Shown here in pieces: positions 1 through 64,000 of a DNA stretch of 64,000 nt. This DNA is from Mobula birostris (Eukaryota). The notes beneath the pieces were generated by a model that was given only the letters and a program-made list of their open reading frames with translations, was not told the origin of the DNA and ran no database searches. The position numbers and the translations under genes were made by a program. The first letter of the stretch is position 1. Every line of letters starts with the position of its first letter. The DNA is taken from assembly GCF_030028105.1 (NCBI RefSeq), contig NC_092396.1, positions 3,286,001 through 3,350,000 of the forward strand, written 5' to 3'.

Positions 1-99
1 AAACACTATCCAAAGTACATACCTTTAATAGGATTGCAGAAACTTAAGGTAGCTGTTCATCACCAATTTCAATTATGAGCAACAAATACATTTCAATAC

Positions 100-315
100 A
101 GAACAGGCCCCCCAGCCCTTCAATTGAGACCACTAACATTATTAATCCTAACCTAATCACAGGTCAATTTATAATGACCAACTAAGCTACTAACTGGTTA
201 TGTATTCGGACCATGGGAGGAAACCCACACATTTTACTGAGAACACACCAGCTCCTTACAGTGGACACTGGAATTGAGTTGTAACAGCATCATGCTAACT
301 GCCACACACTGTCTA
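100..315 (-). mobile_element. Degenerate V-SINE/HE1-like SINE
   Basis: Reverse complement of the GGTTTCCTCCCA core and TAAATTG-CCTGTGATTAGG tail shared with many other copies. Confidence 0.6.
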
Positions 316-1287
316 CAACATTTACAGAAACTCAACTAACAGATAACCAGTTAAGCACTGAGATTTCAAAGTTAAACCTCCCACAAATGTAAAGATCTGC
401 AACAATTTTACACAGTCAAGATTGATAGAACTAGCCCCAAGAGATGGGGAGAGCCTGTGCACCATATCCTTGAATTTAATTCCAACTATACTTCAAAAAG
501 AACCACAGAAAGAATTTTGGGATTCAAGATCTTAAAAAGGCATTGTCTACATTTCTTAACATCCCACACTCAATGGATTTACTTAAGGCATTGATTCCAA
601 AATTTAACATTTTAATGAATTCTGCCTTATGCATATGGTGGGTAAAAATACAAAAACTGAATACATTGAAATGGAGCTGTTTAAACATTTTTATAGGGAC
701 AAAATAAAGCAAATAGCTACTACATTAATGTTGTGCTAAAAACTTATATTTTGTAGCACCATCTGGGTGGTAAAGCATTGCTTCCCAGCTCTCCCAGGAC
801 TATTTAAAATCAGCAGTAAGCAATGAGGTTTAAACCTACAATCCAGTTTCTTCATTGCAAGTTCTAAACAATTCAAAAGAGGAAAGCAGCAAGGAAACTT
901 AGAGCCTTAGGAGCAATAGACAAGACCATTAGTGGAACAATTAGAATTGTGCAGTCCTGCAGACTGGAGGAATTACAAAAATCAAAAACACTAGAATATT
1001 TAAAAAACGCTACTTTGCAAGGTAAACAATGATAGATGAATTGAATGTTATAAGAAGATGGCAGGCGAAACCAGCTGCTGTCTTAAATACATCCTGAGAT
1101 TAGATACAGGTAAGTTGAAGAACATAACACAAACATTTCAATTGTGTAAAATTTTCATTTAAACTTGATGCCTCAGAATATATTCCATATCCACCAGTGA
1201 GATTTCTTGGTGCCCAAGATTTGCCAAGTTTCCAAAAGCAGTCACAGGACTTGTAGCATGCATGCATTTCTTAGAATATACACTCAC

Positions 1288-1321
1288 CTGATGTACAAAC
1301 ACATCTTCCTTTGTATCATTC
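1288..1321 (-). CDS. YBX1: YBX1 exon 3 (RNDTKEDVFVHQ, RNP2); gene continues beyond the left edge
   Basis: 34-nt exon with tgtag acceptor and GTGAGT donor; in frame with exon 2. Confidence 0.97.
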
Positions 1322-1538
1322 CTACAAGGGAAAAAGAATTATACTTCACATTTGTGATCATGGATATTCAAAAATAATTTCTCCCCATCCCACAGAAAAA
1401 GATTTACCATCCACAATTTAACTCATAGGAAAACACCTTTGGAGAGAAACATACAATATAATTTTAGTTTAAACAGGATTTTACGTAGCAGTCCCCAGGA
1501 ATGAAAATAGTACAAGATTACAAATACCACATACTCAC

Positions 1539-1602
1539 CTGTTGATGAATCCATATCCATTTCGTACGTTGAACCACTTTACTGTTCCAAGAACCTTTGT
1601 TG
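1539..1602 (-). CDS. YBX1: YBX1 exon 2 ([21 protein letters not shown], cold-shock domain RNP1)
   Basis: 64-nt exon with tttcag acceptor and GTGAGT donor; translation is the invariant cold-shock domain start. Confidence 0.97.
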
Positions 1603-4600
1603 CTGAAAGAAAAGCACAGGCCCCAATGAGTCTCAATATTACTATGCAAACTTAATTTCTAATGGGCAGACTTCTGATCACTTTCAGGAAACAATGGTGG
1701 AGGGAAAAAAACAAAGCAGTTTCATAAAGTCCTAAATTTAGTGCAAAATGGAGAGATCTCTGCTCTAATACATCTAAAAAGTACTTTACAGAATAACTGG
1801 TTAGTGGCTAACCTGAACCTCAATATATTGCTAACAATAAAACTAATTGATCAAAAAATATAGGCATAGTAAAGTTATTTTAGGTGCAGTGTTTAGACAG
1901 TAGATGGTATCTGGACCTTCAGATCTCAGAGGTGCAACAGCCAAGATGAGATGCCACTTTGTGTTTTTCTTTTCACTTTAGCCGATTAACAGGATCCAGA
2001 TCAGCCATGAAAATAATCTAGACACTTAACAGTAACCCAAAGCAGGAGGAAATGGCATTTAACCAAACTGAAGTAATGAGAGTTGAGGAAAATCATTTCA
2101 CAATATAGCAATGAAGTACCTTGAATAATCCATCCCAGAAACAAACCCAATTAACCAGCCCATCATCACCAGTAGCAGCATTTTCACCCACCTTTCTTTC
2201 AAATCATTTTTACAAGTCCTTAAGCCAGCCAATGTATAAGCTCTGGCTCATTGGATACTAAGTTATAAAGGACACCAGTGGATCAAAAGTTTATATAATG
2301 GCTAACTTCTTTAAGGAGAGACAATGAAACTAAAAGTTAAAATAAGGCAAAGGTGGAGAAATAATTAAATTAGGGGATGCAGCAGAGGGCAGAATTGGCG
2401 GATAACATATTACCAAGGCTGACAGTGTAGATGATTACAAAGGAGCTGAAGATTAAGGGAGAAACCTAGAGGGATTTAAGGTATAAATCTGGGCAGCAGA
2501 GATAGAACTGTCGCCACATAGCTCCCATGAGCTCAGCACACTGACCTTCTGTGCTGTTTCTTGCAAAATGCCAAAACAAGGAGGTTAACGGGCCACTGTA
2601 AATTATCCCTAGTATCTGGAAAACCATATCCAAAGGGAATAGCATAAATGGATGACCTTCAGGGCCATTTAAAATCAAGGTGTTGCTTAATCAACCAGAG
2701 GTTTTGAGGATTAGCAAACAATGTGGGAAACTGATGTATAAAATGGACACTGAACAGTGTATTGGACAAGGTCAAGTTTATGGCGCACATGGATGGCTGA
2801 CAAACATTGGGATTATCAAGAGGTTAACACAAAGGGACATATTAGCCAAGCTGTGGCAAACTCACACATGACAAGTACAGACAAATTGGTTTAGAGACCA
2901 AAAAGGCAAGGATGAAATGCATTTTCAAACAGCCTAGTGAAGTTTCAGACAGTTGAAGAATGAAAGGAGGCAAAAATAGCTAGGTGGCCACTGCTTTGAT
3001 AGGATTTGAGCCACAGTAGCAGGAAAATGGTACTCAACTCAAATGCATACATGAGGTAAGATGGGAGAAAATTTGAGACCAGAGTTGAAAGCAGATAAAA
3101 CATCAAGTTTCAGCATGACAAGTTAGGTTTAAAAATGGAAGGGGAGTAGAGGGGAAGAGAGATGATTTCCTGTGACAATGAATTCAGAAGTTATTATACC
3201 TGAAATAAAAGAAAATGAAAATTGTGGTAGGGACAATCACCTAAGCTTATCCTCACAATGCAGAATGATGAAATAGCATGCAGTATTGATAGTCAAGGAA
3301 CCTCTCTCAACTCCCCCGTCTCCACATCCCACAAATGCAAAGGTCCAACAGCAAAGCAAACTAGACTTAAAAATAACATTAAGGATGTCATGATGAAAGA
3401 TGGTATCAACAGAAAAAAAAAAGTGAATGGAATGGCTGTTGAATGTGGCAAGTTAGCCTAAATGAGAAGTTTCTTCCAATATCTTTAGCTGAATTCCTTC
3501 TGATCACTTTAATGAGCAATTACAACTTCCTTATACGCAAACAATAGAAACGTTCCACGACATCAACTTTAATTATGATGTCACCCAATATCATTACTGA
3601 TACTAGCTCCTTGTAGAACTGCTCACGGCACTTTACAACTATGTTAAAATGAGATTACAATAACTTGAATCACTGAGCACAAGAACAGAGTGGCCAGAGG
3701 GCTGGGCTGAGATGATACTGATGGACTCAAAGTCAAAACCCAAAACTAATACTATAGTAAGATTGAAGGAAACATTAAGACGCTGCTCTCCAGCACGTTT
3801 CCTGGAGAGCACTCTCACATAACGACACCCTCTGCGCAATAAACGGGTTCTACTTTCCGCCACCAACAACTTTGTTGGGGAAAACTGAGAGCAGAGAGCC
3901 GCAGTCCCAGATCAGGGACACTTCCTACAGCCTCGGCGGGATAAAAACAGGATCTTCCTAACCCACCACCCCCACCTTTCACTCTGAAGCCTCACTGACA
4001 AGCACAGATTCACGGCACCGGGGACATTCCCTCTTCCACAACCCCCACCCAGAGGCAAGGAAAAGACGAGACCCTGGGCTCGGCTCGGCTCTGAATTTTC
4101 ACTCACCCTGGGGAGGGGAGAGGAGACGAGGCCTACTCTCGGGCCCGGACAGGGGTTCCGGGTTCCGCGGGAGGACAATCGGGCGGCGGTTGAGGACGGA
4201 CGGAGGGGGGGGAACGGGCGAGCGGCGGCCACGCGGAGGAAGCGCGCGTCCCCACGGGCTCCACCAATCAAGGGCCGGCTCCAACCGCCCCCTCCCTCCT
4301 CCTGCCGCCCACACGGTGGGAGAAGCGGCGCCGGGGCCCGAGGCCGCAGCACGTGGCGGCCGCCGTCAGCTGAAGCGAGGGGCGAGGCTGCCGAGGCCTC
4401 CACTGCTCTCCTCCCCCCCGGTCAATTCTGACCCCAACCCCGGGAGGGGTGGGGGAATCTCCCCCGTCGGAGAGGGGGGGTCGGGGTCGCTTGCCCCCCC
4501 TCACCGCGCGCCGCCGCCCGTTGACATTTGAATGAGGCGCTCGCGCGCGTGGCCGTTTAACTGGGCACATCGGGATCGCGCCTCCTCGACCACCCACCCC

Positions 4601-4718
4601 TCTAATCGGGGCCGCGCAAAGACCCCCCCGGCGGGAACGCGCCTCGTCTCCGCGAGCGCCCGTTTGAACCGCAACGGCCGTTCCTTCTCTTCCCCCCCCC
4701 CCCAAACCAACTCCTCAC

Positions 4719-4809
4719 CGATGACTTTCTTCTCCCCGGGGGATTTGGGTTTGTCTGGCTGTTGCTGCTGCTGCTGTTCGGGTTGCTGCTCCGTCTCGGC
4801 CTCGCTCAT
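4719..4809 (-). CDS. YBX1: Y-box binding protein 1, coding exon 1 (MSEAETEQQPEQQQQQQPDKPKSPGEKKVI)
   Basis: ACC-ATG at 4809; MSEAET...KKVI matches the YBX family N-terminus; G|GTGAGG donor, phase 1; lies in a CpG island. YBX1 rather than YBX2/3 is inferred from adjacency to PPIH, as in human. Confidence 0.92.
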
Positions 4810-4909
4810 GGTGTTGACAGGCTGCGTGAGGTGGTTGCGGCTCGGGCCGGTCTGAGGTGGGGGCTCCTGCGCTCTCTCCGCTTCTTTCTTCTCTCTTTCC
4901 CTCCGCTGA

Positions 4910-5240
4910 AAGAACATGGCTGGCCTCTCGCGAGAATTTCAATTAAATACCGCGCCGGCACCCGCCCCCAAACCCAACGCCCATTGGCTTGCTTCGCACC
5001 CGGCGACACGCTAGTTGGTTAACACTGCTATCTGTCAATCTGCTTCGCGCCCAACATTCCACCCGTAGCGGACATGATTGGGGGGGATCCACTCCACATT
5101 CCGTCGCTCATTGGAGAGGGCCAACGTCAATTATCTCCGGCTGTAGGAATCCGGCACTCCTCCCCACTGCTTATTGGTCCGTTGCGATTGTCACCTAGGT
5201 AGAGTGCCGGAGGCTAGCAGGTGAGCACCTGTCAATCACT
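4910..5240 (-). promoter_or_regulatory. YBX1 core/proximal promoter
   Basis: TCTCGCGAGA palindrome 4926-4935; GC box ~4961-4968; CCAAT (ATTGG on +) at 4983, 5077, 5110, 5173; TGATTGACAG (minus) at 5229-5238; E-boxes CAGGTG/CACCTG ~5218-5231. Confidence 0.75.
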
Positions 5241-5439
5241 GCCCGGGCACACGTCCACAACTTAACAAACAAAAACTATTCTCTATTAGAAAAGTCTAAG
5301 GATTGCAAATTGTTGGAAAACCTCGAGTCTTCAACCAGTAAAATAAAAGTTCGATTATACAGATGTGCATCATTAAAGAACTCCTATTAACCAAGATACA
5401 CCCTCTCCAATCTTCAGACACACACTCCGGAACAGATTC

Positions 5440-5990
5440 TAAAGTTCAAATGAAATTTATTATCAAAGTACAGATACTGTATGTCACCATATACAACACT
5501 GAGATTCATTTTCTCGCGGGCATATTCAATAAGTCTATCGAATATGAACATAATCAATGAAAGACCGCACAACTTAGTGTTTAACAACCTGAACAAATAC
5601 AAAAGTAAATAAATAAATAAGCAATAAACATCGAGAACATGATGTTGAAGAGTCCTTGAAAGTGAGCCCATAGGTTGTGGGAACATTTCAATGACGGAGC
5701 GAGTGAAGTTAACCCCTTCGATTCAAGAACCTGATGTTTGAGGGGTAATAACTGTTTATGAGTTTAGCGGTGTGAGCCTGAGGCTCCTGTACCTTCTTAC
5801 TGATGGCAGCCGCGAGAAGAGAGCGTGTCCTGGGTGGTGGAATCCCTGATGATGGATGCTGCTTTCCTTCAATAACAATTCATGTAGATGTTCTCAATGG
5901 TGGGGAGGGCTTTACCTGTGATGGACTGGGCCATATCCATTCCTTCTTGGTGGGATTTTCCATTCAAGGGCATTGATGTTTCCATAATTA
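5440..5990 (-). mobile_element. Rex1/Babar-type LINE 3' fragment
   Basis: Decayed GKALP..I..IY..KAASII..HPGHALFS coding remnant plus ATAATAAATTT-ACTTTGAACTT tail. Confidence 0.7.
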
Positions 5991-7117
5991 ATCAATTTAC
6001 CTCACTATTTTCGTCTCTTCTTATTGTAATTTATCATTCTTTTATTATTTTGTATTGCAATGGACTGCTGCCACAAAGCAACAAATTTCACAATATATGC
6101 CAGTGATATTAAACCTGGTTCTGATTCTGTGTTCAATAAAAAAAATCTTTCTGAAGGAAGACAAACTTGATCAAATGGTTGTGGAATTACTGAAGTATGA
6201 TATGGAAAGACATTGCTCAGAACACCATGACCTTGTTCACCAGGAATCAGCTACCAGATGAATAGAAATCACTTTCCACACCAGTTCTTTCAACACACCG
6301 TTCTTTCTCCTTGAGGCAGCTTCCTGACTTCTTCCCTCCAAGCTAAGTGGGTGCACGCCTGTGCATTAACTAAAATGCTCCCACACACATCCCCTCTGTT
6401 GCCGCACAGCTGGAAGTTGCTTTTATAAGATGTTAATATATTTCTGAAATTATGCTATGATAACTTTGATATCTATATTTATATAATTGTGAAATACTCT
6501 GTAATAATGTTAACAAATGTAATCTATAAATTTTTAAAATAAACGTACCACAACCTTTACTTTGAAACATTTTAGAGCTTCAATGTATTTACATTGTCAG
6601 TGTTACAAACTGTAACAATAAACACAGAATGGAAGTTGGTAGCTCATTGTTAACAAACCAGCGACGTACATTTTTTAAAAATATTTAAAGAACTGCAGTT
6701 CTCAGGCCAGGTAAAAATTTCCTGCTCAGAGCAATGGTTGATCTGTGCAGCTTGTAAAAAATGAGAGGGAACATTGCCCCTGATCCATTGTTGACAGAGC
6801 TTACAACCTTGTCTAATCCATTTCCCATTTTTTGGCTCTCAGTCCAAGTCCTCCCACCAAAAGGACTCCCAATGTCTATACCACCAAAGCTCCACTTGGA
6901 CAGGATCACACTCTGTAAGTAACTCCACCTTCAATGTAAAACCATGTCACAACTCCACCCTCACCTCCGCTTTCAATGTGCCAAAGAGATGTTCGCTCTC
7001 CAGCGTACTGGTCTCCCCCACCCCCATTATTCATTTGTCGACACAGACCCTTGGCCCACTATATCAGTGCAATAGCATTCCTCCTCAGCCAGCACCTTCC
7101 AACACAATCCAACTAAG

Positions 7118-7375
7118 GGTGGCACTGTCGTGTAGCAGTCAGCGCCGATGATTGCCATTCATTTCTGCCATTCTCATTGAGGAGTTCGTACCTTCCCACC
7201 TTGTCAGTCCAGGTTTCCTCCGGGTGCTCTGGTTTCCTCCCACAGTCCAAAGATGACGTGAGGGTAGTAAGCTGTGGGCCAGAAGCATTTACGGACTGGC
7301 CTAGCGCTTCCTCACACTGTGTGCAAAACACATTTCACGGTGCGTTTCCACGTACGTGTGACAAGAATCTTTAAT
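7118..7375 (+). mobile_element. V-SINE/HE1-like SINE
   Basis: Core GGTTTCCTCCGGGTGCTCTGGTTTCCTCCCACAGTCCAAAGA. Similar copies at ~9270-9455(-), 12180-12380(-), 12881-13185(+), 13340-13475(+), 14500-14650(-), 16598-16780(+), 20220-20500(-), 29360-29485(-), 47860-48090(+), 55365-55620(+), 62805-63065(+). Confidence 0.75.
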
Positions 7376-7517
7376 TTCTTTAAGCTTTGGAGGCACGATG
7401 TCTGTGAGTCTTTTAGCTCAAACTTAATCTAAATTCAGAGAAAATCTTCCATTACAATTCCTCTACATTGCAGCAATCAAACATCACTTTGAAGAAACTC
7501 CCCCATTTAGGCAGCAA

Positions 7518-7935
7518 CTTACTTTCTGCCCGTTCGCTGCTGGCATTTAGGGCAACAACGGAGGTCCTCCATTCCTGGCAGTGTTCAGGGCTTCCTCCAC
7601 TGTGTCAATAGCCTCCTCTCGGTTTTCACTACTGTCAGCCATGCAAGTTCCAGGTGGAGACTCAGGAACATCATCTTAGAAGGATTCTTCATTGCCATTT
7701 GTGTTACAGTTTTGTTTGACCGGTAAGGGTTGTTAGCCCTGAGCTGAACCCCGAACCTGGAGGATTGGTGGACCACTCTTAGTTTGGCCTCTACCCTTTG
7801 ACCTGTTTGGCATGGCTGACCCCACCAAAAGTCAAAGCATAAAACCCTGACCCCAGCCAACATGGCTCTCCGGGTCATGGAGACATGCAAGCCTTGAAAC
7901 CCTACGAAAAGGCTGTAGTCTTCTTGGAGGATTTA
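7518..7935 (-). mobile_element. Probable non-autonomous RTE-clade element
   Basis: Resembles RTE 5'UTR (GGGCTAACAACCC) joined to an RTE-like 3' end with AAGT tail; comparable elements at ~14170-14460(-) and 54890-55290(+). Confidence 0.45.
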
Positions 7936-9454
7936 GCCTTCCAAATTCCTCTCTAACCTACTCATGACCTCTTACACTGTTCCAGTGAAGTCCAACAAAA
8001 GCTTAAGCATAAACTTAAGATTGTTTAATGTCATTTCCCGTACACAAGTGTAAAGGAGAACAAAATTATTGTTACTCCGGATCCAACGCAACACAGAAAA
8101 TTACAAGATAAAGAACACAATAAATGTAAACACCTAAGATAGCTTATATACACAGGTAGATTGTATGTCCATAAAGTGACACCTGGCACAGGAGTGTCTG
8201 TACATAAGGTGACCAACAGGAAATGATAAAGTAGTGGTGGTTGGGGGTGTGGAGGGGTGGGTTAGTGGGTGGAGGTGTTGATCAGCCTTACTGCTTGGGG
8301 AAAGTAACTGTTTTTGAGTCCGGTGGTCCTGGTGTGGATGCTACGTAGCCTCCTCCCTGATGGGAGTGGGACAGACAGTCCACGAGCAGGCTGGATGGGA
8401 TTCTTCATGATGTTACTGGCCCTTTTCCAACACCTTTCTGTTTATATTTTGGATTCGGCTTTGGGCTGGTTGAAATCTGGGCCTGGAGTGAGTCGCTGGG
8501 TGGCGAGGTCTAGGCCCGGAGCCTTCTGCTGCCGCTGTGTCCGAGCGTGCGGTGCAATTCACCGCTTCAGACAATTGAAAAGCTGGGTGCTAGATTGGAG
8601 GTGATAGTCACTCCTCTCTCCGGGATGTGGAGCCTTTCACTGTCCATTCTTTGGTCAGCCCAGGTAGACTGAAAGGTCAGTGTATTGGGACCCTGGATGA
8701 GAGCCGATGTTGCTCGTTCTCCGCGGTGGTCATCTCCATGGCGCTGAGGCTGCTGTGCTCTGCGCTCGCGGTTATGAAGAACTGATCAGCAAGGCTTTGG
8801 GCCGGCTCCGGGCTGCTCCGGGGGTCGGATCCGAGGATTCCACTTCGGTCCGGAATGTCGTTGCTCACTTCAATTGTTGGCATGATTTGTATTTTTTTCT
8901 TTCTCTTGCGCATTGAGTGTTGGTCTTTTATTTTTATTTTTATTCTTTTTTTCCCCTTTAATTGGGATCTCATGGATTTCTGGCTCTGTGACTACCTGTG
9001 AGCAAACATGTGCACCAAGCTTGTATCATTTATACATTCTTTGATAATGTCCTTGAATCTCGAATATGCCCCTGATGGTGGGCAGGCTGGTGCTGGCGAT
9101 GCGTTGGGCAGTTTTGTCTGCCCGTTGTAGAGCCTTCCTGTCTGCCACAGTGCAGTTTTCGTACCATCCGGTCAGTGATACAGAGTGTAGGATGCTCTCT
9201 ACTACACATATAAAACATGCACTGAACAGATATTCAGGATCCTTTTAAAATTTTATTGACGTACTGCGTGAAACAGGCCCTTCCAGCCCCTCGAGCCAAG
9301 CTGCCCACCAATCCTAATCACAGGCCGGCATACAATGACCAATTCACCTATCTACTGGTATGTCTTTGCACTGTGGGAGACAACTGGAGCTCCCAGAGAA
9401 AACGCACGTGGTATCGGGGTGAATGTACAATCTCCTTACAGGCAGTGGCGGGAA

Positions 9455-9812
9455 TTCTGCTGCCCGTCCACTTCGATGTTTGACGTGCTGTGCATTCAGA
9501 GCTGCTCTTCTGCACACCACTGTTGTAACATGTGGTTGAGTTACTGTCAGCTTGAACCAGTCTGGCCATTCTCCTCTGACCTCTTTCATTAAGAAGGCAT
9601 TTTTGTACACATAACTGCCACTCACTGGATTTTTTTTTCTGTTTTTTGCACCATTCTCTGTAAACTTTAGAGACTGTTATGTGTGAAAATCCAAGATCAG
9701 CAGTTACTGAGATACTCCAAGGCACCCCACCTGGAACCAACAATCATCCCACAGTCAAAGTCACTTAGATCACATTTCTTCCCCATTCTCATGTTTAGTC
9801 TGAACAACAACA
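9455..9812 (-). mobile_element. Non-autonomous Tc1-like DNA transposon fragment
   Basis: MGKKCDLSDFDCGMIVG...LGFSHITVSKVYREW HTH remnant; copies at 18805-19285(+), 20505-20825(+), 61590-61895(+). Confidence 0.8.
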
Positions 9813-10264
9813 GGAAGAACAAGAAAAAGAAGGAATCTGAGAGGAGAGGAGGGTGGATCTTGGGAGAAAGGGAAAGAGGAGGGGAAGCAGAGATGATGGG
9901 CAATTTATGAGAAGGAAGGGGAGAAAGAGGGAAGGGGGAGGGATAAACTACTGTAAGCTGGAGAAATCAACGTTCATGCCTTCAGGTTGGAGACCACCCA
10001 GATGGCCCATGACAAATTCCAAGAGAGTAGTCACACAAACAATGTGTTGGAATGTCACACTACCTTTCATTAGGTCTTCACTGAATAGATCAGCCTCTCC
10101 TATGAATTCTGAACTGGTCCCACAAATCAGCAGTGCCGTGGATGTGCCCTCCTGAAAGCTGAAGCATACTCAGTGCTCGACAGAGGCTCACCCAGAGACC
10201 CTCTATGACAGCATAGTCATAGCTGTATGACACAGCTTGACTGACACTGAAATGAATCTCACAT

Positions 10265-10525
10265 TATCATATTTCCACCTATCACCTCCCAGCTTCTTAC
10301 TTCATCCCCACTCCCCACCCACCTGGTTCCACCTATCATCTTCTAGCTTGTCCTCCTGCCCCTCCCCCTCCCCCCACCTCCTTATTCTGGCATCTTCCAG
10401 TCCTGATGAAGGGTCTCAGCCAAGAAGACTGACTTCTCATCCGTTTCCACGGACGCTGCCTGACCTGCTGAGTTCCTCCAGCATCTGGAGTGTGTTGCTC
10501 AGGATCAGCAGAATCTCTTCTGTTC
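10265..10525 (+). mobile_element. Penelope-like element terminal fragment
   Basis: C-rich tract then CCTGATGAAGGGTCTC...GCTGCCTGACCTGCTGAGTTCCTCCAGCA. GIY-YIG C-terminal-like remnants elsewhere in the window (LQPEGMNVDFS ~9950-10005 minus; VATHFNS ~33855-33950 plus). Confidence 0.65.
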
Positions 10526-10793
10526 ATATCAGACAATTTTCTGATGTCTGATTAAAAAGTTCAATTCTTTTTCATGTGTATTCATTAATGGAACATGAAC
10601 GTCAAAGTCAAAGTTCAAAATTCAAAGCAAATGTTATTATCAAAGTCCATGACATACCATGCCATACAACCCTGAGATTCATTTTCCTGTGGGCATACTC
10701 AATAAATCTATAGAATGGTAACTATAACAGGGTCAATGAAAGATCAACCAGAGTGCAGAAGACAACAAACTGTGTAAATGCAAATATAAATAA

Positions 10794-11434
10794 ACATAGA
10801 AATATAGAAAATAGGTGCAGGAGTAGACCATTCAGCCCTTCGAGCCTGCACCGCCATTCAGTACGATCATGGCTGATCATCCAGCTCAGAACCCTGTACC
10901 TGCCTTCTGTCCATACTCCCTGATCCCTTTAGCCACAAGGGCCATACCTAACTCCCTCTTAAATATAACCAATGAACTGGCCTCAACTGTTTCCTGTGGC
11001 AGAGAATTCCACAGATTCACCACTCTCTGTGTGAAGAAGTTTTTCCTAATCTCAGTCCTAAAAGGCTTCCCCTTTATCCTCAAACTGTGACCCCTCGTTC
11101 TGGACTTCCCCAACATCGGGAACAATCTTCCTACATCTAGCTTGTCCAATCCCTTTAGAATTTTATACGTTTCAATCAGATCCCCCCTCAATCTTCTAAA
11201 TTCCAGAGAGTATAAGCCTAGTTGATCCAGTCTTCCATCATATGAAAGTCCTGCCATCCCAGGAATCAATCTGGTGAACCTTCTTTGTACTCCCTCTATG
11301 GCAAGAATGTCTTTCCTCAGATTAGGGGACCAAAACTGCACACAATACTCCAGGTGTGGTCTCACCAAGGCCTTGTACAACTGCAGTAGTACCTCCCTGC
11401 TCCTGTACTCAAATCCTCTTGCTATGAATGCCAG
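10794..11434 (-). mobile_element. Young 5'-truncated CR1 LINE inserted in a Rex/Babar element
   Basis: Uninterrupted YKALVRPHLEYCVQFWSP...FFTQRVVNLWNSLP ORF2 C-terminus (10886-11380) and TTTCTATG-type tail; host halves at 10604-10793 and 11435-11910. Confidence 0.92.
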
Positions 11435-11910
11435 TAAAGAGCAATAAATAACAAGAACATGAGATAAAGAGAACTTGAAAGTGTGATCATTGGTTGTGGG
11501 AACATTTCAGTGAAGGGGTAAGTGAAGTTGATTGTACTTATCCCCTTCTGTTCAAGAGCCTGATGTTTGAGGGGTAATACTGTTTTAGAACCTGGTGATA
11601 TGAGCCCTGAGGCTCTTATACGTTCTTCCTGATGGCAGCAGTGAGAAGAGAACATGGCCTGGGTGGTGAGGATCTTTGATGATGGATGCTGCTTTCCTAC
11701 AACAATATTTCATGTAGATGTGCTCAATGGTGGGAGGGCTTTACCCGTGATGTACTGGGCTGAATCCACTACTTTCTGTAGGATTTTCCATTCAAGGGCA
11801 CTGATGTTTCCATACCAGGCTGTGATGCAACCAGTCAATATGCTCTCCAACGCACACCTATAGAAGTTTGTCAAAGTTTTATCTGTCATACTGAGGCTCT
11901 GCAAACTTCT
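11435..11910 (-). mobile_element. Rex1/Babar LINE ORF C-terminal fragment
   Basis: LTNFYRCALESILTGCITAWYGN motif (ORF 11710..11916). Confidence 0.8.
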
Positions 11911-11921
11911 AAGCAAGTTCT

Positions 11922-12031
11922 GGCCTGGAACGTTGACTGATCGTTTCCACGGATGCTGCCCGACCTGCTGAGTTCCTCCAACTTGTTGTGAGTGTTGGTT
12001 TGACCCCAGAATCTGCAGAATATTTTGTGTT
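11922..12031 (+). mobile_element. Short Penelope-like insertion with 12-bp target-site duplication
   Basis: TAAGCAAGTTCT at 11910-11921 and 12032-12043. Confidence 0.75.
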
Positions 12032-15000
12032 TAAGCAAGTTCTTCACTGGCATTTCCAACAGCTATTGTCTCTTCCTAATTGACCTCGATGAGGAAGCAG
12101 TCAAGAATCAATTAGTGCAGTGACAGGCTAGATCAGGAAAGGGTGACATTGGTGATCTTTACTGTATTTATTTATTTTTATTTAGAAATACAACGCAAAA
12201 TAGGTCCTTCTAGCACTTCCAGCACGCAGCCAGCAACCCACCGATTTAACCCGAGCCTAATCACGGGACAATTTACAATGACCAATTAACGTACTACCTG
12301 ACATGCCTTTGGACTGGGGGAGGAGACCAGGACAGCTGGCGAGGACATATAAATGCCTTACCAAGGATGCCAAGACTGAATTTGCACAAATTATCTTCTT
12401 TTGCTCATTGGTTGTTTGTCAGTCTTTGTTAAGATTCGAGATTCATGTTCACCTGTCACTTGTACATCGAAACATACAGTGAAGTGCATCATTTACGTTA
12501 ACAATCAACACATCCGAGGTTATTCTAAGGGCAGCCCGCACGTGTCACCATATACTCTGGCACCACATAGCCTACCCGCAATGCTTGGCCTTGTATACAG
12601 TTTTTCATAAATTCTATTGTATTTCTTTATTTTCCTGTAGATGCCCACAAGAATATGAATCTCAAGGTAGTTTATGGTAACATAGGTACTTTGATAATAA
12701 ATCATACTTTGACTTTGACTAGACATCGTCCATTGAAATAACATCAGTCCCTGAAATTATAATGGGAATTTGGGAATTTTGTTTTCCTTTCCGAGATGCT
12801 GTTTCCATGCCTGGTCACTCCGGAGAAGGTGATGAGGAACATTCTTTCTGGGCTCACAGGAAGCGGTTTGATTCTACTCGAGCAGCGTGGTAGCATGGCG
12901 GTTAGCGTAACATTATCACAGCAGCAGTGAGCTGGATTCAATTCCTGCCGTTGTCCGTGAGGAGTTTGTACGTTCTCTCTGTGACCGCATGGGTTTCCTC
13001 CCACATTCCAGAAAGTCATGTGGCTTACGATTAGTAAGTTGGGGACATGCTATATTGGTGCCGGAACCGTGGTGACACTTTTGGGCTGCCGTCAGCACAA
13101 CCTCAGACTGTGTTGGTCGTTGATGCAGCGTATTTCACCCTGTGTTCCGATGTACATGCGACAGATAAAGCTAATCTTTAAATCTTGACATGCCTCCTTC
13201 CCTTCCTCAGCAGGGTAGTCACAAACCCATCCTGTAATTAATAGAAAACTGCGCAGTACGACTCCTGTGTTTGATAGTTCTTTTTTATTAGCTCTGGGAA
13301 GCTTAAATCTCCATAACGTTGTCTTGTTGACTATAAATTAGGTGCTCGGTTTCCTCCCACATTCCAAAGATGTACAGGTTCGCAGGTTAATTGGTCACAT
13401 GCGTGTAATTGAGCAATGCAGGCTCTTTGGGCTGGAAGGACCTGTTATGGTGCTGAATCTCTAAATAAAAATAAAATTAAAAGCTCAGCAGCTGCAGTTC
13501 AGATAAAAGGGAAGTTTAAAGAGTCGGCCACGCTACTCCAGGTGCAGAGACAGACACAGACCAGACTGGGTGAGGATGTTCCAGTGAACCAGAGAGGTGT
13601 TTACAGCAGAATGGTAGTTCTATCCCTGTTTTCACCGATTATGGCTCTAAATTCTGGCTAGTTAATTCCTTGAATTTAATCTCCCCATCTGTTCTGGTGG
13701 GTCACATCTCTCTGGATGATTTCATGAGACTTCTGGATAGACAGCAACCTACATGCTAGCTAGCACGAACCCTTCAAGAACACTGCCATCTTCCACAGTC
13801 ACATCCAAATGAGGTGCTGGAGATCAGGCAGCATCTGTGGAGGGAAATTAACCCACACGTCATCAAGCTTCAGGCCATGCCTCTCAGGAACTTGTGCTAA
13901 TCTTATCTTTCTGACTGCACTATATGTGCTTTTGTAACTATTCTGCATCAGCTGTGTGTGACTGTTGGTACTGTGTTTTGTACCTTGGCCCCAGAGAGAC
14001 GATATTTCGTTTGGCTGTACACACGTGCATGGTTGAACGACAATTAAACTTGAACTTGACAGTCGACGTTTCAGGTAGACATTCTTCATCTGGACCCGAA
14101 GCATCAACTGTCCCTTTCCATCCACGGAAGTTGCCTGACTGTTTGAGTTCCTCCATTGTCTGGTCTTCATCTTATTAAGCCCATCGCCCCTGCTGGGGTA
14201 TAAGCCACCAACAACAGCTCACTAGAGACCTCTGTCCTGGGCTGAAGGCTGATCGGTCCTGTGGCTTCTGCTCTCACCACACAACTTCACACGTCTTCTA
14301 GGCGAAGATCCTTCGTTTCTCAGGGATGAGGTCTTTAGAGCTTCACCTGACGTTTCTGTAGCTCTGGGTCTCTACATGATGAAGCTGCTAGCTCCACGGG
14401 TCAACCCTCCTCCTTTCACAGCCGGGCTTGGGGCTCTCCATGGCGGTATGGAACAGGCTCTTGCACCCCAATCTGCCGCCCCACCCCGTAGCCCCCACGT
14501 TAAACCCGAGCCTAATCACAGGACAACTTACAGTGACCAATTAACCTGTGAACCCATCTGCCTTTGGACTGTGGGGGGAAGCCAGAGCACCTGGAGGAAA
14601 CTCACGTGCACATGGGAGGAAGAACACACAGGGGCTGTTGGAACTGAACTCCTTCTGTTACACACACAAATTCCTAGAGGAACTCAGCAAGTCAGGACAG
14701 TATACATTTGGAACGAGCTGCAGAAACCAAAGTCCAAAGGTCAAAATAAATTTATGATCAAAGTACATATGATTTGTCACCATATACAGTGCTGGGATTC
14801 AGACACGGTATATCCAAGGAACACAACAGAATCAGTGAAAGACCACACCCAACAGGATGGACGAACCAACCAAAGACAAAAGACAATAAATTGTAGAAAA
14901 AAAACATAATAATAGTAATAATAATAATAGATAAGCAACACATATTGAGAATGTGAGATGAAGAATACATGAAAGTGAGCCCATAAGTTGTAGGAACAGT

Positions 15001-15050
15001 TCAGTGTTGAGGCGAGTGAGGTTATCCCCTCCAGTTCAAGAGCCTGATGC

Positions 15051-15467
15051 TTGAGGGGTAATAACTGTTCCTGAACCTGGTGGTGTGGGTCCTGAGGTTC
15101 CCGTACCTCCTACCTGATGGTTGAGGAGTAATAACTGTTCCTGAACCTGGTGGTGTGGGCCCTGAGGCACCCGTACCTCCTGCCTGATGTTTGAGGGGTA
15201 ATAACTGTTCCTGAACCTGGTGGTGTGGGCCCTGAGGCACCCGTACCTCCTGCCTGATGTTTGAGGGGTAATAACTGTTCCTGAACCTGGTGGTGTGGGC
15301 CCTGAGGCACCCGTGCCTCCTGCCTGATGTTTGAGGGGTAATAACTGTTCCTGAACCTGGTGGTGTGGGTCCTGAGGCACTCGTACCTCCTGCCTGATGG
15401 TTGAGGGGTGATAACTGTTCCTGAACCTGGTGGTGTGGGCCCTGAGGCACCCGTACCTCCTGCCTGA
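15051..15467. repeat. 70-bp minisatellite, 6 copies, inside a Rex/Babar element (14730-15610, minus)
   Basis: Units start at 15051, 15121, 15191, 15261, 15331, 15401. Confidence 0.95.
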
Positions 15468-16784
15468 CAATGGCAGCAGTGAGAAGAGAGCATGGCCTGG
15501 GTGATGGAGATCCTTGATGATGGATGCTGTGCTCCTGTGACAATGCTTTATATAGATGTCTTCAATGGTGGGGAGGGCTTTACCCATGATGGATTGGGCC
15601 TAATCCAATGCTTTAGTAAAAATAGTGATGGAGGTGGGCACATGAGCAACATATAAAAAAGCCATTTTGATAAGTACATAGATCGGAGAGGTTTAGAGGG
15701 CTATGGGCCAAACATGGACAAATGGGACTGGGTCACTGGGCAACACAATCAACCTGGATGAAGGGCCTATTTCACTGCTGTATGACTCTGGCTCTCAGCA
15801 AAGCCAAGAGCAATGCTAACAAAAACATAAACTTGACTCAGCTATGGGGCCAGGATCCAACTTTCCTTCCTGGAAGAGAAGATTCCCTAAGGGTTGATAA
15901 TTAGCATGTGACACACAGCCAATGTACGGTTCAGAACCACTCAGTTTGGAAATGGGACGGGGTCACATTTAGGAAGTAAGTATTAAGACATACATATGTT
16001 AGTGATAATAAAGCTGATTCAATTCTCAATTCCACATTTCAGCCCGAGCCCCATAAACCTATTTCCCCAAACTATATCTTGGATGAGTCCCCCAAGGTTG
16101 CTGGCATGGGAAGATGGAGAACTTGGGATAAAAATCGGAAAGTTACTCATCTAAAACTATAATTGACTTTGTATTCAGCAGGAGATCTGTACTTAATATC
16201 ATCCACCACACTCACTCGACTTTTCTCAAAGAAGGAAGCAGGTTGAAGTACATCCCCTGCTCACTTCTTCCTCTCCTTCTGTGCCGCTGTTATCAGACTA
16301 TGGATAACCAGTTGGGCTCTTGACCTCACAATCTACCTCATTATGATCTTGCATTTCACTGTCTGCCTGCGCTGCACTTTCTCTGAACTGAACACTTTAT
16401 TCCGCATTCTTACACACAAGAGACTCTGCAGACGCTGGAAATCCAGAGCAACACACACAAAATGCTGCAGGAACTTGGCAGGTCAGGCCCATCACCTGGT
16501 CCCGCCTATGATCAGTCACCCTCCTGACTCATTCCTCCCTCATACCTCTTTATACCGGTTATTTCTCCTCTACATTTTGCATAATTACTATAGTTTCTGG
16601 GCAGCCCGGAGTGTAACCGTTCAATTACCGGCACTGCCTATAAGGAGTCTGTACTTTCTCCCCATGACCACGTGAGTTTCCTCCCACATTCCGCAGACGT
16701 GTGTCAGTAGATCAACTGGTCACGTGGATGTCATTGGGTCATGTGAGTCCATTAGGCCTGTTGCCACGTTTTATCTCTAAATAA

Positions 16785-17285
16785 TCTACAGATGTACGGT
16801 GGAGAGCGTCCTGGCTGGTTGCATCCCCGTCTGGTGTGCAGGGGCCAAGGCACAGGATCGAAAAGACCGCAGAGGGTTGAATACTCATCCAGATCCTTAT
16901 GAGCACTGGCCTTTCCAGCATCAAGGACTTTTTCAAGAAGCAGCGTCTCAAGAAGGCAGCATCCGTCATGAAGCTCCCTCAATATCACATGTCCTCTTCT
17001 CCCAGGAGGAGTTACAGCTCATTGTTACTACCAGGAGGAGTTACAGGAGACAGGAGCCTAAAGGTACACTCAATGTTTCTGAAACAGCTTCTTCCCCTCT
17101 GCTATCGAATTTCTGGATGGACAATGAATCAGCCCATAAACATCTGCTTCTTATTGCTTTTTGTACTCTTTATTTATCTTTTACAATAGATAGTAACTTT
17201 ATATCATTGCAGTGCACAGTTGCCACAAAAAGACACAATTTATGTCATATAATATAATCTAGTGGTAATAAACTGGATGCTGACG
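16785..17285 (+). mobile_element. Rex1/Babar LINE 3' fragment
   Basis: YRCTVESVLAGCIPVW remnant and tail. Confidence 0.75.
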
Positions 17286-17319
17286 TCCTCAGAATCACAA
17301 CGTCAACCATCCTCTACCT

Positions 17320-17399
17320 CAGGGGTTCCCAACCTTTTGTATGCTCTAGAGCCTTACCACTAACCAAGGGGTATGTAGACCACAGGCTGAGAACCCCTG
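17320..17399. mobile_element. ~80-bp hAT-like MITE
   Basis: Terminal inverted repeats CAGGGGTTCCCAACC / GGCTGAGAACCCCTG; relatives at ~32430-32474, 38503-38579 and 51725-51789. Confidence 0.65.
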
Positions 17400-17948
17400 T
17401 TACCTTATCAGACACCGAGAACCCCTGGTACCTTATCAGACCCTGGGAATCCCTGTTACCTTATCAGACACCGAGAACCCCTGTTACCTTATCAGACACC
17501 GGGAACCCCTGGTACCTTATCAGACACCGGCAACCCCAGTACCTTATCAGACACCGGCAACCCCTGTTACCTTATCAGACACCGGGAACCCCTGGTACCT
17601 TATCAGACACCGGGAATCCCTGTTACCTTATCAGACACCGGGAACTCCTGTTACCTTATCAGACACCGGGAACCCCTGTTACCTTATCAGACACCGGGAA
17701 CCCCTGTAACCTTATCAGACACCGGGAACCCCTGTTACCTTATCAGACACCGGGAACCCCTGTAACCTTATCAGACACCGGGAACCCCTGTTACCTTATC
17801 AGACACCAGGAATCCCTGTTACCTTATCAGACACCAGGAACCCCTGTAACCTTAACAGACACCTGGAACCCCTGGTACCCTATCAGACACTGGGAACCTC
17901 TGTTACCTTATCAGACACCGGGAACCCCTGTTACCTTATCAGACACTG
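17389..17948. repeat. 28-bp minisatellite, ~20 copies (GGGAACCCCTGTTACCTTATCAGACACC)
   Basis: Direct tandem array, period 28. Confidence 0.95.
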
Positions 17949-19434
17949 TTTGACTCAATCAGCCTCTCCAGCAGTTTGTTTTTTTCTTGTTTCTGATTCC
18001 TGTGTCTGCTGTACGGAGTCTCGAGAGTGATCACCATCACTCATCACTGTTCTAAAGGGATGTCCTTCTATTCTGAGACTGTGCCCTCTGATCCTAGACT
18101 CACCCACTATTGGAAACATCCTCTCTATGTCCTCTCTTCCTGCTGCTAACATCGGGAAGAAGGTACAGGAGCCTCAGGTCCCACCTCAGCAGGTTCAGGA
18201 GCAGTTATTACCCCTCAGCCATCAGGCTCTGAACCAGTGTGGATAACTTCACACTCAAAAATGATTTCACAACCTATTGACTACAGTATTATTTATCCAA
18301 CTATCTTCTTATGTATTAATTTATTTATTATTACTTGATTCTTTTTGTATTTGTGCAATATGTCAGTCTCTGTGTGTAGTTTCTCATTGATTCTAGTGTC
18401 TTCCTTTGTTCTACTGTGAATGCCTGCAAGAAAATGAATCTCAGGGTAGTATTTGGTGACATAAACGTTCTTTGTTAATGAACTCACTTTGAACTCTCTA
18501 TCTAGGCCTTTCAGTATTTACAGTCATGAGTTTTAGTTAGATCCCTCCTTACTGTTCGAAACTCCAGCAAGTACAGGCCCAGAGCCATCAAGTGCTCCTC
18601 CAGCCCAAAGGAACTGGTAAACTAAACACCACTCAGCCTCAGGTGAAGAAACATTGGAAGTAATTTTATTCACTATAAAGGAAGTTGGGAAAGCGAAACA
18701 AACCAACTGTTATTACAGCATTCAACTTCACTTCTGAACTCATGCCAAGATGGGTTCCTGATTATTCTACATTCACACCAACCTTGATAGCTGCTTGTTA
18801 ACGCAGATATCTGATCTGCCAACCACATGGCAGACATGGTCAAGAGGGTCAGTTGTTGTTCAAACCAGACATCAGAATGGGGAAGAAATGTGATCTCACT
18901 GACTTTGACTGTGGAATGATTGTTGGTGCCAGACAGGGTGGTTTGAGTATCTCAGAAACTGATGAACTCCTGGGATTTTCATTCACACAGTTTCTAGAGA
19001 GCTTACAGAGAATGGTGCAAAAAATGACAAAAAAAAATCCAGTGAGCAGCAGGTCTGCTGGTGAAAATGCCTTGTTAATGAGAGAGGTCAGAGGAGAATG
19101 GTCAGACTGGTTCACAGACAGGAAGGTGACAGTAACTAATTACAACCGTGCAGAAGATCATCTCTGGATGCACAACATGTTGAACCTTTCAGTGGATGGG
19201 CTACAACAGCAGAGGAGATGAACAAACACTCAGTATCAGCTTCATTTGGTACAGGAGGTATCTAATATATTGCTCATTAGTGTATGGCACGACCACTTTC
19301 TTCATATAAATTCAAAACTCCTTACTGCCCCTGAGGTATGTTTCCTCAATGTAAGAATTATCAGATATTGAAATACAAACTTTAGTCAGCTTTCAGCAAA
19401 GTATTCTGTCAACTACAACTTACACAGCACAGCA

Positions 19435-20150
19435 GCGGAAATTGTGAGCAGCTTCAAACTCCTGGGAGTGTACATCGTACACTACCTCCCATGCTCCGAG
19501 AACACATCCTACACAGTCAAGAAAGCTCACCAGTGCCTCTACTTTCTGAGAAGGCTGAAGAGAGCCAGACTTTGCACATCTATACTCACGTCATTCTACA
19601 GATCTGCAGTGGAGAGCATCCTAACATGCTGCATCACTGCATGGTACAGGATCTGCACTGCGGCGGACAGGAACGGTAGTCAAAACTTTCCAGGTGCATT
19701 GTTGGCAACAGTCTATTTGCCATCAAGGACATACTGTATATACAGAAAGATGCTGGAAAAGGGCCAGTAACATCATGAATTCCCACCCACCCTGCTCAAG
19801 GACTGTTTGTCCCACTCCCATCAGGGAGGAGGCTACGTAGCATCCACACCAGGACCACCAGACTCAAAAACAGTTACTTTCCCCAAGCAGTAGGGCTGAT
19901 CAACACCTCCACCCACTAACCCACCACTACTTTATTATTTCCCATTAGTCACCTTATGTACAGCCTAATGTCACATGATGGACATACAATTAATCTATGT
20001 ATATAAACTATCTGATGTAATTATATTTACTGTGTGCTTTTTAAAAGTATTATTATTATCTTATTGTGGTTCTTTTTGGCTGCATCAGATCATGAGTAAA
20101 AATTATTTCATTGTTCTTTACACTTGTGTACTGAACATGACATTAAACAT
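19435..20150 (+). mobile_element. Rex1/Babar LINE 3' fragment
   Basis: SSFKLLGVYI...KKAHQCLYFLRRLK...FYRSAVESILTCCITAWY (ORF 19444..19770). Confidence 0.85.
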
Positions 20151-22104
20151 TTTAGCCACCTGTGACAATAAATTCCGCAGATTCACCACCCCCTGGCTAA
20201 AGAAATTTTATTTTGTTTTATTTAGAGATACAGTACAGCCCAGAACAGGTCATTCCAGCCCAATGAGCCACACCACCAGCGACCCACCAATTTAACCCTT
20301 GTCTAATCACAGGACAATTTACAATGACCGGTCAACCTACTAACTAGCATGTCTTTGGAGTGTGGGAGGAAACTGAAACACCTGGAGGAAAGTCATACAT
20401 TCACATGGAGGATGTACAAACTCCTAACACATGATTTTAGAACTAAACTCTGAATTCTGGAATGCCCCTGAGCTGTAATATTGTTGCACTAACCCCTACT
20501 CCCATTTGAGTATCTCAAAAACTGCTCATCTCCTGGGATTTTTGTATACAACACTCTCTAGAGTTTATGGAGAATGATGCAAAAAGCAAAAAACATCCCG
20601 AGAGCAGCAGCTCTGTGGGTTAAAATGCCTGATAAACGAGAGAGGTCAGAGGAGAATGGCCAGACTGGTTCAAGCTGACAGGAAGGTGACAGTAACTCAA
20701 ATAACCACACGTTATGACAGTGGTGCGCAGAAGAGCATCTCTGAATGGAGAACACGTTGAACCTTGAAGCTGATGGGCTGCAGCAGCAGAAGACACTCTG
20801 GGTTCCACCCCTGGTCACTGAGTGTACCTGTGTACCTTCATGCTTATAGCCTCTAACTAGAAGGAATATTGAGGGTATTATGACTCAGTCTGCTGAATTG
20901 CAGTCTCTAACAAATATAAATTATTGGGACAAAATCTTATAAATGCTTTAAAAAGTCATTAATTCAGAAAAGCAATATTCTTAAACTGAATCTGCCACAG
21001 TAATAAATTCTCTATAAACCCTTTTCTCTAACTCTGAAGAAGAAACTAGTGTAGCTTTAGTTCACAAATTCAGTTCATGAAAATATATTTGAAAAAAAAC
21101 AATAAAAAGCACTTGTTCAAACTAAGTTTCAGGAATTTATTTTCCAATTCTTTCAAAGATCTTTAGGAAAAATCATATTCCCAATCAGCAAGTGGAAATC
21201 TGTTGTTTCTAATCAACACCTCCACCCACTAACCCACCCCTCCACACCCCCAACCACCACTACTTTATCATTTCCTGTCAGAGTCCCCTTATGTACAGAG
21301 ACTCCTGTGCTCAGCACCACTTTGTGGACATACAATCAATTTAGGTATATAAACTATCTTATGGATTTATATTTATTGTGTTTTGTGACAGTCTTATGAT
21401 CTTATGGTCTTATGGTGAGGACAGAAAATTATTTTCTTCTCCTTCACACTTATGTTCTGGAAATGACATTAAACAATCTTGTATCTTGATTCTAAATCAG
21501 CTGACCTGCATTTATATACAATTCTAAATTAACTGAAAAATGCTGTTGAAATTTTCATGAGATGAAAGATACAGACAGCAACTGAAAAGATGAAGGAAAT
21601 CTTGCTACTCTGTAATATAGATACTTTGTAATAACCACTATTGTTTCCAAAACTATTTTATCCGTTACAAGTTTCAGCTGGTGAGAATATCTTTAAGAGG
21701 AAAGACACTGAATGTTTCAATTGAACCATCAAGTACTTATACTGAGAAATTCAATTACACATGTAGCTTCAAATGTTTCTTTTATCGTTGATACAAGAAT
21801 TGTCCATCTTTAATTGTCTTTGATCTAATTGGCCTAATACGCCATTTCACAGATATTACTATTTGGCAAAATGTATTTTTCAATTACGTAAAAGGCTGCA
21901 GTCCAGAGATATACCAAAGGTTGGCCTCTATAAACCAGAATCAAGTTACAAAACATATTGTAAACAGTTCTGAAGTATAGAGATTGCCTCATTTGGCCAT
22001 ACAGTGATGGTGCTCTGGAATGGTTTCTCTATGTTCAGCAGCAGTCAGAATACTAGGATTAACATATGGAGATGTGGTCGGAGAGGCCAAGATGAACTAA
22101 CTGC

Positions 22105-25100
22105 AAGGGTAAAAAGAGCCTGATGGGAGTTATATACAGACCTCTAAACAGTCGCCAGGATGTCAGCTACAAATCACAACAAGAGGTAGAAAATGCATGT
22201 TAAAAGGGCAACTTTACAATAGTTATGGAGGATTTCAATATCCTAGTAGATTGGGAAAATCAGGTTGATGCTGACTTTGGATCCCAATAGAGAGAATTTG
22301 TAGAATGTCCACGAGATTGTTTTTCGGAGCAACTTCTGGTTGAGCCCACTAGAGGATCAAGTATACAGGACTGGGTGTTGTGTAACAAACCAGATTTGAT
22401 TAGGGAGCTCAAGGTAAAGGAACCCTAGGGGACAGTGATCATAATATGACAGAATTCACCCTGTAATTTGAGTGGGAGAAGCTAAAGTCAAGTGTATCAG
22501 TATTATGGTGGAGTAAAGGGAATTACAGAGCACAGGAGAGGAGCTGGACAAAGTTGATTGGAAGGGGTCACTAGCAAGGATGACAGCAGTACAGCAATGG
22601 CTGGAATTTCTGGGAACAATTTCAAAGGCATTGGATAGATATATCTCAAAGAAGAAGAAGTATTCGAAAGGCAGGATGACACAACCATGGTTGACAAGGG
22701 AAGTCAAAACCAACATAAAAGCAAAAGAGAGTACATATAATAGAGCAAAAGTTAGCGGGAAGTTAGAGGATTGGGAGGCTTTAAAACACCAACAGAAAGC
22801 AACTAAAAAGCCACACAGAGGGAACAGATGAACTATGAAGGTAAGCTAACCAAAAATATCAAAACGGATACCAAATGTTTTTTGTATATAAAGAATAAAA
22901 GAAATGAGAGTGAATATCAGACCACTGGAAAATGACACTAGAGAGGTTATAATGGGGGAATAAAGAAATGGTAGATGAACTGAACAAATGGTTCAAATCA
23001 GTCTTTACTCTGGAAGACACTAGCAATATTCCAGAGATTTGAGAGTGCCAGGGGCTGGGGAGAAGGTGTTTGGGAAATTGAAAAGTCTGAATGTAGAGGA
23101 GTCACCTGGACAAGATGACCTACACCCCAGGGTTCTGAAAGAAGTATCTGAAGAAATTGTGGAGGCATTAATAATGACTTTTCAGGAATCTGTAGATTCT
23201 GGAATGGTTCTAGCGACATCATAGGAGTGGGTGCGTGAAAGCAGTATAATAGTGAGCGTTCATCTCAGTTACTTTCCTTGTGACCACAAGGTCCTGTTAG
23301 ACATTGTCAATGTGGAGTGCCGCAAGTCTGATTCATTGATTTATTGGTGGTTGGTGGGGAAGCTGCATGGCCTTGGTCATCGAAAGGACTAGGCCTCAAG
23401 CAGAGTAATGCTGTTTCATTTGGCTGTGTTTGTGCGGACTCATGTATGGGTAAATGATCGTTGAACTTAAACACGACTGGTACATTGCAAATGACACTTC
23501 ACTCTTCAAGAAGGGCGAGAGGCAGAAGAAAGAAATTATAGGCTAGTGAGCCTGACCCCAGTGGTTGGGAAGTCTGTTAAGGATGAGGTTTTGAGGTACC
23601 TGGCAGCACATGATAAAATAGGTAAAAGTCAGCATGGGTTTCCAACAAATTTGTTGGAATGCTTTGAGGAAATAACAAGCAGACAAAGGAGAATCAATAG
23701 ATCTTCTTGCATACTGGAATTTTCAGAACCCCTGTGACAAGGTGCCGCACATGAGGCTGCTTAACAAGTTAAAAGCTAATGGAACTACTGGAAAAATTCT
23801 AGCATGGACAGAGCATTGGCTGATTAGCAAAAGGCAAAGAGTGGGAATAAGGGGAGCCTTTTCTGATGGGCTGGCAGTGACCAGTGATCTGTGTTGGGAT
23901 TACTTCATTTTCCATTGTATGTCAATGATTTAGATAACAGAATTGATGATTTTTGTGGCCAGGTTTGTGGACGATATGAAGATAGGTGGAGGGGCAGCTA
24001 GCGTTATGGAAGCAGAGAGGCTTCAGAAGGACGTAGACAGATTAGCAGAATGGGCAAAGATGTGGCAGATGGATACAGCGTCAGGATGAGGAAGACCATG
24101 CACTTTGGTAGAAGGAATAAAAGCACAGGTTATTTTCTAAACAAGGACACATTTAAAAAAATCCAAGGTACGAAGAATCCTACATCTTGTGTAGGATTCC
24201 CTAAACTGTAACTTGCAGGTTGAGTCAGTGGCAAGGAAGGCAAATGCAATGTTAATATTCATTTTGAGAGAACTAGCACATAAAAACAAGGATATAATGC
24301 TGAGGCTTTATAAGTCACTGGTGAGGCCTCACTTGTAGTATTTTGATCAATTTTGGGCCCCTTATTTAAGTAAGGATGTGCTTACATTGGAGAGAGTTCA
24401 AAGGGATTTCAGAAAAATTACTCCAGGAAAGAAAGCCTTATCATATAAGGAGCACTTGATGGCTCTGGGTCTGTACTCAGTGAAATTTAGAAGAATGAGG
24501 GGGGAATCTCATTGAAACCTATCAAATATCGAAAGGCCTAGATATAGTGAGGATGTTTCCTACAGTGGGTGAGTCTAGGACCAGAGGGCACAACTTTAGA
24601 ATAGAGGGGCATCCATTTAGAAAGTAAATGAGGAGAAATCAAATGTGTAGGATCATTGTGGATAGAGCTAAGGAACTGCAAGGGTAAAAAGACCCTGATG
24701 GGAGTTGTAAGCAAATCCCCAAACAGTAGTATGGATGTGATCTACAATTTACAATGGAAGATAGAAAATGCATGCCAAAAGGGCAATGTTACAATAGCCA
24801 TGGGAAACTTCAATATTCAGGAAGATTGGGAAACTCAGGTTGGTGCTGGATTTCCAGGAGGGAAATTTCTAGAGTACCTACGAGATGGCTTTTTAGAAAA
24901 CCCCACTAGGGGATCAGCTATTCTGGATTGGGTGTTATACAATGAACCAGAATTGATTAGAGAGCTTAAGGTAAAATAATCCTTCAGGGCAGGTGATCAT
25001 ATGAAAAAAAATCACCCTGAAATTTGAGAAGGAGAAGCTAAAGTCATATGTATCAATGTTAGAGTGGAGTAAAGGGAATTACAGAGCCATGAGAGAGGAG

Positions 25101-26445
25101 TTGGCCAGAATTGATTGGAAAAGAACACTGGCAGGGAAGATGGCAGAGCAACAATGGATGGAATTTCTGGAAGCAATTCGGAAGGCACATGATATATACA
25201 TCCCAAAGAAGAAGCAGCATTCTGAAGGTAAGATGACACAACTGTGGCTAACAAGAGAAGTTAAAACCAACATAAAAGCCAAAGGGAAGGAATATAATAG
25301 AGCAAAAACTAGTGGGAAGTTAGAGGATTGGGAAGCTTTTAAAAACCAACAGAGGGTAACTAAAAACAGTCATTAGAACGGTAAAAGTGGAATATGAAAG
25401 TAAGCTAGCCAGTAATGATAAAGAGGATACCAAAAGATTACTGTACACCCCAGGGTTCTGAAAGAGGTGGCTGAAGAGATTGTGGAGGCATTAGTAATGA
25501 TCTTTCAAGAATCACTAGATTCTGGAATAGCTCCGGAAGACTGGAAAATTGCAAATGTCACTCTTCAAGAAGGGAGAGAAGCAGAAGAAAGGAAACCATA
25601 GGCCAGTTAGTCTGACTTCAGTCGTTGGGAAGATGTTGGAAACGATTATTAAGGGTGAGGTCTCAGGGTACTTGGAGGCACATGATAAAATAAGTTGTAG
25701 TCAGCATGGTTTCCTCAAGGGAAAATCTTGCCTGACAAATCTACTGGAATTCTTTGAAGAAATAATAAGCAGGATGGACAAAGGAGAATCAGTTGATGTT
25801 GTGTAGTTGGATTTTCAGGCCTTTGACAAGTTGCCGTTCATGAGGCTGCTTAACAAGCTCTATGAGCCCATGGTATTACAGGAAAGATTCTAGCATGGAA
25901 TAAGCAGTGGCTGATTGGCATTAGGCAAAGAGTGGGAATAAAGGGAACCTTTTCCTGGTTGGCTGCCGGTGATTAGAGGCGTTTGACTGGGGTCTGTGTT
26001 GGGACCGATTATTTTTACATTGTATGTCAATGATTTGGATGACAGAACAGACGGCTTTGTTGCAAAGTTTGCAGCTGAGTATGAAGATAGGCTGAGGAGC
26101 AGTTAGCTTTGAGGAAGTAGATAAGCTGCAGAAGGACTTAGAGAGATTAGGAGAATGGACTATAGTGTCGGGAAGTGTATGATCATGCACTTTGGTAGAA
26201 GAAATGGAAGCATTGACTATTTTCTAAATGGAAAGAAAATACAAAAAAAAACTAAGGTGCAAGGGGACTTGGGAGTCCTTGTGCAGGATTCTCTAAAGGT
26301 TAATTTGCAGGTTGAGTCTGTGGTGAGGAAGGCAAATGGGATGTTAGCATTCATTTCAAGAGGACTAGAATGTAAAAGCGAAGGTGTAATGTTGAGACTT
26401 TATAAAGCACTGTGAGGCCTCACTTGAAGTTTTGGACCCCTTATC
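22105..26445 (+). mobile_element. Two head-to-tail decayed CR1 LINE ORF2 copies (22105-24638 and 24640-26445)
   Basis: Endonuclease (PTRGSAILDWVL), RT (RPVSLTSVVGK, QHGFLKGKSCLTNLLEFFE) and C-terminal remnants with many stops; the first copy is interrupted at ~23213-23473. Confidence 0.9.
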
Positions 26446-27185
26446 AGAATCAGGTTTATTATCACCGGTATGTAACGTGAAATTTGTTAACTTAGCAGCA
26501 GCAGTTCAATACAATACATAATCTGGGGGGGGGGGGGGGGAGAGAGAGAGAGAGAGAGAGAGAGAAAATAAATAAAATAAAACATAATAAATAAACAAGG
26601 AAATCCATTATGTATATTGAATAGATTTTTTAAAATGTGCAAAAGCAGAAATACTGTATATTAAAAATGCGAGGTAGTGCTCACGGGTTCAATGTCCATT
26701 TAGGAATTGGATGGCAGAGGGGAAGAAGCTGTTCCTGAATTGCTGAATGTGTGCCTTCAGGCTTCTGTATCTCCTTCCTGATGGTAACAGTGAGAAAAGG
26801 GCATGCCCTGGGTGCTCGAGGTCCTTAATAATCGACACTGCCTTTCTGAGACACCGCACCCTAACGTTGTCCTGGGTACTTTGAAGGCTAGTGCCCAAGA
26901 CAGAGCTCATCCCAACATATTGATGTAGTTATAAAGAAAAGCAAGACAGCGGCTATACTTCACTAGGAGTTTGAAGAGATCTGGCATATCAACAAGTACA
27001 CTCAAAAACTTCTATAGATGTACCGTGGAGAGCATTCTGACAGGCTGCATCACTGTCTGGTATGTGGGGGGTGGGGCTACTGCACAGGACCAAAAAAAGC
27101 TGCGGAGGGTTGTAAATCTAGTCAGCTCCATCTTGGATACTAGCTTACAAAGTACCCAGGACATCTTCAGGGAGCAATATCTTAT
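26445..27185. mobile_element. Rex1/Babar LINE pieces in inverted arrangement, with (G)n(AG)n microsatellite at 26525-26565
   Basis: Minus ORF 26689..26910 (C-terminus) abuts plus ORF 26971.. (upstream part). Confidence 0.8.
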
Positions 27186-29794
27186 GGTGAGGGCAGAAAA
27201 TTACTTTGTTCTCCTTTACACTTGTGTACTGGAAGTTACATTAAACAATCTTGTATCTTCAATTGATGGTACAGTGTGCACATTGAGAATTACAACTCCT
27301 GTGTGGCTACCACTGGATCACACAAACTGCACTATCCAACAGACTGTCTCCAAACATGACAAACAACAGTCTCCAAGTAAAACGAATGACGTAGAAATGT
27401 AATATATTGGACATTATGCTAGCATGGAGCATGAGCACTGAAAAGAAAACAATTTTTCCTAGGGTCTCAATGGCAATTTTCAATATTAAAACAAGTGAAA
27501 CATTTAGCAAAATAAGTTGGTTTATTATTGTCATGTGTACTGAAGAAGTGAAAAACTTGCACAGATAACTTCATCAAAGTTCGAAGTAAATTTATTATCA
27601 GAGTACATAGCATGTCGCCATATACAACCCTGAGATTCATTTTTCTGCGGCATACACAGTAAATACAAGGAACACAGTAGAATCAATAAACGATCTCACC
27701 CAACAGGACAGGCAGACAACCAATGTGTGAAAAACCAACTGTGTAAATATATAAATAAATAAGTATCCAGAACATGTGATGAAGAGTCCTTGAAAGTGAG
27801 TCCATAGGTTGTGGAATCAGTTCAGTGCTGTGGTGTGTGAAGTTACCTCCTCTGGTTCAAGAGCCTGATGGTTGAGGGGTAATAACTGTGCCTGAACCTT
27901 GAACCAGGATGGATATTTAGTGCTTAAAATGAAACAAATTTACCAGGTGGGGTCTCAACAATATTTTTCAATAGTACCTTAAATGAAAAAGTTGGTCTAT
28001 TATTAAATGTACTATCTCTGCATACTATCTACACAGATAATTTCATCACCTTGGTGATCTGAGGTAACAAAATAACAGAATGCAGGAAGGATAAAGTGTA
28101 ACAGCTACAGAGAAAGAGCAGTGCAGGCAGACAATAAGGTGCAAGGTTATAATGACATAGATTGTGAGGTCCAACATCCATCTTACTGAACTAGGTGTAA
28201 CAAAAATTATTTTAAAATTCATTCTGTGCTCTTTCCTGATTCAGCAATAAGCATTCGCTTATTCAGTCTCAAAGGAGGCACTGTACACAGGTTAAATCAC
28301 AAGAAATCACTTTGCTAGTTATATAAAACGTGCAGGGTAGTATATGATCACATGTATTGCAGAAGTGAAAAACTTGCTCAGCATCCATTCAGATAATTTC
28401 ATCAAAATTCAAAGTAAATTTATTATCAAAGTACTCATCATATACAACCCCGAGATTCATACTTTATGCACATATATGTACTTTGATAATAAATTTAATT
28501 TAAACTTAGAAAAGGGAAACAAATGGTTATTGAAGTAAGTACAAAAAACACACTGAACTTACCAAAGGAGCCGAGGTGCAGCACGCCGACAAACTTCCAT
28601 GCAGCCTTCTCTCTCCCAATGTACTCACAACCCCCCCCCACGACATACTTGCCCTTATCTTCTCAACTCTACCACTAAGAGAAGATTCTCCCCTTCTCTT
28701 TCTCTCACCCTCCTCTTGCACCGAGGAATTGTCCCGTTTTTATACCCTTCCAAACCCCTTACACTAGAACTTTCCCATGAAATTCTCTTCCATTTGGTGT
28801 CTGTACCCACACAATGATCCCACCTTACGAAGAAAACAATGACTTTCTCCATTACCCACTGTCACTGTTAGCCGGAATGGTATCCTCAACTGCAGAAGGT
28901 TCCTCCCCTTCTGTCATGAATAATAAGGACTCATGCAAACTAGAACATTCCGAAACCTGTTTTTCTCTTTAATTAACAAAGCATGAAGCAATGTTGCAGC
29001 TCTGTAAAAATTGGAATATTGTGTTCAGTTCTGGTTGCCTGGTTTTGAGGAGGATGTGGAAACTTTCGAGAGGGTTCAGAGATTTACTAGCCAAAATGTC
29101 AACTGTTTATTCCCCATCCATAGATGCTGTCCTGCTGAATTCCCCCAGCATTGTGTGCATCTGTTTCTCTGGTTTTCCAGCATATGCAGTATCTCATGTT
29201 TATGTTTTACTCAGATGCTGCTTGGATTGGAGAACTTGTCTTTATGAGGGTAGGTTGATCCAGTTAGGGGTTTTCTCTTTGGAGAGATGGATGAGAGGGG
29301 ACTTGTTGGAGATGTATAGGATACATAGATCGAGTGGATAGCCAACAATAATGCTCCAAACCGTATGTCTTTGGAATGTGGGAGGAAACTGGAACACCTG
29401 GCGGAAAGCCATGGTCACAGAGAGAGATTACAAACTCCTTATGGAATGGCAGGAATTGAACCGGAACCGCTATGCTACCATGCTATAACCAAATGGTAAC
29501 CAGAAAGGCAAATGGAAACAGCTGGGGGGGGGGGGGAGAGGGAGGAGTGAATACAGAAAGTTAGTGAAATTGATCTTCATGCCATCAGGTTGGAGGGTAT
29601 GAACACGAGATGTTGCTCCTACAACCTGAGTTTGGACTCGATGTGCTTACCAGCACATTTGAACACACTGCAACCCTGTAATTTTGGAGCAAATCCCTTC
29701 TTGCTGCCATTGTCTGAACTTCAATCAGAATCCAGCCACTATGATGTTTTTGCAATAAATATCACAGATAAAATTCAGTGTTTCGGTGCTTGTC

Positions 29795-30045
29795 CACACA
29801 CACTGGACTGTCTGTGCGCATGCGCACACACACAAGCACTCATACAGAATTATCCATGCACACTGGACTGTCCACACAAACACACACTCATACAGAATTA
29901 TCCATGCACATGCACACACACTGGACTGTCCACAGATACACTCACACGCATATGGGATTGTCCACGCACACACCCACATGCACAGGACTGTCCACACACA
30001 TGCGCACACACACACACACACCCTACACTGTCCACACACATGGGA
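29795..30045. repeat. Degenerate CA-rich minisatellite (CACACACTGGACTGTCCAC-type units)
   Basis: Visible repeat; explains the His/Thr/Cys/Val-rich ORFs here. Confidence 0.85.
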
Positions 30046-30114
30046 TTGGCACATTAAGACTTCACAGAAAGGACTCCATGTGATGAAGCAGCCTGCGAAT
30101 TAGCACCAATCACT

Positions 30115-30175
30115 GCCAAAAAACACCACAGTCAAAAGCCTTTTATATTTATTTTCATACAAAATACATAAAGGG
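30115..30175 (-). terminator. PPIH polyadenylation site
   Basis: AATAAA (minus) at 30148-30153, two upstream TGTA elements, and a downstream GT/T-rich tract (TGTGGTGTTTTTT); implies a ~0.53-kb 3'UTR. Confidence 0.75.
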
Positions 30176-30662
30176 TTCTTCAAAAAACTGGTCTGATTAA
30201 AACAGTAAAAGTAACTGAATGTGTACAAAAATCACAGTTAATAAGAACTCCAATAAGCCACTTTCTATTATAATTTATGATATTTGTCACAGCGAGCAGA
30301 CTACTTCAAAATCAAAATCTAAGATTTTTAAACTTGTCACAAAGGCGGGTAAGCCAATATTTTACTTGGAAAAAGGAAGGGTAGTGCATGTCTGTATCGA
30401 ATCAAAAGCAGGCTGTGTTGATATACTGTGACTGATGAGGTTTAAGACTAGGCATCAAGTAGTTACACCAATAAAAATATGGTTTGAGCTAGCTGATGTA
30501 CGTAGTACATAAAATTTTCTTTCTGAAGTGGAAAGCATCCACATCAGCCTGATCAGCCACTTGCTGTTTTCCCAGCTGAGGAGTATGCAGGTTATTCAGT
30601 AAGTCTCTCTCAGTGCGGTGTGGCGCGGCGCTGTGAGGGTGCTCTTCTCTTGTCAGCTTGCT

Positions 30663-30731
30663 TTACATCTCTCCACACTGGGCAATCACCACAGGAAGCT
30701 TGGGTTTATTGCTGGGGCCTGTGGGAACATT
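30663..30731 (-). CDS. PPIH: PPIH exon 9, last coding exon ([22 protein letters not shown])
   Basis: ctgcag acceptor, TAA stop; the nine exons sum to 534 nt = 177 aa + stop. Confidence 0.97.
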
Positions 30732-31021
30732 CTGCAGGTAGAAGGTAGAGAAATGAGTAGATAAAACAAAACTGTCCACACATTTACAGGATTTGCTATC
30801 AAAACACCCGATCATCCTGTAACCTGACAATTTGCTGGTCAATCTTTCACACTGGTGGACAAGGTATATCAAAGCTAAATGTGTCGATTAGACGCAGATG
30901 CAGGACAAGTAAGCGATTAACAGACCGAGAACGATGTGACTAATGACTGGAAGTACGAGAATGGTTAAGGGAATATAAGCTACAGGTGAGTGGGTAATCA
31001 AGGGCAACAATGCCTGTTTAA

Positions 31022-32160
31022 CTTTGCAGTGGAACTTCTGTGGGTGGAAGTTAGGAATAGGAAGGGGTCAATAACTCTACTGGGTGTTTTTTATAGACCA
31101 GGGACATCAAGGAGCAGACAGGGAGACAGATTCTGCAAAGGTGTAATAATAACAGGGTTGTTGTAGTGGGAGATTTTAGAGTGAGGGGTTTAGATGGGGT
31201 GGAGTTTGTTACATGTGTTCCGGAAGGTTTCTTGACACAGTATGTAGCTAAGCCTACAAGAGCAGAGGCTGTACTTGATCTGGTATTGGGAAATGAACCT
31301 GGTCAGGTGTCAGGTCTCTCAGTGGGAGAGCATTTTGGAGATAGTGATCACAATTCTATCTCCTTTATCATAGCATTGGAGAGGGATAGGAACAGACAAG
31401 TTAGGGAAAAGTTTAATTGGAGTAAGGGGAAATATGAGGCTATCAGGCAGGAACTTGGAAGCATAAATTGGAAACAGATGTTCTCAGGGAAACGCATGGA
31501 AGAAATGTGGCAAATGTTCAGGGGATATTTGCATGGGGTTCTACATAGGTATGTTCCAATGAGACAGGAAAAGGATGGTATTACGAGCCGAGAGGTAATG
31601 TTGCAGCTGTATAGGACCCTGGTCAGACCTCACTTGGAGTACTGTGCTCAATTCTGGTCGCCTCACTACAGGAAGGATGTGGAAACCATAGAAAGGGTGC
31701 AGAGGAGATTTACAAGGATGTGGCCTGGATTGGGGAGCGTGCCTTATGAGAATAGGTTGAGTGAACTCAGCCTTTTCTCCTTGGAGCGATGGAGGATGAC
31801 AGGTGACCTGATAGAGGTGTACAAGATAATGAGAGGCATTCATCGTGTGGATAGTCAGAGGATTCTTCCCAGGACTGAAACGGCTAGCACAAGAGGGCAT
31901 AGGTGCTTGGAAGTAGGTACAGAGGAGATGTCAGGGGTAAGTATTTTATGCAGAGAGTGGTGAGTGTGTGGAATGGGCTGCCGGCAGCAGTGGTGGAGGT
32001 GGAAACGATAGGGTCTTTTAAGAGACTCCTGGATAGGTACATGAAGCTTGGAAAAATAGAGGGCTATGGGTAGGCCTAGGTAGCTCTAAGGTAAGGACGT
32101 GTTCGGCACAGCTTTGTGGACCGATGGGCCTGTGTTGTGCTGCAGCTTTTCTATGTTTCC
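31022..32160 (+). mobile_element. Internally deleted CR1 LINE, antisense in PPIH intron 8
   Basis: Endonuclease remnant (PTRAEAVLDLVL, SDHNSI) joined at ~31580 to the C-terminal LYRTLVRPHLEYC region; TTTCTATG tail. Confidence 0.9.
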
Positions 32161-33068
32161 GATGTCATTGTCACTTTCATTTTGTAGCAACAGTAAATAC
32201 TTCTTTCTTCAGTCATTGCAAATACAAACGGCAAGCGCTCAAGTCATTATTTCTCACTGAAACCTATCGAATACTAAAAGGTTGAGACAGAGTAGATGTG
32301 GATAGGATGTTTCCTATAGTGTGTGGGTGGGGGTGAAGGAATCTAGGACCAGAGGGCACAGTCTCTAAATAGAAGGATGCCCATTTAGAACAGAGATGAG
32401 GCTTAATTTCTTTAGCTAGAAAATATTACTTAATGGTGTTGGTTCATGGCATAAAAAGAGTCTGGGAACCCTGAGCCCGAGCACGGTGAATCTGTGGAAT
32501 TTATAGTTACAGATGGCTGTGGAGGCCAGCTCACTGGGTACATTTACAGTGGAGGTTGATAGGTTCTCGATTAGTCAGGGGATCAAAGGTTACAGGGAGA
32601 AGGCAGGAGAATGGGGTTAAGAGGGATAAGAAATCAGCTATGATGTAATGGAAGAACAGACTCGATGGGCTTACTGGCTCAGTTTTGCCCCTATGTATTA
32701 TGGTTTATTGCTCAAAGATTGGTACAGGGAATGTGTTGAGGTTTGACAAGGTCCATCTTTTTGTACTATTATGTCCACTGAAAAATTCCCTTTGTGGCCA
32801 CTCCCAGTTTGTTGGAGAGCACACATCTTGTCTACCCTGTCTACGTTTAATGAAGTGGAGAAGAACAGGCACTATAAGGCACCTTGCTTCGAGGCTGCAC
32901 ATTCCTTACAAAAAACCCCGCAGTTTATTTTAAGCTTAAGTGCACATTAGATATGAAGTAAAAATACTTGCAGTAGATAGAATGTAAACAATTTGCAGAG
33001 CCAACATTTAACTTCTTGACGTTATTTGCTTCTCAGCTATGAAAATATTCAAATGAATCATTACTAAC

Positions 33069-33109
33069 CTCTATTTTTCTCATTACGAGCAATCCATCAA
33101 CGATTTTAC
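33069..33109 (-). CDS. PPIH: PPIH exon 8 (GKIVDGLLVMRKIE)
   Basis: 41 nt, tccag acceptor, GTTAGT donor. Confidence 0.96.
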
Positions 33110-33964
33110 CTGGATTAAAAAAAGAAAACAAGATTTTCAGTGCAACACACACAGATGCTGGAGGAACTGAGCAGGCCAGGCAGCATCCATGGAATAAACA
33201 AACAAGTCGACGTTTTGGGCCAGAAAAGAAGGGAGATGTAGACAGAATAAGAAGATGGTGGGGGTGAGGGGAAGGAGTACAAGATAGAAGGTGATAGGTA
33301 AAGCCAGATGGGTGGGGGAGGGGGAATGATTTTCAAAATTGTTTGCTTAAAGACTAAATGAAATGTCAAGGCTTTACTGATAACCTCACGGGCGAGGTGG
33401 AATGGTACAGGCCATGGCAGTGTTTCTGTGAAAGACCCAGAGACAGCTTTACCACTCTTACCCTACCATGAACACCTTGCTGATACTGCTCTATCCAGCC
33501 TTGTGAGGATAGGCCGAGCAAGCTAGGTCTTTCCTCGTTAGAGTGAAGGAGGATGAGAGGTGATTTGATAGAGGTGTAGTAGATGACAAGAAGCAAAGAT
33601 CGAGTGGACAGCCAGAGGCTTTTTCCCAGGGTGAAAATTGCTAAGGCAAGGGGGCATAGGTTTAAGGTGGTTGGAGGATAGTATGGGTGGGTGGGGTGGG
33701 GGGGTATGTCAGAGGTTAAGTGGTATGTTAGTGGGGCGTGGTAGAGGCAAATACATTAGAGACTTTTAAGGGATTTTTCAATAGGCACATAAATGATAGA
33801 AAAATCGAGGGATATGTAGGAAGGAAGGGTTAGATTGACCCACCATAAAAGGCAGGATCTCCTGGTGGCTACTCATTTCAATTCAGCTTTCCATTCCCCT
33901 CTATCAGTCCGTGGTCTCCTCTACTGCCACGATGAGACCACATTCAAGTGGAACATCGACTTAG

Positions 33965-36860
33965 ACCAGAAAACCATATGACAAAGGAGTAAAATTAGAC
34001 CACTCGGCCCACTGAGCCTGTCATAGCTGATTTATTATTCTTCATTCTCCTGCCTTCTCCCCATAACCTTTGATGCCCTTACTAATTGAGAACCTAACGA
34101 CCTCTGCTTTAAATATACCCAGTGACTTGGCCTCCACAGCTGCCTGTTGCAATGAATTCTACGGCTTCATCACCCTCTGGCAAAAGAAATTCCTCTTCAT
34201 CTCCGTTCTAAATGGAAAATCCTCTATTCAGAGGCTGTATCCCCTGGTCCTAGACTCCCCAACTAGATCCAGATCTTTTAATATTTAATAGGTTTCAATG
34301 AGACCACCCTCTCATTCTTCTAAACTCCAATGAGTTTATCACCAATCGGCAGATTGAAAAGTATATAAAGGTCAAACATTCGGAGGACACACCACAATCA
34401 ACAGTGGACTAATAATGTCTTCTTGTATGGTGATGAAACTTTTGCAATTAAATTGCCAAGATCAGAGAACAGTTCAACTCAACCATCAATTCTTATCCAA
34501 ATCATTGACATATAACGTGAAAAGAAGCAGTCCCTACTCTGACCCCTGTGGAACACCACTAGTCATTGCTAGCCAACCAGAATAGGCCTCCTTTATTCCA
34601 ACTCTTTGCCTCCTGCCAGTCAGCAAATCTTTTTTCTGTGTTAGCATCTTTCCTGTAATACCATAGGCTCTTAACTTGTTAAGCAGACTCATGTGTGGCA
34701 CTTTGTTAAAGGCCTTCTGAAAAATCCAAGTACACATCATCTACCGATTTTCCTTTGTCTTTCCTGCCTATTATTTCCTCAAAGATTTCCAATAGATTCG
34801 TCAGGTAAGGTTTTCCCTTAAGGAAACCATGCTGACTTTGGCCTACTTTATCACATCTCCAAGCACCCCAAAACCTCATTCTTGACAATTGACTCCAACA
34901 TCTTCCCAACCATTGAAGTCAGGTTAACTGGCCTATAATTTCCTGCCTTCTGCCTCCTTCCCTTCTTAAAGAGTGGAGTGACATTTGCAAATGTTCAATT
35001 CTCCAGAATTATTCCAGAATCTAGTGATTCTTGAAAGATCATTACTAATGCCTCCCCGATCTCTTCAGCCAACTCTTTCACCACCCTGGGATGCACACCA
35101 TCTGATCCAGGTGACTTATCTTCAGACCTTTGAGCTTCCCAAGCATCTTCCCCTGAGTAATAGCAACTACGTTCACTTCTGCCCCCTCAAACTCTTGAAT
35201 TTCTGGCATACTGCTAGTATCTTCTATAGTGAAGACTGACACAAAATGCTTATTCAGTTCCTCTGTCATTTCTTTACCCCCCCCCCCATTACTACTTCTC
35301 CAGCATCATTTCCCATTGGTCCAATATCCACTCACATCTCTTTTACTCTTTATATATTTGAAAAAACTTTTTGTATCCTCTTTGATTTTATCAGCTAGCT
35401 CACCTTCATATTTCATCGTCTCTCTTTGTATTTTTCACTTGCCTTCTGTTGTGTTTTTAGAAGCTTCTCAATCCTTTAACTTTTTTTACTATATATCCTC
35501 TCTTTTGCTTTTCATGCTGTACTTGACTTCCCTTGTCAGCCACGGTTGTCTCATCCTCTCTTTTGAATATTCCTTCATCTCTAGGGTGCATCTATCCTGT
35601 GCCTTCTGAATTGACCAGAAACTCCAGCCATTGCTATTCTGCCATCATCCCTGCTAGTGTGCCTTCCCAATCAACTTTGGCCAGCTCCTCTCTCATGCCT
35701 CTGTAACTGTTTTTACTCCACTTTAATGTTGGTACATCTGACTTTATCTTCTCCTTCTCGATTCGCAGGTTGATTATGATCACTGCTTCCCAAGGGTTCC
35801 CTTACCATAGCTCCCTAATCAAATCTGGGTCAATACATAACACCCAATCCAGAATTGTCATTCCCCTAGTGGAGTCAACAATAAACTGCTCTCAAAAGCC
35901 ATTTCAAAGGCATTCTACAAATTCCTTCCCTTGGGACCCTGCGCCAACCTAATTTTCCCAATTTACCTGCATATTGAAATCCCTAATTACTGTCATAACA
36001 CCGCCCTTATTACATTCTTTTTCTATTTCCCATTGAAATTTACATCCCACATCCTGGCCACTGTTTCGGAGCCTGTATTTAACCCCCCTCAGGGTCTTTT
36101 TACCCTTGTAGTTTCTTAACTCTGCCTACAAAGATTCTACATCTTCTGAACCTATGACACCTCTTCTAAGGATTTAGTTTCACTTTTTTTTAACCTACAA
36201 AACTACACCATCACCTCTGCCTACCCGCTTATTCTCTTGATACAAGGTATATCCTTGGATATTAAGCTCCTAACTATGATCTTCTTTGTAATATCATTCT
36301 ATTCCTGTCCTGACTAGCACAAGGCACTGTGAGTAATCCTGAGATTACTACCTTGGAGATCCTGCCCTCCAGCCTCTTTCCAAACTTTCTATACTCACTG
36401 CCCGGGACCTCTTCCCCCTTTCTACCCATGACACTGGTGTCAATGTACACCACGACCTCTGGCTGCTCGCTCTCCCTCTTGAGAACCTTCTGCAGCCGCT
36501 CCGAGACATCCTGGACTAGCACCTGAGAGGCAACATGCCATTCTAGTTTCCCTTTTGCAGCTACAGAATCTGCTGTTTGTCCCCCGAACTACTGAGTCTC
36601 CAATCACTACCATTCTGCCTGACTTTACCCTTCCCTGCTGAGCCCCGAGAGATCATCCCCACCAGCAGTATCCAAAGAGCCACATGTTGCTGACGGGAAC
36701 AACCACAGGGGATTCCTGTACTGATGGCTTACTCCCCGTACTCCTCTGGCTGGTCACTCATCTACCATGTGAAGCCTGAACACTGGGTGTGACCACCTCT
36801 ATGGAACTTTCAGCCTCCCGGACAGTCCTGAAAACATCCAGCTCCTTGATTTCTTTAACT
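33965..36860 (-). mobile_element. Long decayed CR1 LINE (ORF1 esterase + ORF2), PPIH intron 7
   Basis: ORF 36274..36522 is esterase-like; RT remnants 34534-34909; CR1 3' end ~33965-34330. Confidence 0.88.
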
Positions 36861-37223
36861 TCTTGCAATCTCTGCACCCTCCCTCCTTCTCTTTTTCCAT
36901 TCCTCACTCTAGTTCCCTTCTCCGTACCTGCACATCACCCTCTTCTGCTTCCACACCTCCTTCCCTTTCTCCCGTCGTCCACTCTCCTCTCCGATCAGAT
37001 TCCATCTGCTTCAACGTTTTACCTCCCATCTTTTTACTTCATCTCCTCCCCCCCTTCCCCTCACCTGCCAGCTTGTCCTCTTTCCCCTCTTGCCACATTC
37101 TTATTTTGGCTACTGCCCCCTTCCTTTCCAAGATTTCTGGCATCTTTGGGTGTTTATGATTTGCTAACCCTGTGGACAACAGCTGCCATCATATTGCCAA
37201 GTGGAGAGATGCAGTTTCCTTAC

Positions 37224-37311
37224 CAAAAACGACGTGTTTCCCATCGAGCCAGTCACATTTAGCACAGGTAATAAAGAACTGGCACCCATTTGTATTAGGG
37301 CCACTGTTTGC
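37224..37311 (-). CDS. PPIH: PPIH exon 7 ([29 protein letters not shown])
   Basis: 88 nt, aacag acceptor, GTAAGG donor; [10 protein letters not shown] motif intact. Confidence 0.97.
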
Positions 37312-37443
37312 CTGTTAGAACAGAAATGTAGTTACCATAGACATTAAATAGAATGCAGCTTTGAGGTTTTAATCCTAAAAATAAAAATGCTCTGATGGAC
37401 TGAATGCTTGAAATGTTACATAAGCAACATGAGTGTCTCTTAC

Positions 37444-37536
37444 CATTGACAACAGACCGGGACTAGTGTGTTTTATCTTGAAGTTTTCATCAGCAAACGG
37501 TCCTCTGTATATGCTACATACACCAGTCCCATCTCC
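37444..37536 (-). CDS. PPIH: PPIH exon 6 ([31 protein letters not shown])
   Basis: 93 nt, cacag acceptor, GTAAGA donor; visible inside ORF 37375..37686. Confidence 0.97.
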
Positions 37537-40500
37537 CTGTGGGCAAGACGATGCCAGCATTACTATGATGTGTAGACAGAAAAATAAAGGATCAGCAAAC
37601 ACAAAGGAGGAAACGTATGTTTCAGTAAAAATTATATTTGTTCTTTCAACTTTACTTGTTCCACCGACCAAACAACTCACTTTCAAGGATGCTTCATCGC
37701 ACGTTCACGATATTTATTGCTTATTCATTATCATTTAATTATTTTTGCATTTACAGTTTGTTGTTTTTTTGCACATTGGTTGTTTGTCTGTAATGCTGGG
37801 TGAGGTCTTTCATTGATTCTATTGTGTTTCTTGGATTTACTGAGTCTGCCCGCAAGAAAACGAATCTCAAGGTTGTATATGGTGACATATGGGTACTTTG
37901 ATAATAAATTTACTTTTGGGCTTTTCCAACTGTTTTCAGTCCTTCAGTTTGCCATCTTTGGAGTTTTCTAACAGAGAGTAGCTTTTGTTTGGAAGTTGTG
38001 GACGTGTGCGTGGGGAGCGATTGACAGGTGCTCACCTGCTGGCAGGCGGCACTCTACCTAGGTGACAGTTGCCATAGACCAATCAGCAGGGAGAGGAGTG
38101 CCGAACTCCTACAATAGCCCTGCAGCCATTGATAATAAAACTACTTTGTCCTGTAACCAAAAATTAAATCCTAGGGATTTTAGTGGAATAGAAGGCCATG
38201 TTTCAGAAGTGCCTTAACAAATGAGTTGCATTTTTCTAACTGTGCGCATGTAATCACACTGGACTTTCAGGTATTTATTATTTGTCCATATAACAGATTT
38301 CTGCATGATGTCTAACAACAGAAATAATTATGGTAAATTTGGACACAATAAATAAAGCCACATCTGGCTAATAAACCATTTACTAACGATAATGAGATTG
38401 AAAGAGCACAGAGAAAATTTACAAGGATGTTGCTGGGACTTGAGGACTGGAATTATAGGGAAAGGTTGAATAGGCTATTACTTTATTCCCCAGAGCACAG
38501 AATAGGTGCTTCAATCTCTTTTATGCCATGGACCCCTACCATTAACTGAGATCTGTGGACCTCAGATTGGGAAACTCTGGCATGAGGGCATAGAAGAATG
38601 AGGGGAGATTTGGTAAAGGTATACCAAATTAGGTATGGAATAGATGGGGTAAGCACAAGCAGGCTTTTTTCCCCCAATGAAGCTGCCTGAGACTAGTACT
38701 AGAGATCATAGGCTGAGGGTGAAAGGTGACATGTTTAAAGGGGACATGAGAGGAAACTTCTTCACTCAGAGGGCAGTAAAAGTGTAAAACAAACTTCTAC
38801 TGTAAGTGGTGGATGTGGGCGTGATTTCAACATACAAGAGAAATTTCCGTAAGTACATGGATTGGAGGGGTATGGAGGGCTATGGTCCAGGTGCAAGTTG
38901 ATGGGACAAGGTAAAATAATAGTTTGGCAGGGACTAGATGGGCCAAATGGCCTGTTTTTGTGCATGCAGTGTTCCATACTCTATGATAAAGAATACCCTA
39001 AACTAGGCACAAGATTATATGCTTATACATTTTAGACATTCAAAGTCAAGTTTATTGTCACATGCACAAGCATATGTACAGGTATGCACAGGTGCAATGA
39101 AAAATTACAACACAGGCACATAGCTTCAGATAAGCAGCATTCATAAGAAAAAACTAATTAAATTTTTACGAGAACTGAATTAGAACAAGAAAAACAAAGC
39201 ACAGACACGAGGAATTCTGCAGATGCTGGAAATTCAAGCAACACACATCAAAGTTGCTGGTGAACGCAGCAGGCCAGGCAGCATCTCTAGGAAGAGGTAC
39301 AGTCGACGTTTCGGGCCAACACAAAGGCTAATTTAGTGCAAAGTGATTAGTAATTATCTTTGCAATTACTGTGTAATCAGAGAAGAAACAAACTTACCAA
39401 TTCTGTAACAGAATAATCTACCAGAGATGGGTGCTGGGACCTGCACTGTTAGTTGTATACATTAACAACTTGGATGTCTATGTAGGAAGCATGATGAGCA
39501 AATGTGCAGACGACACAAAATTAGTAGTGGGTTTGTTATAGAGAAGGGCAAACTTAAGTCACAGAATTATATTGATCAGCTGGAAAGCAGGGCAGATGAA
39601 TGGAAGATGTAATTTAATCGTGTTAAGTGTGAGGTGATACATTTTGGATGAAAATATAGGCAGGATATATACTGTGAATGATTGGTCCTTAGGGAATGTT
39701 GAAGTTCAAAGAGATACTGGTATAAAAGTCCTAAGGTGCCTGAAGTTGGCAGCACAGGCAGATGGTTCAGGATTCAGACACTCACTGACCACAACTCTGA
39801 AGTGATTCTATGACCTGTCTCACTTCAGCCCAGTATGATTGCACATACAGTTAGAAAATTCTGACTCACATTCAACTCATGTTCTTAGTTGTTATTTCTT
39901 CATTTGCACGGTTTGTCTTCTTTTGCACCTTGATTATTTGTCAGCCTTTGTCTGTTTATGTATAGTTTTTTTCATAAATTCTATTATACAATAATTTTTT
40001 ATTTTTCCTGTAAATGCCTTCAAAATAAGGTAACTTTAATAATACATTTACTTTGAACTTCAGCAACCTCTGGTAGGCTAATCAGAAACTGGGTTGAGTT
40101 TAGAGACCTAATACTGCCTTAGAAAGCTGCAGTTTACAGTCGTGAGTCGTTTACAGCCAGAGACAGAGTGTTGAAGAGGATGAGAAATTGAAATGATAAT
40201 ATTGCTTAGATGGGACAGAATGTTGGTTAGCAAAAACATGGATGAAGAGAAGATGGGACTTGATACACCCTGCAAACATTTTTGTGAAAGCATTGTATCT
40301 GAAACGTAACCCTTGTTTGAACCTTAATGCGCTAAAAGGAGATTGCGGCTGACATCCTAGGGAAGTCCACAGCAAGGACATGTCCTTAATGCACTTTGTT
40401 AGGGCACTGCTGCTACAGATTTGTAATCAGGCTAGCTTCAAGCCACCGTTCACCTCAAATCTTTTGAGGAGAACAGCCTTTCATACTTGCTTCCCTTCAT

Positions 40501-40710
40501 TACCACATGGCAAGGATTTTGAATGAAGCTCAAAGTAAATTTGTTATCAAAGTACGTACTGTACATTTCACAATGTATTACCCCGAGACTCACTTTCTTG
40601 CATTTACACAGAACAAAGAAATACAATAGAAACAATGAGAAACCACGTATAAGTAAAGACTGACAACCAATATGCAAATACTAAAAAAATGATAACAGCA
40701 ATAATAAAGA

Positions 40711-42312
40711 CAGTGCCTTGGAAAAGTTTTCAGCCCTGAACCGTTTGTTACACTAATTTTATTTATACACACACACACACTTCTTACTGTAATTTACAGT
40801 TTTCATTATGCATCGCAATGGACTGTTGCCACATAATAACAAACTTCACAACATATGCTGGTGATATTAAACCTGATTCTGATGAGTATTAGAACCAGAG
40901 ATTAACTGAGAATTTTTATCTGTGAATCACATGCTCTTTTTTCACAGTACAGCTCAAACAAAAACAGGGAAAATTGTAAAGCATGAAGCACTAAGAATTC
41001 AAAAACTGACATGCCAGCAGTTCAAAAGTATTCATCCCCCTTTGCTCAGTACTTTGTTGAACCACCTCTTATAGGACAGAGCAAGATTTGCCCACTCCTC
41101 TTTTCAAGGTTGCTCAAGCTGTGCCAGGTTAGTTGGGGAGCAGCGGTGGACAGTGATTTTGAGGACTTGCCAGAGAAGTTTGATCGGGTTAAGGTCAGGA
41201 CTCTGAGTGGGCTACTCAAGGAGATCACTTGAAGCCATTCCATAGTTTCTCTGGCAATATGCTTTGGTTCATTGTCCTGTTGAAAGATGAACTTCCTCCA
41301 CAGTTTAAATTTTTCTGGCAGAGGCTAGCATTCATCTTCCCATCAATCCTGACTAGATTTCCAGTCCCTGCTGCTGAAAAACATCCCCACAGCAGGATGC
41401 TACCTCCACCATACTTTACAGTAGGGATGATGTTACCTGGCTGACACACAATATTAGATTCACACCACATGTACTGCTTAGTGTTGAGGCTAAAATGTTC
41501 CACTTTAGTCTCAACTGACCACAAGACCTTCTTCCACATCTTTACAGTATCTTCTACGTGACACTTTACAAAATGTTTACAAGCAATGATATGCTTTTTT
41601 ATAGCCAGGGCTTCTTCCTTGTCACTTTTCCATAAATACTCTTTTTGTGCAAGGCCTTAGAGACTTTGGACCATGAACTTCATCTCCAATTGCAGCCAAC
41701 GACTTCTGCAGTTCACTCAGTGACTGTTGGCATCACTGTAGCCTCTCTTACAAGCGCCATTCTTCAGTGGCGACTAAGCTTAGAAGGGCAGCCTGACCTA
41801 GGCAGTAAGGTTTTTAACGATGGACTGCACTGAGCTCTAAGGGATGTTCAGTGCTTTTGAGATGCTCTTATACCTTTCCCTAGATTTGTGCATCTCTATT
41901 ATCATTTCCTTGACTTGTCTTGAATGCTCTTTTGTCTTCATTTTGGTTTAGTCTGTTGGAAATCCACCATACTGTTGGACCTTACAGAGAGAGGAGATAT
42001 TTATCATTGAAAACAGGTGATCCACCACTTTTCGACATGAACAAATTGGGTGAGTAGATAAGGTAAATATTGCTGCTGAGGAAAGTTAGCACAGTAATTA
42101 CAAAGGAGATGAATACTTTTTCAGCCTCACAATTTTTGTTTTTAACTTTTAGTAAAGCGTTGACAAGTTTTGGATTTTTAAAAATTTGACACGATGCACA
42201 ATGTTTTGTAGAGTAGCTCAAAAAATCCTACTTCAATATATTTTAAATTTAGAAAATGGGACAATAAAATGTGAAAATAGTTGTATGAGCTGAATACTTT
42301 TTCAAGGCACTG
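40711..42312 (-). mobile_element. Near-full-length dead Tc1 transposon
   Basis: TIRs CAGTGCCTTG-AAAAGT-TTCAGC at both ends, followed by TA on the right; transposase relic 41941->41046 (MKTKEHS..., [37 protein letters not shown]) with stops and frameshifts. Confidence 0.92.
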
Positions 42313-42764
42313 TAATACTGAGAACATGAGTTGTAAAGTCCTTGAAAATGAGTCTGTGGATTGTAGAAGCAGTTCGGAGTTCAGATGAGTGAGGTTATTC
42401 ATGCTGGCTCAAGAGCTGATGATTGAGGGGTAATAGCTGTTCCTCAATCTGGTTGTTTGGGACCTAAAGTTCCTGCTACCCAATGGCAGCAACGAAAAGA
42501 GAGCATGACCTAGATGGTGGGGTACCTAACAGAAAACACGTTTCCTTGCCTTATACTGATAACTGCTGGTTCAGAACTGAATTTTACAGACCAGAACTAA
42601 GACCTCATTTCAACTGATTTACTATTTGCATTTTGGTGCAACAAAGAGAAAATTTCGAGAGATACAATGACAAGCAAAGCCCAGTTGGACCCTCAACGTG
42701 ACCAGGCAATTAAGTGTAAAATCTGAAGCACAATATTATGTTATTGCTGAAGCGAATTACTCAC

Positions 42765-42807
42765 GTTTACAAAGTCCCCTCCTTGTATCATAAAATCCTT
42801 GATGACT
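42765..42807 (-). CDS. PPIH: PPIH exon 5 (VIKDFMIQGGDFVN)
   Basis: 43 nt, tttcag acceptor, GTGAGT donor; FMIQGGDF cyclophilin signature. Confidence 0.97.
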
Positions 42808-43546
42808 CTGAAAGAATTGAACGGAGCACAGTTTAATGGCACTGCAGAAACATGACTTGTTAGAAACACAAACAACAGGAAATCTGCAGATGCTGCGTTC
42901 ACCAGCAACTTTTATGTGTGTTGTTAGAAACACTCCTGTTCTGTTACATGTCCTATTAGAAACACTCATAAATGTAGTCAAAATTCTAATGAGCATGACG
43001 CAAAATTAAAAGATTGTTAAACTACTAGAATTACTCAGCCAGTGAGTTGGTATCTGTCCTCAGAATGTTTCATGTGGAATTACTGGAGAACAGGATTTAA
43101 AACTGAACAGAACAAAGGTAGCGTAAATTCAAATTTAAATTTATTTATCACACGTACGTCATAACATAGGTTTGCATTAACAACCAACACAACCAAAGAA
43201 TGTGCTGTCTAGCCCCTTGAACATTCGAAAGGTTTCAATGAGATCCCCTCATCCTTCTAAATTTCAGCAAGTATAGGCCCAGAGCCAAATTTGTGAACAT
43301 CCTCTGAATCTTCTCCAATGCCAGCGCATCTTTTCTTAGATAATGAACCCAAATACTGAAGGTGAGGCCTCACCAGTGCCTTATAAAGCCTCAGCATCAC
43401 ATCCCTGCTCTTGTATTCTGGACCTCACCACTGACTCAACCTGCAAGTTAACCTTTAAGGTGTTCTGCACAAGGACTCCTAAGTTCCTTTGCATCACAGA
43501 TTTTAGACTTTCATCCCATTTAGAAAATAGTCTGCACATTTATTTC

Positions 43547-43549
<3 letters not shown>

Positions 43550-43599
<50 letters not shown>

Positions 43600-43860
43600 C
43601 TCCCTTAATTCCTGGTGGAGTCGTCGGGGCACCGTCATGGCAAGCTTTTTGGCATGCTCATCGTACATCGTACGGCGTGTCTTGGGCATTTGAAACCTGG
43701 CAAAGCCCATCCCTCTCCAGGTTTTTTTTTACGAGATTGAGTTGTTAGCTTGACACTCAACCCAGGCACGGATAGAGAGCATGGAAGGGAGCCGGCCGGA
43801 TTCGAATTCGGGACCCCTCATCCTGAAGTCCAGCGCTGATGCCACTATGCCACCAGCCGG
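43550..43860 (-). mobile_element. tRNA-derived SINE with (CA)n tail, nested in CR1
   Basis: A box TGGCATAGTGG (43852-43842) and B-box-like GAATTCGAATCC (43809-43798); (TG)n at 43550-43596. Confidence 0.75.
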
Positions 43861-45554
43861 CTTCCATGCATTTTCCAACATTGTATTTCATTTGCCACAT
43901 CCTTGCCCATTCTCCCAATCTGTCTAAGTCCTTCTGCAGCCTACCTGTTTCCTCAATACAACCTGCCCCTCTACCAATCTTCATATCATCTGCAAACTTG
44001 GCAACAAGGCCATCAATTCCATCATCTAAATCATAGATATAATGCATAAAAAGAAGTGATCCCAACACCGACCTCTGCAGACCACTAGTCAGTGGCAGCC
44101 AAGAAAAGGATCCTTTTATTCCTACTCACTACCTCCTACCAATCAGCCAAAGCTCTAACCATGCCAGTAACTTTCCTGTAATTCCATGAGCTCTTAACTT
44201 GGTAAGTAGCCTCATGTGTGGCACCTTGTCAAAGGCCTTCTGAAAATCCAAATATACAACATCCACTGCAACCCGTTTATCTACCCCACTTGTGATCTCC
44301 TCAAAGAACTCCAACAGTTTCTTCAGGCAAGATTTTACCTTAAGGAAACCATGCTGACTTTGTCCTATCTTGTCCTGTGTTACCAAGTACTTCCGTAACC
44401 TCATCCGTAACAATTGACTCCAAATTTTCCCAACCACTGAGGTCAGGCTAACTGGTCTGTAATTTCCTCACCGCTGCCTCCCTCCTTTCTTCTTAAAGAG
44501 TGACATCTACAATTTTCCAGTTCTCTGGAACCATGCCAGAGACCAAAATGATTCTTGAAGGAACACTAATAATGCCTCCACAATCTCCACTGCTACCTCT
44601 TTCAAAACCCTTGGGTGCAGTTCATCTGGTCCAGGTGACATATGTGCCTTTAGGTCTTTCAGCTTTTTCAGCACCTTCTCCCTTGTAATAGTAATAGCAC
44701 TCACTTCTCTTCGCTCACACCCTTCAACACCTGGCACATTGATAGAGTCTTCCTTAGTGAAGACTGATGCAAAATACTCATTTAGTTTATCTGCTATCTT
44801 CTTGACCCCATTAGTTTTTCTCCGGCCTCATTTTCTAGCAGTCCTATATCCACTCTCATCTCTCATTCATTTTTATATACTTGAAAACACTTTTTATATC
44901 CACCTTGATGTTGTTTGCTAGCTTGCTTTCATAATTTCACCTTTTCTCTCTTAATGATTCTTTTAGTTGTTTTCTGTAGTTTTTTTAAAAGCTTCCCAAT
45001 CTTCTATCTTCCCACTAATTTTTGCTTTGTGGTATGCCCTCTCGTTTGCTTTTACATTAGCTTTGACTTCCCTTGTCAGCCATGTTGTACTATATTGCTA
45101 TTTGAGTATTTTGTTGTTTTTCAAATAGATTTATCTTGAACCTTTGTCGTTTTTCCCAGAAACTCAAGCTATTGCTAATCTGCTGTCATCCCTGCCAGCA
45201 TCTCCTTCCAATTTACTTTAGCCAACTTCTCTTTCATACCACTGTGATTTCCTTCCTGCTATGTCAGACTTTACTTTCTCCCCATCAAATTTTAAGTTGA
45301 ACTCAGTCATATAATGATCTATGCCTCTTAAGGATTTCTTTACCTTAAGCTCCCGAAACACCTCTAATTCATTACATAACACTCTATCCAGTGTAGCCGA
45401 TCCCCTAGCAGGCTCAACTACAAGCTGCTCTAAAAAGCCATCTCGTAGGCATTCAATAACTTCACTCTGTTGAGATCCATTACCACCCTAATTTTCCCAA
45501 TCTACTTGCAAGTTAAAATCTCCTATGACTATCATAACATTGTCCCTTTGTGTT

Positions 45555-45770
45555 GGGCACGTGGCCAAGTGGTTAAGGCGTTCGTCTAGTTACCTCAAGA
45601 TTGCTAGTTCGAGCCTCAGCTGTGGCAGCGTGTTTGTGCCCTCGAGCAAGGCTCTTAATCACACATTGCTCTAGTCTGTGTCCCACACAGACTTCCAATC
45701 TGCGCCTTGTAAGGCATGAAAATGCCCGACGCAGGCCTCTCATGGTCTGAGTCGACATTCCCCCTCCCCG
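45555..45770 (+). mobile_element. tRNA-derived SINE nested in CR1
   Basis: A box TGGCCAAGTGG-TTAAGGCG (45562), B-box-like AGTTCGAGCC (45606); CR1 sequence resumes on both sides. Confidence 0.75.
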
Positions 45771-48286
45771 TTTGACATGTTTTCCTATTTCATGTTGTAT
45801 TCTGCAGTCCACATCCCAGCTACTGTTTGGAGGCCTGTATATAACTGCCATCAGGGTCCTTTTACCTTGCAGTTTCTTAACTCAACCTGCAAGGATTCAA
45901 CATTTTCCGATCCTATGTCACATCCTTCTACTGGTTTGATGCCATTCTTTACCACCAGAGCCATGCCCTCACCCACCTTCCTATCCCACCAATAACCTTG
46001 AACATTCAGCTCCCAACTACAACTATCCCTCAGCCACCAAGAGATCCCAATGATCCAAGTACCTGAAGTCCTGTCCCCACATTTATAAGCTAAATCATCT
46101 TGTTTCTACCCTCACTGGCACACAGCACAGGTAGCAATCCAGGAATTACTACACTGAAGGTCCTGGTTCTCAGTTTTCTGCCTAGCTCTCTAAATTCTCT
46201 CTTCAGGACCTCTTTGCATTTCCTTCCAATGTCATTAGTACCAAGATGTACGAAGACATTTGGTTGCTCCCTCCATCTCTCCAAAATACTGTGGATGTGA
46301 TCTGAGATGTCCCTGACCCTGGCATTTGGGAGGCAACATATCATTCAGGTGTCCAATTCACGCCCAAAGAATCTCCAGTCTGTTCCTCTGACTACTGGGT
46401 CCCCCGTCACTACCACTCCCCTCTTCTCCCTCTTTCCTTTTTGTACCATGGAATCATGCTCAGTGCCTGTAACCTGGTCTCCATGGCATTCCCCTGGGAG
46501 GTCATTCCCCCATAACAGTACCTAAAACTGTATATTTATTATTGAGCAGAATCGCCACAGGGGTGCTCTGCACTAACTGCCCATTCACCGTCCCATTCCT
46601 TCTCCCGACAGTCACCCAGAGGAAACCCATGCAGTCAAGCTCCTTACAGACAGCAGCAGGAGTTGAAAACTGACTTCATGGACAGCGCTGTAATCATGTA
46701 ATGCTAACCACTATGCTACCAGTATTTTGTTAGAAAGATATAAAATGAATGAACAAGAGGCCTGACAACCAAGAAATCAAACTGATGCTATACAACTTCC
46801 ACCACCTCTCGTTGCCAGCCATACATGCAGCTCAATAAACTGGTTAAATACACTGAGTTTAGCTGCAGGATTACCATGGTGATGTTTACACACCAGGCAC
46901 CCGAGCAAGAATGTCCGACAAGCTGGATAATACTGAACATACATTTACTTTTTTTTGCAGATCAGAATCACAGTAAAGGTAAAATGATACAGTATATACA
47001 GCTGTGCCTTTATTCCTCATGAATTATTTAACATAGAAAAAAATCATGGTGAGCCTGTGGAAAAACGCTTCAGATTGAAGGAATTTCAGCTGCAAGGTTA
47101 GACTGGAGAAGCCGGTGGTGTTCTGCTTGGAACAAGTAAAATGCAGAGATTTATTAGAGGTGTTGGACATCTTGTGGGGATTAAAAAGGTAAAGAGTGAT
47201 GCCATTAGTGAAAGGCTGGAGGAGCAGAGAGCACAAAGCAGACACAGCAGATTGTAGATGCTGGAGTCTGGGGCAAGAATTTGCTGGAGGTATTCAGCAC
47301 TGGGGGAGGTGGGAGGTGGGGTGGGGAAAAGAGAAGTTTTGCTGATGTTTCCGGTCAAAAGCCCTGACTAAGAGTTTCATGTGGCTCAATGTGAAATTCA
47401 TCGCCACAGGTGGTTGTGCAGGTTGACTTATCTAGTAGACTGTTGCCACAGGTTCAGATTGATGGACAAATGCCGAATCAGAATCAGGTTTAATATCACC
47501 GGTAGATGTCATGAAATTCGTTGTTTTGTGGCATGTTAATACACAATAACTAAAAATTGCAATAAATAACTGACCAATTGACCTACTAATACATCTAGCT
47601 GCTGTGACATGCAACATTAAACAATATTCAAAAATGATGTAGAATACAGAATTATATAAAAAATAAACTTAGAGATTAAGTATAGATATGGAACAAAATA
47701 TGCATAAATACATAAATACCAGCATGTGTTTACAATGTTAACAGCTTTATCAAAAGTGGTTTGAAGTGTTTACAGTCCAGTGTCTGGAGGTAACAGATAG
47801 ACGTGTTGGGAGTGGTTAACTAGAATGGCTGATTAGATTACATGTCTGAGGGAAGAAACAGTACCGTCAGGTAGCAGTTTGTGTGACATTATTGGAGCTT
47901 AGGGCATCAAAAGTTTGGAGTTCAATTCCCACGCCATCTGTAAGGAGTTTGTATGCTCTCTTTCCTGACATGTGAGCTTCCTCTCACATTCCGAGAACAT
48001 ACCGGTAAGGAGGTTAATTGCTGATTGGAAAATGCCCTATGATTAGGGCAGGGTTAAGTAGGTGGGTTGATGGGTGACGCGGTTTGTTGATAGCGCTTTA
48101 GGGCTTTTCAAAAGGGAGGTCTTGGAAAACGCAGTTTGCTGGGTGGGTTGTGTCTTGCAATATTTACCCAATTTTCCTTGGCAGCGATGCAGGTTCTAAT
48201 GGAATGGTGATTGATTCTGATCTCTAGTCATGAAACAATGCCAAAATACAAAATCCAATGCTGTAAATTAAAATGCACTATCATAC

Positions 48287-48331
48287 CTGTGAAATGTACT
48301 TCCTTTGTAACCTACAGGAACCCCGTCCTTC
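48287..48331 (-). CDS. PPIH: PPIH exon 4 (KDGVPVGYKGSTFHR)
   Basis: 45 nt, catcag acceptor, GTATGA donor. Confidence 0.97.
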
Positions 48332-48617
48332 CTGATGGAACAAAACAAAAATCACTTTTAATCTATGGTGTCAGTAAGTCCCAAGTTCTTGAAACTAACA
48401 TGGTGTTAATCTTTTAAGTCTGCACTTCCAACTTAAAGTAACTCCATTCCAAAATCATTAGAGGCCAGCAAAAGGGTATGAAATAATTGCACTGAATAGA
48501 TAAGATACAGGCAGCCAAACCATTTTTAAGAAAAGCTGCCGGCGTTTAGTCACATTCCTTTCAGCAACAGGTTCAAGATTCAGGTTTACTTATCACACGT
48601 ACATCAAAACATAGGGG

Positions 48618-48997
48618 TGTTGGGGTGGAGATACGTGTCTACCAATGGAAGTATGAAGTCTTCTTTCCCTAAACTAGCCTGCAGGTCACCCTTGGGCAAG
48701 GTGTAGCACCTGCTTAGACCCCCATCCCCCTAATGAGGGTCACATGACACCAAGGGAGCTGGTGGTGGATGGTCATATGAGCAGCCTGTGCATATCACAA
48801 GTCCTGGTTAAGTGACCACTGACGCCAGGCAGACAATCTCTGATAATGGCTGGGGTCACCTGTCTTGTAAAGACACTGCCCAGAAGGAAATGGCAACCAC
48901 TTCTGTAGAAAAATTTGACAAGAACAATTATGGTCAAGGATGCAAGACCATGATTGTCTATGTCATACCACACGGCACAGAATGATGATGCTGATGG
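48618..48997 (+). mobile_element. RTE/BovB-related short non-autonomous element
   Basis: GAAGGAAATGGCAACCAC motif as in Bov-A-type elements, with a GAT-repeat tail; second copy at 61113-61490 (-). Confidence 0.6.
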
Positions 48998-49439
48998 CAT
49001 CAAAACATACAGAGAAATACATCTTTCGCACTTAACATATGACTTTGAGTTCTTAGTTAAATGATCCTTGTTCTGTAACAGGAAGTTAAAGAAATGTCAA
49101 GTGTCACCACACATTCTGGTGCCAACATAACATGCCCACCACGTTCAGCAAAACAACACAGAACCCAAAAGTAACAAGTAACAGTAAAGCAAGCTCCTTT
49201 CCTCCCACCCACATATGCAACCCCAAGATAGTCAGTATTCTTTGGCCTCCAGTGGACTCTCATTTGGAAGCAGACACTGGGCCTTCGACTACCCCAGCTG
49301 ATTCGCAGACGTGCGGTATATAAAAGATCCCATTATTTAATCAATTGCAATGGCATGTCTTAATTATTTTGTGCTAATCTACACAAGGTCAATAGTTAAG
49401 AAGGTAGGTAGAATAAGACTGAAGTGGTGACTTCATTGC

Positions 49440-50080
49440 TATGGTGACAGATAGATCCTCTGGTCTATATGGAGCTGATTCATGGATCAGCTACAGTCAG
49501 CACCTAAAAGCCCTGAAACAGTAACACCAAAGAGTCTTATGAAAGATTTTGACGATCAGCTGAAAGAACAGACACACCGGCGTACTGGGGGAGGTCAACG
49601 AACTACATCTCCATCATGATAAATCGCTCCAACTCCGATGGATAGGTCACGTTGTTCGGATGCCTAACTTACGTCTCCCCAAACAGATCCTGTGCTCCAA
49701 GATGAAGGACGGTCAGCGAGCCCCTGGTGGGCAAAGGAAACTCTTCAAAGATAACATCAATATCGGCCTGAAGAATTTCAACAATGGAAGGAGAAAAACT
49801 GGGAAGACATTGCACTCAATAGATTCACCTGGAGGAAATCTGCTCAAGAGCAGCCTGTGTTACATGAGAGCAACCTCCACTACGCCAGAGTGCAAGCGGC
49901 AACTGCAAAAGGACAGACTGAACAACCAAACGACCCGACCACTAACCACAGCCACCACTTACTCTTACTCACACTTCACCAGAATATGTGGATCCCAGAT
50001 AGGCCTCTACCATCAGCTGAGGACCCACCAAGATAACCCCTTAGGAGATCATACTTGACGGAGTGATTGCACTACTGAGA
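49440..50080 (+). mobile_element. RTE-clade LINE 3' fragment
   Basis: RWIGHVVRMPNLRLPKQIL...GQRAPGGQRKLFKD and terminal RICGSQIGLYHQLRTH. Confidence 0.85.
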
Positions 50081-50974
50081 CACAACTCTTCTTATACTGT
50101 ATGTAGTGCTCTGCACTGTGTGAAGTTCGGTGATCCGTCATCTGATTTTAGCCCTGCAGCCGTGGTTGGGGATTAGGAGACGGTGACAGTAGAACATCAA
50201 CATCAACCAGCAGGTCTTTGACCACTGAACAACTCCTCCCAGCAAAAACCTTTACATTATCTTTGTGGAACGGAATAAAGCTCAACAACTTGGTTTACCC
50301 AAGGACAGACAATGCGCAATTTCAGGAAAGAAAGCAAAATAATATGTACATATGTAGCCATTGAGTTAAGTTATTAGTCCATTCGAGGAAATATGATCTG
50401 GCAATTTTGCATCATTGATTTCAAGGCAAAAGAGCCAGCTCATCTACTGATCAAAAACACACGAGATTCTGCAGGTGCTGGAACTCCAGAGCAACACAGA
50501 CATACTGGAGGAACTCAACAAGGCAGGCAGCATCAATGGAAGGGAATAAACAGTCGACATTTTGGGCTGAGGCCTTCATCAGGTAATGAAAATCTTTTCA
50601 TTACTGTGAATATTGGGTAAACTGAATTTTTTCTATATCTCAAATAAAACTTTATTCTTGATAAAAAAAATTACAAAAATAAACTGTACAATGCCTTCTC
50701 AATTACTTTCATAGTCAACACATTAAGTTGTGTTCTATTACATTCCTTAGAACCAAAAGAACTGGGTAAACTGAATAACTGGTTTGTGAACTAGACTCAG
50801 ATTAGATTTTTTGTCATATACTGCAGGTTGCAATGAAATTTCTTACTTGTGTGTTTTTACTCTGTAAGCTTCACCTGAGCGTAGAATTACATTGTACTGC
50901 ATCTAGTTTTCAAAACTCTTAAGAACACCAAATCAAGGCCAAATACTCCACATGTAAACAAAGCTTAGACTGAC

Positions 50975-50998
50975 CTGAATTCTCCAGTACAGAACTGC
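50975..50998 (-). CDS. PPIH: PPIH exon 3 (QFCTGEFR), 24-nt microexon
   Basis: tttag acceptor, GTCAGT donor; keeps frame. Confidence 0.95.
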
Positions 50999-51103
50999 CT
51001 AAAATGGAAAAAAAGCATTGAATGAGTAACAGCATAACAATGAATTACAGTAGTTTATAGAGTTTGGAAGGGAAATAAAGTGGCTAATTTAACAGCATCT
51101 TAC

Positions 51104-51168
51104 CTGAAGTTCTCTGCTGCCCTGGGAACAACATCTGCAAACAGTTCTATCTTCATCCGACCTACCTC
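51104..51168 (-). CDS. PPIH: PPIH exon 2 (EVGRMKIELFADVVPRAAENFR)
   Basis: 65 nt, AG/GTAAGA boundaries, PPIH-specific sequence. Confidence 0.97.
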
Positions 51169-54100
51169 CTGTTACAGAACAAAGAGATCATTTGACTAAG
51201 AACTCGAAGTCGTAGGTTAAATGCGACAGCTGAAATGTTTAAAGGGAACATCTGCACTCAGAGGATGGTGAGAGAGTGGAACAAACTGCTTGTGGAAGTG
51301 GTGGATGCAGGTTCAATTGCAACTTTTAAGGTAAATTTGGATAAGTACATGGACAGAAGGGGAATGGAGGTCCAGATGCAGATCAATGTGACTAGGCATG
51401 GACTAGTTTCTGTGTTGGTGCATTCTATGACTGTATCCCGATTTTATAACACCATTACAATCATTTCCAAGGAGGTTTCAGTGGGATAACAAACCAAACT
51501 GCAGAGAGCTGAAATGCCAAAGAATCCAGGATATGATGTTGGGATGGCCAGCCAGCTGAACAAACACTAACATGAAGATTGAGGCAGAGTATTACTCTAA
51601 CGTTAGATTGGAAAATGTGAATGCTCAAAAGGATCTGGATGCTTTTGCATATTAGTTACTGAAAGCAAACATGCAGGTGCGCAATTGGTTAGGAAGGTAA
51701 GCCGTATGTTGAACTTCACCCTGTCAGGGCTTCCCAACCCTCCAGTTAATGGTAGGGATCCATAACATAAAAAAGGTTGGGAACCCCAGCTCTACGAAAT
51801 GATCAAGGATCCAACTTTATTCACCGCCTATATTAACATGTATTAGGAATTTGCTGTGTTGTTGCATGTCACACCAACACAAAAATAACAAGAATAAATA
51901 ATTATATAAAGAAATGTATAGTTAATCTATGGATATGGAACAAAAAGTGCATAAATATATAAGCACTAGCACGTTTTGAGAAAAACAGTAAAGATATCTT
52001 ATTGCAGGGCTTTGGTGAAAATACACTTGGGATGCTGTGGGAAATTTCTGATCTTATGTAAAAGAAAGTGAGCAAGTGCAACACAGGTCTTGTACTCCCA
52101 TATTAAGCTGTGATACATTCAGATGGGATGTTTTCTAATGGAATATTGATCAAAATTGGTGAAGGTCAAAGTGGGTAGGTCAAATTTCTTTAGCCTCCTG
52201 AGGAAGTAAGGGTGCTGGTGAGCTTTCTTGGCTGTGGCACCTGTTGTTGTTGGATCAGGTTAGGCTACTGGGGATGTTATGCTAGTCTTCCCCACATTGA
52301 CAGCCAAGGATTAAAATACAATTAGAAATCTTTTCAAATGTCAAAAGTGAAATATGTATGAGGGTCTATTCTTAAAATCATTACTGTTCAAATGTTTGTA
52401 TGAAGGATTCCCTGAAAGTTTAAGTTTTATAAAATACCAACATAATTCATAAATTTTCATGTTTAGTGTCTGGAACAAGATCACAGCATTAGAAAATGTT
52501 AAGCTATCACCCATCTAGATACTCAGTGCAGTTCTGCTCTGACTATAGTAAATACTCAGCAAAAGAAGTGCCTAATCTTGTACCTCTCTCGATCCACTCA
52601 TCTAGGGGCTCATCTAGGAACATTCCTACAAGTTTAGAGATTATGAATTGCTGCAAGGCAGTGTTTACAAGAATCCAGTAATTAGAAAAGCTCAGTAGCT
52701 TGTATTAATGGTGGATGAGATTACTAACCTCTGCGACCCCTCTCCATTTTGGGTTAGTTCTGAGTTGGTCCACCTTCTGGTAAATGGATTGGGACAATCT
52801 CTACTGAAGCAATTACCCTAATCACTAAGAAGTTCTTCTAACACGATTGGATTATTTACTTTGCGAGAAATAATGACTAATCAATAAAATCAAGAAACAT
52901 GCTATTTTTTTTTCAATTCAACTTAATTGCACACTTTCATAACAGTGGCCTTTTAAGTAAATTACTTCTAATTAAAATTATAGGATTCAAAATAACAACA
53001 AATAGTGGAGCTGAAATTATTCAGTGTACATTCAAATGATTAAGAACACATTTACTTGGGTAATTAAATGCTAATTCTACTCAACTATGAAGTTATCGTA
53101 TAATTCTTCTGTGGATGAAAACTGTTAGAACCTCCAATTGTATGAAAACAGACATTCCAAACAGAACTAACAGACACTAGTTACTGCATGAACTATCTTA
53201 ATGAATACAGTGAAATATCTGAACACAAATGTATGTGAAGCTGATTAATATTGTACTTAGAAGTGGAAATATAAGCCAGATCAGTATCCGTCTCAAAGTA
53301 AATCATTCCCTTTAAAATATTTGACTATATTCAATTTCAGACAAGGCAGCTATTCTATAAACTGTCTGAGTAACACTTCCCATTGTGTAGAAAGTCCACT
53401 TTAAGCCAAAGACATAACAAAATGAAAACAATCCAATTTCAAAATCTATTATAGTTTTATAGACATAAGAGTACAATAGAAAATCTATTACACTTTCATA
53501 GATTTTGATCTGTTCTAGAAACTCTCAATGTTCATTAAGCATCTAATGATCTTGCTCATTAATTCTCTCACCTATAATGTTGAATTTTCAAAAGCACATT
53601 TTTAACAGTTTGCTGTCTATTGACTGCTGCCTAATATTCACTGACTTGTTTTCTACTTTATTAGTATTCAGACATCGAAAAGTGAAGAATTTCAAAATAT
53701 GCTGTTAGCATAATTGGATAAGAAGCAGATTAGAATTAGAAAGGCAGGACGAACCAATTAGAAAATATAAGTAAGTTTATAGAAATTCTTACAAAAGCAA
53801 TATACTTGTATCAACATTAATCTGATTGTCCTTGGAATAAGAGTGCTACTGCACAGAAACAGTATCAACCCATATACTTGCCGCCATAATGTCTAAATCT
53901 ACACTGATTCCATTTACAGCACCTGGTCTGTAGCTTTCTATGCCTTAGGAATTCAAGTGTTCATTTTGCCATCATCCACTCGGTAGTGTGTTCAATATTA
54001 CAGCCACACTCCGAGTGAAAACTATTCCTTAGATTTAATCTGAACTCCCTAGCTCTAAATGTAAATGAGGCCCATTGCTAAGAGGATTTTAACTATCTAC

Positions 54101-57100
54101 TGTACCTTATCTATACCCCTCATTATTGTATTTCCTCTCCAGCACAAGGCCGTACTATTGAAACCATACATTTCATTTCTTGCCATTGCTGAAGCTCTCC
54201 ATCCCAGGCAATATTCTGATGAACATCTTCTACAGCGTCTCCAGTCCCCCATTTCCCAATTCTCACTATTCCTCTACCTTCTCCCATATCTGGCTTCACC
54301 TATCACCTTCTAGCTTGTGTCCCCCCCTGCCCCCCCCCCATCATCTATTCTAACTCCTTCCCCCTTCCTTTCCAGTCCAGGTGAAGGGTTTCAGCTTGAA
54401 ATGTCAACTGTTTATTCCTATCCAAAGATGCTAACTGACCTGCTGAGTTCCTCCAGCATTTTGTGTGTGTTACCACCATCCCTTGTATTGGTATTGCTTT
54501 TATGTTTGCTAAGAGTTTAGAAGAATGAGGGGGGATCTCATTGAAACCTATCGAATATTGAAAGGCATAGATAGAGTGGATGTGGAAAGGATGCTTTCTA
54601 TGGTGGGGGAGTTAACAGCAGAAAAGGAATTTCTTTAGCCAAAGGATAGTGAATCTGTGGAATTCATTGTCACGGTCACTGTGGAGGCCAAGTCATTGAG
54701 AATTTTTAAAGCGGTGGTTGATAGGTTCTTGGTTAGTCAGGGAGAAAGCAAGAGAATGAGGGATAATAAATGAGCTATGATGCAATGTTGGAGCAGACTC
54801 GTTGGGCTGAGTGCCCTAATTCTGTTTCTATGTCTTATGTACCAAGATATTTTGAAAAGATTGCCTTGCATACTGTGTATACAGACCACATCAATGACAA
54901 TTTGGACATCAATGTAGTATGACGAGTAAGTTCCCAAAAGGCATGAAAAGCCACGACAGCTGAGTTGAAAGACTCGGACTAGTGTATGCCCCATCTTTAT
55001 AGTCCTAGCCCGACTGCAAAAGGGCATGAGGCTAGAAACCGCATCCTGTAAAAAATGCACAGCTACAGTAACTCCAACAGAAGCTCCAAAGACTTCATCC
55101 CTGGTAGAGGAACAAATTTTGCCAAAAAGACAGATGAAGTCATGTGGTGAGAGCTGCTAGTCTGGAAGCAAATGGGCGAATCAACCTTCCATAAGCCAGG
55201 ACCACTCGAAGACAGAACCACAACAAAGGACTCTGGCGAGCTGCTGTCGGTGGCCTGTAGGTGTGACGGACTTAACAACAATAACAAGTACAACCGTCAA
55301 TACTTATCAGGATTAAGTGTTACCTACTACAGCTTCTCCCATCGATAGCACCAGACATGTACACCATCATTATGTGGTTAGTACAACACTTTAATTAGGG
55401 TTCAGTTCTCACAGCTGAATACAAGCAGTTTGTACGTTCTCCCCTGGCTTTCTTCTGCGTGCTCTGGTTTCCTCCCATATCTCAAAGATAGTCATAGTAG
55501 TCATAGTCATACTTTATTGATCCCCGGGGAAATTGGTTAAAGATGTATGGGTTAGTAGGTTACCTGGCCAAATGAGTTTAATTGGGTGGTGGGAACTCGT
55601 TGGGCAGGAAGGGCCTGTTATCATAATCAGGTATAAAACACACGTGCTCATGGGGAGAATGTACAAACTTGTTACAGACAGGGACAGGAATTGAACCCTA
55701 AGCTACCAATCAGAATCAGAATTAATATCACTGGCACATGTGAAATTTGTAGTTTTGCAGCAGCAGTGCACTGAAATACATAATTTAAAAACTATAAACT
55801 ACAACAAGAACTTTTATTTTTAAATATCAATTAAATAAGCAGTGCAAAAAGAAAAAAAATGATGTACTGTATACTGGTTCATTGTCCATTCAGAAATTCA
55901 GTGATGGAGGGGGAAGAAGCTGTTCCTGAAACATTGAGTGTGTGTCTTCAGGCACCTGTACCTCCTCCCTGATGGTAGCAGTGAGAAGGGGCATGTCCTG
56001 GGTGATGGGGGTCCTTAGTAAATGACGTCCAATTTCTGGCGTTGTAAAACATTAAGATCACTGATATGCTGCCCCATATGGTAGAGAACAGGTTGCATTG
56101 CACCTGCAAGTAGTAATTGAAAAAAACACAGCTAAATAGATAATTTGTTTGGCTACAGGGGAGAAGCCAGGGAAGGGAGAGGGTGGCGGGGAAGAACAAG
56201 CAGTGAAGACGAGGTCTGAACACAATGGGTTGAATCTCCTTTTGGAAATGTACCAATTCTATGACTGTATTTGATGATGCTTGTTAAATTTTGAAAGCCT
56301 TGATGAATTGAATAGAACCATTTTTACTTACAGGAATGAGCAAAAGCAGAGAATACTGACGTAAGACTAGCTACCAAATCAAATGAAGATGAAAATACAT
56401 GTTTATCCTGGAGCATTTCTGAATTTTGAGGAAATTAGGAATATTGAGGGACTTCTGGTCAGAAGATGGTGCGTTCAGGCACAGTGACCTTTTGGGGAGC
56501 CAATCAAAGGTGATTTGAAATGTCTTTTTTTATAATGGCTGGACAATGCTAGCCACAAAGAACTTCAGGTACTGCAGGTCTACCCCATCATTGGCCGAAG
56601 AGCTGGACTTCGTGCAGACCGTGTTGCTGCCTGCTATAGGAAAGCAGTCTAACAGCCAGTGATTGTTTTGGATGTTTCTCTTGTCTATTGGTGAGACAGA
56701 CAGCAGGGTAGCTGTGTGGCCTTGCTGTAGCGAGGAGTAGGCCTCAAGCTGTGGGCTTGCCCGTTGCAGCAGTCCAGGAGAGGAAATGCCAGAGACAGTG
56801 TAGTGTAGTGTCCATGTTGGATTTGGGGGTTGGAGGGGGTGAGAGGATGTGTGTTGGCCCCTCCCATTGGTGCCACCCTCCAGTGTTTGATCAGTGGCAT
56901 GACAAGCGGATTGCAAGTATGGTTCATCTACAGACTACTGAGAACTACTTGTTCTTACCGATAACACCCACGCACCAGCAACTTGCAGGAGAGTTCACTT
57001 AGGCACTTGGCCTATACTATATTTTTTGTGTGATTGTATGTTTACTTCTATCTTATATGTGCTATATTTGCCTGTGCTGTGTATGACTGTTGGTATTGTG

Positions 57101-57784
57101 TTTTGCACCTTGGCCCCAGAGGGACACTGTTTTGTTTGGCTGTATTCATGTGTGTTCATGTATGGTTGAATGATAATTAAACTTGAACTTTAAACTAGTG
57201 CATCACTAGCAACCCTTGAGAATACTGTGGTCCGGGCACTCTTGAACTAGGCAACAGTAATCCACAGTTCTATTAGGTTGGGGATTCCAGGGTTTTGACT
57301 GAAGAAATAGAAATATATTTACAGCTCAGAGTGCTGTGTGACATGTCGGATAGTTCCTTCATAGCACTAGACTACCCACCAAGGACATCTTTAAAAGGCA
57401 AAGCCTCAAAAAGGTAGCATCCATCATTAAGGAACTACACCAACCAGGACTTGTCCTCTTCTTATTACTACCAGTAGAGAGGAGGAACAGGAGCCTGAAG
57501 ACACACACTCAATGTCTTGAGGAACAGTTTTTTCCCCTCCACCATCAGATTTCTGAATGGTTCATGAACCCATGAACGCTACCTCATTATTTTTGCTCTC
57601 TTTTGCACTACTTACTTAATGTTTATATATTTCTTATAATTTATAGTATATTTTATGTATTGCACTGTACTGCTGCTGCAAAACAACAAATTCTGCCAAG
57701 TACTTGATTCTGATTTTGAGTTGACTGTTCTCCATGTCTTTTGTTGTGATACGATTGCCAGGCTGGGCTGGAAGCAAAGGCGAC

Positions 57785-58090
57785 TTGCTGAGCGACCACA
57801 CTGCAGTTTACAGCTTGCTGAGTGACCACACTGCAGTTTACAGCTAGTTTACAGCTTGTTGAGTGACCACACTGCAGTTTACAGCTAGTTTATAGCTTGT
57901 TGAGTGACCACACTGCTGTTTACAGCTAGTTTATAGCTTGTTGAGTGACGACACTGCAGCTTACAGCTAGTTTATAGCTTGTTGAGTGACCACACTGCAG
58001 TTTACAGCTAGTTTATAGCTTGTTGAGTGACGATACTGCAGTTTACAGCTTGTTGAGTGACGACACTGCAGGTTACAGCTAGTTCAACAG
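57785..58090. repeat. Compound 30/41-bp minisatellite, ~8 units
   Basis: TTGTTGAGTGACCACACTGCAGTTTACAGC with or without TAGTTTATAGC. Confidence 0.92.
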
Positions 58091-58209
58091 CAGCCACCGT
58101 GTCAGCGGTGCAAGATTCATTTTCAGCATTGACTGTGAAGATGCCCTCATACAGAACTGTAAAGAACTTGCACCATACTCCCAAATTTATGTCTTTTATC
58201 AGTAATTAA

Positions 58210-58620
58210 CATGTGAGGAGCTTTAGATGGCCCTGGGCGGCCAGTATTCGCTGGAGTTTAGGAGGATGGGGGCGGGGGGGCAGGTGGATCGCATTGAAAC
58301 CTATTGAATATTGAAAGGCCTCAATAGAGTGGATGTGGAGAGAATATTTTCTATAGTGTTGGAATCTAAGACCAGAGGGCACAGCCTCAGAATAGAGGGA
58401 TGTCCATTTAGAACAGAGATGAGGAGAAATTTCTTTAGCCAGAGGCCGGCGAATCTGTGAAATTCATTGCCACGGATGGCTGCTGAGACCAAGTCTTTGG
58501 ATATATTTAAAGCAGAAGTTGCTAGATTCTTGATTAGTCAGAGCATCAACGGTTACAGGAGAAGGCAGGAGACTGTGGATGGAATGGCGTAATGGGCCGA
58601 ATGGCCTAATGTCATATGGT
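58210..58620 (+). mobile_element. CR1 3' fragment
   Basis: Typical CR1 3' sequence. Further CR1 fragments at ~28975-29345(+), 32255-32705(+), 33500-33840(+), 38390-38985(+), 39420-39770(+), 51205-51430(+), 53845-54240(-), 54515-54840(+), 62370-62800(-). Confidence 0.85.
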
Positions 58621-59799
58621 ATAAGCCTCAGTGAGTAACCACAGTGCACTTTGCAGGTGGTTTATCCAACAGCCACAGTTCACCAGCAGTGGAAGGTTAG
58701 TATAGGAATGATGTTATGATTCATTTACACTTAAATAACTCTGGCCACCAGTCTTCTGTTTGACAAGTACTGTGGATTGAGTTCATAACAATGCATTTCC
58801 TAAAAGCCGTGAATATCAGAATACTAGCCAGATGCTGCGGATGGAAGTGTGAAGTTTACAGGTAGATTTGAAGACAGTATTATCTATACTTTATAAATAT
58901 GAATTGTTTTCTATGTCAGCATGTAAAATACCAAGTAAGTGTATTGTGGATTCAACTTGCACTCCGAAAGGCTGTGAGTACCAACCCAGACATGCGGGCG
59001 TCTGGAGGAGAGGATGAAGTCAGGTGTGATGTTTTGTATGTAGCTTCAAAAGAAAGCATTGTCTATAACTTTGTAAATAGGAATTGCCCTTTGTGTTTAG
59101 CATAAAAATATCGAGCCCACATTGGGCTAGCAGACCTTTCTGCGGAAAGCGTCTCCGTCCGTATGATGCCTGCTGTACCTTGTTGTGTGGAATGAAGAAG
59201 CTGCTTTGTATCTACCAGTGACTTTGTCTCTCCGGTAATTTCATCCACGCCACAACAACATCATACTCCTAATTTATGACTTTTATAAAATGGATAAAGG
59301 TTATAATACCTAGTCCTTGACTATACAAGTTTATCATTTGATCATACAACCAAATGAAACAATGTTCCTTGGGACCACGGCGCACCCACAAAACGTATAT
59401 GACGCAGACCACATAAAGCAAAATATTACCAAATATTGTGAGACCCACCTAACGTTGCCAACAGCTTAGTGATGAATCCGAGTCAGATCTAATATCAAGT
59501 TGAAATATCATCCAACAATACAAGAAAATAGAGGAACGTAACAGCGTTCGTCCGTGATCAAGGTGAAAACACATAACCAACAGCACACTGCACATAGTTT
59601 TGATTACAGAAAAAAAAGTCATGAAAAATATAATATATATCCCAAGTCCCTGGGTGGCATAACTGTAGATTGATGGCAAGTTGGCCTGGTCCAGCTTGAT
59701 CTTCCACCGACTGAACACTGTCGAGAAATCTGTCGTTTTGCGGCAGCAAAATATCTAATCTTAACCCACTCCCAGGAGCCACGGACATGGTCCCATACC

Positions 59800-60180
59800 C
59801 GGCTCCAGGTCTCATTCCCAAAACCCCAATATGCCTGACCCCAGCCCCGGCCTGTTCCGCCCTCATCCCCTGACCCCAGCCCCGGGACCGGACTGCTCCT
59901 GATTTTAATGCCGCACCGGGTCCCTTGGTGCCCCGTCGCCCCGCTCCTCGGCCTCAGGCCCCCTCACCTGGCCGCCGATGGTGATATCAAAGAAAACCAC
60001 CGGGTTGCTAGGGTTGCTCGGAGGCGCCGCCATCGCCGCCACAGGAGGAAAAGGGGCGGGACTGGGCGGCGGGTGACCTCACTCGGCTTCCGCTCCACTC
60101 ACCTGATTGACAGCGGAAGACCCCGCCCCCGCGGGCTGGTTCGGGCGCTCCCTCACTCTGACCCTATATCCGGCCGGGCT
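59800..60180 (-). promoter_or_regulatory. PPIH CpG-island promoter
   Basis: GC boxes ~60053 and 60121; ETS-like CGGAAG ~60087 and ~60114; TGATTGACAG 60104-60113. Confidence 0.75.
59968..60033 (-). CDS. PPIH: Peptidyl-prolyl isomerase H (cyclophilin H), exon 1 (MAAPPSNPSNPVVFFDITIGGQ)
   Basis: GCG-ATG-G start; NPVVFFD cyclophilin motif; CAG|GTGAGG donor; CpG island. Confidence 0.96.
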
Positions 60181-60492
60181 CTCCCTCACTCCAACCTGTA
60201 CCAGGCTGGTCCCGACACTCCCTCACCCATACCCGGCTGCTCTAGGGGCTCCCTCACCCCGACGCCATACCGGGCTGATCCCGACTCCCTCACTTCCTAC
60301 ACCCCTCCAGGATCGGTAAAACCTCACTTACCCCGCCCAACCTGATCCCGGCGCTCCCTCACGCCGATCCCCACTGAGCTGATGGTACTCTCTCACTCCC
60401 ACCCACCACAGGCTAATCTAGACGCTCCCTCACTGTGCCGGTCCCGAAAATCCCTCATTCCTACCCAGGGGCTGATCTGGATGCTCTCTCAC

Positions 60493-60714
60493 ACCAACAC
60501 CCACTGTGTTGGTCCTGGAGCTCCCTCATGCCAACACCCACTGTGCTGGTCCTGGAGCTCCCTCACGCCAACACCCACTGTGCTGGTCCTGGAGCTCCCT
60601 CACGCCAACACCCACTGTGCTGGTCCTGGAGCTCCCTCACGCCAACACCCACTGTGCTGGTCCTGGAGCTCCCTCATGCCAACACCCACTGTGCTGGTCC
60701 TGGAGCTCCCTCAC
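60493..60714. repeat. 37-bp minisatellite, 6 copies (GCCAACACCCACTGTGCTGGTCCTGGAGCTCCCTCAC)
   Basis: Units start at 60493, 60530, 60567, 60604, 60641, 60678; degenerate relatives extend over 60145-60490. Confidence 0.95.
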
Positions 60715-63700
60715 AGGCTGATCTAAATGCTTCCTCATTCCAACTCCATTGCTCCTCCCAAACACGCCATCACCATCCCTATCAACATTGAGGTCGAAAG
60801 CAGGTCTCCAGCATCATGAGGTGGAGGGTCTCATTCTGAACCATGAGCCATCGTCTAGATCATTTACAAAACCAGAATATAGAAGCAATTCACAAACACG
60901 GTGTGAGTGATTATTATGAGCTGGCAATAATGCAAATTATAAGTTCCTGGCATATCAGGCATGACCTTACTAAATAATAGAATAGCTTTGAGAGACTTCC
61001 TGCTCCCATTGGAAGGAATTGGCCTGTTAGTTTTTTATTGTGACATACCGAGGTTCAGTGAATTGCTTGGTTTTCCATACTCTCCAAACAGGATTACACT
61101 GGGGTTCCTTCGATTGACATGTGCCGTGTCATCCAATATGGACGACCGTGGTGTTTCCATGACCATGATTACTTTTGGCAAACATTTCTACAGAAGTGGT
61201 TTGCCATTGCCTTCTGGGCAGTGTCTTTACAAGACAGGTGACCCCAGCCAATATCAATACTCTTCAGAGATTGTCTGCCTGGTGTCGGTGGTCACATAGC
61301 CAGGACTTGTGATATGCACCAGCTGCTCATATGACCATCCACTGCCTGCCCCCATGGCTTCACACGACCCTGATCGGGGGGGGGGCAGTGTTATGCAGGG
61401 GCTACACCTTGCCCTAAGATGACCTGCGCTAGCAGAGGGGAGGAGTGTCTTACACCTCCTTTGATAGAGACACATCTCCACCCTGCCACCCATATTGAGG
61501 CAGTCAAATAGAAAAGCAATAATGGAAAACAATGTTTTATAAGTTTGTCAGAGAGCTGTGTGTCTTTCTCAAGAGGCAAGGAAAAAGAGTCATTCAGTCA
61601 GTGGCCGTATTATTAGATAAACCTGCTCATTAATGTAAATATCTAATCAGCTAATCATGTGGCAGCAACTCGATGCATAAAAGCATGCCGACATGGTCAA
61701 GAGGTTCAGTTGTTGTTCAGACCAAACATCTGAATTGGGAATAAATGTGATCTAAGTGACTTTGATCATGGAATGATTGTTGGTGCCAGACAGGGTGACT
61801 TCAGTACTTTAGAAACTGCTGACCTACTGAAATTTTCATTATAAACTGTTTCTGGAGTTTACAGAGAATGGTGTGAAAAACAAAAAAAAATTCCCGTGTT
61901 CCCTCAAGCTGCTCCCCTCCATGACATTAACTCCGCACTGAAGCTGGAGCCACGAGCCTGCTCCAGACTCTGAGTCAACGGGCTCCGCGATGTTTACTCT
62001 GCTATGGGCTGAGGTGATAGGCCTTCCCCTGGCTTCATGTCTGAAGACTCACTGTTGTTCTAAATACTATTCACTTTATATTTGTATTGTTTCATGTAGC
62101 ACCATGGTCCTGAAAAACTTCGTCTCGTTTTTACTGTGTACTGTACCAGCAGTTATAGTTGAAATGATAATAAAAAGTGACTTGACTTGACTTATTTATT
62201 GTTTGTATGATTTGTTTTATTTCTCTCTCTTTCTCTCTGCACAGTGGGCGTCTTTCAGTTTCTATGGGTTCTTTTGAGGTAATTGTTTTGCGGCTGCCTG
62301 TAAGGAGATGAATCTCAAGGTTGTATAGTGTATGCATACTTTGATAATAAATGTACTTTGAACTCCACGTAGCTACCCAAATGCTTCTTAATTGTTCCCA
62401 ACTGCATCGGCCTCAATCACTTCCTCTGGTAGTTCGTTCCATATATTCACCACCTTTTGCATAAATAATTTGCCCGTCAGGTCCTTTTAACTCTATCCAC
62501 TCTCACTGTAAACCTACGCTTGATAGCTTTGGAGAACCCTACCCTGGGGAAAAGACTGTTACCGTCCACCTTGCCTCTCATCATTTTAACCACTTCTGTA
62601 AAGTTGTTTCTTATTCTTATTCATTCGAAGGAATAAAGACCAAGCTTGGTCAACTTCTCCCTAAAACTCAGGCCCTCTTGCCCTGGCAACATCCTTGAAA
62701 ATCTCCGCACTCTTTCCAGTTTTTTCCTATAACTGGGTGACAAAAGTGTACATGAAACTCCAGGCACGGCCTCATCAATACCTTGTCCAGCTGCAATACT
62801 GTTAGTGTGACGCTGTAACACCTCGGGGCATTGGACTTTGGAGTTCAAATCCAATGCTTTTTGTAAGAAAGTCCTTCCCACGAGGGCCTGGCGTTTGTCC
62901 AGTTCCCCCCCTCCCTACATTCCAAAGACATACCACTTGGTAGTTTAATCGGTCGTTGCAAACTGTCCTGTGATGAGGCTGCGGTTAAATAGGTGGTTTG
63001 CTGGGTGATGCAGCTCGCTGGGCCGGGAAGGGCCTGTTCTGCGCTGTATCTCAATAAAATAAATATATAAATATTTGTCCTAGCCACCATGACCCATGTT
63101 CTCTACATTTTAAAGCCTCTTCTGCAGGAAATAGGCAGTAGATATTTCAGGTCGAGACCCTTCATCTGAACTGGAAAAGGGGACAGAGCTAGCTTAACAA
63201 GGTATGCAAGTGTGGTTTGGGGTTTGGAAATGAGCGGAACAATGTCTAGTGGGTGATAAGTGAATGCCAGGTGAATAATAGGCACGTGAGGGAGGGAAGA
63301 AAGAGAATTAAAATCTCCATTTTCCTATCTGTATCAGATTTGGCCATTTCTGTTGTTAACCATTCATTTGTGACATTGCTGAATGTTTTGGAATCAAAAA
63401 GCACTACAACATTGAGTCAGGCATTTTGGTCCATCTACTCCATGCTGGCCTGGTTTTCTGCGTAGTCCCAGCTAGTCTACCTGCAGTGGGACCATAGCCC
63501 TCCACACCTCTCCCATCTATGTACAGTACCTTCTCAAACTTCTCTTAAAAGTTACAACTGAACCCACATCCACCACTTCAATGCAGAGTCTCTCCTGATG
63601 AGGTTCACTCTTTCAACTGGTTTGTTTAATAATTTAGTCTCTAATTACCGTCAGAATGTGGACGGTATTTTATATTTATATTTTATGGTGTAATTACTTA

Positions 63701-63914
63701 ATACATAACACCTTCCCACCGACAGTAGCCTCACAGGTGGAACGAAGTGTTGGCACCTCGGTCTGCGTGAGCGCCCGGAGGGGTTTAAAGGAAGAGCCGG
63801 GACGCCATTGTTGTTCTCGCACCTAGAGTGGTCGGGAGGAGCCGGTGGGGTTTGCGGGACGGACCGGATGTGGGGCGGCCTGAGGATGGTGGCACCTTAG
63901 TGAGCGGGAGCGCC

Positions 63915-63972
63915 ATGAACGCGGAGGGAGGGCCGCCTGGCAGCGCGGCTGTTAGTACCGCGGCTGGCAACG
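63915..63972 (+). CDS. Candidate first coding exon of an unidentified gene divergent from PPIH (MNAEGGPPGSAAVSTAAGN)
   Basis: CpG island from ~63740 to the window end; GCC-ATG Kozak context; G|GTGAGT donor at 63973. Peptide not recognised. Confidence 0.45.
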
Positions 63973-64000
63973 GTGAGTGTACACGGAGGGACGGGGCTGT

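What the first reader, a model, noticed from the sequence alone, without database searches (positions are those of the whole stretch)
37922..38113. Inverted copy of the YBX1 upstream promoter module inside PPIH intron 5
Seen: the reverse complement of 37922-38113 aligns closely with 5142-5320. Identical blocks include TGTCACCTAGGTAGAGTGCCG, AGCAGGTGAGCACCTGTCAATC and GCACACGTCCACAACTT. The CCAAT box, paired E-boxes, PBX/MEIS-type site and several CpGs are retained, and the segment resembles none of the TE families in this window. It lies ~33 kb from the original and ~390 bp from PPIH exon 6. Inference: a duplicated cis-regulatory module acting as a YBX1/PPIH enhancer or antisense promoter, a scar of a local inversion, or an unknown low-copy element co-opted into the YBX1 promoter.
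Basis: seen in the sequence. Interest (0 to 1): 0.7.

Follow-up and report, generated by a model that had tools for sequence, protein, structure and literature searches.

The report
Promoter fragment copied into neighbouring intron
A roughly 250-base piece of DNA upstream of the YBX1 gene has one inverted copy 33 kb away in an intron of the neighbouring PPIH gene, likely pasted there by DNA-break repair; the copy still carries transcription-factor motifs but shows no significant sign of selection, so it is probably a harmless relic.

Summary
Window 37945-38113 is an inverted copy of 5142-5312 (83.6% over 171 bp, E 7e-46). It has exactly two copies in the 4.0-Gb genome, while four control pairs each gave 421-4188 candidates, so it is not a repeat family. 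All nine PPIH coding exons lie on one strand on both sides of the copy, so it is not a simple inversion scar. Contigs of four other organisms hold the copy; two of them show the duplicated piece was longer (about 245 bp or more) and has since been trimmed by deletions. Function is not shown. The identical blocks are no longer than chance (P 0.08-0.34). The copy differs from its orthologues by 4.0% against 6.1-6.5% in flanking intron (P 0.14-0.18). In this lineage the first base of its Pbx/Prep DECA site has mutated. RNA-like contigs give no separate transcript. Best reading: a local duplication, likely repair-mediated, of the distal YBX1 promoter, evolving near neutrally (0.58). A weak TALE/NF-Y enhancer remains possible (0.27), because the motif core is less diverged than the adjacent arm. 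A known kind of event.

The parts
37916..38127 (-). Copy B: inverted duplicate of the distal YBX1 promoter in PPIH intron 5 (strand given so that it reads like A on +)
   Evidence: 37945-38113; 37916-38113 held by organisms C and E, 8 differences, no gaps; table 4 (11 letters that C/E have at A 5143-5145 extend the match to about 38127; read by eye)
5139..5373 (+). Copy A: inferred donor, distal part of the YBX1 promoter, about 235-470 bp upstream of the transcript 5' end
   Evidence: (B contigs of C and E fit 5167-5263 and again 5338 to about 5373); 5' end near 4896-4906
38018..38027 (+). Pbx/Prep DECA-type site in B: 9/10 here, perfect in organisms C, D, E (T at 38018)
   Evidence: table 3; motif defined in PMC6023610
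5229..5238 (-). Perfect DECA site in A
38025..38038 (.). Paired E-boxes CAGGTG-N2-CACCTG in B, identical to A 5218-5231
   Evidence: E-box label recalled
38079..38083 (+). CCAAT box in B, 51 bp from the DECA site (A: 5173-5177, same spacing)
37676..37915 (+). 3' tail of a high-copy LINE-like repeat; abuts B in this genome only because about 190 nt are missing here; not part of the duplicated piece
   Evidence: 77% to the tail beside A, 81% to an unrelated copy at 27576; C/E contigs carry 193-197 other letters left of 37916; 'LINE' label is inference
38114..38174 (.). 61 bp replaced by about 5 letters in organisms C and E (deletion at the other edge of B)
   Evidence: table 8, records 6 and 22
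37444..37536 (-). PPIH exon 6 (residues 82-112)
42765..42809 (-). PPIH exon 5
4714..4906 (-). YBX1 exon 1 (ATG at 4810) with CpG island 4001-5000
   Evidence: Y-box protein by Pfam CSD and PDB YB-1 hits of a retrocopy; YBX1 rather than YBX2 rests on slightly better scores and recalled PPIH-YBX1 synteny

Best explanation
The 38-kb segment is a single inverted copy of the distal YBX1 promoter, likely pasted into PPIH intron 5 by template-directed repair of a DNA break and probably drifting near neutrally since. Shown: two copies only, inverted, 33 kb apart; at least about 245 bp originally; present in all five organisms laid or sampled; trimmed later by independent deletions. Inferred: (1) direction A to B; (2) the mechanism, in which a broken end in intron 5 invades the nearby promoter DNA, copies about 250 bp and rejoins (SDSA-type capture); (3) an age of roughly one to three times the depth of the split between this lineage and organisms C/E; (4) little or no selected function, though the copied CCAAT and DECA sites could still bind factors.
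For: Two copies: 2 candidates; extra hits near the control rate, none extends beyond 20-23 nt; nhmmer over 464 kb, next best E 2.2. Controls: 4 of the 6 other locally two-copy pairs were tested and all 4 are families. No inversion. Size and type fit repair-mediated duplications (PMC2671141). Direction: A's CCAAT is the fourth of four same-strand CCAAT boxes in the promoter; the core is 57% GC against 33-39% in intron 5; one pre-split CpG transition lies in B. Near neutrality: B 8/198 against flanks 32/521 and 33/508, P 0.18 and 0.14; block test P 0.08-0.34; changes that can lie on the B lineage avoid motifs only at P 0.56 (1 of 4) or 0.11 (1 of 9); 4 changes in the 97-bp core of B arose on this lineage, one in the DECA site.
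Against: B has no indel and fewer substitutions than its flanks or than A (11/171 plus 4 indels), and far fewer than the proximal promoter (22/156, P 0.0009). Differences older than the split are 5/97 in the motif core against 7-11/50 in the AT-rich arm (Fisher P 0.004-0.11; change-point P 0.08-0.42). Only 1 of all 14 core differences hits a motif (P 0.014, but biased because motifs were defined on present-day A). The test lacks power: half the neutral rate is not excluded. The donor is 33 kb away, beyond the 5-kb class that Pace et al. call confident RDs. No empty site was seen, so breakpoints are untested.
Confidence: 0.58

Rival explanations
1. Same origin, but B has been kept by weak purifying selection as a TALE/NF-Y-type enhancer for YBX1 or PPIH, perhaps now relaxing in this lineage.
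For: CCAAT + DECA + paired E-boxes retained. TALE/NF-Y co-occupied elements act as enhancers in zebrafish (bioRxiv 720102, passages). 4.0% divergence and no indel; deletions in two lineages stop at either edge. In C/E the two cores differ at only about 6 of 97 sites. Core less diverged than arm.
Against: No test is significant once the boundary choice is allowed for. DECA base 1 has changed in this lineage and organism B. CCAAT-DECA spacing is 51 bp against about 20 bp on average in zebrafish. The 9:1 excess of core changes on this lineage weakens to P 0.15-0.18 if unlisted rows or a faster lineage are allowed.
Confidence: 0.27
2. Reverse direction: an intronic element of PPIH was copied to the edge of the YBX1 promoter and gave it a new TALE/NF-Y module.
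For: B is at least as conserved as A between species. More listed substitutions fall on A than on B. No outgroup lacks either copy.
Against: GC content and CCAAT orientation fit the promoter, not the intron. A second DECA-like site with the same orientation lies at 5032-5041.
Confidence: 0.06
3. RNA-templated copy: a divergent upstream transcript of the YBX1 promoter, or a 3' transduction from the LINE-like repeat beside A, was retroposed into intron 5.
For: YBX1 mRNA has at least 32 dispersed exon-1 copies, 3 of 3 checked are processed. Both copies have a same-family tail in the same relative orientation.
Against: The two tails are not each other's closest copies. In C/E about 160 further letters that fit neither A 5374-5440 nor the tail separate B from it. 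Retroposition does not favour a site 33 kb away. No poly(A) seen at the surviving end.
Confidence: 0.05
4. Remnant of a low-copy transposon (MITE or solo LTR) that hopped locally, or a scar of two nested inversions.
For: A 9-bp inverted repeat links B 38103-38111 with A 5378-5386.
Against: No third copy, where controls at 70-94% identity give hundreds to thousands. The 9-mer lies about 16 bp inside the left end of homology and just beyond the right end. Exons are collinear.
Confidence: 0.03
5. B holds a 22-nt cryptic or poison micro-exon of PPIH (AG at 38060-38059, GT at 38036-38035 on the sense strand).
For: The two longest identical blocks span an AG/G and a CAG/GTGAG on the PPIH strand (splice consensus recalled).
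Against: The same letters are kept in A, outside any YBX1 transcript. Single RNA-like contigs run unbroken through both sites (X12 37839-38424; X9 about 37833-38114).
Confidence: 0.01

Closest known systems
Repair-mediated duplication (RD) by capture of proximal DNA, Pace et al. 2009, PMC2671141 (read: parts 1-3 of 8 and passages)
   Same: Two-copy, same chromosome, about 250 bp (their range: up to 619 bp proximal, median 204 bp distant), acceptor in an intron, carries predicted factor sites (21 such cases there), inverted orientation occurs (ACSBG2 case), divergence near neutral.
   Different: Donor is 33 kb away, in their >5-kb tail (58 of 1,136 on the same chromosome), which they do not class confidently as RD. 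Breakpoint hallmarks could not be read here. Not inserted inside a recognised transposon.
TALE (Pbx/Prep DECA) plus NF-Y elements, Ladam et al. 2018 PMC6023610 and bioRxiv 10.1101/720102 (passages)
   Same: DECA motif with a nearby CCAAT box, in A near a start site.
   Different: Spacing 51 bp against about 20 bp on average; B's DECA is 9/10 here; no occupancy or activity data.
Formation of regulatory modules by local sequence duplication, PMC3188502; promoter/enhancer repurposing, PMC6172195 (search listing and start of abstract only)
   Same: Regulatory sequence arising by local copying; promoter-type sequence that might serve as an enhancer.
   Different: By their abstracts these concern neighbouring single sites, or a change of role of one element; here a whole multi-site piece moved 33 kb, and function is not shown.

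Membership tests
Repair-mediated duplication (Pace 2009) | Insert of 50 bp or more found at only one other place in the genome | tested here: met
   positive controls 34-36, 46
Repair-mediated duplication (Pace 2009) | Donor within 5 kb (their cut-off for confident calls) | tested here: not met
   32.6 kb; cut-off read
Repair-mediated duplication (Pace 2009) | Not tandem, not a transposon, not a processed retrogene | tested here: met
   retrocopies stop at 4896, short of A
Repair-mediated duplication (Pace 2009) | Microhomology, filler or small deletion at junctions; no poly(A) or target-site duplication; empty site in an outgroup | not testable with these tools
   All organisms laid hold B; both ends are eroded by later deletions
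Interspersed repeat / MITE / solo LTR | Dispersed copies | tested here: not met
   2 candidates in 4.0 Gb
Interspersed repeat / MITE / solo LTR | Terminal inverted repeats at the ends plus target-site duplication | tested here: inconclusive
   9-bp inverted repeat, not at the ends of homology
Inversion-breakpoint duplication | Sequence between the copies is flipped against its flanks | tested here: not met
   9 of 9 PPIH coding exons on the minus strand, in order
TALE/NF-Y enhancer | DECA motif with nearby CCAAT | tested here: inconclusive
   Both present; DECA 9/10 here, 10/10 in C, D, E; spacing 51 bp
TALE/NF-Y enhancer | Purifying selection on the motifs | tested here: inconclusive
   P 0.08-0.56 in the less biased tests
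TALE/NF-Y enhancer | Factor occupancy, H3K27ac, reporter activity | not testable with these tools
   no chromatin or bench data
Known structured RNA (Rfam) | Match at gathering score | tested here: not met
   3 matches, E 0.36-3.5, all far below threshold; none

The most novel reading that the evidence does not exclude
A single repair event copied a ready-made Pbx/Prep + NF-Y + paired E-box module from the YBX1 promoter into the next gene's intron, where it became a working shadow enhancer, conserved in organisms C/E (cores about 94% alike) and now decaying in this lineage: birth and loss of an enhancer caught in one small clade.
Probability: 0.2. Interest if true: 0.55.

Novelty: new member of a known kind. 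Interest (0 to 1): 0.25.

Why it matters
If neutral, it is one more local duplication, useful only as a natural pair for measuring how promoter DNA decays outside a promoter. If functional, it would be a clean, dated example of an enhancer born by copying a whole promoter module, with the donor next door as a control and a lineage-specific hit in the key site: a direct test of how fast new regulatory elements can arise.

Tried and rejected
CpG decay as proof of direction: three CpGs of A looked decayed in B, but outgroup contigs show two of them (5185-86, 5244-45) are gains in this lineage's A; only 5180 remains. One search took 5180 as an own-lineage change and 5181 as older; one search shows the reverse. 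Neither is a motif position, so the counts stand.

Shared LINE-like tail as part of the duplication: rejected. Extension of homology within this genome alone: not significant on either side (P 0.19 and 0.05). Older internal repeat of the CCAAT-DECA unit in the promoter: spacer similarity P 0.34. Rfam: nothing.

Expression: no RNA holder is on record as RNA. RNA-like runs X9 and X12 have contigs over B at word depth 7-8 (exon 6: 101 in X12) and none from A; contigs cannot separate this from unspliced pre-mRNA, and absent cover is no evidence. The joint table was crowded by repeats (784 rows not shown). Earlier findings: none near. Two of six control pairs were not searched genome-wide. Lay tables were cut (44 and 12 rows not shown), so up to 4 differences in B and 2 in A are unplaced.

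Full report
Observation. The reverse complement of 37945-38113 (copy B) aligns with 5142-5312 (copy A) at 83.6% over 171 columns, E 7e-46: 16 transitions, 11 transversions, 2 gaps, K2P 0.18. The outer 23 bases of the stated interval align only loosely.

Setting. PPIH runs on the minus strand from 60033 to 30666. All nine coding exons were placed with fetched homologues; exon 6 matches human PPIH residues 82-111. B lies in intron 5. The gene beside A encodes a Y-box protein (retrocopy: Pfam CSD E 5e-9, best PDB hits YB-1); calling it YBX1 also leans on recalled synteny. Its 5' end lies near 4896-4906, marked by retrocopies and an RNA-like contig. A is therefore about 235-470 bp upstream, at the edge of the CpG island. 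The organism is a vertebrate with a 4.0-Gb genome; I did not identify it.

Copy number. Two DNA searches of the genome gave 2 candidates each. Two patterns with 2 mismatches gave 6 hits (control 7) and 3 hits (control 0); the five extra loci match only over 20-23 nt. nhmmer over 464 kb around the locus found nothing else below E 2.2. As controls, a self-comparison of those 464 kb gave 7 locally two-copy pairs. Of the 6 others I searched 4, and each gave 421-4188 candidates. So the search sees old families well, and this pair is not one.

Not an inversion scar. Exons 6-9 lie between the copies and exons 1-5 outside, all on one strand and in order. Only two nested inversions could hide this.

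History from relatives. Runs of five coded organisms hold the stretch. B is present in organisms B, C, D and E. In C and E the B contigs carry 193-197 letters left of 37916 that this genome lacks; 36 of them fit A 5338 to about 5373. C and E also have 11 more letters in A at 5143-5145, which by eye extend the match to B 38127, while their B lacks most of 38114-38174. The duplicated piece was thus about 245 bp or more and has been trimmed at opposite ends in the two lineages. The repeat tail that touches B here is a neighbour by deletion: it is 77% like the tail beside A and 81% like an unrelated copy. Of the 29 present differences, 10 arose on this lineage after the split from C/E: 6 in A and 4 in B. 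That dates the copy to roughly one to three times the depth of that split (inference; the core gives the younger and the arm the older figure).

Selection. Within the pair, the blocks are not longer than shuffles give (P 0.34 longest, 0.08 top three, 0.24 with adjacent changes merged). Between species B differs at 8 of 198 sites (4.0%) with no indel, against 32 of 521 and 33 of 508 in flanking intron: P 0.18 and 0.14; no indel P 0.18. This fits neutrality and also half the neutral rate; a third of it is borderline (P 0.05). A itself differs at 11 or more of 171 sites plus 4 indels, the proximal promoter at 22 of 156, and 4867-4952 at none listed. Pointing to constraint: older differences are 5 of 97 in the motif core against 7-11 of 50 in the AT-rich arm (Fisher P 0.004-0.11; P 0.08-0.42 after allowing for the chosen boundary), and in C/E the cores differ at about 6 of 97 sites. 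Pointing away: 4 changes hit B's core on this lineage, one turning the perfect DECA site into a 9/10 match, and motif avoidance among changes that can lie on B is not significant (P 0.11-0.56).

Direction. Inferred A to B. A's CCAAT is one of four same-strand boxes in the promoter, the core is 57% GC against 33-39% in intron 5, and one older CpG transition lies in B. My first CpG argument failed against the outgroups. No organism lacks either copy, so direction is not shown.

Mechanism. The best fit is capture of nearby DNA during break repair. Pace et al. (PMC2671141; parts 1-3 of 8 and passages read; supplements not looked at) describe 824 such human duplications, 21 with predicted factor sites in both copies, with divergence as if neutral, and found them in zebrafish and chicken. 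This case meets their two-copy and size criteria, fails their 5-kb cut-off, and its junctions cannot be read. It works like an RD; membership is not established. Retroposition is disfavoured: no poly(A) at the surviving end, no continuity with the repeat beside A, and no reason for a site 33 kb away.

Possible function. DECA plus CCAAT marks TALE/NF-Y elements that act as enhancers in zebrafish (PMC6023610 and bioRxiv 720102, passages only), though at about 20 bp average spacing against 51 bp here. E-box control of the human YB-1 promoter is mentioned in a review (PMC8997642, passage). B could therefore bind factors, but nothing here shows that it does.

In print. A search for YBX1 + PPIH + promoter + duplication found 0 papers; two searches listed nothing on this locus. 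The library lacks most subscription papers.

Verdict. A real, genome-unique, old inverted duplication of the distal YBX1 promoter; likely a repair-mediated relic (0.58), possibly a weak enhancer (0.27). New member of a known kind; interest 0.25.

Noticed in passing
window 4785-4900; L055, L056, L057: YBX1 exon 1 has at least 32 dispersed copies at 89-98% identity; 3 of 3 checked are processed pseudogenes with joined exons, and most end at 4896.
   Followed up: yes
window 4790-4855, runs X11 and X16: In the genome-sized runs of organisms C and E the YBX1 start-codon region has summed depth 26,000-278,000 against 8-12 for single copy, with joints that go back about 52 bases: possibly a tandem satellite derived from YBX1 exon 1. 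Depth is no copy number.
   Followed up: no
window 60100-60113: The PPIH promoter has its own perfect DECA site overlapping a CACCTG box, about 70 bp upstream of the ATG; no wider similarity to A or B. Two perfect sites in 64 kb against 0.14 expected.
   Followed up: partly
window 4953-5108: The proximal YBX1 promoter diverges faster than intron (22/156, 14%) between this genome and organism C, and its DECA-like site at 5032-5041 is changed there, while the CCAAT cores show no listed substitution.
   Followed up: partly
window 38103-38111 and 5378-5386: 9-bp inverted repeat near the two ends of the duplicated piece; unexplained, perhaps chance or a template-switch site.
   Followed up: partly
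window 15036-15614, 17258-17953, 60346-60791: Tandem arrays: about 70-bp repeats within a LINE-like fragment, and two minisatellites seen as repetitive frames.
   Followed up: no
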